NCBI RefSeq assembly: GCF_964213995.1
Contig: NW_027590745.1
Coordinates: 1-64,000, forward strand
Length of the DNA stretch: 64,000 nt
Reading direction: 5' to 3'
Source of the DNA: Mustelus asterias
Lineage: Eukaryota
Shown here: piece after piece, positions 1-64,000 of the stretch
How positions within the stretch are numbered: the first letter of the stretch is position 1
Layout of the letters: each line of letters starts with the position of its first letter
Translations under genes and position numbers: made by a program
The notes under the pieces: model-generated
Told to the model about the DNA's origin: nothing
The model's database searches: none
The model's input: the letters and a program-made list of their open reading frames with translations, nothing else

Positions 1-345
1 CCACCCCTCCCCCATCCCTCCCCCCACCCCTCCCCCATCCCTCCCCCCACCCCTCCCCCATCCCTCCCCCCACCCCTCCCCCATCCCTCCCCCCACCCCT
101 CCCCCATCCCTCCCCATCCCTCCCCCCCACCCCTCCCCCATCCCTCCCCCCACCCCTCCCCCATCCCCCATCCCTCCCCCACCCCTCCCCCATCCCCCAT
201 CCCTCCCCCCACCCCTCCCCCATCCCTCCCCCCACCCCTCCCCCATCCCTCCCCCCACCCCTCCCCCATCCCTCCCCCCACCCCTCCCCCATCCCTCCCC
301 CCACCCCTCCCCCATCCCTCCCCCCACCCCTCCCCCATCCCCCCC
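1..345. repeat. C-rich tandem repeat, ~22-bp unit (ccacccctcccccatccctccc)
   Basis: Direct tandem reiteration; runs off the window start. Confidence 0.95.
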
Positions 346-762
346 CGCCACCTCAGCTCCCCCCCCCGCCACCTCAGCTCCCCCCCCCGCCACCTCAGCT
401 CCCCCCCCCCGCCACCTCAGCTCCCCCCCGCCACCTCAGCTCCCCCCCCGCCACCTCAGCTCCCCCCCGCCACCTCCGCTCCCCCCCTGCCACCTCAGCT
501 CCCCCCCCGCCACCTCAGCTCCCCCCCCCGCCACCTCAGCTCCCCCCCCCGCCACCTCAGCTCCCCCCCCCGCCACCTCAGCTCCCCCCCCCCCCGCCAC
601 CTCAGCTCCCCCCCCGCCACCTCAGCTCCCCCCCCGCCACCTCAGCTCCCCCCCCCGCCACCTCCGCTCCCCCCCCCGCCACCTCAGCTCCCCCCCCCCG
701 CCACCTCAGCTCCCCCCCCCCGCCACCTCAGCTCCCCCCCCCCGCCACCTCAGCTCCCCCCC
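346..762. repeat. Tandem repeat gccacctcagct(C)n, ~20-24-bp unit
   Basis: About 19 copies of gccacctcagct separated by variable poly-C. Confidence 0.95.
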
Positions 763-834
763 ACCCACCACTCCAGGCCCAGCAACATAACTGGGATTTG
801 TTCTGGTCCCCTACTTCCAGCTGCAGCCGTACCA

Positions 835-1190
835 AACACTTGAGCAAATCAGTTTAGCTGATACCCCACTGTCAGAGGTAGGTGCCTCTTTCGCATGAGA
901 TCTTAAACTAAGGCCCCATCTGCTCTCCCAGGTGAATGCAAAACATCCCACAGCATTATTTCAAAGAAAAGGGGGTGTTCCGCCCTGGCGCCGTGCCCAA
1001 TATTTCTCCCTGCACCAACATCACTAAAGTAAATGATCTGCTCATTCGCACAGTGCTGCTTTTTCTGGGAGCATACGTTGACTGTTTTGTTTCCTACATG
1101 AGGCCAGCACTGTAAAAGTACTTCATTGGCTTTAAACCATTTGAAGGTGCTGAAGTTGTGAAAGCTGGGGTAAAAGTGCAATTTCTTTAT
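835..1190 (+). mobile_element. Decayed Deu-domain SINE (SacSINE1/AmnSINE1-like)
   Basis: Motifs ccaatatttctccctgcaccaacatcactaaa, tttcctacat and aagtacttcattggc; related copies recur in the window. Confidence 0.65.
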
Positions 1191-1451
1191 TAATGAGCAC
1201 AAGAAGCAAAGCTCACGGTAAAGGACAGCATCTGCTGCTGTTATCCACAGAGATACGTCCTTTTTACTGCCCCCAGCTTTGCGCAGTTTTTCTCTCCCCG
1301 TATAATTGAGAGCAGTAGCAGCTGGTGAGAGGTTACCAGTGCATTAAGAATGACAGTTGGTTGAGTGACTCCAGCTTGCTTTGGTACCTCCTCACTTCAT
1401 TTCCCCCTCGCTCTCCAACTCAAGCTTCTAGAGAACAGGACTAAAATTAAT

Positions 1452-1734
1452 TCATAGAACGACAACAGCACGGGAGGTGGCCATTTAGCCCATTGTGCCT
1501 GGGCTGGTCGTTTTGAAAAAGCTATCCATTCGTCCCACCCCTATTTTTGCGTAGCCCTACAAATGTATTTATTCAAGTATTTATCCAATTATTCTTTGAT
1601 AATTACTATTGAATCTGCTTCCATCACCCTTTTAGACTGCATTCCAGATCATCATAACTTGCTGAAGAAAAATATTTCTCCTCATCTCACCTTTCCGCCT
1701 TTTGCCAATTATCTTAGATCTGTGTCCTCTGGTT
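1452..1734 (-). mobile_element. Decayed CR1 LINE 3' end, interrupted by a Penelope insertion
   Basis: CR1-type tail (catagaa...ggaggtggccatttagccc); resumes at ~2228 (ctgaccttcctgccagtgaaaacag). Confidence 0.55.
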
Positions 1735-2226
1735 ACTTCAGCGGTCATGGGCATTCGGCCTCTGATCTTCAGGTAAGCGTCCTCCAAGGCGGCCTTCACA
1801 ACACACGACAGCGCAAAGTCGCTGAGCAGAAACTGATAGCCAAGTTCCGCACACATGAGGACGGCCTAAACCGGGATGTTGGCTTTATGTCACACTATCA
1901 GTAACCCCCACAGCTTGCCTCCTGTCCTGTCTGGAGACAATACACATCTCTTTAACCTGTGCTTAATGCTCCCTCCTCCACTCACATTGTCTGTATCTTT
2001 AAGAACTGGTTGGCTGTAGAGATTTGCATTCTAATCAGTATTCTGTAACTTGATTTTGTGTCTCTGTGCCCTGTTTGAGAGCAGATTTCCACTCCATCTG
2101 ACGAAGGAGCAGCGCTCCGAAAGCTAATGGTATTTGCTACCAAATAAACCTTTTGGACTTTAACCTGGTGTTGTTAAAACTGTTACTGTGTTTACCCCAG
2201 TCCAACGCCGGCATCTCCACATCATG
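1735..2226 (+). mobile_element. Penelope-like element 3' fragment (GIY-YIG C-terminus, pseudo-LTR, tail)
   Basis: HSASDLQVSVLQGGLHNTRQRKVAEQKLIAKFRTHEDGLNRDVGFMSHY*; ends ccagtccaacgccggcatctccacat. Confidence 0.9.
2094..2130 (+). ncRNA. Minimal type I hammerhead ribozyme motif in Penelope pseudo-LTR
   Basis: ccat-CTGACGA-a-GGAGC/agc/GCTCC-GAAA-gcta-atgg; conserved core with stems I and II pairing. Confidence 0.8.
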
Positions 2227-3454
2227 ACTGACCTTCCTGCCAGTGAAAACAGTATCTCTCTATCTACTCTTAAAGGAATGTGTTTAATCTCTGCTCCTAC
2301 TTTCAATCTCTTCTTCTCATGTCCGCACTGTGCTGTTTCATGAAGATGGTGAAAGGATGAAATCACAAGGGATGTCTTTAAATGTTAAACTAAACCAAAA
2401 CCAACCAGGTCCAAGTGTCTTTGAGTGCTCAGTATCAATTATTAAGAACCAGGCTATCATTTGTTTTCTCCCATCAGCCCCCGCTACCCCATCCGCAGCC
2501 CCCCCAAAGGGATTAACACTTATTAGTAATGCTTCATGTGGTCATACCTCATGTACATGTCCAGCATATGCCCACCAAATGACTGGGGGCCTGGGGTCTT
2601 TGGGGGGCTCATTGGCCGAGTAATCTTGACATTCAGGATGGTCAATGTCCAAAGGAGCCAATCAGCTATGTAGACCATGCCAATTGACATCCTACTTGGC
2701 CAATAGTTGCTGTTGTTCTGACAACAGCAATCGTTGGCTCAGTAGATCACGCCTTGTGACTGGACTTGAAGTTGGAGAGTCACCAAGGCTGTGCGCCGTC
2801 TTCAGCTCAGACTTTGGAGTGGTGTGCTGCCTGTGCCTGCAGGAATGGAGCTTTTAGATAAGTACCTGTAGTTTAATTTAACTCCCTGGTGGACCGCACT
2901 CCCCTAAACCCCTGCACCTGCAAAGACTTTTTCCCCCCTCTTCAGGATTTAGAGATGAGGGCAGGAGGAGAATGGCCCTGGGCCACAGACAGACACCATG
3001 TGTGTGGTCCAGGGCCCTTCCCCTCCAGATCTTGTCTCAGTCTTTAGTTTATTTATCATTGTCACAAGTAGAGTCTTGAAGTCGTTTGTCAGTCCAGTCC
3101 CTCAATGATGGGTCTGTGGCCCAAATCCCTTGCCTCTTCTCTGGGTTCTCTTCTCGCCGAAGGAGTGAGGGATAACTTTTGCCCTTTGGAATCAAAGATG
3201 TCTTCATCGCATCTCTACAGACACGTGCCCACACACCCAATATTAAAGGCTTCATTTCGTGGCGACTAAATCTGGAAATGATTGGACCATTCCCCCATCA
3301 ATCGCACCCAGCAATTCTATAAATTACTCAGTTTGATTTTGTGCATCTAATTTGTATTAGATAGCTATCCTTCACTTATTTCGTTTTGATAAATAAGTAA
3401 TTATGAATAGTGTGCAATAAAGTGTTGTTAGAAAACAAGTTTTATATTTCCAAC

Positions 3455-3610
3455 CAAAAACAAAAAGTGCTGGGAACCCTCAGCAGGTCTGACAGCATCT
3501 GTGGAGAGAGAATAGAGCCAATGTTTTGAGTCTGGATCATCTGAGATTTTCCAGCATTATCTGTATTTGTTTCAGATTCCAGCATCTGCAGTAAATTGCT
3601 TCTATTTTAT
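3455..3610. mobile_element. Inverted pair of Penelope-type terminal fragments (older family)
   Basis: tgctgggaaccctcagcaggtctgacagcatctgtggagagag followed by an oppositely oriented ctgagattttccagcatt...cagattccagcatctgcagt. Confidence 0.6.
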
Positions 3611-3849
3611 ATTTCCAAGATCACTGCTTTTATAATTTATACTGAGGTAAAGGAGAAAATTCCTGGAAAGTATTTACTTTTAGGAAGGAGTTCTTGGAAT
3701 TTGACATTTTCCTGAAAGGGGTTCACGGGATGTGAAAGTTTGGGAATCATTGGACCAGGCTGATCCTGCAGTAAACTAGACTTCCCAAAAACACACTCAT
3801 TATTCCCCATCCCAACCCAGGACACTGAGCACATTTGTTGTGTTTCTAC

Positions 3850-3965
3850 CTTTTGTATTTCTGGTACATTGATGACTATGTTGGTACCACTTCTTGCTAT
3901 CATCCTGAACTGGTGAATTTCATCGAACTTTGCTCTGCCTTCCCCCAACATCACTAGGTCCATTC
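3850..3965 (+). mobile_element. Penelope-type reverse transcriptase remnant
   Basis: Translates FWYIDDYVGTTSCYHPELVNFI (YIDD catalytic motif). Confidence 0.6.
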
Positions 3966-4049
3966 CCAACTCTTCCCTTCCTTTCCTAAACTCTCCATTT
4001 CCGTAACTGACGGACAATCAGTGTATTGGCAAGCTCAGTGACTCTCATA

Positions 4050-7000
4050 GTTACTTTGTGACTGTATAACATTGGGGCACAGCAACAGTGGACTCAGGTC
4101 AGTCACTTTATAACACTTGGATGCAGCATTTGGTAATAGAGGTGTTACTGGATAACACCATTGTATAATACAGGGGATTCAGGACAGTTACTTCATAATT
4201 CTTGGGTACAATTTTGCTGGGTACAGGCTTGTTACAGTAAAACAGGTACAGTGCTGGCAGATAGAGGTCCAGTATTCTGGGGTACAGTACTGGTGGGTAC
4301 AGGTTTATTAGTGTACAACACTGGGGTACAAATCTGTTACTATACAACACTAAGCTACAGTACAGGTGAGCACAGATTTGTTACTGTACAACACGGGTAC
4401 AATACTGGTGGGTACAGGTCTGTCACTGTATAACATGGGTATTGTACTGGTGAGTACAGGTCTGTCCTTGTATAACACTGGGGTACCTTGCTGGTGGATA
4501 GAAGCCTGTCACCATATAAACACTGGAGTACAGTGCTGGTGGGTATAAGTTTGTCACTGTATAAGACTGGGGTACAGTGCTGGTGGGTGTATATCTGTCA
4601 CTGTAACACTGGGGTATAATACTGGTGGGTGTATATCTGTCACTGTAACACTGGGGTATAATACTGGTGGGTGTATATCTGTCACTGTAACACTGGGGTA
4701 TAATACTGGTGGGTGTATATCTGTCACTGTAACACTGGGGTATAATACTGGTGGGTGTATATCTGTCACTGTAACACTGGGGTATAATACTGGTGGGTGT
4801 ATATTTGTCACTGTGTAACACTGGGGTATAATACTGGTGGGTGTATATCTCACTGTAACACTGGGGTATAATACTGGTGGGTGTATATCTGTCACTGTAA
4901 CACTGGGGTATAATACTGGTGGGTGTATATCTGTCACTGTAACACTGGGGTATAATACTGGTGGGTGTATATCTGTCACTGTAACACTGGGGTATAATAC
5001 TGGTGGGTGTATATCTGTCACTGTAACACTGGGGTATAATACTGGTGGGTGTATATCTGTCACTGTAACACTGGGGTATAATACTGGTGGGTGTATATCT
5101 GTCACTGTAACACTGGGGTATAATACTGGTGGGTGTATATCTGTCACTGTGTAACACGGGTATAATACTGGTGGGTGTATATCTGTCACTGTAACACTGG
5201 GGTATAATACTGGTGGGTGTATATCTGTCACTGTAACACTGGGGTATAATACTGGTGGGTGTATATCGGTCACTGTAACACTGGGGTATAATACTGGTGG
5301 GTGTATATCTGTCACTGTAACACTGGGGTATAATACTGGTGGGTGTATATCTGTCACTGTAACACTGGGGTATAATACTGGTGGGTGTATATCTGTCACT
5401 GTAACACTGGGGTATAATACTGGTGGGTGTATATCTGTCACTGTAACACTGGGGTATAATACTGGTGGGTGTATATCTGTCACTGTAACACTGGGGTATA
5501 ATACTGGTGGGTGTATATCTGTCACTGTAACACTGGGGTATAATACTGGTGGGTGTATATCTGTCACTGTAACACTGGGGTATAATACTGGTGGGTGTAT
5601 ATCTGTCACTGTAACACTGGGGTATAATACTGGTGGGTGTATATCTGTCACTGTAACACTGGGGTATAATACTGGTGGGTGTATATCTGTCACTGTAACA
5701 CTGGGGTATAATACTGGTGGGTGTATATCTGTCACTGTAACACTGGGGTATAATACTGGTGGGTGTATATCTGTCACTGTAACACTGGGGTATAATACTG
5801 GTGGGTGTATATCTGTCACTGTAACACTGGGGTATAATACTGGTGGGTGTATATCTGTCACTGTAACACTGGGGTATAATACTGGTGGGTGTATATCTGT
5901 CACTGTAACACTGGGGTATAATACTGGTGGGTGTATATCTGTCACTGTGTAACACGGGTATAATACTGGTGGGTGTATATCTGTCACTGTAACACTGGGG
6001 TATAATACTGGTGGGTGTATATCTGTCACTGTAACACTGGGGTATAATACTGGTGGGTGTATATCTGTCACTGTAACACGGGTATAATACTGGTGGGTGT
6101 ATATCTGTCACTGTAACACTGGGGTATAATACTGGTGGGTGTATATCTGTCACTGTAACACTGGGGTATAATACTGGTGGGTGTATATCTGTCACTGTAA
6201 CACTGGGGTATAATACTGGTGGGTGTATATTTGTCACTGTAACACTGGGGTATAATACTGGTGGGTGTATATCTGTCACTGTAACACTGGGGTATAATAC
6301 TGGTGGGTGTATATCTGTCACTGTAACACTGGGGTATAATACTGGTGGGTGTATATCTGTCACTGTAACACTGGGGTATAATACTGGTGGGTGTATATCT
6401 GTCACTGTAACACTGGGGTATAATACTGGTGGGTGTATATCTGTCACTGTAACACTGGGGTATAATACTGGTGGGTGTATATCTGTCACTGTAACACGGG
6501 TATAATACTGGTGGGTGTATATCTGTCACTGTAACACTGGGTATAATACTGGTGGGTGTATATCTGTCACTGTAACACTGGGGTATAATACTGGTGGGTG
6601 TATATCTGTCACTGTAACACTGGGGTATAATACTGGTGGGTGTATATCTGTCACTGTAACACTGGGGTATAATACTGGTGGGTGTATATCTGTCACTGTA
6701 ACACTGGGGTATAATACTGGTGGGTGTATATCTGTCACTGTAACACTGGGGTATAATACTGGTGGGTGTATATCTGTCACTGTAACACTGGGGTATAATA
6801 CTGGTGGGTGTATATCTGTCACTGTAACACTGGGGTATAATACTGGTGGGTGTATATCTGTCACTGTAACACTGGGGTATAATACTGGTGGGTGTATATC
6901 TGTCACTGTAACACTGGGGTATAACACTGGTGGGTGTATATCTGTCACTGTAACACTGGGGTATAATACTGGTGGGTGTATATCTGTCACTGTAACACTG

Positions 7001-7075
7001 GGGTATAATACTGGTGGGTGTATATCTGTCACTGTAACACTGGGGTATAATACTGCTGGGTCCTGTCACTATGAA
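4050..7075. repeat. 42-bp minisatellite; homogeneous core ~4590-7055 (~58 units) with degenerate flanking units
   Basis: Unit gtcactgtaacactggggtataatactggtgggtgtatatct; 14-aa periodicity in the ORF track. Confidence 0.98.
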
Positions 7076-7815
7076 ACATAGAAAATAGAAGCAGGAGTAT
7101 TCGACCCTTAGAGTCTGCTCCGCCATTCATTAGGATCATGGCTGATCATTCATCTCAACACCCTGTTCCTGCTTTCCCCCTATATCTTTTGATCCCTTTA
7201 GTCTCAAGAGCTATATCTAACCCCTTCTTTAAAACATACCATGTTTTGGCCTTAACTGCTTTCTGTGGTAGAGAATTCCACAGGCTCACTACTCTGTGAG
7301 GAAAGGTTTCCTCATCTCAGTCCCAAATGGTCTACCCCTTATCTTCAGACTAATTCCCGCAACCGAGAACATTCTTCCAGCTGCTCAAAAAAAACTTTTA
7401 AAAACTTAAACACTAGAGCAAGAACATTTTTCCTCAGATAAGGAGACCAAAACTGCACACAATATTCCAGGTGTGGCCTCTCCAAGGCCCTATATAACTG
7501 CAGCAAGACATCCCTTCTCCTGTACTCAAAACCTCTCACTATGAAAGCCAACATACTATTTGCCTGCTGCATCTGCATGCTTACTTTCAGCGACTGGTGT
7601 ACAAAAACATCCAGGTATCATTGCACATTCCCCACTCTCAATCTAGTCATTCAGTTAATAATCTGCTTTTCTGGTTTTGCTAACAAAGGGGATAAACTCA
7701 CATTTGTCCTCATTATACTGCATCTGTCATGCATTTGCCCACTCACTCAACTTGTCCAAATGGTACTGAAGCATTTCTGCATCCTCCTCATAGCTCACCC
7801 TTCCACCCCACTTTG
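7074..7815 (-). mobile_element. CR1 LINE 3' fragment inserted in the minisatellite
   Basis: ANSMLAFIVRGFEYRRRDVLLQLYRALERPHLEYCVQFWSPYLRK; CR1 tail at 7074. Confidence 0.9.
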
Positions 7816-7997
7816 TGGATAACACAGGTACAGTACTGATGGATACAGGTCTGTCACTATAACATGGGTATTGTACTGATGAGTACAAGTCTGTCTTTGT
7901 ATAACACGGGTACAGTGCTGGTGTATATAAGTCTGTCACTGTATAATACTGGGGGTACAGTACTGGTGGGTACAGGCCTGTCCCTTTGTAACACAGG
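7816..7997. repeat. Degenerate continuation of the 42-bp minisatellite
   Basis: ggtacagtactggtgggtacagg and tctgtcactgtataa units. Confidence 0.85.
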
Positions 7998-8379
7998 TAG
8001 GTGCTTGCATTGTTCATAGTCCCATTTCCTTTCTCCTCACTGAGTTGACTGCCCAGTTGTTCACACAGGACTGGTGCTGAGCGTCACCACATCCCAGTTT
8101 GACCTGCGGTTTCCCCACTGAAGATTTAGATATTGTATAAAATTGGCTCATCTTTTGTACTCAAATTCCTGTGACACACCTCAGAAGAAAAGTCAGGAGA
8201 GGAACTGGTATGTCTGCAGCTTCTTATCTAGCCCATGAGTTTACTTAAGAGCAATTGGATTTTGTATCTTAATGAGTGCACACACCCATATATTTCAGGA
8301 GAAGATCATTGTATTTTACATGGTACAGTGCTGTCCCCAATAAAGAACACAGTGACTCACTCAAATTCAACAATCTCAG

Positions 8380-8775
8380 ATCATAACATCTGCCCCCATT
8401 TTTTCTCCTTTTAATCTACAATATGCTGGTTTTAGTTCTTCCCTCTTGTTTTATTTCAGTTTTCAGACTGTAGCTATTCATGATTCTGTCATTTTCCTCT
8501 GTACTATCTTTTGTTTCTCTTACTTGTGCCATGACCATCACTTATCCCCTTGCACCGTCATCCCCTTTAACATTTCATCTCTCCTGTCTTCCAACATCTA
8601 ACAGGCCTTCTCTTTTGTTCTTTGTCCCACCTTTTCCCCCCTTTCACTTAAAACTTATTATACCACTTAACTTTTCCCACTTCTGATGAAAGTCACCAAC
8701 CGAAATGTTAACTCTGTTTTTCTCTCCATAGATGCTGCCAAACCTGCTGAGAATTTCCAACATGTTTTGTTTGCT
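8380..8775 (+). mobile_element. Old Penelope-type pseudo-LTR with degenerate hammerhead core
   Basis: Pyrimidine-rich tract, then CTGATGA...GAAA (8683-8705) and gttaactctgtttttctctccatagatgctgcc. Confidence 0.6.
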
Positions 8776-9134
8776 TGCTTCAGGAGATTTGCTGATGTGT
8801 TGAAATGCTTGTGCACATCCATCACAATTTATTACAGAACCTTCAGAAAATATACAAAATGAAACCCCAACATTTTATCCTGAGTTCCTTTGAGCTGGTA
8901 CCTGGGATTCATCAGAAACATACTGATTGATCTTCGGATTTATATAGTTAGCTGTCACTCTCTGAAATCCCACAGGGAAGGCCCAAGCAGTAGGCTTAAA
9001 GGGACACGCCAGGCTGCAATAGCAGGTAGCCTGTGCACAGCGCCAGGGGATCATTGCCAGCTCTGGTAATGTGTCCTACCATCAGAATCTGGTGCTGTTG
9101 TACAAGTAACAGCTTGGGCAATGTGCGAGCCACG

Positions 9135-9450
9135 GCACAGTGTTGTATTCTCACCTTTGAGCTGGAAAGTTGAGTTCAAGCCTCAAGACTCAACACAAAG
9201 ATCCCACAGTAAGACTTAAAGAAGAGCAGGCGAGCTCTCTATGGTGACCTGGTCACTATCTATCCCTCCATTAACATCACTAAAAGCACATTATTTGGTC
9301 GTTATCTCATTTCAAAGGGACATTGCTTTTGCTAAATTAGCTGCTGCATTTCTATACATTGCAGCAGTGACATCTTCAGAAAGTACCTCATTAGCTATAA
9401 AGCACCTGGGGACACACAGACTTTGAAGGGTGCTGTAGAAATGCTTATTT
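9135..9450 (+). mobile_element. Decayed Deu-domain SINE
   Basis: tRNA-like head (gttcaag), tatccctccattaacatcactaaa, ctataaagcac tail. Confidence 0.55.
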
Positions 9451-10217
9451 ACTAGTCAACACTGTGAGTAAATGTTGTGATCCAATGAATGACACGTCAG
9501 AAAGCACAGTATATATCTTCATCAAGTTTGAAAAGTTGACATCACAGAATTATTCCCTTCAAGGTGCAACTCAAGAATTTGGTTCCTAAACCTTTTCCCC
9601 TATGATTTTTTTCCTGGAGAGGAGGGGGGCACTCCCCCAGGGGGCAAAGCACCTTCTCCTCACCTTGGCAAAATGGCCACTTCTTAGGTTTGTCAATTGT
9701 GGGACCTTAATTCTGTCCAGGCGAGGGGGGTCAAACCTTGAGGGTTTATGAACCTTATCACTAAATACTATCTTGAGTGCTGCAGAGCAACCCCCTGACT
9801 ATCCATTGTTGGAATTGCAATCTTGGCTTCTTGGAGAAAGGGAGTTAATATGGACATCTGCAAAATGTTTCTGTAATCCATTGAAGGCCCTGTCTCTGGC
9901 TGGAAATGCTGCCCAATTGTTCACTTTGTTAACCCTTAGCATCTTGGATACTTATTTGAGAGTCGAGCTCCTGGAGTGCTGGTGGCCTAGTGCTGCTCCA
10001 TACCAAGCTCCCGGGTTCCATTCTGCTTTTGCAGTGGGTTATCTGGGCTGAGTAAGATCTGCAGTAAGGGGTAGTGTCTTAGCTCAACATTCCTGGGATC
10101 ATGAGCAAAGAATTGTCCAGCTTTCCCACAATTATCCAGGGACTTGCACCAGAATGTGGGCGTGTGAGAATGTGGGATGAGGACTTGACTGGGCTTGACT
10201 CTGATATTCCTCACAGC

Positions 10218-10340
10218 TGGACTATCTAACGAACATTATCCAATCTCACACACTAGGAATGAGCACTTGGGGAAGGTATCGGCAGAAACTCAACCCCAGG
10301 AGAGAGGAGATTACCAGTGCCCACAGGACGTTCTCCCAGT
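10218..10340 (+). CDS. Candidate terminal coding exon of unknown gene (LDYLTNIIQSHTLGMSTWGRYRQKLNPRREEITSAHRTFSQ*)
   Basis: Acceptor-like tattcctcacag in non-repetitive DNA; gag|gtgaga donor-like site at ~10428; product not recognised. Confidence 0.15.
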
Positions 10341-11879
10341 AGGAGAGGAAGTGAGCTGTGCCCAAGGAATACCCTTCCTGAAGGAGAGGAGGGATGACAC
10401 TCGTACACATGGAACTCAGACTTAGGAGGTGAGACCAGAATATTAACATTTGTGAGCTTTAAGGCTGCTCTTTTGTTATTCAAGACATTCAGGGTCAGTA
10501 AGCTAAGGACAAATGATGGACACATTTGGTTTGAATAGACATCTTGACTTAGGAGACATGTGATATGGACACACGCACTTTATAAATAACCGAGGGCCAT
10601 TTGATACGTTTCAGCCTTCTGAGAACTTTTTAAACTTCGCTTTCACGGTTGAAGATGCCATTCACAGGCACTGTTTCGCACAGCTCCTGTTCAATAAGAC
10701 ATGTTTCCCACTCACTGGATATCAAACAAGATAAATTAGAAAGAAAATGATTGGCGGGGGTGTGGGTGTTGTTAAACAAGGACCCCCTCCAATGTTAGAA
10801 AGAGCAAGAGAGGACCTGATCCTGGCTCAGCTGGGATGTAGCACCTTCTAATTACACTGCGCTAAACAAAACCTTCGAGGTTGATACGGAAACAGTCCAT
10901 GAATTCTGCAGAGTTGATGGACGTTTTGTGAGAAAGGGAAGGCACTTTGATCAGGCAGGAGGAAGCGCTGTATTTAATGAGAGTTCAGGAGCCACCGCAG
11001 AAGTAACCTCGACATGGGACACTCTTCCGCAGATGCACCAGTGCCAAGTATCAGAGGGCAACCTTATCTTTAAATAGGTAGATCCAGGAACAACTACAGA
11101 AAGGCAGCTCCTCCTCCACCCCTCTCCATCTGCAGTATGTACCCACAGTTTGCTCACATCTCCTGAAGGACCTTCCCCTCACCCCATTCTGTGCTGAACA
11201 CAACACCGACTCCACCATCACAACCCAATACCAATCGGACCCACATTCAAATCCTTGCTGCTCCATCTCACTAACACAATCCTGGCCTCAGGCCTCGTAA
11301 CAGTCTGACAACCATTACATCAATCTAACTCTCAGTAACAATGGCTGGGACACTGCTTTAATCTACTTCAAACACATAAAGACATTTATAACGGGCAAAA
11401 GAAAATAATAAAGGGAAGTGTGGGATGGTTGTTAGAGGCAGACGGATGGGGAGAGGTAGGGAGAGGGAGACGGCAATGAAAAACAAGAGGCGACTCATCC
11501 ATGGAAGAGGTTTGTGTCAGTGATTGAAGCCGCCGCTGCTGGACAGTCTCTGAAGCAGTCTTTCAGCACCATTTTGTTAGTCAGCTCCTTGTGGTCCAAA
11601 TGCTCTCTGCACTCACTGATAGCAGCATAATAATATTCTGTCCTTCACACACAGGCAATCACAGAACCCAGCAAAATAAAACAACACAGCCAGCCCAGGG
11701 TGGAGAGGAAGAATCAAATAAAACCATCACTTACTTTGAAAAGAACTCATCCTGCTTGCTTTTTTAAAAAATTCCCAGTTTCCAAGCACGAGGAAAGATG
11801 GTAGGAAGGGAGCTTTGCAGATTAAAACACAAAAAAAAATCCTCCCACACGATCTTGCAGCCCACTGCAAACAGCCCAG

Positions 11880-12280
11880 AAGGTTGCTGACGTCACTGAT
11901 TCATGAATGGATGTAAATTGGCCTGTTTTAGAATTCAGCACAGATCTGTGAGTTGCAAGAGGAGGGGGTGGAGGGAGGGGGTGGGGGGATGCTGGAAGCC
12001 AATGGGGATGTGTGTAGCTGCAGCCTGGCTCTCTTGGATTGAAAGCATTGGCCAGGTTCACTGATTAAGCTGAGCAGCACGTCGTGCCGTGGGCTGCATC
12101 AGGATCTTGAATTCTGCCTTGCAGCCTTGCGTCAGGAGCAGACTGACCTCCTTAGGCAGCGAGGCCACTGCTGCCTCACAGGCTGGGTGCTGCCGTGACG
12201 CACAACGCTATATGCGACGGATGATGCTGGGCTGTGCTGGGGCAAATACCTCCCTGTCAAAACGGGATTGCTTCGTCAAC
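11880..12280. promoter_or_regulatory. Candidate cAMP-responsive enhancer/promoter
   Basis: Full CRE TGACGTCA at 11888-11895, half-CREs TGCGTCA (12128), TGACGCA (12196) and TTCGTCA (12272), CCAAT boxes, retained CpGs in TE-free DNA. Confidence 0.35.
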
Positions 12281-12929
12281 TGCTGGTCAGAAGCAAGGAT
12301 GAGCCTGGCAAGCTTAAAAATGAGAGCTAGCGAGCTTCACTGAAAGTGACATATTTACACACTCCTAATGCTGGAAGGGTAGACTCATGACCTTTTGGTT
12401 TTCCTCTTTACCACTAGTCAAAAGCTAGGAGGCCTACCTTATAAAAGACTCCCATCGCCAATCTCGGTGATGAGACAGCCAGACCCTAGGCACTCAGCTC
12501 TCTGCCTCCCCCCCCGACTCGGTACTGCATCTTGTACAGCTTTCCTCAACAGTGCATTTTAATAATACAGAAACATCTTTAGATGGGCATTGACCATCAC
12601 AACACCCAGTTAGCCAATCAGACTAACAAAGATGCATCAACAACAGTGGGTCAAAACACCATTAACCACCTCCAGACAATGCAGTAACCCCCAGGACTGC
12701 ACTGGAGCATCATTGTGGATTTCAGTGTCCAAATCCTGCAATGAGGGTTGGCCGTCACCCCTGTGCTTTATGACTTACATTTGTTTATCAATGCAGCATC
12801 ACAAGGTTTCAGGGTTTTAGTTTGAATGCTTTAGTACTTGTGTTCCTTAGCATTACATAAGGTGTCATAAGGGACTATTTTATTACAGAATATATCATCA
12901 CATGGGGTTCATACTGTTACAGAATGCAT

Positions 12930-13380
12930 ATGAACATACAAGATAGGAGCAGAAGAAGTTCGGTAGAAGAGTCATTTAGATCCAAAACTTTAACTCTGTT
13001 ATCCCTCCACAGATGCTGCCAGACCTGCTGAATTTATCCAGCATTTTTTATTTTTGATTCCCAGCACCTACAGTATTTTGCTTTTATTTGCCATCTGGCC
13101 CCTTGAGTGAACCTGTTCCATCATTCAATATGATCGTGGCTGATCTGTTCTCAAATTCCACATTCCCATCTACCCCCGATAACCTTTCATTTCTTTGCCT
13201 AACAAGAATCTATCCACCTCTGCCTTAAAAATATTCAGTGACCCCGCTTCCACTGCCTTCAGAGGCAGAGAGTTCCAAACTCACACGACCCTCTGAGAGA
13301 AAATATTTCTCCTAATCTCTGTCCTATAAGGGCAAACCCTAATTTTAAAACAGTACCCCCATGTTCTGGATCTGCCCACG
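12930..13380 (-). mobile_element. CR1 3' fragment interrupted by a Penelope-type terminus (~12960-13090)
   Basis: gaacatacaagataggagcagaag tail, then cagatgctgccagacctgctg, then CR1 3' sequence. Confidence 0.6.
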
Positions 13381-13399
13381 ATTGCAGAGTTCCCCAAGA

Positions 13400-14385
13400 T
13401 TTTCAGAGTTCCTCAAATCACTGCTCTCATCATATTCTGAGGTCCACACTCAATGCCTTGCGCCTTCACTTGCACATTCTCAACTTCCCTCTTCAGCAGC
13501 ACTGACTCACACCATCTCAAAACTGATCTGGTTCCCAATTTCCTTTCATCCTTTGCCTAATCCTCCACCTGGACATTAGCTTTCATTTTTTCCCCTCAGG
13601 TTTCAAGAACGGTAAACTTCCATCAAGTCCAATATCTCACTGAAGCCTTCTTCACCTTGACTTTCTTCCTTTGATCCCCATTGCTTCTTCCAATCTCACT
13701 GCTTGCCATGTTTTCAACTATCCCCTTTGCCCTTCCCCTTTCTGATTCCAAACAATCTGCATTTCCTTTGCCTACTTTCAAAGTAGGTGTGGTGTTGAAC
13801 TCTTCTTCTATCATCTTCATCTCCTCGTCCACCTCTTTGGCCAGGTGTCCTCCTCTCAGCACAGCACACTCTTTTATCTATCTCCAGTATTCTCCCTCCA
13901 CACACCTCTATCTTCTTACCTTTTGTTTTGCTTGGGAACTGTTTCTGTGACACAACCATCTTTATTTCCCTGCTCCCTTTACTCACTCTCATCTATCTCT
14001 CAAGGTGCAGCATTCTGTTCTTTAACGTTCAACCCCAACATTGTCAACAAACCTTTGACAAGGGTGGTGCTTGTTATTCCATATCAACCTCTACCTATTG
14101 GAGGCTGAACACCAACTCTCAGGCATCTCCTCTTATCTCTTTTAGACTATAACCCGACTACTGAACACCATGCCATCAGTTCCAATATGTCACTGACCAC
14201 ATCTTCACTAGGGATTTTCCCTCCAAGGCCTCCAACTTCACAGTCCCACAGATCCCCTAACAAGGGGTCATCAGCCTGAAATGTTAACTTTGTTTCTCTC
14301 TCCAAAGATACTGCCTGAGCTGCCAGGTATTCCCAATATTTTCTGTTTTCATTTCAGATTTCCAGCATCCCAGTATTTTGTTTTT
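13400..14385 (+). mobile_element. Decayed Penelope-like element (N-terminal RT region fused to terminus)
   Basis: IVNKP-DKGG motif near 14040, EAEHQLS, DYNPTTEH; terminus gaaatgttaact...cagatttccagcatc. Confidence 0.6.
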
Positions 14386-14437
14386 TCATCAGTGCCAGGA
14401 ACCCATACTGCATTACCACAAGAGTTTCAGGGCTGTC

Positions 14438-15800
14438 ACAGAATCGTTACAGTGCAGAAGGAGGCCGTTCAGCAATTGTATCTGCACTGGATCTCCAAAT
14501 AAGCATCATGAATTATAGATTCACAGAATTATTATGGTGCAGAAGGAGGCCATTTGGCCCATCGGGTCTGCACTAGCTCTTCAAACAAGCATCATGACTT
14601 GGCGTTATTCCCCTGCCTTTTTCCCGTAACGCTGCACATTGTTCGTATTCAAGCAATCGTCTAATGTCCTCTTGAATGCCTGGATTAAACCTCCCTTCAC
14701 CACACTTTCAGGCAGAGCATTCCAGACCCAAACCACCCACTGTGTGTAAAACAAAATCACACCTTACATTTGCTCCTTTTGCAAATCACTTTAAATCTGT
14801 GCCCTCTCATTCTTGATCCTTTTATGAGCAGTTTCTCCCTATCTATGTCCAGAACCCTCATGATTTTGAACGCCCCTATCAAATCTCGTCTTGGCCTTCT
14901 TTTCTTCAAGGAGAACAGTCCCAACCTCTCCAATCTATCCTCATAACTGAAGTTTCTCATTCCTGGAATTATTTTTATAAGTATCTTCTGCACTCTCTCC
15001 AGTGCGTTCACATCCTTCCTATAGTGAGAGACATATCTATTGAATCATAGAATCCTACAATGCAGAAGGAGGCCATTCGGCCCATCGAGTCTGCACCAAC
15101 CACAATCCCACCCAGGCCCTATCCCCGTAACCCCATGCATTAACTCTAGCTAGTCCCCCTGACACGAAGGGGCAATTTAGCATGGCCAATCCACCTAACC
15201 CGCATATCTTTGGACTGTCGGAGGAAACCGGAGCACCCGGAGGAAACCACGCAGACATGGGAAGAATGTGAAAACTCTGCACAGACAGTGACCCAAGCCA
15301 GGAATTGAACCCGGGTTCATGGCGCTGTGAGGCATCGGTGCTAACCACTGTGCCACCATGCCACCCCCATAGTGGGGCACCCAGAACTGTACATAATATT
15401 TCAGCTGAGGTCTAGCAAATGTCTTGTATATGTTCAGCACAACCTCCTTTCTCTTGTACTCTATGCCCCTATTATAAAGTCCAGAATTCTAGGTACTTTA
15501 TTATCTCTCTCCACCTGTGAATGATCTATGCAGATCCTTCTGCTCCTGCAAGAATTTTAAGAATTTTACCCCTCATTTTATATTGTCCCTCAATGTTTTT
15601 CACCTCACATTTCTCCACATCGAAATGAATCTGCCACCCACTCCACCAACTTGCCTATGTCCTTTTGAAGTTCCGCACTGACCTCTTCACAGTTTACAAT
15701 ACTTCCAAGTTTAGTGTCATCTGCAAACTTTGAAATTGTCCCTTGCACACCAAGATCTAGATCATTAATATATATCAGGAGAAGCAAGGAACCCAAGGGC
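14438..15800 (-). mobile_element. Decayed CR1 LINE, interrupted by an HE1 SINE
   Basis: [24 protein letters not shown]; RPQLKYYVQFWVPHY; ALERVQKILIKIIPGMRNFSYEDRL. Confidence 0.85.
15043..15362 (-). mobile_element. HE1-type tRNA-derived V-SINE with CR1 tail
   Basis: A box tggcacagtgg, B box ggttcaattcc, V-domain body, tail ggcctccttctgcattgtaggattctatg. Confidence 0.9.
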
Positions 15801-16149
15801 AATTCTCCTGCTTTTTGCCCCCATACCCTTGAAAATTGTTATGGAACACATCACAGCATTCTATACCATTAAATAATGCATCATCAAAATGGATTCAAAT
15901 GTTACAGAATGCAATATCACAAGGGGTTCATAGTGATAGAGTCACAATGGGACAGAAGGAGGCCATTTGACCCATTAAGTCCATGCCCAATGCATCATCA
16001 TTAGGCTATAATAGTTATAAAATACATCATCACCAGCGTTTCACACTGTTATAACACTTACCATCACAAGGTGTCCATACAGATACAGAGCACATCAAAA
16101 GATTCAAACTATTAAGACGGGTGGGGATGGACAGGAAATTAAATTAACC

Positions 16150-17765
16150 TAAATATAAATAAAACAGGAAGAAAGAACATAGATAAGAATAAACTAAGTG
16201 AGGACATGGGTGGAAAAGTAGAATTATGGAACAGGAGTGTAAAAGGATGGTTAAAAATAAAGTAAGAGAAGTGTTATTAAAATGAGTTAAACTGTCTGTA
16301 CTGTACAGCAATGCACATCGTGTCTCTAAAAAGCTAGGGAAACTGAAGTACACTGTGAGAAAGCAGATTATTAAGACGTGGCCACAGAAAAAAACAAGTC
16401 TGGGAATTAAACATTGCAGAGTTAAACATATTTAGGGAAGATAATGAGAAAACATAATAGCAGTAGAAAAAAGTGGTGTGGCTATCAGTTTGTCAGAAAT
16501 AGAACTTATAAAAGATAATGAAGTATTAATCACACTAATAGGTCTACAGACCAGCAATTAGAGAAAGGCATGTGGAGAAAGGAATATGTAAAGTATTAGG
16601 GGATTGAGTAAAACACATGAAATGATCTAGTAATTGTGGATGAACTACGGCTGAACTAGAGAAACATTTGAGGGGAAGTAAGTACAGGAATAGCAAGGAC
16701 AAGTGTGGCAGGGAGAATATAAAGAAATTAGAAGAGAAATCAAAGACATAACTCAGAGGACAGAGAGGAACTAGGGGACTAAATTGTCAGCAGGCGGATA
16801 AATAAAAAAGGACATGGGGATAGGAATATGGTCATGCAAAATGGACTAGATAATATCATAGACAACAATAGAGAAATGTCTGAAATATTAAATAATTACT
16901 TCAGTATTGACCAGGGACAGGACTAATCGATATGGTAATGGTATTAGAAATAAGATAATTGCAATTAAATTAAAAAGAAGTGAAATACTAAATAAACTAA
17001 TTTAAGTCCAATTTAATAAAGAGTAGATATTTAGGCTGGATGTTGCAAAGAGAAGGCTTAAGGGTGCTGGCCTAATAGAGTCTTTAAAATTATGGAAAGT
17101 TTTAATAGAGTAAGCAAGATTATTTCCATTTGTGAGGAAGAGCAAAACTAACAGCCATCAATATCAGAGAACCACCAGGAAATCAAATAGGAAAGTCAGG
17201 AGAGGCGTCTTTTTTTATCCATTCACGGGATGTGGGCATCACTGGTTGAAGCAGCGTTTATTGTCCATCCCTAACTGCCCTCCGTTTCAGAGCATTTGAG
17301 AGTCAACCACATTGCTGTGGGTCTGGAGTCACATGTAGACCAGACCTGGTAAGGACGGCAGATTTCCTTCCCTAAAGAACATTAATGAACCAGGTGGGTT
17401 TTTACAACAATCGGCAATTTCATGGTCATCATTAGACTTTTTTTATTCCAGATTTTGAATTCAAATATTACCATCTGCCGTGATAGGATTCGAACCCGGG
17501 TCTCCGGATTATCACTCTAGTGACAGTATTACTATGCCACTGCCTCCCCCACTCCCTTTGCCTAGAGAGTGGTGAGAATGTGGAACTCACTACCACGAGG
17601 TGGTGAAAGCTATAGATGCATTTAAAGGGAAGCTGGGCAAGCAGAGGAGGGAAAAGTAACTGATGGGACATGCTGATAGAATTAGATGAGGAAAGACAGG
17701 AGAGAACTTGAGTGGAGCCAAAACACTGACATGGACTGTTTCTCTGCCGTCTATCCTACATCATC
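16150..17765 (+). mobile_element. Highly decayed CR1 remnants with a nested minus-strand LINE 3' fragment (~17215-17545)
   Basis: Purine-rich CR1-like EN/RT remnants (tacagcaatgcac, tggaactcactacc); nested ttcacgggatgtgggcatcactgg element. Confidence 0.5.
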
Positions 17766-17849
17766 ATAAGGATTGTAACTGTTGTAGAACATGTCATCAC
17801 GAGATTTGTGTGGTTATTGAATGTGTCAAAAAGGTTCCACATTACAAAG

Positions 17850-18770
17850 CATTTATAACAGGCCATTCAGCCCAGCAGGTGCATGCTACTCTTTATGTTC
17901 CACATGGGTTACCTCTCACTTATCTTCATCTAACTCCCATCAACATTTCCTTCTGTTCTCTTTCCCTCCTACACTATTCACCTCAATGACTCCTTGTGGT
18001 AGTGAGTTTCCCACTCTACTAAAGAGATTTCTCCTCAGTTGCCTATTGCATTGATAAGTTACTAACTTCTATTCATGATCCCGAGTCTGGACTTGGCTAA
18101 AATTGAAAGCAACTTCCATATATCTACCCAACAAACCCTTTAGAATCTTAAGGATCTCTAACATGTCACCCCTCAGTCCTCTTTCCTGGAGAAAAGAGTT
18201 TAAGTGTCACAAGTAGGCTTAGTAGAAAATTCCCTAGTCGCCACACTCCGACACCTGTTCAGATACACTGAGGAAGAATTTTAACATGGCCAATGGATCT
18301 TACCAGCATGTCTTTCGAACTGTGAGATGAAACCGGAGCACCCGGAGGAAACCCACACAGACACAGAGGGAACGTGCAGACTCCGCACAGCCAGTGACCC
18401 AAAGCCAGAATTGAACCCAGGTCCCTGGCGCTGTGAGGCAGCAGTGCTAACCACTGGGCCGCCACAACCTGTTTAATCTTTCCTGATAGGTAGAACCTCT
18501 CAGTTCTGATATTCTGGTAAATGTTTTACACACCTTGTTCAGTGCTTCTACATTTTATAAAATGGACACCAGAACTGTACACTTTACTCCTGTTGAGGTC
18601 TAACCAAGGTTCTATACACAACTTCTCTGCTTTTTAATTCTTTAGAAATTAACTTCTATGGGTTTTTATGGCCATATTAACCAGTGCTGCTTAGTGATTT
18701 GTGCATCAGTAACCTCCCACACCTCACAAATCCGTCTGTTCCTCTACCTCATTTGGACATTTTCAAAGAT
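17850..18770 (-). mobile_element. Decayed CR1 3' fragment containing an HE1 SINE
   Basis: ccagaactgtacac...ggtctaaccaaggtt motif; CR1 tail at ~17858. Confidence 0.6.
18200..18465 (-). mobile_element. HE1-type V-SINE with non-CR1 (L2-like) tail
   Basis: Head gcggcccagtggttagcactgctgcctcacagc; tail cggagtgtggcgactaggg. Confidence 0.88.
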
Positions 18771-18814
18771 TACTAGATGGAGATCTGGAAAGGTCAGGTT
18801 GTCTTATGACAAAT

Positions 18815-19240
18815 TACCCTGTTTGATTGGAATCCATCCACCATGTACCTTAAACTTTCACTCCCTCCAGCACTGGTGCACAGTGTGTACCATCTACAAG
18901 ATGCGCTGCAGCAACTCATCAAGGCCTCTTAGACACCAAATCCACCAAACCTGCAACCATGACCAACTAGAAGGACAAGGGAAGCAGACGGATGGGAACA
19001 TCACCATCTGCAACATCCCCTCCAGGTCACACCCCGTCTTGACCTGGAACTATATCGCCATTGCTTCACTGTTGCTGGAAGTCCCTTCCTAACAGCACTG
19101 CAGGTGCAGGTCCACTGCATGGACTGCGGCGGTTCAACAAGGCAGTTCACCACCACCTTCTCAGGTGTAATTAGGGATGACCAATAAATGCTGGCCTAGC
19201 CAGCAACGCTCACATTTCATGAAAAACAAAATTAAAGAAA
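18815..19240 (+). mobile_element. LINE (CR1/L2 group) 3' fragment
   Basis: cactccctccagcac...tgtaccatctacaagatgcgctgcagcaactc...aataaatgctggcctagccagc. Confidence 0.65.
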
Positions 19241-19439
19241 AATAGCAACATTTTTGTGCATTATCACTTCAAGTTTCATACATTTAAGGAAAGCTAAGGG
19301 TTCAATATCGCTATTGAACACCCCACCACCAGGGGTCCACAGAATGCAAATCACAAAGTATCTATTCTGTTATAGGACACATCATTAGAATGGTTTCAGG
19401 GCATTACCACCAGAGGTCCTTAAGGTCATAAAACATCAT

Positions 19440-19566
19440 GGCCGGAATTTTAGTGCCCTGCCCACCATGGGAATTGGAGCGGGCGAGGGGTGGACAATGG
19501 GAAGGTCCGTTGACCTCGGGCGGGATTTTACGGTTTCGGGATGAGCAAGGCCTTAAAACCCCGCCC
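19440..19566. mobile_element. Harbinger-type MITE
   Basis: Imperfect TIRs ggccggaattttag / ttaaaaccccgccc; 3-bp TSD CAT. Confidence 0.8.
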
Positions 19567-19669
19567 CATCACATGGAGTCCATAGTTCATGTTACATGTT
19601 ACCTGGGGGAGTCCTCACTGTTTTACAGCACATTATCACAAGGAAGGCTGTGAAAAGCAGATAGATTTT

Positions 19670-19960
19670 TTAAAAATTCATTCATGGGACGTGGGCTTTG
19701 CTGGTGAGACCAGCATTTATTGTCCATCCCCAATTGCCCTTGAGAGGATGGTGGTGAGCTGCTTTCTTGAATTGCTGCAGTGCACGTGATGTAGGTACAT
19801 CCACGGTGCTGTTAGGAAGGGCATTCCAGGATTTTGCCACTGCAACAGCGAAGGAATGGAGATATATTTCCACATCAGAATGGTGAGTGGCTAGGAGTGG
19901 AACTTCTAGGTGATGGGGTTCCCAGGTATCTGCTGCACTTGTCCTTCGAGATGGTATCGG
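19670..19960 (-). mobile_element. LINE 3' fragment, same family as 18815-19240
   Basis: Reverse complement of the same tail (SWNALPNSTV, LQQFKKAAHHH). Confidence 0.65.
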
Positions 19961-21056
19961 TAGGTGATCAAGGTAAAACAGTAAATGATCAATGGGAGGA
20001 CATTGGATAATCTGGGGACAGAGAAGATTATTGTCCTGAGAGAAAGGAAAGACATTTAAAGCTACAACTACAAAAGCTACACAAGGTATTGTGCTCAAAA
20101 TAACACCGAGAGATGTGATATAGTTTAATAATGCAGTAGAGAACCAAGCTGAATTCTGAAATTCCAGAGGGAAACTGAAAAAGGAAATGAAGAACAAAGA
20201 GAAAGTGAGATACGTTTAGTGGGTAGCATAAAGAGATATCTAAGAGAAGATGGAGTTAATTTAGGACCAAAACGGAAGTCTTATGGGAGGCATGGAGCAT
20301 AGCTGAGGTGCTAACTGAATACTTTTCATTTGATTTCATGAAGTAGATGACTCTGCCAATGTTTAAAGAAAAGCAGAGGGAGTGGATAAATTAAATAGGA
20401 TAGAAATAGCCAAAGAGAAAGTACTTAAAAAACTTGGTAGTGATTGTCTCTTTAAGGGCAACACAGCAGAGTAAGAATCACCTGGGTGGGTGACCAATCG
20501 GGACTGAGAGTGGGGAATCACCCCTGGGGGAGGAGTTCTCTTAGGCAGAGACATTCCTGAACTAGCAGCAGAAATGACAACCTCCACACAGAGCTCAGTC
20601 TGCGAATTTGGGAAGAGCTTGAAAATTCATCTCTACCCTCCAGCTAAAATTTCATTTTCATCCATATAATCCATCACTACCCCCCCCCCCCCCGCATAAC
20701 TATTCCATATCCAGTCTTTCTGCCTCCATCTCTACTATTCACCTGCAATTCTGCTCTCCATTCTGACACTTCAGCCCCACACTTCTGCCTCGATCCCGAC
20801 ATGTGCCCGTCACCCTGACACACTATCTAAAACCTTACGCACTGCCTCTCCAACAAAACATTAGTACATTTAGCCCTGTCTCTCTACCGCCTGTCTCTGT
20901 AATGAGTGATGGTACAGTGCTACCTCTCTCTCTCTCTCTCCCTCTCTGTCTTTAAACTGAGAACAAAAACAGTAAGGTTTGTCTGGCTTGTCTCCATAAA
21001 CCAGTAGGGGTACGGTAACGCCTGTTTCAATCTTGTTATGAGTGGGTGGTTTGCGA

Positions 21057-21208
21057 CCTGTATCTCTGACTGTATATTGAGCACTGGTACATTGAGACCA
21101 GTTTCCCTGACTCTGTAGTGAACTCTGGTACAGCGAGACCAGTATTTCTAACTGTATAATGAACACAGGTACAGTGAGACCTGTATCTCTGCCTGTATAA
21201 TGAACAAT
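21057..21208. repeat. 41-bp satellite units, left part of an array split by the LTR element
   Basis: acctgtatctctgactgtataatgaacactggtacagtgag, ~4 degenerate copies. Confidence 0.85.
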
Positions 21209-21296
21209 GTGTGATGTTGCCGGGGCCTGGGGATTGCGCTAGGTGAAATGGAGTTCTCTCACTCAGTTCAATAACTCACCGTTGTCCAGATACAAT

Positions 21297-21414
21297 GGGC
21301 AGGATTTTATGGCCTCGCTCATCCCAAAACTGTAAAATCCCGCTTGAGGTCAATGGACCATTCCGTTGTCTGCCCCTCGCCCACTCCGATTCCCAGGGCG
21401 GTAAAATTCCGACC
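21297..21414. mobile_element. Harbinger-type MITE inserted in the 3' LTR
   Basis: TIRs gggcaggatttta / gtaaaattccgacc; TSD AAT; absent from the other LTR. Confidence 0.85.
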
Positions 21415-21809
21415 AATATAAATGTTTATTCACCTGTCTTCAGGCACTCATCGAAACAGAAATAAAGGAATTAAATACCTCGCTCATCCTTGAGCCCAAT
21501 TTTGCATACAGTTCTGCACACAGTAAATCCTTCCTTCTCCAAGGTAGCTTCCTCTCACTCACTAGTGGGCTACCCACCTAGCGGGATTCAGTACTATGCT
21601 TATATAGTCTGATAAGACTGCACAATTGGTCCTCATCAGACTGCCATCTGACTCCCTATGGCCATCTCAGTAGGATAAGGTCTTGTCCAGATATTATGAG
21701 GGAAAAACCGACCTTCCAACGCACAGCCCCTGGTGACACCACATAACCCCTGGCCTAAACATATCTTGGGGAGCAATGTCTACCTGCAGACTGAATATAC
21801 AGAAACAAT

Positions 21810-22101
21810 TTCTGCTTGGAGGTTCATATCTGTTTCTTCCAGATTCCTGTGACCACAACCACTGCGCTGGGAAATAGAACCACTAGCCTTTTGAGGAGCT
21901 CTAGCATGTTCAGTGATTATTCATTTCCCACAAAGTTCTTTACCATTCAACTCATAAACAGTATCGTCTGCATCTTGAGGATCATCAAATTCAACAAAGC
22001 CATATCCGTTCTTTATGTCCACCTCCAAGATTTTTCCGTGGTCCTTGAAGACGCGCTCCATGGGCCTGGTAACTGAGCCTTCTGGAGTAAACCCGCGACA
22101 T
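21810..22101 (-). pseudogene. srsf4: Processed SRSF4-like (SRSF4/SRSF6) fragment, RRM1 plus linker, inside the LTR element
   Basis: MSRVYSRRLSYQA / ERVFKDHGKILEVDIKNGYGFVEFDDPQDADDTVYELNGKELCGK*IITEHARAP...SGCGHR / SGRNRYEPPSR, compared with SRSF4 MPRVYIGRLSYQARERDVERFFKGYGKILEVDLKNGYGFVEFDD...GYGYRRSGRDKYGPPTR; no introns, two frameshifts, one stop. Confidence 0.88.
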
Positions 22102-22755
22102 CTCCTTTCCCTCTCTTTTCCACACACCCACTGGTGGGAGGCTTCTGATGCAGCGCTCTCGGGCTGCTACCATAGCGCCTAGAACAAAGGACAATCCTGA
22201 CCAATCAATACTTGATGTGGCAAGTGCTTTACAACACCAACCTTGACCTGGTAGGCCCCTGGGGTGTTTGAAAGTAGAGCTGCCCTATGGAATATGCCTG
22301 GGCATCCCCAGCCACACAAGTGATGGCCAAGGCATATGCTCCTTCCTCCAAGAACATGTCTTTGGACACCATGCTCGGATCCACCTAAGTTACAATGCTC
22401 CCCGACTCCCAGATGGCTTCCACAGTTCTCTCTTCCACGTGACGGGTTTTTGGGGGTGCAGGGTTGATGGTGCGGCAGGCTGCAATGAGGTTACAGTCCA
22501 TATACTTGGGGTCATTCTTGTAGGGACATTGACCAGCCAGGTGTCTCACTTCCCTACAATAGCATGATCTCCCCTCTTTTTCCTCCGTTGTGTCTGCCAT
22601 CGCAGTTGCGGTGAAGGTGTTATCCATATTGGATTCTATTCTGAGAGCCATGGCTTCCTAGTCACCTCTTAGGCAACGGCTCCAGATGTTGTCATCGGGG
22701 AACAGCGCCCTTCAGTTTGGGCCCTACTTCAGACTTCCTGTCTTCAGTGGTACTG

Positions 22756-22940
22756 ATGTGGAAATGCCGGTGTTGGACTGGGTGGGCTACAGTAAGAAGC
22801 CTCACATCACCAGGTTAAAGTCCAACAGGTTTATTTGGAATCACAACCCAGATGGACCAGGTGTATGAGATCAACCATCTGAATCGTGATTCCAAATAAA
22901 CCTGTTGGACCTTAACCTGGTGTTGTGAGACTTCTTACTG
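22756..22940. mobile_element. Penelope-derived mini insertion with inverted termini around a 41-bp core
   Basis: Arms 22756-22844 and 22886-22940 are inverted; flanking duplication ttcag/ttcat...tactg (11/13). Confidence 0.88.
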
Positions 22941-23054
22941 TTCATTAGTACTGCTGTTGCTCAACGGATTACACTGCTTGATCCACCTATTGGGGATTCC
23001 CTTGTCTCACCAATCTCCTTACATCCAGTGGTAAAGTCCTGATAAGCGATCCAT

Positions 23055-23323
23055 CGTAGAATCCCTACAGTGCAGAAGAGGCCATTCGGCCCATTGAGTC
23101 TTCACTGACTCTGACAGAGTATCTTACCTCTCACCTACCCTATTCCTGTAACCCCATACATTTCCCACGGCTAATCCACCTAACCTGCACATCTTTGGAC
23201 TGTGGGAGGAAACCCACTCAGACATGGGGAGAATGTGCAAACTGCACACAGACAGTGACCCAAGGCTAGAATCAAACTCAGGTCCCTGGTGCTGTGAGGC
23301 AGCAGTGCTAACCATGTGCCGCC
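23055..23323 (-). mobile_element. HE1-type V-SINE (CR1 tail) inside the LTR element
   Basis: Head ggttagcactgctgcctcacagc; tail ctcttctgcactgtagggattcta. Confidence 0.88.
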
Positions 23324-24345
23324 AGCACAACTCTTCCCACCACAAGTCCTAGGCTGAGCTCCTCTGGTTATAGCCACCTCTTGGCCAGGTGCATGAGATC
23401 AACCGTCTGGGCCTGGGGTGCTCTGTCTTCTTTGTATACCCAGGCATGGAAGCGCTGAACCTGTGTAACCATCATCACTCCTAACCACGGTACAGTTTCT
23501 TTCTTCAGTGCCTCGTAATCCTCTGCTGCTTTCTCTTCCAGGTCATAATAAGCCTCTGGGTTTCACCAGGCACATGCGGGGCAATAATTCCATCCCGTTG
23601 TTCTCATGGCCAGGCGTTCCTGTTCACTGTCCGCTGAAATATCCTCAGAAAAGTTCCTCTGGAACTGCTGGGAGAGATTAAACCATCCAACTGGCAAGCT
23701 CAGCACTTAACCTATGGCGTTCAACCTGTAGTTGCTGATGACTCTTCCTTTACTCTTCCAGCAACAAACAGTTAGTCTCCACTTGAGTCCGAATGGCTTC
23801 GTACTGGGCCAGTACAGCCTGGACCGGTTGTTGTTGTATTAGGGCTTCCATGATTGAACTGAGTTCTCTGTGATTACCCATGACCTAACCCCACATTCTC
23901 CAGCAAATATGATGTCTCCAGGGGCTGGGGATTGCACTAGGTGGGGTGGAGTTTCTCAGTTCAATAACTCGCTGTTGTCCAGGTACAATATAAAGGTGAA
24001 TGTTTATTTACAGAACTTCAGACACTCACCAAAAGAGAAAAAAAGAGAATTAAATAACTAGTTCTTCCTTGCGCCTAACTTTACACACAGTTCTACACAC
24101 AGTACATCCTTCCATCTCCAAGGCAGCTTCCGCTCATTCACACGTGGGCTTCCCACCCAGCGAGACTCAGTACTCTGCTTATATAGCTTGGACCCTCGTT
24201 GTATCAATTATTAATCAGTCTGCATGTGACTTGCTGTGGCCATCTTGGTAGGAAAAGCTCTTGTCCAGATACTGGAGGATATCATGAGGGAAAATCCGAC
24301 CCTCCAACACACAGCCCCTGGTGACATCACAAACCTCCCAGTTAA

Positions 24346-27300
24346 ACCTGTATCTCTGACTGTATAATGAATTATAGTCCAGTCAGACCAATTTCACTGA
24401 CTGTATAATGAACATTGGGACAGCGAGACCTGTATCACTGACTGTATAATGAACACTGGTACAATGCGACCAGCATCTCTGACTCTTTAAGGAACACTGG
24501 ATCAATGAGACCTGGATCTCTGACTGTATAATGAACACTGGCACAGTGAGACCTGCATTTATGACTGTATAATGAACACTGGAACAGTGAGACATGTATC
24601 TCTGACTGTATAATGAACACTGGCACAGTGAGACATGTATCTCTGACTGTATAATGAACACTGGCACAGTGAGACCTGCATTTATGACTGTATAATGAAC
24701 ACAGGAACAGTGAGACCTGTATTTCTGAATGTATAATGAACACAGGAAAATGAGACCTGTATCTCTAACTGTATAATGAACACTGAAACAGTGAGACCTG
24801 TGTCTCTGACTGTATAATGCAGATTAGTGCAGTCAGACTGTTAGCACTGACTGTATAATGAACACAGGAAGTGTGAGACCTGTATCTCTGACTGTATAAT
24901 GAACATGGGTACAGTGAGACAGATATCTCTGACTGTATAATGAACACTGGGGCAATGAGACTGGGGTCTCTGACTGTATAATGAACACTGGCACAGTAAG
25001 ACCTGTATCTCTGACTGTATAATGAACACTGTTACAGTGAGACCTGTATCCCTGACTGTATAATGAACACTGGCACAGTAAGACCTGTATCTCTGACTGT
25101 ATGATGAACACTCGAACAGTGAGACCTGTATCGCTGACTGTATAATGAACATTGGTACAATGCGATCTTATCTCTGACTCTATAATGAACACTGGGACAA
25201 TGAGACTTGGATCTCTGACTGTACAATGAACACTGACACAGTGAGACCTGGATCTCTGACTGTATAATGAACATTGGCCCAGTGAGACCTGTATTTATGA
25301 CTGTATAATGAATGCAGGGACAGTGAGACCCGTATCTCTGAATGTATAATGAACACAAGGAAATGAAACCTATATCTCTGACTGTATAATGAACACTGGA
25401 ACAGTGAGACCTGTATCTCTGACTGTAAAGTGAACACTGGTACAGTGAGGCCTGTATCTCTGACTGTATGATGAACACTGGTACAGTGAGACCTGTATCT
25501 CTGACTGTATAATGAACACTGGGAGAGTGAGGCCTGTATCTCTGACTATGATGAACACTGGTACAGTGAATGCTGTATCTTTGACTGTATAATGCAGACT
25601 AGTACAGTCAGACTGCTATCTCTGACTATATAATGAACATTGGTACAGTGAAAGCTATACATCTGACTGTATAATGAACACTGGGAGAATGAGACCTGTA
25701 TCTCTGACTGTATAATGAACACTGGTCCAGTGAATGCTGTATCTCTGACTGTATAATGCAGATGAGTACAGTCAGACTGTTATCATTGACTGTATAATGA
25801 ACACTGGGACAATGAGACCTGTAGCTCTGGCTGTATAATGAACACTGGGACAATGAGACTTTGATCTCTGACTGTATGATGAACACTGGTACAGTGAGAC
25901 CTGTATCTCTGACTGTATAATGAACACTGGAACATCAAGTCCACTGTCTCTGACTGTATAATGAACATTGGTACAGTGAGAGCTGTATCTCTGACTGTAT
26001 AATGCAGACTAGTACAGTCAGATGTTATCACTGACTGTATAATGAACAGAGAGAGAGTGGGACCAGTATCTCTGACTATAATGAACAATGGTACAGTGAG
26101 AGCTGTATCTCTGACTGTATAATGCAGACTAGTACAGTCAGACTGTTATTACTGACTGTATAATGAACACTGGGAGGGTGTGACCTGTATCTCTGACTGT
26201 ATGATGAACACTGGATCAGTGAGACCAGTATCTCTGACTGTATGATGAACACTGGTACAGTGACACCGATATTTCTGACTGTATAATGAAATCTGGGACA
26301 ATGAGACCTGTATCTCTCTCTGACTGTATAATGAACACTGGCACAGTGAGACCTGGATCTCTGACTGTATGATGAACACTGGAACAGTGAGACCTGTATC
26401 CCTGACTGTATAAAGAACACTGGTACAGTGAAAGCTGTATCTCTGACTGTATAATGCAGACTAGTACAGTCAGACCGTTATCACTGACTGTATAATGAAC
26501 ACTGGGAGAGTGAGACCTGTATCTCTGACTGTAAAATGAACATTGGCACAGTGAGACCTGTATTTATGACTGTATAATGAATGCAGGGGCAGTGAGACCT
26601 GTATCTGTGAATGTATAATGAACACAGGGAAATGAAACCTGTATCTCTGACTGTATAATGAACACTGGAACAGTGAGAGCAATATCTCTGACTGTATGAT
26701 GAATACTGGGATAGTGAGACCTGTATTTCTGACTGTAAAATGAACACTGGGAGGGTGAGATCTGTATCTCTGACTGTATAATGAACACTGGTACAGTGAG
26801 ACCTGTATCCCTGGCTGTATAATGAACAGTGGAATATTGACACCTGTATCTCTGGCTGTGTAATGAACACTGGTACAGTGAGAGCTGTATCTCTGACTGT
26901 ATAATGAGCACAAGGAAATGAAACCTGTATCTCTGACTGTATAATGAACACTGGCACAGTGAGAGCAATATCTCTGTCTGTATGATGAATACTGGGATAG
27001 TGAGACCTGTATTTCTGAGTGCATGATGAACACTGGTACAGTGAAAGCTATATCTCTGACTGTATAATGAACACTGGGAGAGTGAGAGCTGTATCTCTGA
27101 CTGTATAATGTACAGTGGAATATTGACACCTGTATCTCTGTATGTATAATGAACACTAGCACAGTGAGAGCTGTATCTCTGACTGTATAATGCAGACTAG
27201 TACAGTTAAACGGTTATCAATGACTGTATAATAAACAGTGGGAGAGTGAGACCAGTATCTCTGACTGTATAATGAACGCTGGTAGAGTTACACTGATATT

Positions 27301-27532
27301 TCTGACTGTATAATTACCTCTGGGACAATGAGACCTCTATCTCTGACTGCATAATGAACACTGAAACAGTGTGACCTGTATCTCTGACTGTATAATGAAC
27401 AGTGGTACAGTGAGACCTGTATCTCTGACTGTATAATGAATTGTGGTACAGTGAGACCTGTATCTCTGACTGTATAATGAATTGTGGTACAGTGAGACCT
27501 GTATCTCTGACTGTATAATGAACACTGGTACA
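24346..27532. repeat. 41-bp satellite array (~75-80 diverged units)
   Basis: Unit acctgtatctctgactgtataatgaacactggtacagtgag with recurring variants. Confidence 0.97.
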
Positions 27533-27684
27533 AAGACTTGTCTCAGTCTCTCTTCTATCACTATAATATTTCACAGGATACAAAGTGGTTTGGTCACACA
27601 CACAGGATCGTGAAGGGGGATTTTCTTTTGTCCTTGTATATCATTGATTCTAAACGGCAGCAATCACAACCTATTATATCACAA

Positions 27685-27968
27685 GTTAAAGTAAAGGTTA
27701 TTTATTAGTCATAAGTAAGGCTTACATTAACACTACAATGAAGTTACTGTCAAATTCCCCTAGTCGCCACGCTCTGCGCCTGTTCGGGTCAATGCACCTA
27801 ACCAGCACGTTTTTCAGAATGTGGGAGGAAACCAGAGCACCCGGAGGAAACCCATGCAGACACGGGGAGAATGTGCAAACTTCACACAGACAATGATGCA
27901 AGCCGGGAATCGAACCCGGGTCCCTGGCGCTGTGAAGCAGCAGTGCTAACCACTGTACTACCAGTGCC
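27685..27968 (-). mobile_element. HE1-type V-SINE (L2-like tail)
   Basis: B box ggttcgattcc; tail gtggcgactaggggaatttgacagtaacttcattg. Confidence 0.9.
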
Positions 27969-29164
27969 ACCCCTCGTTAGTTCTATAACCAGAGAACTCC
28001 TGAAACTGGAATCAGAGGCTGCCCATGGGATACCGGACACACTCACAGGATCTCAAGGTTTGGAGATTAACACGAAATATGTGCTTAGGCGTATGGAACT
28101 GACAGGACATGAGCAGCGTGTTTACACAGCACACCGCACATTGTGTACCAATTACACAGCAACAGATGGATTGCTGCTGGTAAAAGCTGAAACGAAGGCT
28201 GGAAGGGTGGAAGAGCAAACAGGAGCAAAGGGGGAACATCTGGATTCACACCGAGAGTTCCCAGGCTGAGTGAGCCTTGTGTTTAAGAGGAGGCAGACAA
28301 AGGGCCTCAGGACAGATTGAATCGACACGATGTCGATAGGCAAAACCAGGGCGCGAGTGTTTGTGCTGAGGTTTGGCCCCACTCCTGTACACAGCTCCAT
28401 AACGTGTGACCCTGGTGAATCTGACCAACTGAACACTGCATGAGAGGAGAACAGCCCCGTGAGCCAGGCCACATCAGCATTGCTGTGAAAACGTACACAC
28501 ACACACACTGGCAGCAACACAAACACTTACATGGGATGACGCTCTTCACCGGGACACATTAGGAAGAGGAAGCGAGTTTTGATCCTCAGCATTTCCTGAA
28601 TGCATTGTTCCAGCGGAATAATCACTTTCCCTTTAACCAGGGACCCAGCACTGACCTATCTGCTGTCAGTGAACTCCTGCCAATGAATTTGTGACTGCCT
28701 TGTGTCTGAGGTGGCACTGCAAACTTCAAGCATGTGATCCCGCATTGTTGCTGCCAAGAAGCTTCAGCCGTCTGTCCCGTTACCCGCTCCTCCGAAACCA
28801 CTGCCTCGGGACAAAGGTCAGCCTCCAACACCCACCCACACACAGGCAAATCATTAATGGAAAGTCTGCATTATTATACTGCAGCTTCTGTCTGTTTCTC
28901 TTGGATTCGAACATCCTGAGTTAAGGTAGTTTACACCTCACGGTGTAGGTTAGACACACCTCAGTCTGCAGACCCCCACCGCATACAGCTCAAGAATAGC
29001 AGAAAAATATATTTGAGTTCTCTCCCCTACACACTGCACCAAACACTTCCAGTTTAGATATGGGTAGTGTGGGGGAAGGGGAAGAAAGTCTAACTTGTCT
29101 CCCGCAAATACTGGGACTGGTGCCGCGGTAATCATGTAATGTGCAGTGTGAATGCTACACAGGA

Positions 29165-29878
29165 ATGCACACACGTGTAATTGTGTATCATACAGCACTC
29201 ACATTCACTTTTCCACACACTCACAGATACACTCTCACACTTACAGATATACTCACTCTCACACTTACGCACACTCACTCTCACACATTTACTCTCTCAC
29301 ACACTTTTACACACACATTCACTCACTCACTCACACACACACACACACGTTTTTACACAAATTCACATTCAGTCACTATCACACACTTACAAACACACAC
29401 TCACTCACACACCTTCACACAATTTTACACATTTATTCACTCTCACATTTACACACACACTTTTACACACACATCCACTCAGTCACACTCTTACACATAC
29501 TTCCACTCACACACTTACATACACACTCACTCACTCTCACCCACATATCCAGACACACTCATTTACTCACACACACTCATTTTCATAAACTTACACACAC
29601 TCACTCTCACACACTTTTACACATTTCCTCTCACACACTCACGTTCACACACTTACACATATTCACTCTCACAAATGTTTACACTCACACATCCACTCAC
29701 TCACACACACTTCAACGCAAACACACACATCCACCCACTCACATTTAAACACACTCTCATACATATATACTTTTACACGTACATCTGCTAACCCACACAT
29801 ACTTCCACTCACATTTTCCCACACACTCACACATTCACTCACACACACACACTCTCAATCACTCTAATTGTCACACTC
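29165..29878. repeat. Degenerate (CA)n/(CT)n microsatellite; resumes at 31800-31945 after the CR1 insertion
   Basis: CA-rich low-complexity tract. Confidence 0.9.
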
Positions 29879-31799
29879 CATAGAACCATAGAAAATTACA
29901 GCTCAGAAACAGGCCTTTTGGCCCTTCTTGTCTGTGCCGAACCATTTTTTTGCCTAGTCCCACTGACTTGCACTTGGACCATATCCCTCCACACCCCTCT
30001 CATCCATGAACCCGTCCAAGTTTTTCTTAAATGTTAAAAGTGACCCCGCATTTACCACTTTATCCGGCAGCTCATTCCACACTCCCACCACTCTGCGTGA
30101 AGAAGCCCCCCCTAATATTCTCTTTAAACTTTTCTCCTTTCACCCTTAACCCATGCCCTCTGGTTTTCTTCTCCCCTAGCCTCAGCGGAAAAAGCCTGCT
30201 TGCATTCACTCTATCTATACCCATCAAAATCTTATACACCTCTATCAAATCTCCCCTCAATCTTCTACGCTCCAGGGAATAAAGTCCCAACCTATTCAAT
30301 CTCTCTCTGTAACTCAGCTTCTCAAGTCCCGGCAACATCCTTGTGAACCTTCTCTGCACTCTTTCAACCTTATTTACATCCTTCCTGTAACTAGGTGACC
30401 AAAACTGTACACAATATTCCAAATTCGGCCTCACCAATGCCTTATATAACCTTACCATAACACTCCAACTTTTATACTCGATACTCCGATTTATAAAGGC
30501 CAATGTACCAAAGGCACTCTTTACGACCCTATCCACCTGTAACGTCACTTTTAGGGAATTCTGTACCTGTATTCCCAGATCCCTCTGTTCAACTGCACTC
30601 TTCAGAGTCCTACCATTTACCCTGTACGTTCTTCTTTGGTTTGTCCTTCCAAAGTGCAATATCTCACACTTGTCTGCGTTAAATTCCATTTGCCATTTTT
30701 CAGCCCATTTTTCTAGTTGGTCCAAATCCCTCTGCAAGCTTTGAAAACCTTCCTCACTGTCCACTACACCTCCAATCTTTGTATCATCAGCAAACTTGCT
30801 GATTCAATTTACCACATTATCATCCAGATCATTGATATAGATGACAAACAACAATGGACCCAACACCGATCCCTGCGGCACACCACTAGTCACAGGCCTC
30901 CACTCAGAGAAGCAATTCTCCACAACCACTCTCTGGCTTCTTCCATTGAGCCAGTGTCTAATCCAATTTACTACCTCCCCATGTATACCTAGCGACTGAA
31001 CCTTCCTAACTAACCTCCCATGAGGGACCTTGTCAAAGGCCTTGCTGAAATCCAGGTAGACAACATCCACCGCCTTCCCTTCATCCACTTTCCTGGTAAC
31101 CTCCTCGAAAAACTCTAATAGATTGGTCAAACATGACCTACCACGCACAAAGCCATGTTGACTCTCCCTAATAAGTCCCTGTCTATCCAAATATTTGTAG
31201 ATCCTATCCCTTATCACACCTTCCAATAACTTGCCCACCACCGACGTCAAACGTACTGGCCTATAATTTCCCGGATTTCTTTTGGAACCTTTTTTAAATA
31301 ACGGAACAACATGAGCCACCCTCCAATCATCCGGCACCTCCCCCGTGAATACTGACATTTTAAATATGTCTGCCAGGGCCCCTGCAAGTTCAACACTAGC
31401 TTCCCTCAAGGTCCGTGGGAATACCCTGTCCGGTCCTGGGGATTTATCCACTCTGATTTGCCTCAAGACAGCGAGCACCTCCTCCCCTTTAATCTGTAAA
31501 GGTTCCATGACCTCCCTACCCGTTTGCCCTATTTCCGTAGACTCCATGCCCGTTTCCTCAGTAAATACGGATGCAAAAAAACCATTTAGTATCTCCCCCA
31601 TCTCTTTTGGTTCCATACACAGTCTACCACTCTGGTCTTCAAGAGGACCAATTTTATCCCTCACTATCCTTTTGCTCTTAACATACCTATAGAAGCTCTT
31701 TGGATTTTCCTTCACTCTGTCTGCCAAAGCAACCTCATGTCTTCTTTTAGCCCTCCTGATTTCCCTCTTAAGTAGCTTCTTGCACTTTTTATACTCCTC
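29879..31799 (-). mobile_element. Young 5'-truncated CR1 LINE (ORF2 RT plus 3' UTR)
   Basis: [55 protein letters not shown]; a single in-frame stop at ~30804; tail (tctatggt)n. Confidence 0.97.
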
Positions 31800-32124
31800 G
31801 ACTCTCACACCCACCCTCACCCTTACACCCACTTTCAAACACACTCTCTCACAGTCACACCCACTGTCAGTATAATGCACTCTCACTCTCACACACCCTC
31901 ACCCATTCTCTCAGACACACTCTCATCTCCAATCTCAAACACACTAGCTGGGAGTTTCTGGTCCTTCATGCTATGGAATTGGAAATTCCTGCTCAATGCC
32001 AATGGACCTTTGGCTCATCTATCAAATTTTCTGAAATTTCCTGCTATAGGTAGGACGAGAAGATCCAAATCCAGGTGACTCTCACACACACACTCACACA
32101 CTGTCCATTCTCAGGCACATTCTA

Positions 32125-32995
32125 TGTCCCAGTGCACAATATCCAGTGTCCCAGCTGACATTACCTAGTGTCCCAGCTGACAATATCCAGTGTTCCAGCT
32201 GACATTACCCAGTGTCCCAGCTGACACTACCCAGTGTCCCAGCTGACACTACCCAGTGTCCCAGCTAACATCATCTAGTATCCCACCTGACTACCCAGTG
32301 TTCCAGCTGACACTAACCAGTGTCCCAGCTGACATTCCCCAGTGTCCCAGCTAACACTACCCAGTGTCGCAGCTGACATTACCCAATGTTCCAGCTACCA
32401 CTACCCAGTGTCCCAGTTGACATAATCCAGATCATCCAATATCCCACCTGACTACCCAGTTTCCCAGTTGACATAATCCAGATCATCCAGTATCCCACCT
32501 GACTACCCAGTTTCCCAGTTGACATTCCCCAGTGTTCTAGCTGACACTAACCAGTGTCCCAGCTGACATTCCCCAGTGTCCCAGCTGACACTACCCAGTG
32601 TCGCAGCTGACATTACCCAATGTCCCAGCTACCACTACCCAGTGTCCCAGTTGACATAATCCGGATCATCCAGTGTCCCACCTGACTCTACCCAGTGTCC
32701 CAGCTGACATTTCCCAGTGTCCTAGCTGACATTCCCCAGTGTTCCAGCTGATACTACCCAGTGTTCCAGCTGACACTACCCAGTGTCGCAGCTGACATTA
32801 CCCAATGTCCCAGCTGACATTTCCCAGTGTCCTAGCTGACATTCCCCAGTGTTCCAGCTGATACTACCCAGTGTTCCAGCTGACACTACCCAGTGTCGCA
32901 GCTGACATTACCCAATGTCCCAGCTGACATTATCCAGTGTCCCAGCTGACATTATTGAGTGTCCCAGCTGACATTCCCCAGTGTTCCAGCTGACA
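32125..32995. repeat. 20-bp minisatellite (cccagtgtcccagctgacacta family)
   Basis: About 40 tandem units, with internal block duplications. Confidence 0.95.
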
Positions 32996-33541
32996 ATGAA
33001 CTCAGTTCCAGTGAGAGTCAGCACTTTGAGCAGAGAGGGGGGAACAGCATGGTAATGCCGCAAAGGTGCCCCATCTTCAAAAAGCTGGGGGAGGAGTTGG
33101 GTGAGCATAACATTCAGTAATGATCACTATATTATTCAAGTGTAAGATATCAATCACATGACTGTAGACAAAGGGGAATCACAGCTTTGACAGTCTGTAC
33201 ATGATATCAGGATAAATCTATGTCTGATTATGTGGCATCATTATGGGCAAATCATCAATTTATCTGTCTCAGTTTGATTCCACTCCTGGCTCCATCCTTG
33301 TTATCCTGTGGGGAATGGGAATCCCTCAACCACAGGCCCGTCTAGTGTTGGCAATTCTGATTGGGTGTGTTCCTGGACATTTCATCACATGACCTCCCGA
33401 TGACACGACCTTCTGCCTCTGACTGCCCTGAACAGTCAGTCCTTTTGTTTCTCCAATAGTTTCATAACTAAAGCAAAACCACATGAAAAAGCACGTAATT
33501 TCTCTGAATGTTCTCTTCCCCCATGACATTTTACCAGAGAA

Positions 33542-33850
33542 CGGCATGGTGGCACAGTGGTTAGCACTGCTGCCTCACAGTGCCAGGGACCCAGGTTCGA
33601 TTCCAGCCTTGGGTCACTGTCTGTGCGGACTCTGCATGTTCTCCCCGTGTCTGCATGGGTTTCCTCCGGGTGCTCCAGTTTTCTCCCACAGTCCGAAAGA
33701 CATCCTGGTTAGGCGCATTGGCTGTGCAACATCCTCCCTCAGTGTTACCCGAACAGGCGCCGGAGTGTGGCGACTAGGGGATTTTCACAGTAGCTTCATT
33801 GCAGAGTTAATATAAGCTCACTTGTGACACTAATAAAAAAACTTAAACTT
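33542..33850 (+). mobile_element. HE1-type V-SINE (L2-like tail)
   Basis: Full head, body and tail. Confidence 0.9.
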
Positions 33851-34908
33851 AGATTCCTCACAGTTGTGTCCCAGAGATTGAACTTTCATTCTCGGAGTCC
33901 TCTGGCCCTACCGATCCTGGAGATTTAGCCAACCTAGGTTGACAGGAATTTAAGAGCGTTTTAATTATCCTTGGGTAATAGTTATCTCTCACCCAGCATT
34001 GCTAAGCAGGTGCTTCTCTTCAGTTAACCTCCCTGCTGCTTGTGGGATTCTGCTGTATGAGAGTGGCTACATTTCATAAGTACTTCATTGGCTGTAAAGC
34101 ACTTTGGGACACCCCAAGGTTTTGAATGGTGTCATAAAAATGCATGTGATTGAATATCTCCCTGTTGTTGGTCCAGGGTTGGTTCAGGGGCACCTGTAAG
34201 CGGATGCCTGGAGCTCCCCGCCCAACCTCCGGCATTTCTGTGTTTCCTGTGATCTGTCTTTGACTCTGTTTAATCTGAAACTCTAAAGTACAAGCTGCCT
34301 GCGGAACATAAGGTCAGGTCATCAGCGTTCAGTAAAGACTTGAACCTGTCAGCTAAAAAAGGGAGTGCAGGTCTCAGAGTGGGGGTGGGGAAATTGTGGT
34401 GGGTTAAGTAAACTATGAGGGGGACAGTCAACCATGAACATTCTGCTCTCAGTGAGGTTAATACAGTTTAAAAAAGAAAACTTAACAAAACATAACCCTG
34501 CTGATTCTAACTGTGACACTCACAAAACCAGAACTGGATGACTCTCGAGAAGTGGCACTTCAACTCGGCCTACCTGTTCATGTCCCCAGCAGCGGCGAGA
34601 GACTCCAAGCAGGCAATGTCACACTTGTCACTGACTACAGGGAAGACAGCCTCTGGCCCGTGGCAGGTGTCTGTGGGAAGAAGCAAGCACCAAATGTTTG
34701 TCAGCCTGGCAGCGATCGGTAATCCACCCCCACTCCACCCAGGTACGAGGATCCCTTCCTGTTGATTCACATTCCACAACACGCAACAAATACACAACCT
34801 CCAAATCCGGCCTGTTGTGGATTCAGTTGTCACAACAAGGCCATCAAACTGGAGAGCTGCAGCCCGGCACTGCCCAGCTGATTTGTGTTCCTTATTGTGT
34901 GAGTGAAC

Positions 34909-35717
34909 NNNNNNNNNNNNNNNNNNNNNNNNNNNNNNNNNNNNNNNNNNNNNNNNNNNNNNNNNNNNNNNNNNNNNNNNNNNNNNNNNNNNNNNNNNNN
35001 NNNNNNNNNNNNNNNNNNNNNNNNNNNNNNNNNNNNNNNNNNNNNNNNNNNNNNNNNNNNNNNNNNNNNNNNNNNNNNNNNNNNNNNNNNNNNNNNNNNN
35101 NNNNNNNNNNNNNNNNNNNNNNNNNNNNNNNNNNNNNNNNNNNNNNNNNNNNNNNNNNNNNNNNNNNNNNNNNNNNNNNNNNNNNNNNNNNNNNNNNNNN
35201 NNNNNNNNNNNNNNNNNNNNNNNNNNNNNNNNNNNNNNNNNNNNNNNNNNNNNNNNNNNNNNNNNNNNNNNNNNNNNNNNNNNNNNNNNNNNNNNNNNNN
35301 NNNNNNNNNNNNNNNNNNNNNNNNNNNNNNNNNNNNNNNNNNNNNNNNNNNNNNNNNNNNNNNNNNNNNNNNNNNNNNNNNNNNNNNNNNNNNNNNNNNN
35401 NNNNNNNNNNNNNNNNNNNNNNNNNNNNNNNNNNNNNNNNNNNNNNNNNNNNNNNNNNNNNNNNNNNNNNNNNNNNNNNNNNNNNNNNNNNNNNNNNNNN
35501 NNNNNNNNNNNNNNNNNNNNNNNNNNNNNNNNNNNNNNNNNNNNNNNNNNNNNNNNNNNNNNNNNNNNNNNNNNNNNNNNNNNNNNNNNNNNNNNNNNNN
35601 NNNNNNNNNNNNNNNNNNNNNNNNNNNNNNNNNNNNNNNNNNNNNNNNNNNNNNNNNNNNNNNNNNNNNNNNNNNNNNNNNNNNNNNNNNNNNNNNNNNN
35701 NNNNNNNNNNNNNNNNN
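34909..35717. other. Assembly gap (809 N)
   Basis: Run of N, followed by a CA microsatellite at 35718-35850. Confidence 0.99.
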
Positions 35718-36244
35718 ATACACACACATACAAACAGATAGACACACACACACACATACTCAAACATACACCCAGACACAAACATACACACTGGCACTCA
35801 AACACATACAGACAAGCACAGAGACAGACACACACACACACACATATACCTGAAGGAAGAAAGGATTAAATTCAGTCCTTGTATTTATATCTGCGAGTGA
35901 GTGTGAGATTGAGATTAGGTTGCTAACTCGCCAGGGTTAGCCTGGAGTCTCCAGGAGTTGATGATTAATCTCCAGCTGGACACAGCTCCAGACATGACCA
36001 TCCCCTTTTTTTGAAAGCTGCTGTTTATTAGTTATAAAAATGTTGGCAATGGGGAAAAGGTTGTTTGACTCACAGTCAAGCATCATCCAATTTGATAATC
36101 AAAACCTTGATATTAACAGTGAGGCATGGGGAGAGTGGTGGGTGGGGTCTGAGCAGAGGGAGAAGGGGGTGGGGAGACTGCAAACCCAGGAATGATCTAG
36201 ATCTGCTGAATTTGCCAGGACCTCAAGTGAATGTTTTTCCAGTG

Positions 36245-37960
36245 GTATGACGGCCATGGGGGATGGTCAGTAGATCCCCCTGTGGGCCTCGTAAAATACG
36301 AGCTCCTCTACTAGGTGAGTGGAGGCTCACCCAATAGGGAAGGAACAGCAGGGAGTTTAAAACCAGCTGACCCCACTCAGGCAGGCAGCTGAAAAACTTC
36401 AGGGCTGACCAGCACTCTATAGCCACTGAGCGGCATTTAAAACACATTGTAAATAAAGGATGATGGTGACGGAAGACTGGCCTCAGTAAGATATGCTTGG
36501 TGACGAGGAGTAAAGTGAGTTTTTTTCTTCCCTCTGGACCAACTTTACCGTGAAGACAAGTAATCCTCCGGTTGATAAACTTGAAGCCTAAGATGCAAGC
36601 ATTGAAGGCTGGGCCCAGTACGCAGAGCGCGTGTGTTATCTTTTTTGGGCCAACAATATTGAGGGGGATGAGAAGCAGAAAGTAATCCTGTTGATAGCAT
36701 GCGGGGTCCTGACCTTCAATGTAATCAAAAGCCTGACCTACCCGAATGCCCCCAACTCCAAAACCTTTAATGAATTGTGAACTTGGTTAAAGGCTATTAT
36801 GAACCAAACATTCCGTAATATTCCAGTGATACCGCTTTAACACAGCAGGGTGAACCACTGGGGAATCTGTCACTGGATTTCTGACCAGACTATGTAAATG
36901 GGCAGAACACAGTGAATTCGGGCCACCCTTGAACGACATGTTGCGAGATGGACTGGCCTGTGGAATTAACAATGTGACAGTCCAAAAACAATTAATGGCA
37001 GAACCCAATTTGGATTTTAAGGCAGCCATTGAGATGGCTCTATCATTGGAGAATGCAGAGAAAGGAGCTCAGGAATTACAGGGGACGTCAGACAGCAATG
37101 TCCTCCGATTGGGGGGAGGGGCCTCAAGCAGCATTCATCCCTCAACTGAGAGTGATGGAATCAGTAAAATTATCACAGAATCCCATACAGTGGTGGAGCC
37201 CAAGTTGCATCACCAAGTAGTCAAGGAAGGGCAGGGACAGCCTTCAAACTCCTAGGAAGCATATTCCAGAAGGTTGTAGATGCCAGAGAGCGGACTATTG
37301 AAAGTTCTGCAGAAAACCACAACCAAGACTGAGAAAGGGACAGTCAAAATGTGTGCTAATTTTAAAAAATCGGCCAAGGTCAGAACCAGACCGTACCTTG
37401 CTGATAGGCCCACTACCAGGAATTGGGTCAACACAATTAAATCACATCTCCATGACAAGGGTTGACCCCATCATGATGGAGTTGTTAGTAAATGGCCATC
37501 CATTAGAAATGGAAATGGGGCTGTGGTTCTGTTATCGAGGAGTAGACTTATAATTGCCTCCAGGCTGGAATTCAGCTCCTGAACTTCGAAAGCACAAAGG
37601 CCAGGCTGGTCACCAGGGGAATCATTGCAGATAAAAGGCACCACAGCGACCCACGTGATTTACAGGCAGCAGTCAGCTCAACTCATACTCATCATTGTAG
37701 AGGGACAAGGGCCTATCCATATGGGGATAGATTGGTTCCAACGCATCAGACTGAACTGGCTGGAGATCTTTAGGCTGGGCACAGGGGGACAGTACAAAGT
37801 CACCAAGAAGCACCCTGAAGTTTTCCAAGAAGGGTTTGGCAAAATAAGGAGAGCCAAAGTTAAGATCTACGTCGACCCTGATGCTACAGTTGAGTATTTT
37901 AGAGCGAGACCAATTCCAAACGCCCTGTTGGAAAAAGCAGTCGGAAATGCAATGCCTGGA
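36245..37960 (+). mobile_element. Truncated Gypsy LTR retrotransposon (LTR remnant, gag, protease)
   Basis: PBS-like tggtgacgagg at ~36498; WAQYAERVCYLFWANNI, LNDMLRDGLACGINN, LLVNGHPLEME, YFRARPIPNALLEK. Confidence 0.8.
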
Positions 37961-38319
37961 AAAGCTGGGCATCAGCTTGGGCAGAGAACACATTGGAGTA
38001 GGGTGAAAATTAGAGGCTGGAATAGGGGAAGAATGTGAGGCAGGGAGTTCAGAGGCTGGACTTGGGGGGTTGGTTTATTGTGAAGAGGGGGGTGATTGGA
38101 GCCTGGGTCAGTGGACCAAAGGCAGGAAGGCAGTCTTATTTAGGGTCTGGGACAGAAATACTCCTTTTCCTGGCTCACAAGTAGAGTTGATTGTCTCCCT
38201 CCGGTTGTTAGGTTTCCGGGGAGACACTGCCCATGGAGGTTAAACCAGAAAATCCCTACAAATTGGTGCACAGTTTCACTATCATGAATTGCCAATGGAT
38301 ATATGTTGCTCAGACCCCC

Positions 38320-38560
38320 TCTATATCTAACACGCATAATCTCTGCTTAGGAGTGTTTGATGGGACAGTATACTAGGAGTTTTACTTGGTATTTAGCCTG
38401 CTCAGTCCCTGTTTTGGGAGTGTTTGATGGGACAGTGTATTAGGAGTTTTACTCTGTATCTAACACGCACAATCTCTGTTTTGGGCGTGTTTGATGTGAC
38501 AGAGTATTAGGAGTTTTACTCTGTATCCAATGTGTACAATCCCTGATTTGGGCGGGTTTG
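38320..38560. repeat. Short degenerate tandem repeat (gggagtgtttgatgggacagt...tttactctgtatctaac), ~65-bp unit
   Basis: Three to four copies; a related remnant lies at ~44740-44875. Confidence 0.75.
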
Positions 38561-40681
38561 GTTTTACTATTAAGTTGTTGGGACAGCCAAAATTTTTCAA
38601 AGAAGGAATGCATTAGTCACCTTCTACCTCACCTTAAGAAACAAGATTCAGAATTATGTGTTAGGAATGTGAGAAATGTGAAAGCTTCTGATAAGCATCA
38701 GGAACTGCTGGAGTTTGCATAGTCCAGTGGATCCTGTACATTTTAACTGCACATACACTGCAACCTGCATGATGTTTGTTCAAAGGTTCGATCCTCAGTT
38801 CATGCTGAGCTGAATGATCTTGAACGCTACAACTGATCTTAGCGTCCCCATGGCCAGTGACAAGGGCAAGCAGTCTCATGGATGATAAATGGCTCTTTGG
38901 ACAAGGTTAGTGGTTGCCAGTGGTGTGACGTCAAGAGTCAGCGTCCCCACTCAGGCGATAGTTGGGCTATTTACATCCTTCATTATCATAGAATCCCTAC
39001 GGTACAGAAGGAGACCATTCAGCCCTGCACTGAGTCTCCGAAAGAGCATCTTACTCAAGTGCAGCCCCCGCATGGCTATGTTGAACTTTGTGCCTTGTGT
39101 GTCTACATTATGACATTCGAAACAAGATCATTGAAATGCGGGACAATATACTTAACCGGCAAGTTATAGGGGAACAGCTCATTCGTGTCACAGAATTGCA
39201 TCCATTATTACATTATTGTTATATTATTTGAAAAGAATTAGGAACTATATTGTCATGCGCATGTATACATAGGTATCCAGGATGCCACATCACTCAGTGC
39301 TGCACCAAAGTCTATGCACCGAACTAGCACTGTATCTTTCTGCAGCACCTGGTGAGCTCTGAGAAAGACATTCAGCGTCTGCTCCCGTATCTGTGTAAAG
39401 CAGTGTGATCATTTCAAACTTCTGGGAACCACAATGCGCAACATGGTGGCAGCAGGTGTTTGCAAGTAAAACCCAAACATTATACACAAAATAAATGCCA
39501 TATTAGATTATAAAAATCAATCCAAGTTCATGCCAGAGAAAAAACAATGGAATGAGTTGTGCAAAAGTAAATGGTTGCCACTGCAACAATGAACACATGA
39601 TTCCAGCTCAAGATGGATTGGGGGGCTGATGATGTCGTGGAGACATTTGAGCAGCTTAAACAAAACTGCAGATTGACATTCAGTAGCTTTCTAAAGGCAC
39701 GAGTGAACAGGAAAGGGTCAGCTCCATCCTTTCGTGGACTGGAGAGAAAGGTTTAGATCTTTTCAATAGCCGGGAAATGAATGAGGATGGCAGTAAAAGC
39801 ACAAACATTTCTGAGAAATTCAGCACAAATCTCCAGCCAAAATCAAGCCATTGGAACCATTGATCTGAAACTCAGAGCCTGAAGCAGGAACCAGGTGAGC
39901 TGTTGTCAATTTCTTGAGAAATGTAGTCAACAAACGTAAATTCAAAGAAATGGCTGAAAGGTCGACAGATCGGTTCATTGGAGCTCAGCGCACCCTGATG
40001 TACAAAAGGCTCTGATTGGAAAGGGCAAGCCTACAATATTGCAGAGTGTTGACACTGCCAGAGCACAGGAAGCCATGAGTAGGCAGATAAAGACACTGAC
40101 TGCCCAAACAGCTAGTCTTCAGTTAAGTCAAGAGAAAGAGATCAGGGTTGGTGCAGTGAAACAGCAACAAAAAACTGCACACCAGACAGGGAGAAAGACA
40201 TCCCAGAGATGTGGGTGACCATGATCTCACAAATAGAAGGAAATGCCCTGTACACCTATCAAAATGCAGAGCTTGTGGAAAGTCCAATCACTGGAAAAAG
40301 ATGTTCAGAACAAAGGAATCTGATGATAAAGGATTTACCAGAGGCAGAGCAACAGGACGACTGAGCAAGAAAAGAAACCAAAATATAAATATTCATACCC
40401 TGGAAGATGACAATGAATACAAAGACACAACAGACATAGGAAACATTGAACTGCATGAAATTGCCAAATGTGGCAAAGAAAAGACATTCACACAATCTTT
40501 TCAGATCAGGGAGAATGTGGGAAATAAACCCACAACCATAAATCTAAAGCAGAAGTTTGATACTGGAGCACAGTTTAGTATCATCCCACTCAAACAAGAT
40601 CTTTCCTGAGAATTCGAAAGAAAATGGTTCCCTAAAGAAAGATGCTCTGAAACTGAAGAACATCACGCTGATGGCAACTGA

Positions 40682-40809
40682 GGGTGAAATTCTCTGGCCG
40701 CGCTGGTCTAAAAGTCAGAAATTCCTGCCCGACCATCAATGGCATTTCACATTCTCCACAACCGGCCCGCTAAAATTCCAGTGGTGGGCAGGCTGGGAGA
40801 ATTCTGGCC
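40682..40809. mobile_element. Harbinger-type MITE
   Basis: TIRs gggtgaaattctc / gagaattctggcc; TSD TGA. Confidence 0.8.
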
Positions 40810-41092
40810 TGAGGGTTGACAGCTAAGAACAACCCAAATTGGAGGGACACACAATGGGAAAGATGTTAACTGTATGGTTTTTGTCATTGAAAAAGATGGT
40901 TCTGCTATCCTGGGGCTGAGCAGTTGCAAAGAGCTGCAGCTATTCTCATTAAGTGATGAGATGAGGAAGGGTCACTGAGGGTTGAAGATGGTTACCCACT
41001 GAAAAGTGCCCTCTGATCAGAAACAAGAAAGATGTGGTCCAAATGCATCTAGATGAGATGGTTGGATGTTTTGAAGATTTTCAGGAGCACAT

Positions 41093-41405
41093 CATAGAAC
41101 CATAAAATCTCTACTGTGCAGAAGGAGGCCATTCAGCCCATCAAGTTTACGCTGATTCTCTGAAAAACATCTTACCAAGGTCTATCCAATCCCTGTCTTT
41201 CTTTTGACACTAAGAAGCAATTTAACATGGCCAATCCACCTAACCCACACATCTTTGGACTGTGGGAGGAAACTGGAGCACCGGAGGAAACCCACGCAGA
41301 CACGGGGAGAACGTGCAAACTCCACACAGTCACCCGAGGCCGGAATTGAATCTGGGTCCATGGTGCTGTGAGGCAGCAGTGCTAACCACTGTGTCACTGT
41401 GCTGT
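41093..41405 (-). mobile_element. HE1-type V-SINE (CR1 tail) in Gypsy pol
   Basis: Head, V body and tail present. Confidence 0.88.
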
Positions 41406-44009
41406 CCAATCACTATTGATTCAGGAAAGAAACCAGTGATTCATCTCCCATATAAAGTACCAATAGAACTCAAAGGAAAGATTGAAAGAGCTCCAAGAGT
41501 TGGATGAAAAGAAAGTCACAGAGCCTACAGATTGTTGTGTGTGAGAAGCCAAAATAATGGTTACAAATTTGCTTGGATCCCAAAGATCTTAATCAAACAG
41601 TAAAAAGGAATCACTTCCCTTTTCCAATTCTGAGGAAATTGCGCCAGTTTTGGCAGCAGTAAATCTTTTCAGCAAGCTTGACACCAGAAATGGCTACTGG
41701 AAATCTTCACTGTTGACGACATTCAACACACCCTTTGGATGTAATAAATTCCTTTACCTTTTGGCCTGGGCAATGATATGTTCCAGCAGAAAGTGGACAA
41801 GACAATACAAGAGATGCAAAGGAGCAGTTGGTATAACTGATACTATCCAAATCTATGGTGTAGGTGAAAAAGATCAGGAAAGCTGAAATGTAGTGAAATA
41901 CAGACAAATGCATTTTGAAGGTGACAAAATGTCTGTTCTTCACAATGATGGATATGCCTGGTACAAGCCAAAAATCTGAAAAATTCTCAAAAATCTGAAA
42001 AAATCTCAAATCTCAAAAATCTCTGCAATGGAAACTCTAAGAGACAAGAGAGGGTTAAGATATTTCCTTGGCTTGATCAATATGTGGGATCTACCATACC
42101 TCACATGTCAGAACACACAGCAAACATACCAGAGCTGGTAAAGGAAAATGTTGAGTATTATTAGTCAGAGTTCCGTCAGAGGAGTTCCAGCAAATTTAAT
42201 GAAGTAGTATACAAGGAGACAAATCAGTCATTCTAGAACAGAGAAATGTATCATTCTGCAAGTAGTTGCTTCTGCAGGGCCTCTGGCACAAGATGGAAAG
42301 CCGATAATATTTGCATCCAAAACTCTCACATCACATGAGACTAGATATACCAACATAGAAAACGTGCTTTTGAATGGGAGAAGTTCCATAAATATATCTG
42401 GATGAAGTTCATGGTGGAGACTGATCATTGTCCATTGGAGCAGATCTACAAGGAAATACCCGTGTAGAGCACCAGCAGGATTACTGAGGCTAATTCCAAG
42501 GCTTTCAAAGTTGTGCTTGTACTCTGAAATACAAGCCAGGATGAGAAAAGGTGCTGGCAGAAGCCCTACCTCGGACGTCACCACAGAAGAGATAAAATCT
42601 AGGTCCATCATTCAGTGAATGTAGCAGCACCAAAACTGAGTCAGATTAGAGCTGAGACCAGCAAAGATGAAGACTTATAGATGCTCTCTCAGCAAGTGAT
42701 CCAGGGGCAGCCTGATAAAGTACAGCAAACACAGCCAGCAATGTGGCAGTACTGGTCTATCAGAAATGACATCTCACTAGAAGATGGTGTTCTGCTTGCC
42801 ATATTCAGGATCATTGTAGCCAAAATGATGCAGAGAAAACTTCTCCAGAAGATACTCGAGGGCTACAAGGAAATGGAAAGGTGTAAGCTCAGAGTCAGAT
42901 TAACCATGTACTAGAGAGGCATCTGCAAATATGTGTGGTATGGACCAGAAGGAGAGAATTACACATCAGAAAGAGGAGATGATAGCTATTGAAGTACCAA
43001 CCAGACCATGGAATATTGTGGGAACTGATTTAATCACACACAATCAAGAGTGGTATCTCATAGAAAGTTCCCTTTTATCAGAAAGGTGAAAGATTAGACA
43101 CCTATAAACAATCATGGCAACAGTATACGCTCTAATTGCTAAGTGGGGGATTCCTGAAAGGACAATGCATGAAAATGGAATGCAATTTTCCTCTAGATAG
43201 TTTAAGAAAATTGCTGAACAATATGGGTTCTACATCATCATTATCTTACCCAAGAGAACAGGGTTTTACAGAAAGATGCATCCAGATGGCCCACGGAACC
43301 CCCACGAAATGCTGAAAGTCAAAGGAAGGCCCAAACTTGGCTTTATCAGTCCGAGCTGTATCTCCAAAAGCTGACATGAAATCATCAGCAGAGCTACTCA
43401 ATGGCAGGAAGTACAAAACAAATTTCCTGAGCAAAATACATCCTCCCAGTGACCAGGAGGAGTAAGACAACAACTCACTGATGCACAGGTTGGAGGAAGT
43501 CAACACATTAAAAAGCATGCCAAATCCTTGCCCGAGTTGTTGAGAGGACAAACTGTACTCGGACAGGATTCAATCATGAGAACCTGGAACTAAACAAAAA
43601 TTGTCGGTGAAGCAGATACTCCAATGTCTTACATCAGAGAGTGAAATCTGTAAGAGATCTGTAAGAAGGAGCAGTATTCACCGGAGCTGGTGAGGTAGTA
43701 AAGGTTATCAGTAACACCAGCAACCTCATTAACAATGACAGAACATCAGCAACATCAAGCACAACTCCTACAACATCCAGAGCAACACACACATCGCCAG
43801 TGCAGCATGTCAACTCATCACTGAGAGAAATTCATCCCAAATCCACAAGATGGAGGAACAACATCCTACCACCTAATAATGTTTTAGAGGAAAGAAAATA
43901 AGCAAAGGCTTGTAAGCTATTCGGATTAATTACTAAAGTCGATCTTTAGTTTAGATATATTATAAAAGAGCTAATGATTGGAACAATTGTATTGACCTGT
44001 AGAGGCATT

Positions 44010-44134
44010 GGCTGGAACTCTATCATCTCGCCCGCTATGGAATTGGAGCGGGCGAGAGTCCGACAACAGAAATCTCTGTTGACCTCGGGCAGGAATTTCC
44101 GGTCTCGCCCGAGCGAGGCCCTAAAATCCCGCCC
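44010..44134. mobile_element. Harbinger-type MITE
   Basis: Same body as 19440-19566; TSD ATT. Confidence 0.8.
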
Positions 44135-44225
44135 ATTATATCCAAATAAAGAAAGAAGAATGTTATATTGTTATATTATTCAGAAGAGTTAAGAACTACA
44201 TCATTAGGCACATGTATACAGATGT

Positions 44226-44472
44226 CTCACTTCTCGGCCTTTTGGCGAAGACCAAGTGTCGGATCAAGCCCAAGATGGGGGCAGGGGGCAAACCTTATCT
44301 TGTCAGCTTGGATCTTAAGTTTGTCTCTCTTGTGGGGACCATGAATTGGTTTCAATTGTAATCTGAATTTGTTTTTGAAGCAAGCAAGGACTGGATTTGG
44401 GCTTGCCCAGCCTACCCTGAGCATTGGCTTTGTAATTTTAAGGATGGAGTAAAAAATGTTTTAAAAACAATT
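44226..44472 (+). mobile_element. U2 snRNA-headed chimeric retroposon in the 3' LTR
   Basis: 44226-44259 matches U2 nt 1-34 at 30/34; ~200-bp non-U2 body; A-rich end; TSD t(a/g)tacagatgt; absent from the 5' LTR. Confidence 0.85.
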
Positions 44473-45048
44473 TGTACAGATGTATCCAGAATGCTACACT
44501 CACTCACTACTGCACCACAACCTGTGCACAGAACTAACAATACATCATTCCACGGTACATGGTGAGATCTGAGAAATACATTCAATGTCAACTTCTGTGT
44601 AAAATGGTGTGATTATTTCAAACTTCTGGGAAGCACAAGACACAGCACATTCATTCTTTGCAAAGGATTCTTGGTAAAGATGGAAAATAGAAAACATTGT
44701 AAATAGCAAAATAGCAGCTGATGGTGTGTGGGGATGAGACAGTGCAGAGGAGCTGCTCTGTTAGGTACTAGGTTATCCGTATTTAACCTGCCCTTGGAGT
44801 GGTTAATCGGATAGTGTGAAGGGTCCTTTATCCTGACTTAATCTGTGCTGTTCCTAATCTGAGTGTCTGAGACTGGGTTCTGGAAATGCTAAATATCGAC
44901 ATTCGTCACCTCATAAAAGGAAAGTAGAACACTCTGTAACAGAAATGTTTGCAGTCTCTGTTATCCCTGTTATTGTTTGCCTCTGCTGATTTTCTGTTAA
45001 AATGACCCCAGAAGATTTATTCTCTTTTCTAATTAATTTTTAAAATAG

Positions 45049-45146
45049 TCCAGGAGGTGAATGAATACAGGAGCGTGATATACTGTATCCTGACGAGACA
45101 TCTGTACAATGCAGCCATATCCGATTCCTGCAGCATGGAACGTTGA
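45049..45146 (+). CDS. Candidate terminal coding exon of unknown gene (xQEVNEYRSVIYCILTRHLYNAAISDSCSMER*)
   Basis: Pyrimidine tract, ctaat branch point and aaatag acceptor; open frame with retained CpGs; not recognised. Confidence 0.25.
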
Positions 45147-45384
45147 TGCAGACCACTCAGCTTTTTATAAAGCAGCTGAAATACTGCAGTTCATCTGAAG
45201 GAGCAGCTCTTCTTCAAAGACTCCAGGGAGTGTCGAGGTTTTCTTGGCAATGTGGATTGAGGAAATATTTGTCCGTGTGATAAAGTCACCTAACTCCCTG
45301 AGACTGATCCAGAAAGAATTCTTTGAAATCAGGCCTGCACTCCTGCCTCAATACCAGTGTCCTGTTGGCAAGTTGACAGCAACT

Positions 45385-46000
45385 CATCCCCATCAACAAT
45401 TACACCCCACCCATTCCCCAATCTCCCAAACGCATTCCCCAACTCCCTCAACCCATTCTGCAACCCCCCAGCCCGTTCCCCAACTCCCTGCCATTCCCCA
45501 ACACCCCCAACCCATTCTCCAACCCCCCCAGTCCGTTCCCCAGCTCCCCACCATTCTCCAACCACCTCCCATTCCCCAACCCCTTCAGCCCATTCCCTAA
45601 CACCCCCACCCCATTCCACATCATCCTCCCATTCCTCAACACCCCCAATCCATTCCTCAACACCCTTCCATTCCCCAACTCCCCCAACCCATTCCTCAAT
45701 TTCCCCACCCATTCCCCAACCCCACCAACCCATTCCGCAACCCTCCCCACCCCATTCACCAAAACCCCCACCCACTCCCCAATGCACATCCCCTATTCCC
45801 CAAAACCCCCAACCCATTCAACGCTCCCCATCCCATTCCCCACCCCATTCCCCAACCCCCACCCATTCCCCAATGCCTACCGCCAATGTCCAACACTCCA
45901 AACTCATTCCTCAACCCCTCCCCACCCATTCCTCAACACCCCCCCCCCTTCCCCAACCCATTCCCCAACGCCCATAACCCATTCCCCAACACTCACCCAT
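45385..46000. repeat. C-rich degenerate tandem repeat (cccattccccaac)
   Basis: Low-complexity reiteration. Confidence 0.9.
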
Positions 46001-46069
46001 TTGGAAGTTGGCTGTGCCCACAGGAGTGTCCCATGGGAGAAAAGAACAGGAATAAGAAATTGGTGAATG

Positions 46070-46372
46070 GAGAAGGTGTTAATTTGCCCTCCTGGGTTAA
46101 TGTAAAAGGCCTCTTGAGAACTATCTCAAAGAGCATTTGCGGAGTTCTCCCTGTTGTGTGGACAATATTTATCCCTCAACAGACACCTTAGAAATAGATG
46201 ATTGGGTCAGTATGTCACTGCTGTCTGCGGGAGCTTGCTATGTTTAAACTGGCCACTCTGTTTCCTACATTAAAACAGTAACCACTCTTCAAAAAATCCT
46301 TCACTGGTTGCAAAGCACTTTGGGATGTTCTGAGATTGTGAAAGGTGCTATATCAATGCAAGTTCTTTCTTT
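46070..46372 (+). mobile_element. Decayed Deu-domain SINE
   Basis: ggagttctccctg...caatatttatccctcaac...tttcctacatt...aaagcactttgggatg. Confidence 0.7.
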
Positions 46373-47204
46373 GCTCTCTAACTAAATTCCAAACCACGAG
46401 AGCAGATCATTAATTTTGAGTTGGCAGAAAGTCGACAAATCCTACGGACTTTGAAATCACCAGTTGTCCTAACAAATTTGCAAAGGTAGTTGCAGAAAAA
46501 AAACAGCAACGTTTTAAACAAGAGAAAACATTTGAAAAGCCCGTGTTTATTTATAGATGTGACCTTTGTACAAAGCAACCACTGGACCTTTCCTTTCACT
46601 TTTGAAAAATAACAGGTTCTGTCTATGGTTGCAGTTTATAAACAGGAAATGCTGGAATCGCTGAGCCTGACCTGCTGAGTGTTTTCAGCATTTTGTGTTG
46701 ATACCTCAGATTTCTGGCGTCTGCAGGTTTTTGCCTTCTGCTCAGTCCCCAGGGTGAGGTGAGGAGCAGACACATGCATTCCTCTCAACTCCTAACAACT
46801 TCTGCCAGTGAAACTCCCCGTTTGTATTGCGGAATGGGGATGTGTACAAAATGAGACGCATCAATAGAATTAGTGACGAGGTGATTTGCTCCAGACCTCT
46901 GGGATGCCCAGCAAATCGATACAGAGATAAAGTACCAATCCAATTCAGCAGAAAGGGTCAGAGACTGAGGCGATGGCGAAGTGGACATACAGTGAAATAG
47001 TTCCTCTGGGCAGAACCTTGTGCCCTCCCCCCATGGCAGATTTGGGGACAGGGATCATTTAATTAGGCAGCAGGGTGGAGGGCGGAGGGGGGTTGGGAAT
47101 TCTGCCACTCTCCCACCCCTGGTGACAAGGATCGTAAATGGACTTCTTGCACCGCTGCCGATTAAGTGGGCAATTAATGCCCATTCAAGGGTCCCTTTCC
47201 CCTA

Positions 47205-48273
47205 CTTTCAAACTTTCAAGTTTGCTGATGACACCACCGTACCTCACAGTGTCAGGGACCCAGGTTCGATTCTCGGCTTGGGTCACTGTCTGTGCGGAGT
47301 TTGCACATTCTCCCTGTGTCTGCATGGGTTTTCTCCAGGTGCTCCGTTTCCTCCCACAGTCCAACATTTAGTCATGCTAAATATACTCTCAGTGTACCCG
47401 AAAAGACACTGGAGCGTAGTGACGAGGGAATTTTCACATTAACTTCATGGCAGTGTTAATGAAAGTCTACTTGTGACAAATAAATAAACTTAAAACTTAA
47501 CTGAATGAGATAGAAAATCTGGTAAACTGGTGTGACGACAATAATCTCTCCCTCAATGTCAACAAAACAAAGGAGATTGTTGTTGACTTCCGGAAGCGTG
47601 GTGGAGAACATGCCCCTGTCTATATCAATGGGGATGAAGTAGAAATGGTCGAGAGCTTCAGGTTTTTAGGTGGCAGATCACCAACAACCTGTCCTGGTCC
47701 CCCCATGCCGACACTATGGTTAAGAAAGCCCACCAATGCCTCTACTTTCTCAGAAGACTAAGGAAATTTGGCATGTCAGCTACGACTCTCACCAACGTTT
47801 GCAGATGCACCATAGAAAGCATTCTCTCTGGTTGTATCACAGCTTGGTATGGTTCCTGCTCTGCCCAAGACCGCAAGGAACTACAAAAGGTCGTGAATGT
47901 AGCCCAATCCATCACGCAAACCAGCCTCCCATCCATTGACTCTGTCTACACTTACCGCTGCCTAGGCAAAGCAGCCAGCAAAATTAAGGACCCCACGCAC
48001 CCTGGATATTCTCTCTTCCACCTTCTTCCGTTGGGAAAAAAAAAGTCTGAGGTCACTTACCAACCGACTCAAGAACAGCTTCTTCCCTGCTGCTGTCAGA
48101 CTTTTGAATGAACTTACCTTGTATAAATAAGATCTTTCTCTACACTCTAACTATGTAACACTACATTCTGCACTCTCTTGTTTTCTTCTCTATGAATGGT
48201 ATGCTTTGTATAGCGCGCAGGAAACAATACTTTTCACTGTATACTAATACATGTGACAATAATAAATCAAATA
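47205..48273 (+). mobile_element. Rex1/Babar-type LINE 3' fragment, interrupted by a SINE at 47242-47500
   Basis: KFADDTTV, WCDDNNLSLNVNKTKEIVVDFRK, KKAHQCLYFLRRLRKFG, CTIESILSGCITAWYG; tail aataataaatcaaat. Confidence 0.88.
47242..47500 (+). mobile_element. 5'-truncated HE1-type V-SINE (L2-like tail)
   Basis: cctcacagtgtcagggacccaggttcgattc...aataaataaact. Confidence 0.85.
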
Positions 48274-48480
48274 CTGCGGGTATTAACCCAGCTAGGGGGA
48301 GGGGGAGGTGGGGGGGGGTAGGGGGGTTCCCCAGTTAGGAAGCATGCCAAGCAAACCCTGGCATATTTGCTTGCAGGTTCCAGGAGGAGGTGGGGGAACC
48401 CAGCATCTGGGTGTGATATCTCAAAGGATTGGCCACCATCAAGTTTAGTAACTAAACAAACTATTGGAAGAATCAACTAT

Positions 48481-49197
48481 GTGTGCGGAACTTGGCTATC
48501 AGTTTCTGCTCAGCGATTCTGCGTTGTCGTGTGTCGTGAAGGCCGCCTTGGAGAACACTTACCCGAAGATCAGAGGCTGAATGCCCGTGACTGCTGAAGT
48601 GTTCCCCGATTGAAAGGGAACACTCCTGCCTGGTGATTATCGAGCGGTGTTCATTCATCCGTTGTCATAGCGTCTGCATGGTCTCCCCAATGTACCATGT
48701 CTCGGACATTCAGCTTCTGATCTTCGGGTAAGCGTTCTCCAAGGCGGCCTTCACGACACACAACAATGCAGAGTCGCTCAGCAGGAACTGATAGCCAAGT
48801 TCCGCACACATGAGGACGGCCTCAACCGGGATCTTGGGTTCATGTCACACTATCTGTAACCCCCGCGACTTGCCTGGGCTTGCAAAATCTCACTAACTGT
48901 CCTGGCTGGAGACAATACACACCTCTTTAACCTCTGCTTAACCCTCTCTCCACTTACATTATCTGTACCTTTAAGACTTGATTACCTGTAAAGACTCGCA
49001 TTCCAACCATTATCTTGTAAATTGAGTTTGTGTCTTTATATGCCCTGTTTGTGAACACAACTCCCACTCACCTGATGAAGGGGCGAGACTCCGAAAGCTT
49101 GTGGCTTGTGCTACCAAATAAACCTGTTGGACTTTAACCTGGTGTTGTGAGACTTCTTACTGTGCTTACTCCAGTCCAACGCCGGCATCTCCACATA
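48481..49197 (+). mobile_element. Penelope-like element with inverted 5' segment (48481-48706 minus, remainder plus)
   Basis: GIY-YIG C-terminal sequence on both strands; pseudo-LTR and tail. Confidence 0.9.
49068..49104 (+). ncRNA. Minimal hammerhead ribozyme motif
   Basis: tcac-CTGATGA-aggggcgagactcc-GAAA-gctt-gtgg. Confidence 0.7.
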
Positions 49198-50825
49198 GTG
49201 ACGCAGTTCAGCAGGTGCTGTCTCCACAGCAGAGATAGCTTTGGTTTGATTTTCAGAATTTGGACTCTCAACTTGTAAAGGTGCATCTGTGCTTATTATT
49301 TATTTAGTCCTCGCAGGAATATTACTTGACCCTTCCTCAGGTTGACTTGCTTCTATACTTTTTTCATTCACAACAATATTACTGGCAGGTGTAACCGGAG
49401 CAGACTACCCCCATTGGTTCTCCATGTGATTCCTTTCTTCTCAAGTGATGTAAATGCTTTTGCAGAATTTTATCTTGAATTTGCCCCTCATATACCTACC
49501 CCTTTCTGGCCACAACAACGCCTGGGACCCAACTCGGACCAGTCACAAATATTTGATATATATTAGATCACCGACCTCGAATGCCCTCTCAATCCTAGTT
49601 GAATTGTGATTCTTCTTTTGAACACTTTGCTTTGCCTCCACCATCCCTGCCAAATTGGGAAACACCAGGTCCAACCTGGTCCTCATATGCCTGCCCATCA
49701 GCGACTTGGCAGGAGTTACTCCAGTGGTCATGTATGGTGTCGTCCTGTCGTTGATGAGAAAACGTGCTCATTTTGTCTGCAGGGATGCTGACGGTTGCTT
49801 TTTCATGGCTGCCTTAAAGGTCTGTGATGTCCTCTCAGTGAGTTCATTCGATGAGTGGTGGAAAGGTCGATACAGAGATGCTTGATGCCATTTGATGACA
49901 TGAAATGTTGGAACTCCTTGCTGGTAAATACTATTTCACTGTCTGAAACCAACATCTCTGAGCTTTGCCTTAACCTTTTCACTATTGCAAAATAAGTCGT
50001 GCACTTCATTTCATAAATATCCAGCCGTTTTGAGTGTGTGTCCACGATAAGTAGGAACATTGTACCCATAAATGGGCCTATAAAATCCACGTGAAGTCTC
50101 ACCCATGGCCGGCCTGGCCTTCCCAAGGGTGCAGTGGGGCTGCGGATGGTAACTTCTGTTGTACCTGACAATGGTCGCACCGCTAAATCATGCTCCCTGT
50201 GTTTGCATCTATCCCAGGCCACCAAACGTAGCTGTGAGCCAACATTTTCATCTTGGACATACCTGGGTGGGCGCTGTGTAATTCCTCAACTAACAACTTT
50301 CTGCCAGGTATGGAGACCACCACCCTCAATTCCCGCAGAATGATGCCGTCTTCACCGCTCAGTGCATCCTTCCTTCTTTGAAAGGGTTTTAGCCGTTCAG
50401 ACATTCTATCATAATGCCAGCCATCAAGAATCATGTGCTTTAATTCGGATAATATTGGATCTCTTTCTCCATTGAGAAAATTAAAGGCTAAGACATTTTT
50501 TTGTGGCACTGCTGGGGATGGCATATTGGGAGACAGCTCAAGGTGTCTGCATTTGATCTATGTGCCCCTAGCCAACAATAAACATTGTATCCTTACAGAC
50601 GCTATCTGAGGGATTGCTTTATATTCTCTGAACAGTCCGAGTAACATTTTATGATCAGTGATTATGGTAAAATGCCGCCCACAAATATATTGGTGGAATT
50701 TCTTGAAGATGGTGGCCAAACCCTTTTTCTCGATCAGTGAGTATGCCTTCTCTGCTTCAGTTAGAGTCCTTGAAGCGTAGTGAATGGGCTTTCTGACTCG
50801 TCATTCATTTCATGTGATACAACAT

Positions 50826-51150
50826 GGGGCAGCACGATGGCATAGTGGTTAGCACTGCTACCTCACAGCGCCGAGGACCTGGGTTCGATTCCTGGCTTGG
50901 GTCACTGTCTGTGTGGAGTTTGCATGTTCTCCCCATGTCTGCGTGGGTTTCCTCTGGGTGCTCCGGTTTCCTCTCACAGTCCAAACATGTGCGGGTTAGG
51001 TGGATTGGCCAAGTTAAATTGCCACTTAGTATCAGGGGGACGAGTAGGGTAAATATGTGGGGTTACGGGACTAGGGCCTGGGTGGGATTGTGGTCGGTGC
51101 AGACTCAATGGCCTGAATGGCCTCCTTCTGCACTGTAGGGATTCTATGAA
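50826..51150 (+). mobile_element. HE1-type V-SINE (CR1 tail)
   Basis: Full head, V body, tail ctgtagggattctatga. Confidence 0.9.
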
Positions 51151-53684
51151 CATAAGGAGATGCATCACAAGTGAGTCTGATTCCTTTAGAAGGATCAAAG
51201 TGGATTAAAAGGTAGGATGGTTGCAGGGTTTACTTCACTTGTCTGAAGGCTTCTTTTTACTGTGTCTTCTAGTATCATCTTTGGTTTTTTTTTAATAACG
51301 CATGTAGAGGTGCCAGCATCATAGACAAGTATGGAATGAATCTCCCATAATCATTTACTATTCCAAGGAAAGACTTTCACTTGTATGCGGTGCTTCTTTA
51401 ATGGCCCTAACTTCATCTTCTATCGGATGCAATCCTTATGTATCCACTCTAAAACCCAAATAAATCACCTCATTTGACTGAAAAGTACACCCCTCTCTCT
51501 TTAGTCTTACTCCAGCTTTGCATATGTTAGACCCCAATCAACTTTGCATACAATTCCTCTATTTTAGGTATACAGCACCTGGTCAGTCTCGGCTGCCCGG
51601 TTTATTGTTACTTTGTAGTCTTCGTATATTTGTACGATCCTATCTGGTTTGATGACCGGCACAATGGGAGCTGCCCACTCTGCAAATTACATGGGCTTTA
51701 TGATGCCCAAATCTTCTAATTGTTTAAGTTTGGTCTCCACCTTCTCATGCATCAAATAAGGCATGGGCTTGGAGGGCTGAAGGGCCTGTTCCTGTGCTGT
51801 AATTTTCTTTGTTCTTTGTTAAGTCTGGCTCTATAGAATTTTGATGTAGCTTCTGGATCCACATGAACTTTGGCTTTCAAGCCTCAGATTTTGCCCAATT
51901 CATCTTGAATGCCCAATGGTATCTTCTGAGGACTTCATGTAAGCCCCCTTCATTCATTTTAAAAATTTCTAGCCAATTTAGTTACCTGAAGCCAATCTTG
52001 ACCCATCAAGCTTAGTCCTTGGCCCAGAACTACAAGTAATAGCTGTTGGGTAGATTGCCGTTTGTAACTTAGAGGTTGTTGTTGTTTCCAAGATCCGTAT
52101 AGCCTCACCCGTGTACATAGCCAGTTTGACTGCAGTATTTTTTAATCTCAGGGGTTAGACCCCTCTCAGTAGGTATCGATAAACTTGCTCTCCTACTACT
52201 GTGGTGGAGGCTCCTATCCACCTCCATTTTGAATGGACGACCATTGACCATCAGTATTATTGAGATAGGGGCTACCTTGCCCACTTTAATATTATTCAAC
52301 TTATGTACATTTGGTCCCCCTTTACAATTATTCTTCATGCTGTTCACTGGAGGTGAAATCTTGACCCTGCTAGCACCCTGCTGGACTCTGCAATTGCTTC
52401 TTACATTCCCCATTCTGCCACAGGTATAACACAGCTTCCTTGAACTTTCATTTCTTCTGGGGGTGATTTCCCCCACACCGATAGCACTCTTCCCAAATCT
52501 TGGTTTGTTGACCGAATCTCTTATACCTCTGCACTTACGCTCTGCATTTCTTTGCTTGTTAAACCCTGTGGGCATCCTTGGCGCCGCTGCCACTAGCAAC
52601 TTCCCTCCAAACTTGATGGATCTTGCATGCCTTGAAGCTCTATAGCATCCTTTTACACACTTTCCATGGCAAGGGCCATTTCTAGCGCCTTCTTTAGGGG
52701 TATTTCTGCTTCTGCCAACAGTTTTTTCCCGAATGGCAGTATTATTCACCCCACACACTAGACGGTCTCTCAACATATCATTAAGGGCAGACCCAAATTC
52801 ACAATGTCCAGCTGTTTGTCTCAATCTCGCCATGAAAGCTGCAGTCACTTCCTCAGGAGCTCTTGCTGTTGAGTTGAACTTATATCTTTGTATGATTACC
52901 AAGAACTTTGGATGATAATGCCCTTTTACTATTTCCACCAGCTGTTTGAAGGTTTGAGAGTCAGCACATCTGGAGAAGTCAAGTTCCTCATTAAATTGTA
53001 GGTTTGGGAACTGCAAGTTGTTAGAAGTATTACCCTCTTCTCCACAATCCTCTATTTCATTTGCTTTTCAAAAATATTGCTAGCTTTTGATGTATTGAAC
53101 CCAATTTTCTGAATTAGGATCAAAGGGTTGTAATTTTCAGAATAGAGGCATTGTTGTAACTTCCCGACTCTTGAATGGACCTGGCTTTAATGACTCTGCT
53201 CTGTCTATGTGGCAATTTGAAAGTTCTCTGTTGACCCTTATCACCAATGTGACATCAAAGAGTTGGTGACTCCCAAGTTTAGTAACTAAACAAACTATTT
53301 ATCATAATGAATCAACTACGTACAGAGTGCAAGAAATGTGCCACTGACTATTTGGACTCCAGTCTCAGACTGACTGAGAAAGCCCGTGCTCAGCCCTGGG
53401 ATTCGCACACTCCGGGCGCGATTGGTTGATTGGGTCACATGACCCTCCAAAACCTTGCACCCCCCCCCCCCCCCCCCCCCCGCCCCCCCGCCACTGCTGC
53501 TGATCCCTCTCCCCTCCATCCTCATTTCCCTCTTCACTCACCTGGGCCTGGGGCCCTCCTCGATCCGACACCTCAGGTGGGTGTAGTATAGTCATCGCCT
53601 CCCGGTGACATTGCTGAGTGCAGAAGAGCTTTCGGCCGTTGATTGACTGGCAGTTTTTGGTGGACATGACTTCCAACCCCCCCA

Positions 53685-53830
53685 ATGGGAGCTTGCTGTG
53701 CACAAATTGGATGGCACGTTTCCTTCATTATAAACAGTGACTACTTCAAAAGTACTTCACTGGCTGCCAAGAGCTTTGGATTGTCCTGGGCTCCTGAAAG
53801 ACACTACAGAAATGCAATCTCTTTCTTTCA
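53685..53830 (+). mobile_element. Deu-SINE 3' fragment
   Basis: tgggagcttgctgtgcacaaattgg...acagtgactacttcaaaagtacttcactggctg. Confidence 0.65.
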
Positions 53831-53943
53831 TTTCTCTCTGTTAATCTGTTAGATATTGTAGAGTGAAGCCTGACTGCAGCAATTGCTGATAAATAGCTGG
53901 CTGTCACCAGGTGAGGCATGTTGGGACTGGGTGCAGTATATGA

Positions 53944-54482
53944 TGCTACGACAACGGATGAATGAACACCGCTCGACAATCACCAGGCAGGAGTGTTCCC
54001 TTCCAGTCGGGGAGCACTTCAGCAGTCACGGGCATTTAGCCTCTGATCTCCGGGTAAGCGTTCTCCAAGGCGGCCTTCACAACACACGACAGCGCAGAGT
54101 CGCTGAGCAGAAACTGATAGCCAAGTTCCGCACACATGAGGACGGCCTCAACCGGGATCTTGGGTTCATGTCACACTATCTGTAACCCCCACGACTTGCC
54201 AGGGCTTGCAAAATCTCACTAAGTGTCCTGGCTGGAGACAATACACATCTCTTTAACCTGTGCTTAACCCTCTCTCCACTCACATTGTCTGTACCTTTAA
54301 GACTTGATTACCTGTAAAGACTTGCATTCCAACCATTATCTTGTAAATTGAGTTTGTGTCTTTATATGCCCTGTTTGTGAACACAACTCCCACTCACCTG
54401 ATGAAGGGGCCTGAGACTCTGAAAGCTAGTGCTGCCAAATAAACCTGTTGGACTTTAACCTGGTGTTGTGAGACTTATTACT
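53944..54482 (+). mobile_element. Penelope-like element 3' fragment with hammerhead core (54394-54432)
   Basis: LRQRMNEHRSTITRQECSLPVGEHF...GLNRDLGFMSHYL*; flanked by a 13-bp duplication gtgcagtatatga (53931 and 54483). Confidence 0.92.
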
Positions 54483-54823
54483 GTGCAGTATATGAATGCA
54501 GACCGCCCTACCCCAGAAAGAGGTCTTACCCACAGCACAGGGCTGTTTGTAGCTTTGTGAGTATCACTGGTAGTTTAAGCTGCTTCTCCAGAAGTGAAAG
54601 GTCAGGCGATAACCTCAGTAACTCACTCAGCTAACACTCAGCGAACCACTCCAGCCGCTCAAATTACAAGTGAGCACCCAGTGACTCATGTCTGCACTTT
54701 TAAAGCTTAAAATAAAAGCATCATTCATGGAGAGGAGGGCGGGTATGGCTCTGGCTTGGGTGAACACTGTAAGAAGTCCCACAACACCAGGTTAAAGTCC
54801 AACAGGTTTATTTGTAGCAAACG

Positions 54824-54862
54824 CCACTAGCTTTCGGAACTGGCTGTTCCTTCGTCAGGTGG
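54824..54862 (-). ncRNA. Minimal hammerhead ribozyme motif, fully paired
   Basis: ccac-CTGACGA-a-GGAAC/agcca/GTTCC-GAAA-gcta-gtgg. Confidence 0.82.
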
Positions 54863-55087
54863 GTGGGAGTTCTGCTGATCCCTCTCCCCTCCATCCTCAT
54901 TTCCCTCTTCACTCACCTGGGCCTGGGGCCCTCCTCGATCCGACACCTTAGGTGGGTGGTCACAGACAAGCTGCACATTGACGGAGTGGAATCCCTTGCG
55001 ATTCATGAATGCGCCGCGTGTCACCATGGAGCGTCATCAGACCTTTTGGGTCCTCCAAATCATCAGATGATGCACCAGAACCCCCGC

Positions 55088-55126
55088 CCGCCTGACGAAG
55101 GAACAGCCAGTTCCGAAAGCTAGTGG
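55088..55126 (+). ncRNA. Minimal hammerhead ribozyme motif
   Basis: ccgc-CTGACGA-a-GGAAC/agcca/GTTCC-GAAA-gcta-gtgg. Confidence 0.8.
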
Positions 55127-55291
55127 CGTTTGCTACAAATAAACCTGTTGGACTTTAACCTGGTGTTGTGAGACTTCTTACTGTGTTTACCCCAGTCCAA
55201 CGCCGGCATCTCCACATCTTGAGTGAACTCAAGCAGTGAACTCTAGTGAGTGAACTCGAGCAGTGCGGTGATGGATATGTCTGGTAAATCG

Positions 55292-55498
55292 GGGGTTGGT
55301 TTAGCTCAGTTGGCTGGACGGCTGGTTAGTGATACAGAGCAACGCCAGCAGCACGGGTTCAATTCCTGTACAGGCTGAGGCTTGTCAACCTTGCCCCTTG
55401 CCTGAGGTGTGAATCCTCAGATTAAATCACCATCAGTCAACTCTCCCCCTCAAAGAGCAGAGCAGCTTATGGTCATCTGTGACTATGGCGACTTTACC
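55292..55498 (+). mobile_element. tRNA-derived SINE of a second family
   Basis: A box tagctcagttgg, B box ggttcaattcc, tail gactatggcgacttta. Confidence 0.75.
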
Positions 55499-55543
55499 GT
55501 TCCCCATGTCTGGTAAATGTACTTATTTACATAAAGAAATTAG

Positions 55544-55654
55544 GGGCGAAATTCTCCAGCCTCCCAGGAGGCGTTGTTTCCTGCCGCGAGTGGGGGTGCG
55601 CTGCCAGCGGGACTGGAGAATGCTCCCAGAGTGAACAGTTGGAGAATTCCGGTC
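55544..55654. mobile_element. Harbinger-type MITE
   Basis: TIRs gggcgaaattctcc / ggagaattccggtc; TSD-like TAG/AAG. Confidence 0.7.
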
Positions 55655-56469
55655 AAGATCTTTCACAATCTTGGGAAGTTCCAAAGCTCTTTGTAACCAA
55701 TGAGGTACAGTCATTATTGTCATGCAGGGACCCTAGCAACCAATTTCTGCACAGTAAGCTCCCACAAACAGATCTTGGTTGTGGGATAAATATTGGCAAC
55801 AACACCACAGAGAACACCCCTTCTTAGATAACACTACGGAATCATTTACATTGCATTCAAAAGATGACGCCTGCATCAATTCTGTCAACCTAGTTCCCAT
55901 TTAAAATCTCCAGAGGTTTTCTAAGAGTGGATGATACCTTTTGGGATTGCCCAGGGAGCTGGCTGGAGCACTGGAATCAGCCCTATCAACAATCTGTATC
56001 ATCAGAAGGATTGAAGTGGACACAGGACTGGATGGAGTTGGTGGGAGGATTTACCCACTCGGAGTGACAGACACCTGAAAAGTTCCAACAGTTTTGGAAA
56101 TTATGGGCTGGAGTTTAACTGCTCATTGTGCTGGCTGCCGGGGAGCCCAGCAGCACATGGGGAAGCCGGAAGTTTCCGGAGAGGGTTTGTGAGTGTCTTT
56201 TTAACCCAGTCACTGCAATAGCAATCTGACTGCCTGTTGGACCAGCGGGCATGAAATAAAAACACAAAAATGCCTATTTTTCACTGAACTATGGGGATCC
56301 TGTCGGCTGAAAGTTGAAAGATTACCCAGATGTCTCAATAAAGCAGGAAATTTCAACTGCAAGAGAATATCTCACTTCACTGAAATCTCCTCCAGCTCTG
56401 ATGCCGCTGCTGTAACAGTCCACAGGAAGATTCACTCCCCAGCCAATGCAAGCAAGAAATGTGGCCCAG

Positions 56470-57075
56470 TGCGCTCTATGGTGGCACGCGGCGCATTCAT
56501 GAATCGCAAGGGATTCCACTCCCTCAATGTGCAGCTTGTCTGTGACCTCACAATGAACTTCATGCAGGTGTGAGCCCATTGCCCATGGAGCGTCCATGAC
56601 AGCTACATCTTGGGCCACTCTCAGATCCCAGCTATCTTTGAGGGAGAGCGGCAGCTGGACAGATGGCTCCTTGGGGACATTGGGTACCCACTCAGGAGGT
56701 GTCTGATGATGCGACAAACACCAGCGGAGACTCATTATAGTGAGCCTCATGCTTCAATGCGCGTGCTGATCGAGCAGGTGACTAGCCTGCTGAAGATGTG
56801 GTTCTAGTGCCTGAACCGGTCACCCCACAGAGGGTCCTCCAAATCACTGTAGTCTGCTGTGCTCTCCACAACTTGGTGCTGCCAAGAGGAGACCACCTGG
56901 ACCTGAAGGAGATGGAGGAGCACCACATCTCCCCGGATGAGGAGGACTTCGAGGAGGGCAGTGAGAGTGACCACGCAGAAGAGGAGGCGGAAGAAGCCCG
57001 GGCAATGGTCAGAGCCTGACTGGGCCGACATGCTAGGAATGGCCTCATCACATCTCGCTTCGGGGACAAGCAGGG
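56470..57075 (+). mobile_element. PIF/Harbinger DDE transposase remnant
   Basis: FMNRKGFHSLNVQLVCD, PWSVHDSYIL, WLLGDIGYPL, VLIEQVTSLLKMWF*CL, VVCCALHNL, acidic tail; contains stops. Confidence 0.92.
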
Positions 57076-57789
57076 CGAGGGAGCAACTAGCTCTCCCACC
57101 ATGGGGACTAACATCTAACCAGTGATGTGGTGCCAGCAGTGTGCTCCTATGCTTTTGTGCAGGGCACTGAAGCTATTGGCCAGACTCTGCGGGAGAACAA
57201 TGATGGCTTGCATTGAGGAAAGAGCAATGCTCCTCTCATCCTCAGCGATATGTCTGACTCCTATGAACTGAACGCGACCTGCCATCGAAAGGGCTTATCA
57301 TAGGGCTCAGAAATGTGGGCTGCGCAGCATCAGCTACTACAGGTCCCCCACCCACGTCAGAGGTCGTGGTGTTCACCTCCATCTTACAGCTGAGGTGGGC
57401 AGCCTGGCAGCACCTCAACAGCTCTTGGCCTCGTGATCACTAGAGAACACTGTTAGGCTTGAGAGGGGTGCGCTTTGACAGAGGGGGCGGTGGGGGGTTC
57501 ACCCCAACATGGCTGGGGGATGGGCTGCTGGCGGAGTGGGGCTGCCAGCAGCAGCGCCTCCTTACTGTGTTGTCGGTGTGGGAGGGACATGGCACTGCCA
57601 TTCTCACACTCCACAGGGAGGAGGAGCTGGGTGAGGCGGTGGTTCTCCAAGCTTGGAGGCATCAACAAGACAGGGTGGAGGCTCTGGGTGAACAAAATGA
57701 CATTTAATGCCAAACAATCAGTACAAAATGCTGACCTATCAACCCTGATGCCTATATTCACCCATACCCAAAGTGCCTACGGTTCCTTA

Positions 57790-60700
57790 ATCTTCCTCAT
57801 CCTCACACTGAGCCTAGGTGTATCCCCAGGATCCACAGCTAAGGTTGAGGTGGTCTGCCGACTTCCACACTCTTTTGCCTGAGATGACCTTGACGGGCAT
57901 CCCCTTGCTTCCGGGCAGCACCGATGTTTGACTGTTGCCTTCCTCCGTGTGTCACAGGGAGGGCAGTGTCAGATGGGCTGGAGACTCCCAGGGTCCCCTG
58001 GCTGGAAGGTCCCTTGACTGTACTTCTGCTGATCCTCTTCCCTTTGGGTTCCTGAGGGCCCCTGTGCTCCTCCATGGGATGGAGGGGGAGCTGGAATGAG
58101 ATCCAGAAGCGCCGCTGTCCTCTGGCACTGCCACTCATGGATTCCCACCAGTGCCTGCACCATGCAGTTGAAGCCCTGCGGCATGGAGCTCACGCCCTCC
58201 GACATGGCAGTCATGAGTTGAGCCATGGTGTGGACATTTCCTGCCATGGAATGCTCATCCTGCGGCAAGGTCTCCATTGCAGATGTCACCCTCGCAGTGT
58301 TGGCCTCAATCCGCTGCAGGGACAGCATCATTTCATTGGATAGATGGCGATGGGGTTCCTCCAATAGGCCTTGCAGTCCTTAAAGGGCTGCTTCCTGATA
58401 CTCATGACTGCGCCTTTGCAACTGCAGCAGCTGTGGGACAACCGGGCCCAGGGGTACATCATCAGCAAGGGTAAGGGGAATCCTAGGCTCCAGCATCTCT
58501 CCCCGAGTGCCAGCTACCTGGGACATCCCTGTCTCTATTTGTTAAGAATCTTCAGCTGTGAGTGTCCCAGAAACCTGTCTACTTAGTGAACCCACTGAGG
58601 TTTAAGTATCTGTTCTGGTGCCAAGTGCGGGTGCCAGCTGTGATGCCTCTTCAATGGTGGGGTTGGAGAAGTCCCCCTCTGGGCTGCTGGAGTCTGGTGG
58701 GTCCAGGTGGTCCAAGGATGGTATGGTCTGTTCTGTTGGTCGGTCTGCAAGAGAAGGGACATGGCATCAGTGCACTGCAGGGGACATGGAGGGAACATTG
58801 ATTACTCACTGGAGACTTGAGGAATGACAGCATACGTGTTGAGGATTCTCTAATTTCTCTGCTGCCCCCACAGTACCAACAGTATAGGCACAGTCTTCCT
58901 CCTCCCCAGCCAGATCGAGGGCACGCTCCTCAAAACCCGTGAGGGTTCTCAGCTCAGGCATGACTCTTGCTGGCTGCACCCGCTGACGCCTGATTGAATT
59001 TGTCCTGCAGTGACAGATGGGGAGAGTGTAAAGAACAAAGAACAATACAGCACAGGAACAGGCTCTTCGGCCCTCCAAGCCCGTGCCGCTCCCTGGTCCA
59101 AACTAGACCATTCTTTTGTATCCCTCCATTCCCACTCCGTTCATATGGCTATCTAGATAAGTCTTAAACGTTCCCAGTGTGTCCGCCTCCACCACCTTGC
59201 CTGGCAGCGCATTCCAGGCCCCCACCACCCTCTGTGTAAAATATGTCCTTCTGATATCTGTGTTAAACCTCCCCCCCTTCACCTTGAACCTATGACCCCT
59301 CGTGAACGTCACCACCGACCTGGTGAAAAGCTTCCCACCGTTCACCCTATCTATGCCTTTCATAATTTTATACACCTCTATTAACTCTCCCCTCATCCTC
59401 CGTCTTTCCAGGGAGAACAACCCCAGTTTACCCAATCTCTCCTCATAACTAAGCCCCTCCATACCAGGCAACATCCTGGTAAACCTCCTCTGTACTCTCT
59501 CCAAAGCCTCCACGTCCTTCTGGTAGTGTGGCGACCAGAACTGGATGCAGTATTCCAAATGCAGCCGAACCAACGTTCTATACATCTGCAACATCAGACC
59601 CCAACTTTTATGCACTATGCCCCGTCCTATAAAGGCAAGCATGCCATATGCCTTCTTCACCACCTTCTCCACCTGTGACGTCACCTTCAAGGATCTGTGG
59701 ACTTGTACACCCAGGTCCCTCTGCGTATCTACACCCTTTATGGTTCTGCCATTTATCGTATAGCTCCTCCCTACATTATTTCTACCAAAATGCATCACTT
59801 CGCATTTATCAGGATTGAACTCCATCTGTCATTTCTTTGCCCAAATTTCCAGCCTATCTATATCCTTCTGTAGCTTCTGACAATGCTCCTCACTATCTGC
59901 AAGTCCTGCCAATTTTGTGTCGTCCGCAAACTTACTGATCACCCCAGTTACACCTTCTTCCAGATCGTTTATATAAATCACAAACAGCAGAGGTCCCAAT
60001 ACAGAGCCCTGCGGAACACCACTAGTCACAGGCCTCCAGCCGGAAAAAGACCCTTCCACTACCACCCTCTGTCTTCTGTGACCAAGCCAGTTCTCCACCC
60101 ATCTAGCCACCTCCCCCTTTATCCCATGAGATCCAACCTTTTTCACCAGCCTACCATGAGGGACTTTGTCAAACGCTTTACTAAAGTCCATATAGACTAC
60201 ATCCACGGCCCTTCCCTCGTCAACCATTCTGGTCACTTCTTCAAAAAACTCCACCAGGTTAGTGAGGCATGACCTCCCTCTCACAAAACCATGCTGACTA
60301 TCGTTAATGAGTTTATTCCTTTCTAAATGCGCATACATCCTATCTCTAAGAATCTTCTCCAACAACTTCCCCACCACGGACGTCAAGCTCACCGGCCTAT
60401 AATTTCCCGGGTTATCCTTCCTACCCTTCTTAAATAATGGGACCACATTAGCTATCCTCCAATCCTCTGGGACCTCATCTGCATCCAGTGACGAGACAAA
60501 GATTTGCGTCAAGAGGCCCAGCGATTTCATCTCTCGTCTCCCTGAGCAGCCTTGGATAGATTCCATCAGGCCCTGGGGATTTGTCAGTCTTTATATTCTC
60601 TAACAAACCTAACACTTCCTCCCTTGTAATGGAGATTTTCTCCAACGGTTCAACACTCCCCTCCGAGACACTCCCAGTCAACACATCCCTCTCCTTTGTG

Positions 60701-61658
60701 AATACCGACGCAAAGTATTCATTTAGGATCTCCCCTACTTCTTTGGGCTTCAAGCATAATTCCCCACTTTTGTCCCTGAGAGGTCCAAATTTTTCCCTGA
60801 CAACCCTTTTGTTCCTAACGTATGAATAAAATGCCTTGGGATTCTCCTTAATCCTGTCTGCCAAGGTCATTTCGTGACCCCTTTTTGCCCTTCTAATTCC
60901 CCGTTTGAGTTCTTTCCTACTTTCTTTGTACTCCTCCAGAGCTCCCTCCGTTTTTAGCTGCCTGGACCTAACATACGCCTCTCTTTTCTTTTTGACCAGT
61001 CCCTCAATTTCCCTGGTTATCCACGGTTCTCGAATCCTACCCTTCCTATCCTTTTTTACAGGCACATGCCTGTCCTGCAGCCCTAACAACTGTTCCTTAA
61101 AAGACTCCCACATGCCAGATGTGGATTTACCCTCAAACAGCCTCTCCCAATCAAGAGCTGCCAATTTCTGCCTAATCCCACTAAAGTTAGCCTTCCCCCA
61201 ATCCAACACCTTACCCATAGGACAACACTCATCCTTTTCCATGACTATCCGAAAGTTTACAGAATTGTGGTCACTGTTCGCCACATGTTCCCCCACTGAA
61301 ACTTTGATGACCTGACCGGGCTCATTCCCCAGTACTAGGTCCAGTATAGCCCCCTCTCTAGTCGGGCTATCTACATATTGTTCCAAAGAACCAGTGGGAG
61401 ACTGGTGGAGGGGAGAATTCACTTACCCTGGCTGAGTGAAGATCATTCATCTTCTTCTGACACTGCTGCCTCCTCCTCGTCTGGTGTGCACTTGCACTGA
61501 CGAGGGCTGCTACTGCATCCCAGGCGGGGGTGGTGACCCTGCTGGAAGGCCATCTCCTGGAGTGGGGGGTAGAATGTGTCCCGCCTCTGCTCCACTCCAT
61601 CCAACATCCTGGTGAGGGCTCCCTCTGAAAAGTGAGGTGAGGCCTTCCTGGCTGTCAT
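57790..61658 (-). mobile_element. Harbinger ORF2 (Myb/SANT-like) spliced remnant, convergent with the transposase
   Basis: MTARKASPHFSEGALTRMLDGVEQRRDTFYP / WDAVAALVSA...QQCQKKMNDL; donor gtaagt at 61426; acceptor at 59005; LTGFEERALDLAG. Confidence 0.8.
59031..61391 (-). mobile_element. Young 5'-truncated CR1 LINE in the intron of Harbinger ORF2
   Basis: [41 protein letters not shown]; tail (ttctttg)n. Confidence 0.97.
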
Positions 61659-61902
61659 CCCCTGCAGTTGTGGAACAAGTTCTGGTGGAGTACTGGGGGT
61701 GCTGTAATATGGAGCTCCCCAGTGACTGCAGCAGTTAAGTTGTTGCAGGGCGGGCGTATCAGATGGATTGGTCGCAAGTGCGGTGTGATACTCGTGGGCA
61801 TAGAAGTTATTGCTAATGAGGCATAAGATTCAACTGGAAAACATGCTGGCACCGTCTGGAAAACACTCAATTTTAGTGCTGGAACCAACACTCTGTTGAA
61901 GT

Positions 61903-62203
61903 TCATTTATTAATGTCAAAAATAGGTTTACATTAACACTGCAATGGAGTTACCGTGAAAATCCCCTAGTCGCCACACTCCGGCGTCTGTTCGGGTACAT
62001 TGAGGGAGAATTTAGCATGGCCAATGCACCTAACCAACACGTCTTCCAGACTGTGGGAGGAAATCAGAGCATCCGGAAGAAACCCATGCAGACACGGGGA
62101 GAACGTGCAAACTCCACACAGACAGTGATCCAAGCCGGGAATTGAACCCAGGTCCCTGGCGCTGTGAGGCAGCAGTGCTAACCACTGTGCCACCGTGCCA
62201 CCC
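61903..62203 (-). mobile_element. HE1-type V-SINE (L2-like tail)
   Basis: Full head, body and tail. Confidence 0.9.
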
Positions 62204-62909
62204 ATTGTCCCTCCTATGAGAAGAGAGCACAGAACATCAGGGAGCGATTGAGATTTGGGGGGTGGCTCTCCAGCCGTCTCCACAGTGGCAGGTAGAGAAT
62301 AGATAAGTTGGAGATAAGTTGCATGCTTGGCCATCAGCTACCTGGTGACAGAACTAAATATCACTCAGTCACATGGCATACAGCACACACACATATTGAC
62401 TTGATGTCAGCAGCTTGTCAAATGTGACCATGCACACAGTGATGACTTAATGCCATCTTACCCTGACAATTCTTAATCACATATTCAGCTCCCACAGGCC
62501 TATCAAGCATTCAGCAGGAGGTGTTGCAGGAGAATGAAGACTCCTTGAGGAGATCACTTCCAAGGTAGTGAAAGAGAACCAGAGAGCAAAAGCCTTTCAC
62601 TTAGGCAAGGAGGCAGGTCTCAGTATTTATAGGATGTTTTGCCTGTCATTTGTTCAGCATCCCCCCGGCCCCTCAGGTTCCGCTGCCCTCGTGTCTCCCT
62701 TCCGCAGGTGAGTTCCAGGAAACCCAGGAACCCATGCAGTCAGAATTAAATTCTGAATGCTCAGCTAAACAAACACTGATTGCTTTTTGACGTTTATTCA
62801 TATGTCTCCAGGGGGTTTCCCACCTTCAGCCAAACGAGTTGAAATCAAAGCCAGAGGTTGGTGGGTTGCTGCTAGCTTCCCGGCGCACCATCAACTTCAG
62901 TCCTTTTAA

Positions 62910-63395
62910 TCTGGGATAAAAGCATTGTCCTATGATGAGAGACTGAGGAAATTGTGTTCACCTTCTCTTGAGTTTAGAAGAATGAGAGCTGATCTAATTG
63001 AAACATACAAGATCAGGAAGGGGCTGGACAGGGTAGAAACTGAGAGGGTGTTTTCCCCTGACTGGTGAATCTAGATGTGGAGATGCCGGCGTTGGACTGG
63101 GGTAAGCACAGTACACTTCTTACTGGTGAATCTAGAACATGGGGGCACAGTCTTAGGACAGGGGTCAATCATTTAGGAATGAGGAATTCCTTCACTGAAA
63201 GGGTTGCGAATCTTTGGAATTCTCTACCCCAGAGGGTTGCAGATGTTTGAGTATATTTCAGGTTGAAGTAGATGGATATTTTTGATCTCTCATGTATTCG
63301 AGGGTTTGTGTGTGTAGTGGAGGTGAAGATGAAGATCAGCCGTATTTGTAATGTATGGCGGAGGATGCTTGTCTATTCCCGCTCCTATGTTCTCA
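62910..63395 (+). mobile_element. Decayed CR1 3' fragment
   Basis: LSYDERLRKL...FRRMRADLIETYKI...NLWNSLPQRV. Confidence 0.8.
63076..63121 (-). mobile_element. 46-bp Penelope tail-only insertion
   Basis: tgtggagatgccggcgttggactggggtaagcacagta plus inverted acttctt; 15-bp duplication actggtgaatctaga (63061 and 63122). Confidence 0.88.
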
Positions 63396-64000
63396 ACCAG
63401 CTGCCCTCTCCCAAACCCACTCATGTTTTTCAAATGTCTTTGAAATTCCTGTTGACTATTCCCAATATGCTCTGATATCTTTAGATAAGGGCTACTCTTC
63501 CTCCAGGTTCACACTCGCGCACTTCAACTTTTATATTTCGTTCACTTACAAAATCTCATGTCCTCCATCCCACAGAATTGCAGTTAGCTCTCCATTAACT
63601 CCACCCAGAGCTGCTGGGTTAAGAGACTCATGGGTCTAGCATTAAAGAGAGGTGGTGAGGAGAGTGTGGTGATGTGGGGCACACACAGCAAGGTGGGGCA
63701 CTCCCACAGCATTGTACCCTCCTCGTTAAAACAGCAAAAGTGGGTATTCGACAGGTTGGGGACACAATACCTATTTATCCATATAAAATCTTTACCCTCC
63801 TTGACCCTCCTCTGCCCATCGGTATTCTCTTAACATTGGGGATATTACTATAATACCGAAGCCTCAGCTTTGGGGATCCTGAACTGAAGGGTGGGTGGAC
63901 TCTGGATTAAGGATTCTGAGCATCAGTATAACCCTGGAGAAGATTCCCCTCTCACTCCTAGGGTCTAAACCTATGGCCAGTTCCAAGTCTATCTGCTGTG

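Follow-up and report, generated by a model that had tools for sequence, protein, structure and literature searches.

Defective transducing retroviruses are gag-onc fusions in which spliced host sequence lies in frame behind gag, pol is missing and spread depends on a helper. The shark element described here differs from them in that it lacks env, shows no sign of selection on its cargo and is itself a Ty3/gypsy carrier of the Gmr1 type, the type of element that was the source of the vertebrate SCAN domain.

LTR-mediated retrocopies with more than two template switches and subsequent re-amplification have been described, with examples from fish (Tan et al., 2016, PMC5131818). In the pseudo-LTR retrotransposons of that account, as in our case, a partial spliced mRNA takes the place of the internal open reading frames (ORFs) between the LTRs, there is no poly(A) or target site duplication (TSD), the 3′-end is truncated, the cargo lies on the same strand as the element, and more than two switches are followed by re-amplification with common junctions. 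Microsimilarity at the switch points is described there as well (Tan et al., 2016, PMC5131818); the words in common in our case, 3 nt long at junction 1, 4 nt at junction 2 and 6 nt (against a diverged relative) at junction 3, may be of this kind. Compared with the cases in that account, the carrier here is of the Gmr1 type, an extra switch inside one mRNA takes out an entire domain, the element's frame is preserved at all junctions and the copies are old (K2P 0.19–0.25 between the paired LTRs). Maize Bs1, as treated in the same paper (PMC5131818), likewise has captured exonic pieces between LTRs and occurs in one to five copies with common switch points, but it joins three genes and has a reported protein, whereas here one gene was captured and none of the copies is intact. 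Gmr1-like Ty3/gypsy elements (bioRxiv 10.1101/2025.03.03.638093; PMC11117352) are described as having a SCAN gag, a protease, an integrase and RT-RNase H in a single ORF, with LTRs of ~340–520 bp, and are the type that our element resembles; unlike them, the lineage studied here lacks integrase and RT, and their order is visible only in cargo-free relatives. The hallmarks of a LINE-made processed pseudogene, namely a 3′-end with poly(A) and a flanking TSD, are absent, and the cargo copies do not show the open frame and the dN/dS below 1 that mark a functional retrogene. Captures of this type, in which LTR-mediated retroposition is followed by re-amplification, are already known (Tan et al., 2016, PMC5131818), but this case itself is new: our literature search found no report of an SRSF4 LTR capture or of this shark case, and the supplements of PMC5131818 may list similar fish cases. 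New features are a two-piece cargo in which an internal jump has deleted a domain, the preservation of frame at three junctions, and an LTR variant linked to the cargo.

The window, by which we mean the whole stretch of 64,000 nt of Mustelus asterias DNA that was analysed, contains at 24331–21210 on the minus strand a Gmr1-type (SCAN-gag) LTR element in which intronless SRSF4 sequence replaces integrase and RT (Table 1). We consider it likely that this decayed, pol-less element acquired SRSF4 in a single capture by template switching, and that it was then copied again by the enzymes of intact relatives.

Table 1. Parts of the SRSF4-carrying element and later insertions in it (window positions).
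Feature	Position	Strand	Basis or remark
5′ LTR, short variant (type A, ~424 bp)	23908..24331	-	LTR comparison
PBS fitting 3′-end of tRNA-Ala	23890..23905	-	pattern match to tRNA genes
Decayed gag: SCAN and zinc knuckle (22564-22526), broken by two later insertions	22526..23851	-	ATG 23851
Later SINE insertion within gag	23060..23325	-	repeat families D5, D6, D8-D10
Later hairpin (MITE-like) high-copy insertion within gag	22789..22941		repeat I3
Decayed protease and linker remnant behind it (most of linker lost in this copy)	22128..22430	-	motif and weak tblastn
Junction 1 and end of SRSF4 5′ UTR	22102..22127	-	comparison with parent
Spliced SRSF4 from exon 1 through exon 2 into the start of exon 3 (RRM1 and linker, codons 1-99)	21816..22101	-	exon junctions 22006/22005, 21863/21862
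SRSF4 exon 5, 17 nt, via 294-nt in-frame skip (junction 2); junction 3 at end	21799..21815	-	comparison with parent
Element-derived tail: last RNase H codons	21757..21798	-	comparison with cargo-free relative
Degenerate polypurine tract (PPT)	21744..21756	-	sequence; C22 and C25 copies keep PPT better
3′ LTR, type A, with later ~125-bp insertion at ~21420-21297	21210..21743	-	LTR comparison

The initial annotation had read the order 5′ LTR, PBS, SCAN/gag, zinc knuckle, protease, SRSF4-like fragment, PPT and 3′ LTR on the minus strand, which the mapped parts bear out. It had also reported integrase and RT to be absent, and tblastn with a polyprotein indeed gave no match to either within 21–24.5 kb of the window. 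Residues ~430–1370 of the Gmr1-order polyprotein P0155 are absent between the protease linker upstream of the cargo and the RNase H end downstream of it; the sequences on the two sides of the cargo belong to one LTR element but are not contiguous in it, which makes this a replacement and not an insertion. The SCAN domain of gag reaches 26.3 bits in Pfam (E=6e-6; cut-off 27) in the window copy and 36.9 bits (cut-off 27) in the C22 copy. The zinc knuckle and the protease (~22430–22180) were identified from motifs by eye and from weak tblastn matches to P0155; neither had a Pfam match in six frames of the window or three frames of C10, and RNase H had none in the frame of C4:45.28M. The RRM_1 domain is encoded at 22101–21880 (Pfam, E=4e-10), with the SRSF4 ATG at 22101. 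The two LTRs of the window element are 84% identical (K2P 0.19). A 41-bp satellite lies on both sides (21060–21209 and 24340–27600), and the element was therefore inserted into a satellite array; the flanks match at 2 of 4 positions, without a clear TSD. A pattern derived from the PBS had 461 matches versus 0 for a control pattern. The one cluster of matches that was inspected contained 8 tRNA-Ala among its 10 tRNA genes, and six scattered matches gave one Ala call, one Thr call and four without a tRNA call. A repeat-rich cluster of tandem tRNA-Ala (AGC, CGC, TGC) and tRNA-Met genes was noted at G000:C7:39.93-39.99M (L166).

The parent gene, which lies on C21, is split into six coding exons by GT-AG introns; its product is 498 aa long. 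Its exon 4 is 96–97% identical to most of the top SRSF4-named proteins versus 84–89% to SRSF6-named ones, and these named homologs identify the parent of the cargo as SRSF4. The fragment was claimed to read through introns lying after KNG and after RRM1, and the parent does have both, its introns 1 and 2, which the fragment crosses without a break. The captured sequence is 21% of the SRSF4 CDS. As the initial annotation had stated, the cargo has neither a poly(A) (the longest A run within 60 nt is 2) nor a TSD at its two ends (the longest word in common is 5 nt). A search with the fragment of the animal's own genome (3.7 Gb, all copy counts being lower bounds) gave ten matches: the window, three near-full intronless copies (C25:24.18M, C22:14.68M and C14:95.73M), two partial copies (C4:69.85M and C4:68.49M), two parent exons, one exon-1-only duplicate and one paralog exon. 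Searches of the same genome with parent exons 2 and 1 (8 and 6 matches) gave no additional copy. The exon-1 duplicate (L009, G000:C21:71264049-71264222, minus strand) includes 5′ UTR, the splice donor and some of the intron start; it and the parent are 94 kb apart and on opposite strands, with no other exon or LTR within the 110 kb examined. Having exon 1 only, with a splice donor and without an LTR, it was rejected as the parent, and L010 and L094, which are paralog exons with splice sites, were rejected as cargo copies.

Comparison with the parent and with cargo-free relatives places three junctions. The SRSF4 identity of the fragment stood, but its proposed limits, 22101–21810, did not: host sequence runs from ~22127 to 21799, of which 21815–21799 comes from exon 5. 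The initial annotation also had ~55 bp of unassigned sequence before the PPT; this is present, and an unknown filler can be rejected as it consists of the exon-5 piece and the last RNase H codons. A scrap of pol therefore persists, and the claim that SRSF4 stands in place of pol, right in that integrase and RT are gone, has to be qualified with respect to the whole of pol by this scrap and by the existence of pol-deleted relatives. At junction 1, host sequence begins in the SRSF4 5′ UTR, and the cargo-free relatives C10, C25:21.5M, C2, C68, C5 and C70 match the protease linker up to the point where the cargo copies switch. The microhomology there is just 3 nt, measured against today's parent UTR, which is a GT/GA microsatellite. 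The junction lies 6 nt before the cargo-free relatives' own deletion point, which looks like a hotspot of RT jumping. At junction 2, after codon 99, the sequence jumps 294 nt (98 codons) from exon 3 into exon 5 at a common CCAA, so that the cargo consists of two mRNA pieces and RRM2 is dropped. The 17 nt that follow have the same exon-5 offset in all four copies, with 13–16 of the 17 matching, and shuffled sequences were placed equally well in 0, 1, 0 and 6 of 1000 cases for the four copies. At junction 3 the cargo breaks off at codons for Ser-Arg in the RS region and the RNase H tail begins; in the cargo-free C4:45.28M this tail directly follows the RNase H end motif, and a 6-nt word is in common at the junction, as measured against this diverged relative. 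Junction 1 is identical at all six loci, and junctions 2 and 3 are identical at the four that retain that part. In the C22 copy (L003:1872-1981), some of the tail ahead of the PPT has given way to 110 nt that repeat junction 1 in inverted orientation, with 100% identity over 76 nt.

We suggest that an SRSF4 mRNA was co-packaged in a particle of the element and that RT would have jumped three times at short common words: from the RNase H tail to exon 5, from exon 5 to exon 3, and from the 5′ UTR to the protease linker. The product would have retained the LTRs, PBS, PPT, gag and protease, which would have let it pass through more than one cycle of transcription, packaging and integration in trans. 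Capture by template switching rather than by LINE retroposition had been proposed from the start, and the parent introns together with the lack of poly(A) and TSD support it as the likely route. The microhomology to be expected at the switch points was found at two junctions (4 and 6 nt), with only 3 nt at the 5′ junction. Counting against this explanation are the 3-nt junction 1, the failure to find a helper, the unclear TSD of the window copy, a star-shaped protease tree, and the C14 and C25 copies, which lack the 5′ half and whose insertion by integrase we presume. As a vertebrate LTR-mediated gene capture this one is well resolved, all three switch points being mapped, and it shows which RNA entered the germline particles of an old Gmr1 lineage.

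A further property of the junctions is their reading frame. The distance from linker to ATG is divisible by 3 at all five loci with a surviving linker (45, 30, 45, 45 and 45 nt), the tail is read in the frame of RNase H and the skip is 294 nt, so all three junctions preserve the frame of the element. In the window copy most of the linker is gone and the frame is broken at this place, where the copies of four other organisms are 51–68 letters longer; they also have 11 extra letters at 22060. A single frame runs from protease to RRM in C22 and from linker to tail in C25. Comparable short-word jumps are in frame in fractions of 0.38–0.47 (4-mers) and 0.34, which gives a chance of ~0.05 (about 1 in 20) for three in-frame junctions in a pattern spotted after the fact, and this is more order than a pure passenger needs. 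These frames, and the single gag-pol ORF that Gmr elements are described as having (PMC11117352), would fit a capture that was beneficial, in which RRM1 and the linker in a Gag-protease-RRM1 polyprotein helped to package or export the element RNA, as would the finding of cargo at 4/4 short-LTR loci with internal sequence versus 0/6 long-LTR loci. Were the in-frame fusion selected, a host RNA-binding domain would have been recruited into a retrotransposon polyprotein. We nevertheless regard a benefit as improbable, and the evidence leans against it. The copies are few, and frame is also kept in cargo-free relatives that have lost the integrase core (C25:21.5M, C5) or RT (C4:45.28M) with the frame unchanged at the join; keeping frame therefore seems to be a habit of the lineage and not specific to the cargo. 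The in-frame junctions may then reflect chance or a mild filtering for translatable, stable RNA.

The changes in the RRM also speak against a benefit. Private changes amount to 106 nonsynonymous and 26 synonymous on 241.7 and 73.3 sites, with no departure from neutrality (p=0.36), and stops, frameshifts or insertions occur at all six cargo loci. Nine non-CpG differences are common to at least three of the four main copies, versus 0.8 expected by parallel change. Five of these include the window copy, four being synonymous and one nonsynonymous at a variable residue, and they fit a change in the parent. The other four set C22, C25 and C14 together apart from the window copy, which implies successive source elements; one is synonymous, two alter His69, a residue that 14 of the 15 homologs examined retain, and the last falls at codon 90, where C25 and C14 have a stop. 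Since this internal branch, with three nonsynonymous changes to one synonymous, carries the His69 and codon 90 changes, a source element with a damaged RRM appears to have gone on transposing, although the numbers are small. Pairs of changes shared by subsets of copies were rejected as evidence of ancestry (~14 are expected from parallel change). None of the present-day copies supports a working RRM-only protein; a functional role of the RRM is unlikely, and it is most likely a passenger. We are equally doubtful of the fuller scenario, in which a pol-less vertebrate lineage would have gained a Gag-protease-RRM1 polyprotein by three in-frame jumps, used RRM1 and the linker to bind or export its own RNA, and founded a short-LTR subfamily with dozens of insertions.

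Alternatively, a LINE could have copied the SRSF4 mRNA into an existing element, after which RRM2, the 3′-end, poly(A), the TSD and the adjacent pol were lost through deletions, and the trimmed element spread. Deletions at short repeats are common in the family, as the loss of the integrase core and RT in relatives illustrates, and could erase the hallmarks of a LINE; junction 1 has just 3 nt of microhomology, and LINE-like sequence (class read by eye) is plentiful around the loci. On the other hand, exon 4, exon 6, the 3′ UTR and poly(A) are absent from every cargo copy, junction 1 lies at most 6 nt from the family deletion point, and an insertion and two deletions would be required before any surviving copy arose. 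We therefore hold the LINE route to be decidedly unlikely, and favor template switching during reverse transcription of the element.

The possibility that the fragment had been amplified, raised in the initial annotation, is confirmed by the presence of the chimera at six loci, which represent five independent insertions, with RRM2 skipped. At 97% identity, and with their flanks and a later insertion in the cargo in common, the two C4 copies form a segmental duplicate. The cargo copies are 82–87% identical to the parent. That all copies stem from DNA-level duplication of one chimeric locus and not from retrotransposition would agree with the C4 pair but is very improbable, as the remaining copies are 74–81% alike and on different contigs, searches with element parts found no flank in common, the C22 copy has 4-bp flanks matching at 3 of 4 positions, and for C713 versus C22 the flanks differ at the LTR ends, which refutes duplication for that pair. 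We point out that such dispersed copies are open to mis-annotation as extra SRSF4 genes.

The cargo-type LTR is ~424 bp and the other type ~650 bp, and in a tree of 21 rows the cargo copies and 10 solo LTRs split from 5 cargo-free LTRs at 100/99. Of 54 loci typed, 41 are without internal sequence (21 short, 6 long and 14 untyped) and 13 are element loci. Cargo is found at all four element loci with a short LTR, counting the window, whose row has no cargo flag because that locus stops short, and at none of the six with a long LTR, counting one that ends before junction 1; two of the three untyped element loci also have cargo. The short variant is thus peculiar to cargo-bearing copies among loci with internal sequence, and occurs in at least 21 solo LTRs as well, but the solo LTRs were found with short-LTR queries (40/132 and 40/133 candidates scored), which biases the ratio of short to long. 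The short solo LTRs may descend from the chimera, solo LTRs keeping no record of their former content. Among 17 solo LTRs with both ends found, 13 have 4-bp flanks that match at 3–4 of 4 places. The protease-linker tree is a star, in which a clade of cargo copies is neither shown nor rejected (p-AU 0.42).

A SCAN-bearing gag, an LTR pair, a tRNA PBS, a PPT and a short TSD are present in the family, and the cargo copies themselves have no RT. The integrase-before-RT order is seen in the cargo-free C25:21.5M, C5 and C70 but not in cargo copies, and C70, the most complete relative, has no integrase core. Deletions had also removed the integrase core and RT from cargo-free relatives, so what the cargo replaced may have been a remnant of pol rather than the whole of it. 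Genome and protein searches found no intact autonomous helper with these LTRs: the tail DNA search returned just two cargo loci, the RNase H-end protein search in the right frame returned only itself, and the search for homologs of an RT/RNase H remnant returned 0 of 186 candidates. Atlas clusters for RT/RNase H at 0.76–0.78 offer a lead only. The cargo-free relatives are a pol-eroding, non-autonomous Gmr1 lineage in their own right. Among them, L082:6880-7200, L013, L074, L012 and L019 make up a series of pol deletions, and in several the reading frame continues through the join. Two database proteins, P0152 and P0181, have SCAN, the integrase C-terminus and RT without a match to the integrase core, and may be similar deletion derivatives or gene-model artefacts.

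Contigs from four other organisms (4/4 runs) contain the window copy at ~92–97% identity across the cargo into the 3′ LTR, and those of two of the four extend into the satellite flank. The insertion therefore predates the split of these organisms and is a possible phylogenetic marker. The later insertion in the 3′ LTR (21297–21420), a short repeat of high copy number, is also present in the copies of other organisms, and has an inverted relative 1.7 kb away in the window at 19462–19566 (I2). The sole N run of the window covers 809 bases (34909–35717), and a separate decayed Ty3/gypsy element, with the usual order of RT, RNase H and integrase and a SINE inserted in it, lies at 49550–52200.

Follow-up and report, generated by a model that had tools for sequence, protein, structure and literature searches.

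The closest described counterparts of the structure analysed here are the inverted pLTRs of Penelope-like elements. According to passages of PMC3846280 and PMC8557442 they are mostly arranged head to head, carry a tail of 30-40 bp on one end only, are flanked by duplications of 8-10 bp and form palindromes at the inverted junction. Passages of PMC3846280 also mention unrelated sequence between solo pLTRs in a few cases, and a section of PMC8557442 states the formation of Penelope tandem and inverted structures as an open question. Purified PAc (Poseidon of Anolis) cleaves and extends both target strands, with two reverse transcription (RT) start sites that bound the tail; the steps that come after first synthesis are unvalidated in that study (PMC11167929). 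For R2 (PRINT), portions of PMC11371274 and PMC11331408 report that, before it is joined, the 3' end of the cDNA serves as primer for additional synthesis templated by the cDNA or by target DNA close by. Rare L1 insertions contain short near-site pieces or fold-back inversions, of which excerpts of PMC10191854 give four somatic examples (0.4%) in a set with 354 ordinary inversions, and excerpts of PMC11702581 a handful. At breaks in yeast, pairs of pieces from a single locus are captured that overlap in inverted orientation, with junctions about 2-20 bp apart (from a part of PMC11724301), and Pol theta extends DNA in cis and in trans, snap-back included (from a part of PMC4912351).

The structure found at positions 22743-22953 of the window, i.e. 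the whole stretch of 64,000 nucleotides that was analysed, is a real Penelope-like insertion whose outer form is already known. Its core junction is templated by local DNA, probably with fold-back of the copied strand.

Layout and identity of the 22.8-kb insertion

The whole insertion comprises 211 bases in the order duplication, arm, 41-nt core, arm, duplication. The left copy of the target-site duplication (13 bp, 22743-22755, plus strand) overlaps with its last bases the start of the left arm (22756-22844, minus strand), whose 33-nt tail occupies 22756-22788. The right arm (22886-22940, plus strand) is tail-less and is followed by the right copy of the duplication (22941-22953, plus strand). 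The arm pair is head to head, with the 3' ends outward, and differs at three of 56 positions (22789-22844 against the reverse complement of 22886-22941, about 5%). The claim of the earlier note that the arms are inverted Penelope termini holds: both are 81-98% identical to other Penelope-like 3' ends within the window, the left arm to copies at 2.1, 49.1, 54.4 and 55.1 kb (81-91%) and the right arm to copies at 49108 and 54429 (52-53 of 56 positions). The flank duplication that it described is likewise present in the sequence, with 11 of 13 bases matching and an extension to 14 of 17. This duplication is convincing at fixed register (binomial P = 1.1e-5) and less so with sliding ends, since a liberal search of that kind equals its score in 9 of 300 random pairs.

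The 33 outer bases are present on the left arm only. A tail on one arm and none on the other is the rule in all three insertions (22.8, 54.8 and 63.1 kb) that are bounded by terminal arms at left and right. The end of the right arm coincides with the stop site of three other tail-less ends, and two fixed sites, give or take a few bases, account for all tail-less (4/4) and all tailed (5/5) ends in the window. Given the tail asymmetry and the clustering of the ends, the right arm is most simply explained as another cDNA, for which the opposite strand served as primer. The outer architecture fits priming from both target strands at start sites of the PAc type.

The arms themselves code for nothing. 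The matching 3' end adjoins an endonuclease-coding stretch in three copies of the window, at 1.7, 48.7 and 53.9 kb. The closest long protein relative of this stretch has 881 amino acids, is 71% identical over the last 78 residues and contains RVT_1, and GIY-YIG matches are found in four of the five long relatives scanned (one above the cut-off). The features of EN+ Penelope-like elements that were found are RT with a carboxyl-terminal GIY-YIG in the relatives, the one-sided tail and the inverted pLTR with its duplication. No RT-coding sequence remains in the window.

The insertion is located in a decayed LTR-retrotransposon remnant (21210-24331, minus strand) and, lying in a dead retroelement, has no likely function of its own. 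The LTRs of the host are 15-16% apart and the arms 5%, which makes the host older than the insertion. No further copy of the host element was found in the window beyond its LTRs. These LTRs have short terminal inverted repeats, and a primer-binding-like site lies near 23890-23905, which we take to be that of tRNA Ala. A 125-bp repeat at 21297-21420 interrupts the 3' LTR, and a 41-bp satellite array surrounds the host element. At about 21780-22070 on the minus strand, beside the 3' LTR, the host remnant contains a coding piece of an SR splicing factor (best PDB match the RRM of SRSF6, E = 4.5e-19), apparently a captured mRNA fragment.

Origin of the core

The central part of the core, 22857-22881, reproduces 23385-23409 at 23 of 25 positions, as had been claimed, while the runner-up in the window reaches 18 of 25. 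The ungapped alignment extends to 24 of 29 positions (22855-22883, plus strand, against 23383-23411), and all five differences are transitions toward A or T in the core. The match exceeds chance: the best of 1000 dinucleotide shuffles of the core compared with ±2 kb scored 20 of 25 (reached once), and the best of 200 core shuffles compared with the whole window scored 21. Random real 41-mers, which make a less clean control, reach at least 23 within their own ±2 kb in 173 of 1483 cases; note that nearly all of the 189 random 41-mers with at least 22 are found in tandem arrays or in the Penelope structures at 48 and 53-56 kb.

The donor (23382-23411, plus strand) lies 428-458 bp beyond the insertion and opens with a 6-bp palindrome (23382-23387), which offers microhomology for a fold-back. 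It is in frame in a minus-strand gag/SCAN-like remnant, the ORF 23368-23562. The SCAN identity given in the earlier note is weak, with a Pfam match below the cut-off (SCAN, E = 0.077). Atlas matches of the ORF (0.82-0.88), several of them to retrotransposon gag clusters, are a lead only, and a protein search with the SCAN-like piece gave no significant hit among three candidates. Since the donor is in frame in the host remnant and the core is enclosed by the target duplication, the direction of copying is from donor to core. A SINE occupies 23053-23324, between insertion and donor; should the SINE be the younger of the two insertions, donor and target would have been about 270 bp nearer to each other when the Penelope-like ends were inserted. 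Judged by its SINEs, the window resembles shark DNA.

The inverted piece of the core (cccagatgg, 22847-22855, minus strand) matches the reverse complement of donor 23403-23411 at eight of nine positions, in the register of the hairpin. The match is as first described but weak when taken alone, since 14 sites of the window (self included) reach at least 8 of 9. An exact match in the same orientation is found in the left flank (22408-22416, plus strand) and was overlooked in the earlier reading. The direct and inverted pieces both terminate at donor base 23411. The TGG just upstream of the copied piece in the donor is also the end of the inverted piece, and the join within the core allows two readings, a microhomology of 3 nt with an additional base or one of 1 nt with a transition. 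No microhomology beyond 1 nt was found at the cDNA-to-donor junction or at the right outer junction; at the former, its absence is what a jump or a blunt capture would be expected to leave. Two bases stand at the inner end of each arm, namely 22845-22846 on the left (minus strand), which are either untemplated or the last two before a predicted ribozyme cut, and their counterpart 22884-22885 on the right (plus strand). The assigned pieces explain all 41 bases of the core. The hairpin of the arms extends 11 nt into the core (8 of 11 paired, chance in register 1.2e-3), so that the inverted repeat reaches 22855/22875 and leaves a loop of 19 nt.

Joining of the two arms

Geometry, donor, orientation and register are directly seen. 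That a strand copied from nearby DNA folded back and bridged the two cDNAs is, on balance, the account that we favour. We infer the order of events, the role of a ribozyme and the nature of the enzyme, which would be either a polymerase of host end joining, Pol theta for instance, or the RT of Penelope making template jumps. A protein of the Penelope/Poseidon type would cut both target strands 13 bp apart. The left 3' end would prime reverse transcription at the tail start site and the right one 33 nt deeper, at the second start site, and both cDNAs would halt after 55-90 nt, probably at or beside a hammerhead cut site. Because head-to-head cDNA ends would be identical in sequence and unable to pair with each other, a patch would be required. 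Host DNA would be copied leftward from 23411 to about 23382-23383, and the copied strand would then fold back over 1-3 bases of microhomology, leaving the 19-nt loop, and extend along itself. The fold-back may have grown as a run-on from the right cDNA end, in which case synthesis into the cDNA would yield a strand complementary to the left cDNA and solve the pairing problem; alternatively, a free folded-back fragment may have been trapped where the two cDNAs met. The divergence between core and donor is no different from that between the arms (p = 0.64 at 22.8 kb and p = 0.33 at 54.8 kb, both at low power), which is compatible with a single event. Against the run-on version, three of 11 junction pairs are mismatched versus three of 56 in the arms (p = 0.051). 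Against fold-back stand the exact alternative source of the 9-mer at 22408 and the 54.8-kb core, which has no clear fold-back and in which each arm drew from its own flank.

The inner stops of the two arms coincide, possibly at a hammerhead cut site. The minimal hammerhead motif class was described in PMC4209133. The minimal core motif is present in five sibling ends of the window (five of seven pattern matches), and both arms of the 22.8-kb insertion begin downstream of its position. They stop 8 nt before a conserved anchor, at the position of the predicted cut site in the 54.4-kb copy; the four remaining motifs have an anchor spacing of 14-15 nt, and the 8-nt register fits only one of the five intact motifs. 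In addition, each arm has two bases that would match the place directly preceding the cut. Both arms of the 54.8-kb insertion end about 18 nt upstream of the hammerhead core. The Rfam search found no hammerhead, and stems I and II fold in two of four tested motifs, with weak z-scores. Ribozyme cleavage of the anole element is dispensable in vitro, and no RNA-seq reads end at the cut (PMC11167929). The chances that the arm ends are true cut ends are about even. Excerpts of a retrozyme preprint from 2026 (10.64898/2026.07.22.740005) contribute nothing about junctions. A distant metagenome contig, L002, has a similarly compact spacing (counted by eye). Its related Penelope 3' end (523-1010) has a hammerhead motif with the first stem altered on both sides and the AT-rich sequence around it is otherwise unrelated; the contig is possibly a chimera.

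The alternative that survives best dispenses with fold-back and invokes two independent local grabs, the left cDNA having taken 22408-22416 and the right one 23383-23411 (25-29 nt) before the ends were joined. We consider it unlikely and yet a fair rival, as the 22408 match is exact and in direct orientation, the own-side pattern is seen in the 54.8-kb core and no extra substitutions are required at 22882-22883. Its cost lies in the 22408 match, which extends on neither side, and in the 8/9 match to the donor end, which would become a coincidence: the chance of that match at fixed register is 1.1e-4, whereas 74 of 3000 random 9-mers have an exact match within about 500 bp on either side.

A little less probable again is repair at a later time, in which a perfect palindrome of two arms formed first, suffered a break in the middle while in a hairpin or cruciform state, and was closed by end joining with locally templated DNA. 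Sections of PMC8701086 report that cell nucleases cut palindromes and that short spacers stabilise them, and stable spacer-bearing versions may have survived preferentially. The equal inner ends at 22.8 and 54.8 kb fit a central break, and the 63.1-kb insertion described below could be a centre deletion. The same sections, however, report asymmetric deletions as common and the inclusion of a spacer as uncommon. An age gap between core and arms is undetectable, at the low power of the divergence comparison, and neither arm has suffered central loss if the ribozyme-site reading is right.

It is improbable that a single cDNA produced both arms, the left one switching to the donor twice, folding back and recopying itself with the right arm as the product. 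This would explain directly why the inner ends are identical and why the hairpin is extended, and self-priming was proposed for palindromic Penelope junctions in a passage of PMC3846280, but the stop of the right arm at the site of three other tail-less ends would be due to chance and one more template switch would be needed than in the joining of two cDNAs through a folded-back patch. Very improbable, lastly, are a MITE-like unit with Penelope-derived terminal inverted repeats and an imported core, which would account for inverted termini and duplication but has unequal termini, a core whose only other copy in the window is the local donor and no second copy of the arm-core-arm unit in the 64 kb, and an assembly artefact, since arms, duplication and core are all diverged (5-17%), unlike a read or assembly chimera. 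L1-type twin priming was rejected, as the arms overlap over 56 nt and lack poly(A).

Recurrence in the window and comparison with known systems

The 54.8-kb insertion differs from the 22.8-kb one in both terminal sequence and duplication, and the two are independent events, in agreement with the earlier note. The core of the 54.8-kb insertion is local beyond doubt: it matches 53497-53583 at 86 of 87 positions and the reverse complement of 56472-56547 at 73 of 76, and includes an exact 15-nt piece from 56832 that was equalled by one of 2000 shuffles. The 87 nt from 1.3 kb upstream adjoin the left arm and are followed by pieces from 1.3-1.6 kb downstream. The rest of this core (55021-55072) is a mosaic of short pieces, 9-15 nt long, that derive from 56.58-56.85 kb and lie in either orientation; their donor region resembles a remnant of Harbinger type (DDE_Tnp_4, E = 0.092 only).

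The count of two cases in 64 kb has to be corrected, as four head-to-head insertions were found in the window. The third (63058-63136) is a 52-bp insertion with a tailed left arm of 40 nt and a tail-less right arm of 11 nt, at most one base between the arms and a duplication of 17 of 18 bases that includes arm overlaps. The fourth is the Penelope copy at 48479-49196, in which an internal segment is inverted and shares 113 nt with the forward part, at 8% divergence; neither core nor duplication was found there. Local cores are therefore seen in two of four head-to-head insertions versus none of two simple copies, in a window selected for showing the pattern, so that 2/4 is not a rate; palindromes stabilised by a spacer may also be over-represented among the survivors. 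Five 41-nt control stretches at junctions of other Penelope copies matched their flanks at 16-17 of 25, which is background. The proposed recurrence is supported by the local core at 54.8 kb but not by the other two head-to-head insertions, and a recurrent, Penelope-specific mechanism is only partly shown. Host end joining could explain a local core without any special property of Penelope, since locally templated junctions are known for L1, R2 and plain break repair.

Relatives were also searched outside the window. The terminal motif gave no match in the viral or metagenome contigs searched. The endonuclease alignment retrieved no locus in viral contigs, four of 74 candidate stretches in metagenomes and one of nine in prokaryote genomes; the three of these five endonuclease loci that were scanned for repeats showed no inverted-arm pair. 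L002 is the only one that resembles the family at the DNA level, and it is chimeric by look. In a predicted protein of another source (P0005), an inverted Penelope end reads straight into the endonuclease frame, an arrangement that resembles a head-to-head junction without core.

A folded-back local patch hints at how Penelope insertions get finished. In the 22.8- and 54.8-kb junctions the missing step of joining is preserved base by base, in a form that can be counted in any many-copy assembly. Common cores would make it possible to date and locate template switches and to test the role of the hammerhead in vivo, whereas rare ones would be ordinary end-joining filler. A bolder and rather doubtful reading is that, in the lineage at hand, the Penelope protein routinely reverse-transcribes from both target strands, runs off RNA ends cut by a ribozyme or defined by a promoter, and itself jumps to nearby DNA and folds back. 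If true, a large fraction of inverted insertions would carry mosaic copies of their own neighbourhood, a high-copy element would be a steady source of local micro-duplications, and there would be in vivo evidence for ribozyme-cut RNA as template.

Compared with the inverted-pLTR Penelope insertions in the passages cited above, the 22.8-kb insertion is alike in its head-to-head ends, one-sided tail and duplication, and differs in having no ORF and in junction DNA traced to a donor about 0.5 kb away, in both orientations. The tail pattern of the window agrees with the two start sites of PAc in vitro, while the joining of two cDNAs is unresolved in PMC11167929. R2, in the portions cited, joins one cDNA to the upstream target, with snap-back at low frequency, whereas two cDNAs meet in the 22.8-kb insertion. 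L1 twin priming, as covered by the excerpts above, similarly extends both target ends but uses non-overlapping parts of one RNA and adds poly(A), unlike the 22.8-kb arms, which derive from the same RNA stretch and have none; the two local cores among four head-to-head insertions are many beside the L1 figures in those excerpts, in a window chosen for the pattern. The 22.8-kb core has what marks snap-back or templated end joining, a junction copied from nearby DNA in inverted pieces. It resembles the break-repair insertions described in the parts of the sources cited in its overlapping inverted pieces, short loop and scarce microhomology to the break ends; it differs in that the break ends are retroelement cDNAs and that the pieces share 1-3 nt of microhomology, where the yeast median is 6. 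No report of flank-templated cores in Penelope insertions was found in the literature searched (mostly without subscription papers, including older work on Drosophila Penelope). Each ingredient of the 22.8-kb junction has precedent, and their combination does not appear for Penelope in that literature.

Follow-up and report, generated by a model that had tools for sequence, protein, structure and literature searches.

Canonical endonuclease-positive Penelope-like elements are characterized by a 5'-truncated copy arranged head-to-head, a tail at one end, a target duplication and palindromes at the junctions (PMC8557442, PMC3846280, PMC11167929), all of which are shared by the insertion described here, whereas neither a filler traced to the flanks nor a statistic on equal arm ends, both found in this work, is described in the available portions of these reports. 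According to the available text, the Penelope protein of the anole nicks and extends both strands, using two reverse-transcription start sites 30-40 nt apart (PMC11167929), and the origin of the inverted ends of Penelope is stated as unresolved (PMC8557442, PMC11167929). In the rotifer Adineta vaga, solo pLTRs also enclose unrelated host DNA inside the target duplication; however, in the accessible part of that report, the sources of the non-coding pieces are left untraced and the gene-derived case comes from another locus, whereas here the source lies within 2 kb (PMC3846280). Apart from this rotifer remark, no report of flank-derived fillers in Penelope elements was found in our literature search, whose coverage was incomplete.

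Templated insertion itself is known from L1, R2 and induced breaks. New insertions of L1 may likewise contain a copy of non-element genomic DNA, shorter than 250 bp (10.1101/2024.08.27.596794, PMC11702581); in the available sections of these sources, 22 templated insertions are counted among ~3,600 human L1 insertions in the former, a rate similar to the ~0.5% estimated here, and 3 cases are described in the latter. Features of the L1 type that are also met here include a local copy inside the target duplication, an intact donor, and a filler of the same age as the insertion. As far as these sources are accessible, the typical L1 template is located no more than 15 bp from the insertion site, whereas the median distance here is ~550 bp, reaching up to 1.5 kb, and, unlike the L1 cases, the fillers of this work stand between two arms of the same sequence and are inherited. 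At induced breaks in human cells, inserts with a median of 120 bp, 2-3 nt of microhomology and multiple donors have been reported, with one third of the donors located within 2 kb of the cut site (10.1101/2022.09.30.509517, available portion). Our fillers are alike in size, in their donors within 2 kb, in microhomology and in the use of multiple donors; those inserts, however, are somatic and nuclease-made, with many donor breaks genome-wide, whereas here the donor adjoins the element's own site. Further, in the accessible part of a report on R2 snap-back junctions (PMC11371274), the cDNA 3' end primes on itself or on nearby target before joining, which is comparable to the present case, although R2 leaves a single-arm insertion at a fixed rDNA site and two arms are found here.

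In this work, we analysed a stretch of 64,000 nt of Mustelus asterias DNA (the window), in which the segment 54755-55228 is a single Penelope-like solo-pLTR insertion, with a target duplication and one full-tail arm (Table 1). As the preliminary description had proposed, the unit consists of inverted Penelope arms: these lie head-to-head, are 93% complementary across 123 nt in the alignment of 54755-54877 with 55073-55195, and end at an identical base, with a tail of ~34 nt on one arm only. The 11-bp target duplication (10/11, one mismatch) was recognized by eye, having been missed by the script. The one-tail geometry and the target duplication agree with the Penelope structure given in the available text of PMC8557442 and PMC3846280. 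The unit has no ORF of its own. A hammerhead-like motif at 55092-55118, in the primary arm, combines core-like motifs, judged against the hammerhead core consensus, with a stem II fold (z 0.26); no Rfam match was obtained for a hammerhead in 53000-58000, the scan's one match being at chance level.

Table 1. Features of the inverted Penelope unit and of its donors (positions in the window).
Feature	Position	Strand	Basis and remarks
Left target-site duplication copy, 11 bp	54755-54765	.	Sequence; 9/11 like the element's tail strand
Secondary (inverted) pLTR arm, beginning ~34 nt short of the element 3' end	54766-54874	-	Alignment
Direct copy of 53497-53583, 87 nt, far-end entry, 3-nt microhomology	54872-54958	+	Alignment
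Inverted copy of 56472-56547, 76 nt, far-end entry, 1-nt microhomology	54958-55033	-	Alignment
Short patchwork: 12-mer = 56583-56594, inverted 9-mer = 56701-56709; each at chance level	55024-55047	.	
Direct copy of 56832-56846, 15 nt	55048-55062	+	0/120 null stretches reach 15
Putative fold-back-like tiny piece (6-nt inverted repeat) linking the core to the right arm	55059-55075	.	Sequence; interpretation
Primary pLTR arm with full tail (tail ~55185-55218)	55076-55218	+	
Right target-site duplication copy	55218-55228	.	Sequence
Upstream donor, intact	53497-53583	+	Genome search; retained at its position in X1 and X6 contigs
Downstream donor region, intact, within a DDE_Tnp_4 transposase remnant, presumably Harbinger-type	56472-56846	+	PF13359, E 4e-7, above cutoff

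The core enclosed by the arms comprises ~200 nt, and the preliminary description had interpreted it as copied from local DNA on both sides. This interpretation holds, since local donors match better than dispersed copies: the 87-nt piece derives from 1.2 kb upstream and the 76-nt piece from 1.3 kb downstream, the donors as a whole lying 1.2-1.6 kb away on both sides, and every match described earlier is present (86/87, 73/76 and 15/15, with 10/11 for the flanks). With 40 of 198 candidates scored, the genome search recovered the 87-nt piece at its local donor only, besides a duplicate contig (C2929), and gave 96% identity of the 76-nt piece to its local donor vs 87% for the best-matching dispersed copy of comparable length. 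The complete mosaic was likewise found, among the 40/198 candidates scored in the search with the core, at this locus (C713) and at C2929 only, so that a pre-formed MITE, expected at many unlinked loci, was discarded. C2929 repeats the locus at 99.7-99.8% over ~6 kb, with one difference falling in the right arm, and is probably its other haplotype. Core and donors differ at 4 sites; on comparison of the 3 mismatches of the 76-nt piece with 24 dispersed copies, one looks like a later donor change, one like a core change, and the third is ambiguous.

Regarding the short pieces, also thought to be local copies, the claim stood for the 15-mer at 55048-55062, which exceeds the longest exact match in 120/120 other 4-kb stretches (null maximum 13), and not for the 11/12 piece (9 exact), which, like the 12-mer 55024-55035 = 56583-56594, is at chance level alone, as matches of at least 12 nt are reached in 8/120 null stretches. 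Microhomology of 1-3 nt at the junctions was corroborated, with 3 nt between left arm and donor and 1 nt where the long pieces meet. Support from reads was partial: one X16 contig, free of differences, passes the left junction by 29 nt only, into the arm, and no contig spans the whole core among the public-run pieces listed. Contigs of run X1 retain both donors at their positions, and in run X6 the upstream donor is retained; X1 and X6 contigs depart from the window sequence at 54754 (103 letters over) and 54756 (76 letters over), respectively, and this parting where an empty allele would split suggests an empty site in these runs. Since repeats fit the core, read depth in other runs carries no information there. 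Separately, one X1 contig aligns on both sides of 55952-56304 and not inside, which suggests a 350-bp indel between species.

Regarding the element itself, a longer copy of the same subfamily (L039) displays a RVT_1 match of 29.7 bits (cutoff 29.6) followed by a GIY-YIG match that is weak (E 0.003, 18.3 bits, under the cutoff of 22.6), its frames being broken; this order agrees with the single ORF of endonuclease-positive Penelope-like elements, located upstream of the pLTR, in which RT is followed by a C-terminal GIY-YIG domain. Using exact anchors, 14,501 inverted pairs within 462 nt were found genome-wide, and an inverted arm occurred within ~200 bp at 14/40 scored places. One full-tail arm was present in 54 of the 61 units examined, the second arm being 28-40 nt short in 48/54, and 40/54 had a target duplication of at least 10 nt with at most one mismatch (median 13). 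For these elements, a pair of inverted arms with the tail on one side only is the normal arrangement.

Local copying between Penelope arms is real and recurrent in this genome. A total of 60 pairs were chosen from pattern-search listings by 80-nt previews, mostly for a non-element look and with their flanks unseen, and 10 kb was taken around each. Seven of the 61 units were excluded for lacking one-tail geometry (L121, L122, L127, L130, L139, L141 and L144) and 9 further units because their non-element filler was shorter than 25 nt, which left 44 besides the unit 54755-55228. Flank matches were also seen in excluded units, namely 212 nt at 95% from ~1.0-1.2 kb in L141, 41 nt at 90% from 2.7 kb in L121, and 63 nt at 89% from 3.9 kb in L122. 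Under a fixed rule, a filler was considered local if it matched at least 40 nt at 87% identity within 2 kb and better than at any other locus; short nearby inserts are left uncounted by the 40-nt floor. The rule was passed by 21/44 fillers, and by 20 after removal of L142, whose 42-nt copy from 6 bp away is a target-adjacent duplication. This alignment of other inverted-arm loci to their flanks, which the preliminary description had proposed as a check, thus gave 20/44 local fillers vs 14/440 length-matched control windows from the same loci; the control windows are not independent, all 14 hits coming from 4 loci. Each of the 20 loci has its own distinct, locally matched filler of 40-384 nt (median 102), with donors located 60-1457 bp from the unit (median ~550), 0/20 within 15 bp and none beyond 2 kb in flanks of ±4.8 kb. 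Two loci were ambiguous: L093 matched locally at 95.9% vs 95.1% elsewhere, and L105 matched better elsewhere and was left out of the count.

Sixteen of the 20 local fillers sit in the first 100 listed rows of two pattern searches, 43 of which had 10 kb taken; scaling yields ~75/469 short-armed pairs, or ~0.5% of the 14,501 inverted pairs, which is a minimum estimate, as any filler enclosed by long arms stays hidden. Among unselected loci, no local filler was found in the 13 pairs detected at 27 loci, where the exact anchors missed some pairs, or in the 30 loci L061-L090 within ±1.5 kb. The patterns designed to exclude element cores did so only in part, as the register varies between subfamilies. 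Given this frequency and the length of all copies (at most 384 nt), the earlier proposal that these elements are agents of local templated shuffling was overstated; the genome-level effect is small, with short duplications at ~0.5% or more of the inverted pairs.

Other kinds of sequence were observed between arms. The centres of L095, L107, L128, L131 and L139 contain whole or 3' parts of a SINE, presumably tRNA-like, which distant copies match better than local ones, suggesting SINE RNA capture or later insertion. Those of L108, L116, L123, L134 and L147 are palindromic non-element fillers, in which both arms share one junction in a fold-back-like manner and for which no donor was found within 5 kb. 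In L125 and L148 the filler is the element's own ORF start, which is located downstream of the tail, suggesting a switch onto element RNA. Within the window, 22755-22944 is an older second inverted Penelope unit (tail on the left; by eye, a duplication of 13 bp containing 2 mismatches), with a 55-nt core of which 25 nt match 23385-23409, 440 bp off, at 92% (E 2e-5 in the window).

The age of the fillers was assessed by non-CpG divergence, which amounted to 50/1509 (3.3%) between arms and 79/2705 (2.9%) between filler and donor. Both measures track each other over 22 loci (Spearman rho 0.83), hence the fillers are of the same age as the insertions within the resolution of a clock too coarse to tell integration apart from breakage a few generations afterwards; the copying during integration proposed in the preliminary description is in line with this result. 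At a young locus, L097, arms and filler are 100% identical. Furthermore, the arm ends are at most 3 nt apart in 18/22 local-filler units (permutation mean 7.2; 0/100000 reach 18), a coincidence so far above chance that the arms are not independent copies. The 25 long pairs without local filler include 9 symmetric ones, the remainder being mostly direct asymmetric joins. A fixed transcription start as the full cause of the equal arm ends is unlikely, as in 9/25 long pairs the symmetry, to within 5 nt, occurs at distances of 40-113 nt from the anchor.

The junctions display 0-6 nt of microhomology across loci, and in ~7 loci (by eye) short duplications or slippage flank the filler on both sides. 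Sequence from the arm-arm centre is duplicated on both filler sides in L101, L110, L119, L124, L141 and L143, and in L099 and L133 the filler is joined to both arms at one and the same donor base. By side and orientation, the 20 local fillers comprise 6 tail-side inverted, 5 tail-side direct, 4 other-side inverted, 3 other-side direct and 2 palindromic cases, with no evident side or strand bias; with every class present, a strand rule derived from resection was unsupported. A copying direction with clean entry at the far end and a messy near end fits the core of the unit, and across loci the count is ~10 vs 6 (by eye).

Since filler size, range and microhomology resemble those of inserts at induced breaks in human cells, we give roughly even odds to a filler copied by host break-repair synthesis during closure of the insertion, in the present unit from both sides at 1.2-1.6 kb. 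The element would cut both strands, and either its two reverse-transcription start sites would serve to extend both ends or the second arm would be copied from the first, yielding two ends equal in sequence and length and unable to pair. These ends would usually be trimmed and then joined directly; rarely, the break would persist, and one 3' end may prime through 1-6 nt of microhomology on DNA in a processed zone of 0-2 kb, copy 40-400 nt and possibly hop again (twice or more in the unit 54755-55228), before a joining step that would leave small self-templated scars. Signs of a polymerase-theta type, although not specific to this enzyme, are the overlaps of 0-6 nt and the slippage and fold-back pieces at the junctions; inserts made by polymerase theta typically measure tens of bases and come from the immediate flank, a pattern exceeded by fillers of median 102 nt and up to 384 nt with donors a median of ~550 bp off. 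Against host repair, the arms of L099 and L133 enter the donor at the same base, reading toward the break, on the strand expected to be lost to resection; the core, provided that its short pieces are genuine, must draw on both strands of the downstream donor; and other fillers are non-local SINE or LINE pieces or the element ORF start, which suit an RNA-reading enzyme. These observations are better explained, for L099, L133, the SINE and the ORF-start fillers, if the element's own RT left its RNA, jumped to local DNA (e.g., the 3' end of a nicked flank) or to nascent RNA, and continued, which we consider possible with clearly lower probability than host repair. The shared donor junction of both arms in L099 and L133, several junctions with 0-1 nt of overlap, among them the unit's internal one, fillers as long as 384 nt, and the use of whole SINE copies and the element ORF start point to the RT. 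Conversely, slippage and fold-back scars, which are found at the junctions, are typical of host end joining, and the 2-kb limit would be better explained by end processing than by a long transcript. In the available text on R2, cDNA ends prime on nearby rDNA and take up extra RNA templates (PMC11371274), a precedent for the RT, whereas jumping onto DNA is not described for the Penelope protein in the accessible portion of PMC11167929. As judged from the letters, an element RT and a host polymerase would be indistinguishable as the enzyme that did the copying.

It is also conceivable, with still lower probability, that the insertion was first closed as a near-perfect palindrome whose centre broke later, without the element protein, host repair then adding the local copy. 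The symmetric arm ends and the centre sequence duplicated beside the filler in the six loci named above would be accounted for, and perfect palindromes in the mouse are rearranged at the centre at a high rate (PMC8701086, available part); in the same source, however, 93% of 118 rearrangements are deletions and spacer gain is uncommon, and, in our data, filler and arms have diverged equally and the fillers of L099 and L133 are symmetric on both arms, which places the filler before or with the second arm. We hold it unlikely, to a similar degree, that twin insertion routinely leaves a persistent break with two identical ends which the element's telomerase-like RT closes by jumping to nicked flank fragments 0.1-1.5 kb off and copying in the direction of the break; if this were true, inverted Penelope units would record, like fossils, how ends are processed in the germline, and would repeatedly give rise to local sequence duplications across animals. 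Far less probable than any of these is that the core was a small element formed beforehand, matches dispersed repeats by chance or results from misassembly: such a reading could draw on the downstream donor belonging to a repeat family, the limited number of candidates scored (40/198), the lack of a read contig across the core among those listed, and the ambiguity of L093 and L105, whereas the mosaic occurs at a single locus, on two contigs differing by 0.2-0.3%, 4 sites set the core apart from its donors, and 20 other loci have different local fillers.

Two results bear on the origin of the inverted ends, stated as unresolved in PMC8557442 and PMC11167929: the arms end together, and the gap is sometimes filled from less than 2 kb away. 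The 14,501 inverted pairs of this single genome constitute a large inherited sample of the germline closure of such breaks.

Additional elements were observed in the window. The interval separating the upstream donor from the unit contains an older single-arm Penelope copy (~53935-54487), whose target duplication measures 13 bp by eye, and in a further copy, at 48479-49196, an inverted segment of the ORF end adjoins a forward copy. On the minus strand, 49803-53067 contains broken frames resembling LTR-retrotransposon gag, protease and integrase (by eye), and 59103-60590 contains well-kept LINE reverse transcriptase frames, CR1-like by eye, which the non-local filler of L105 matches at 97%. At the contig start, a tandem array with a spacing of 23 nt extends over 14-328.
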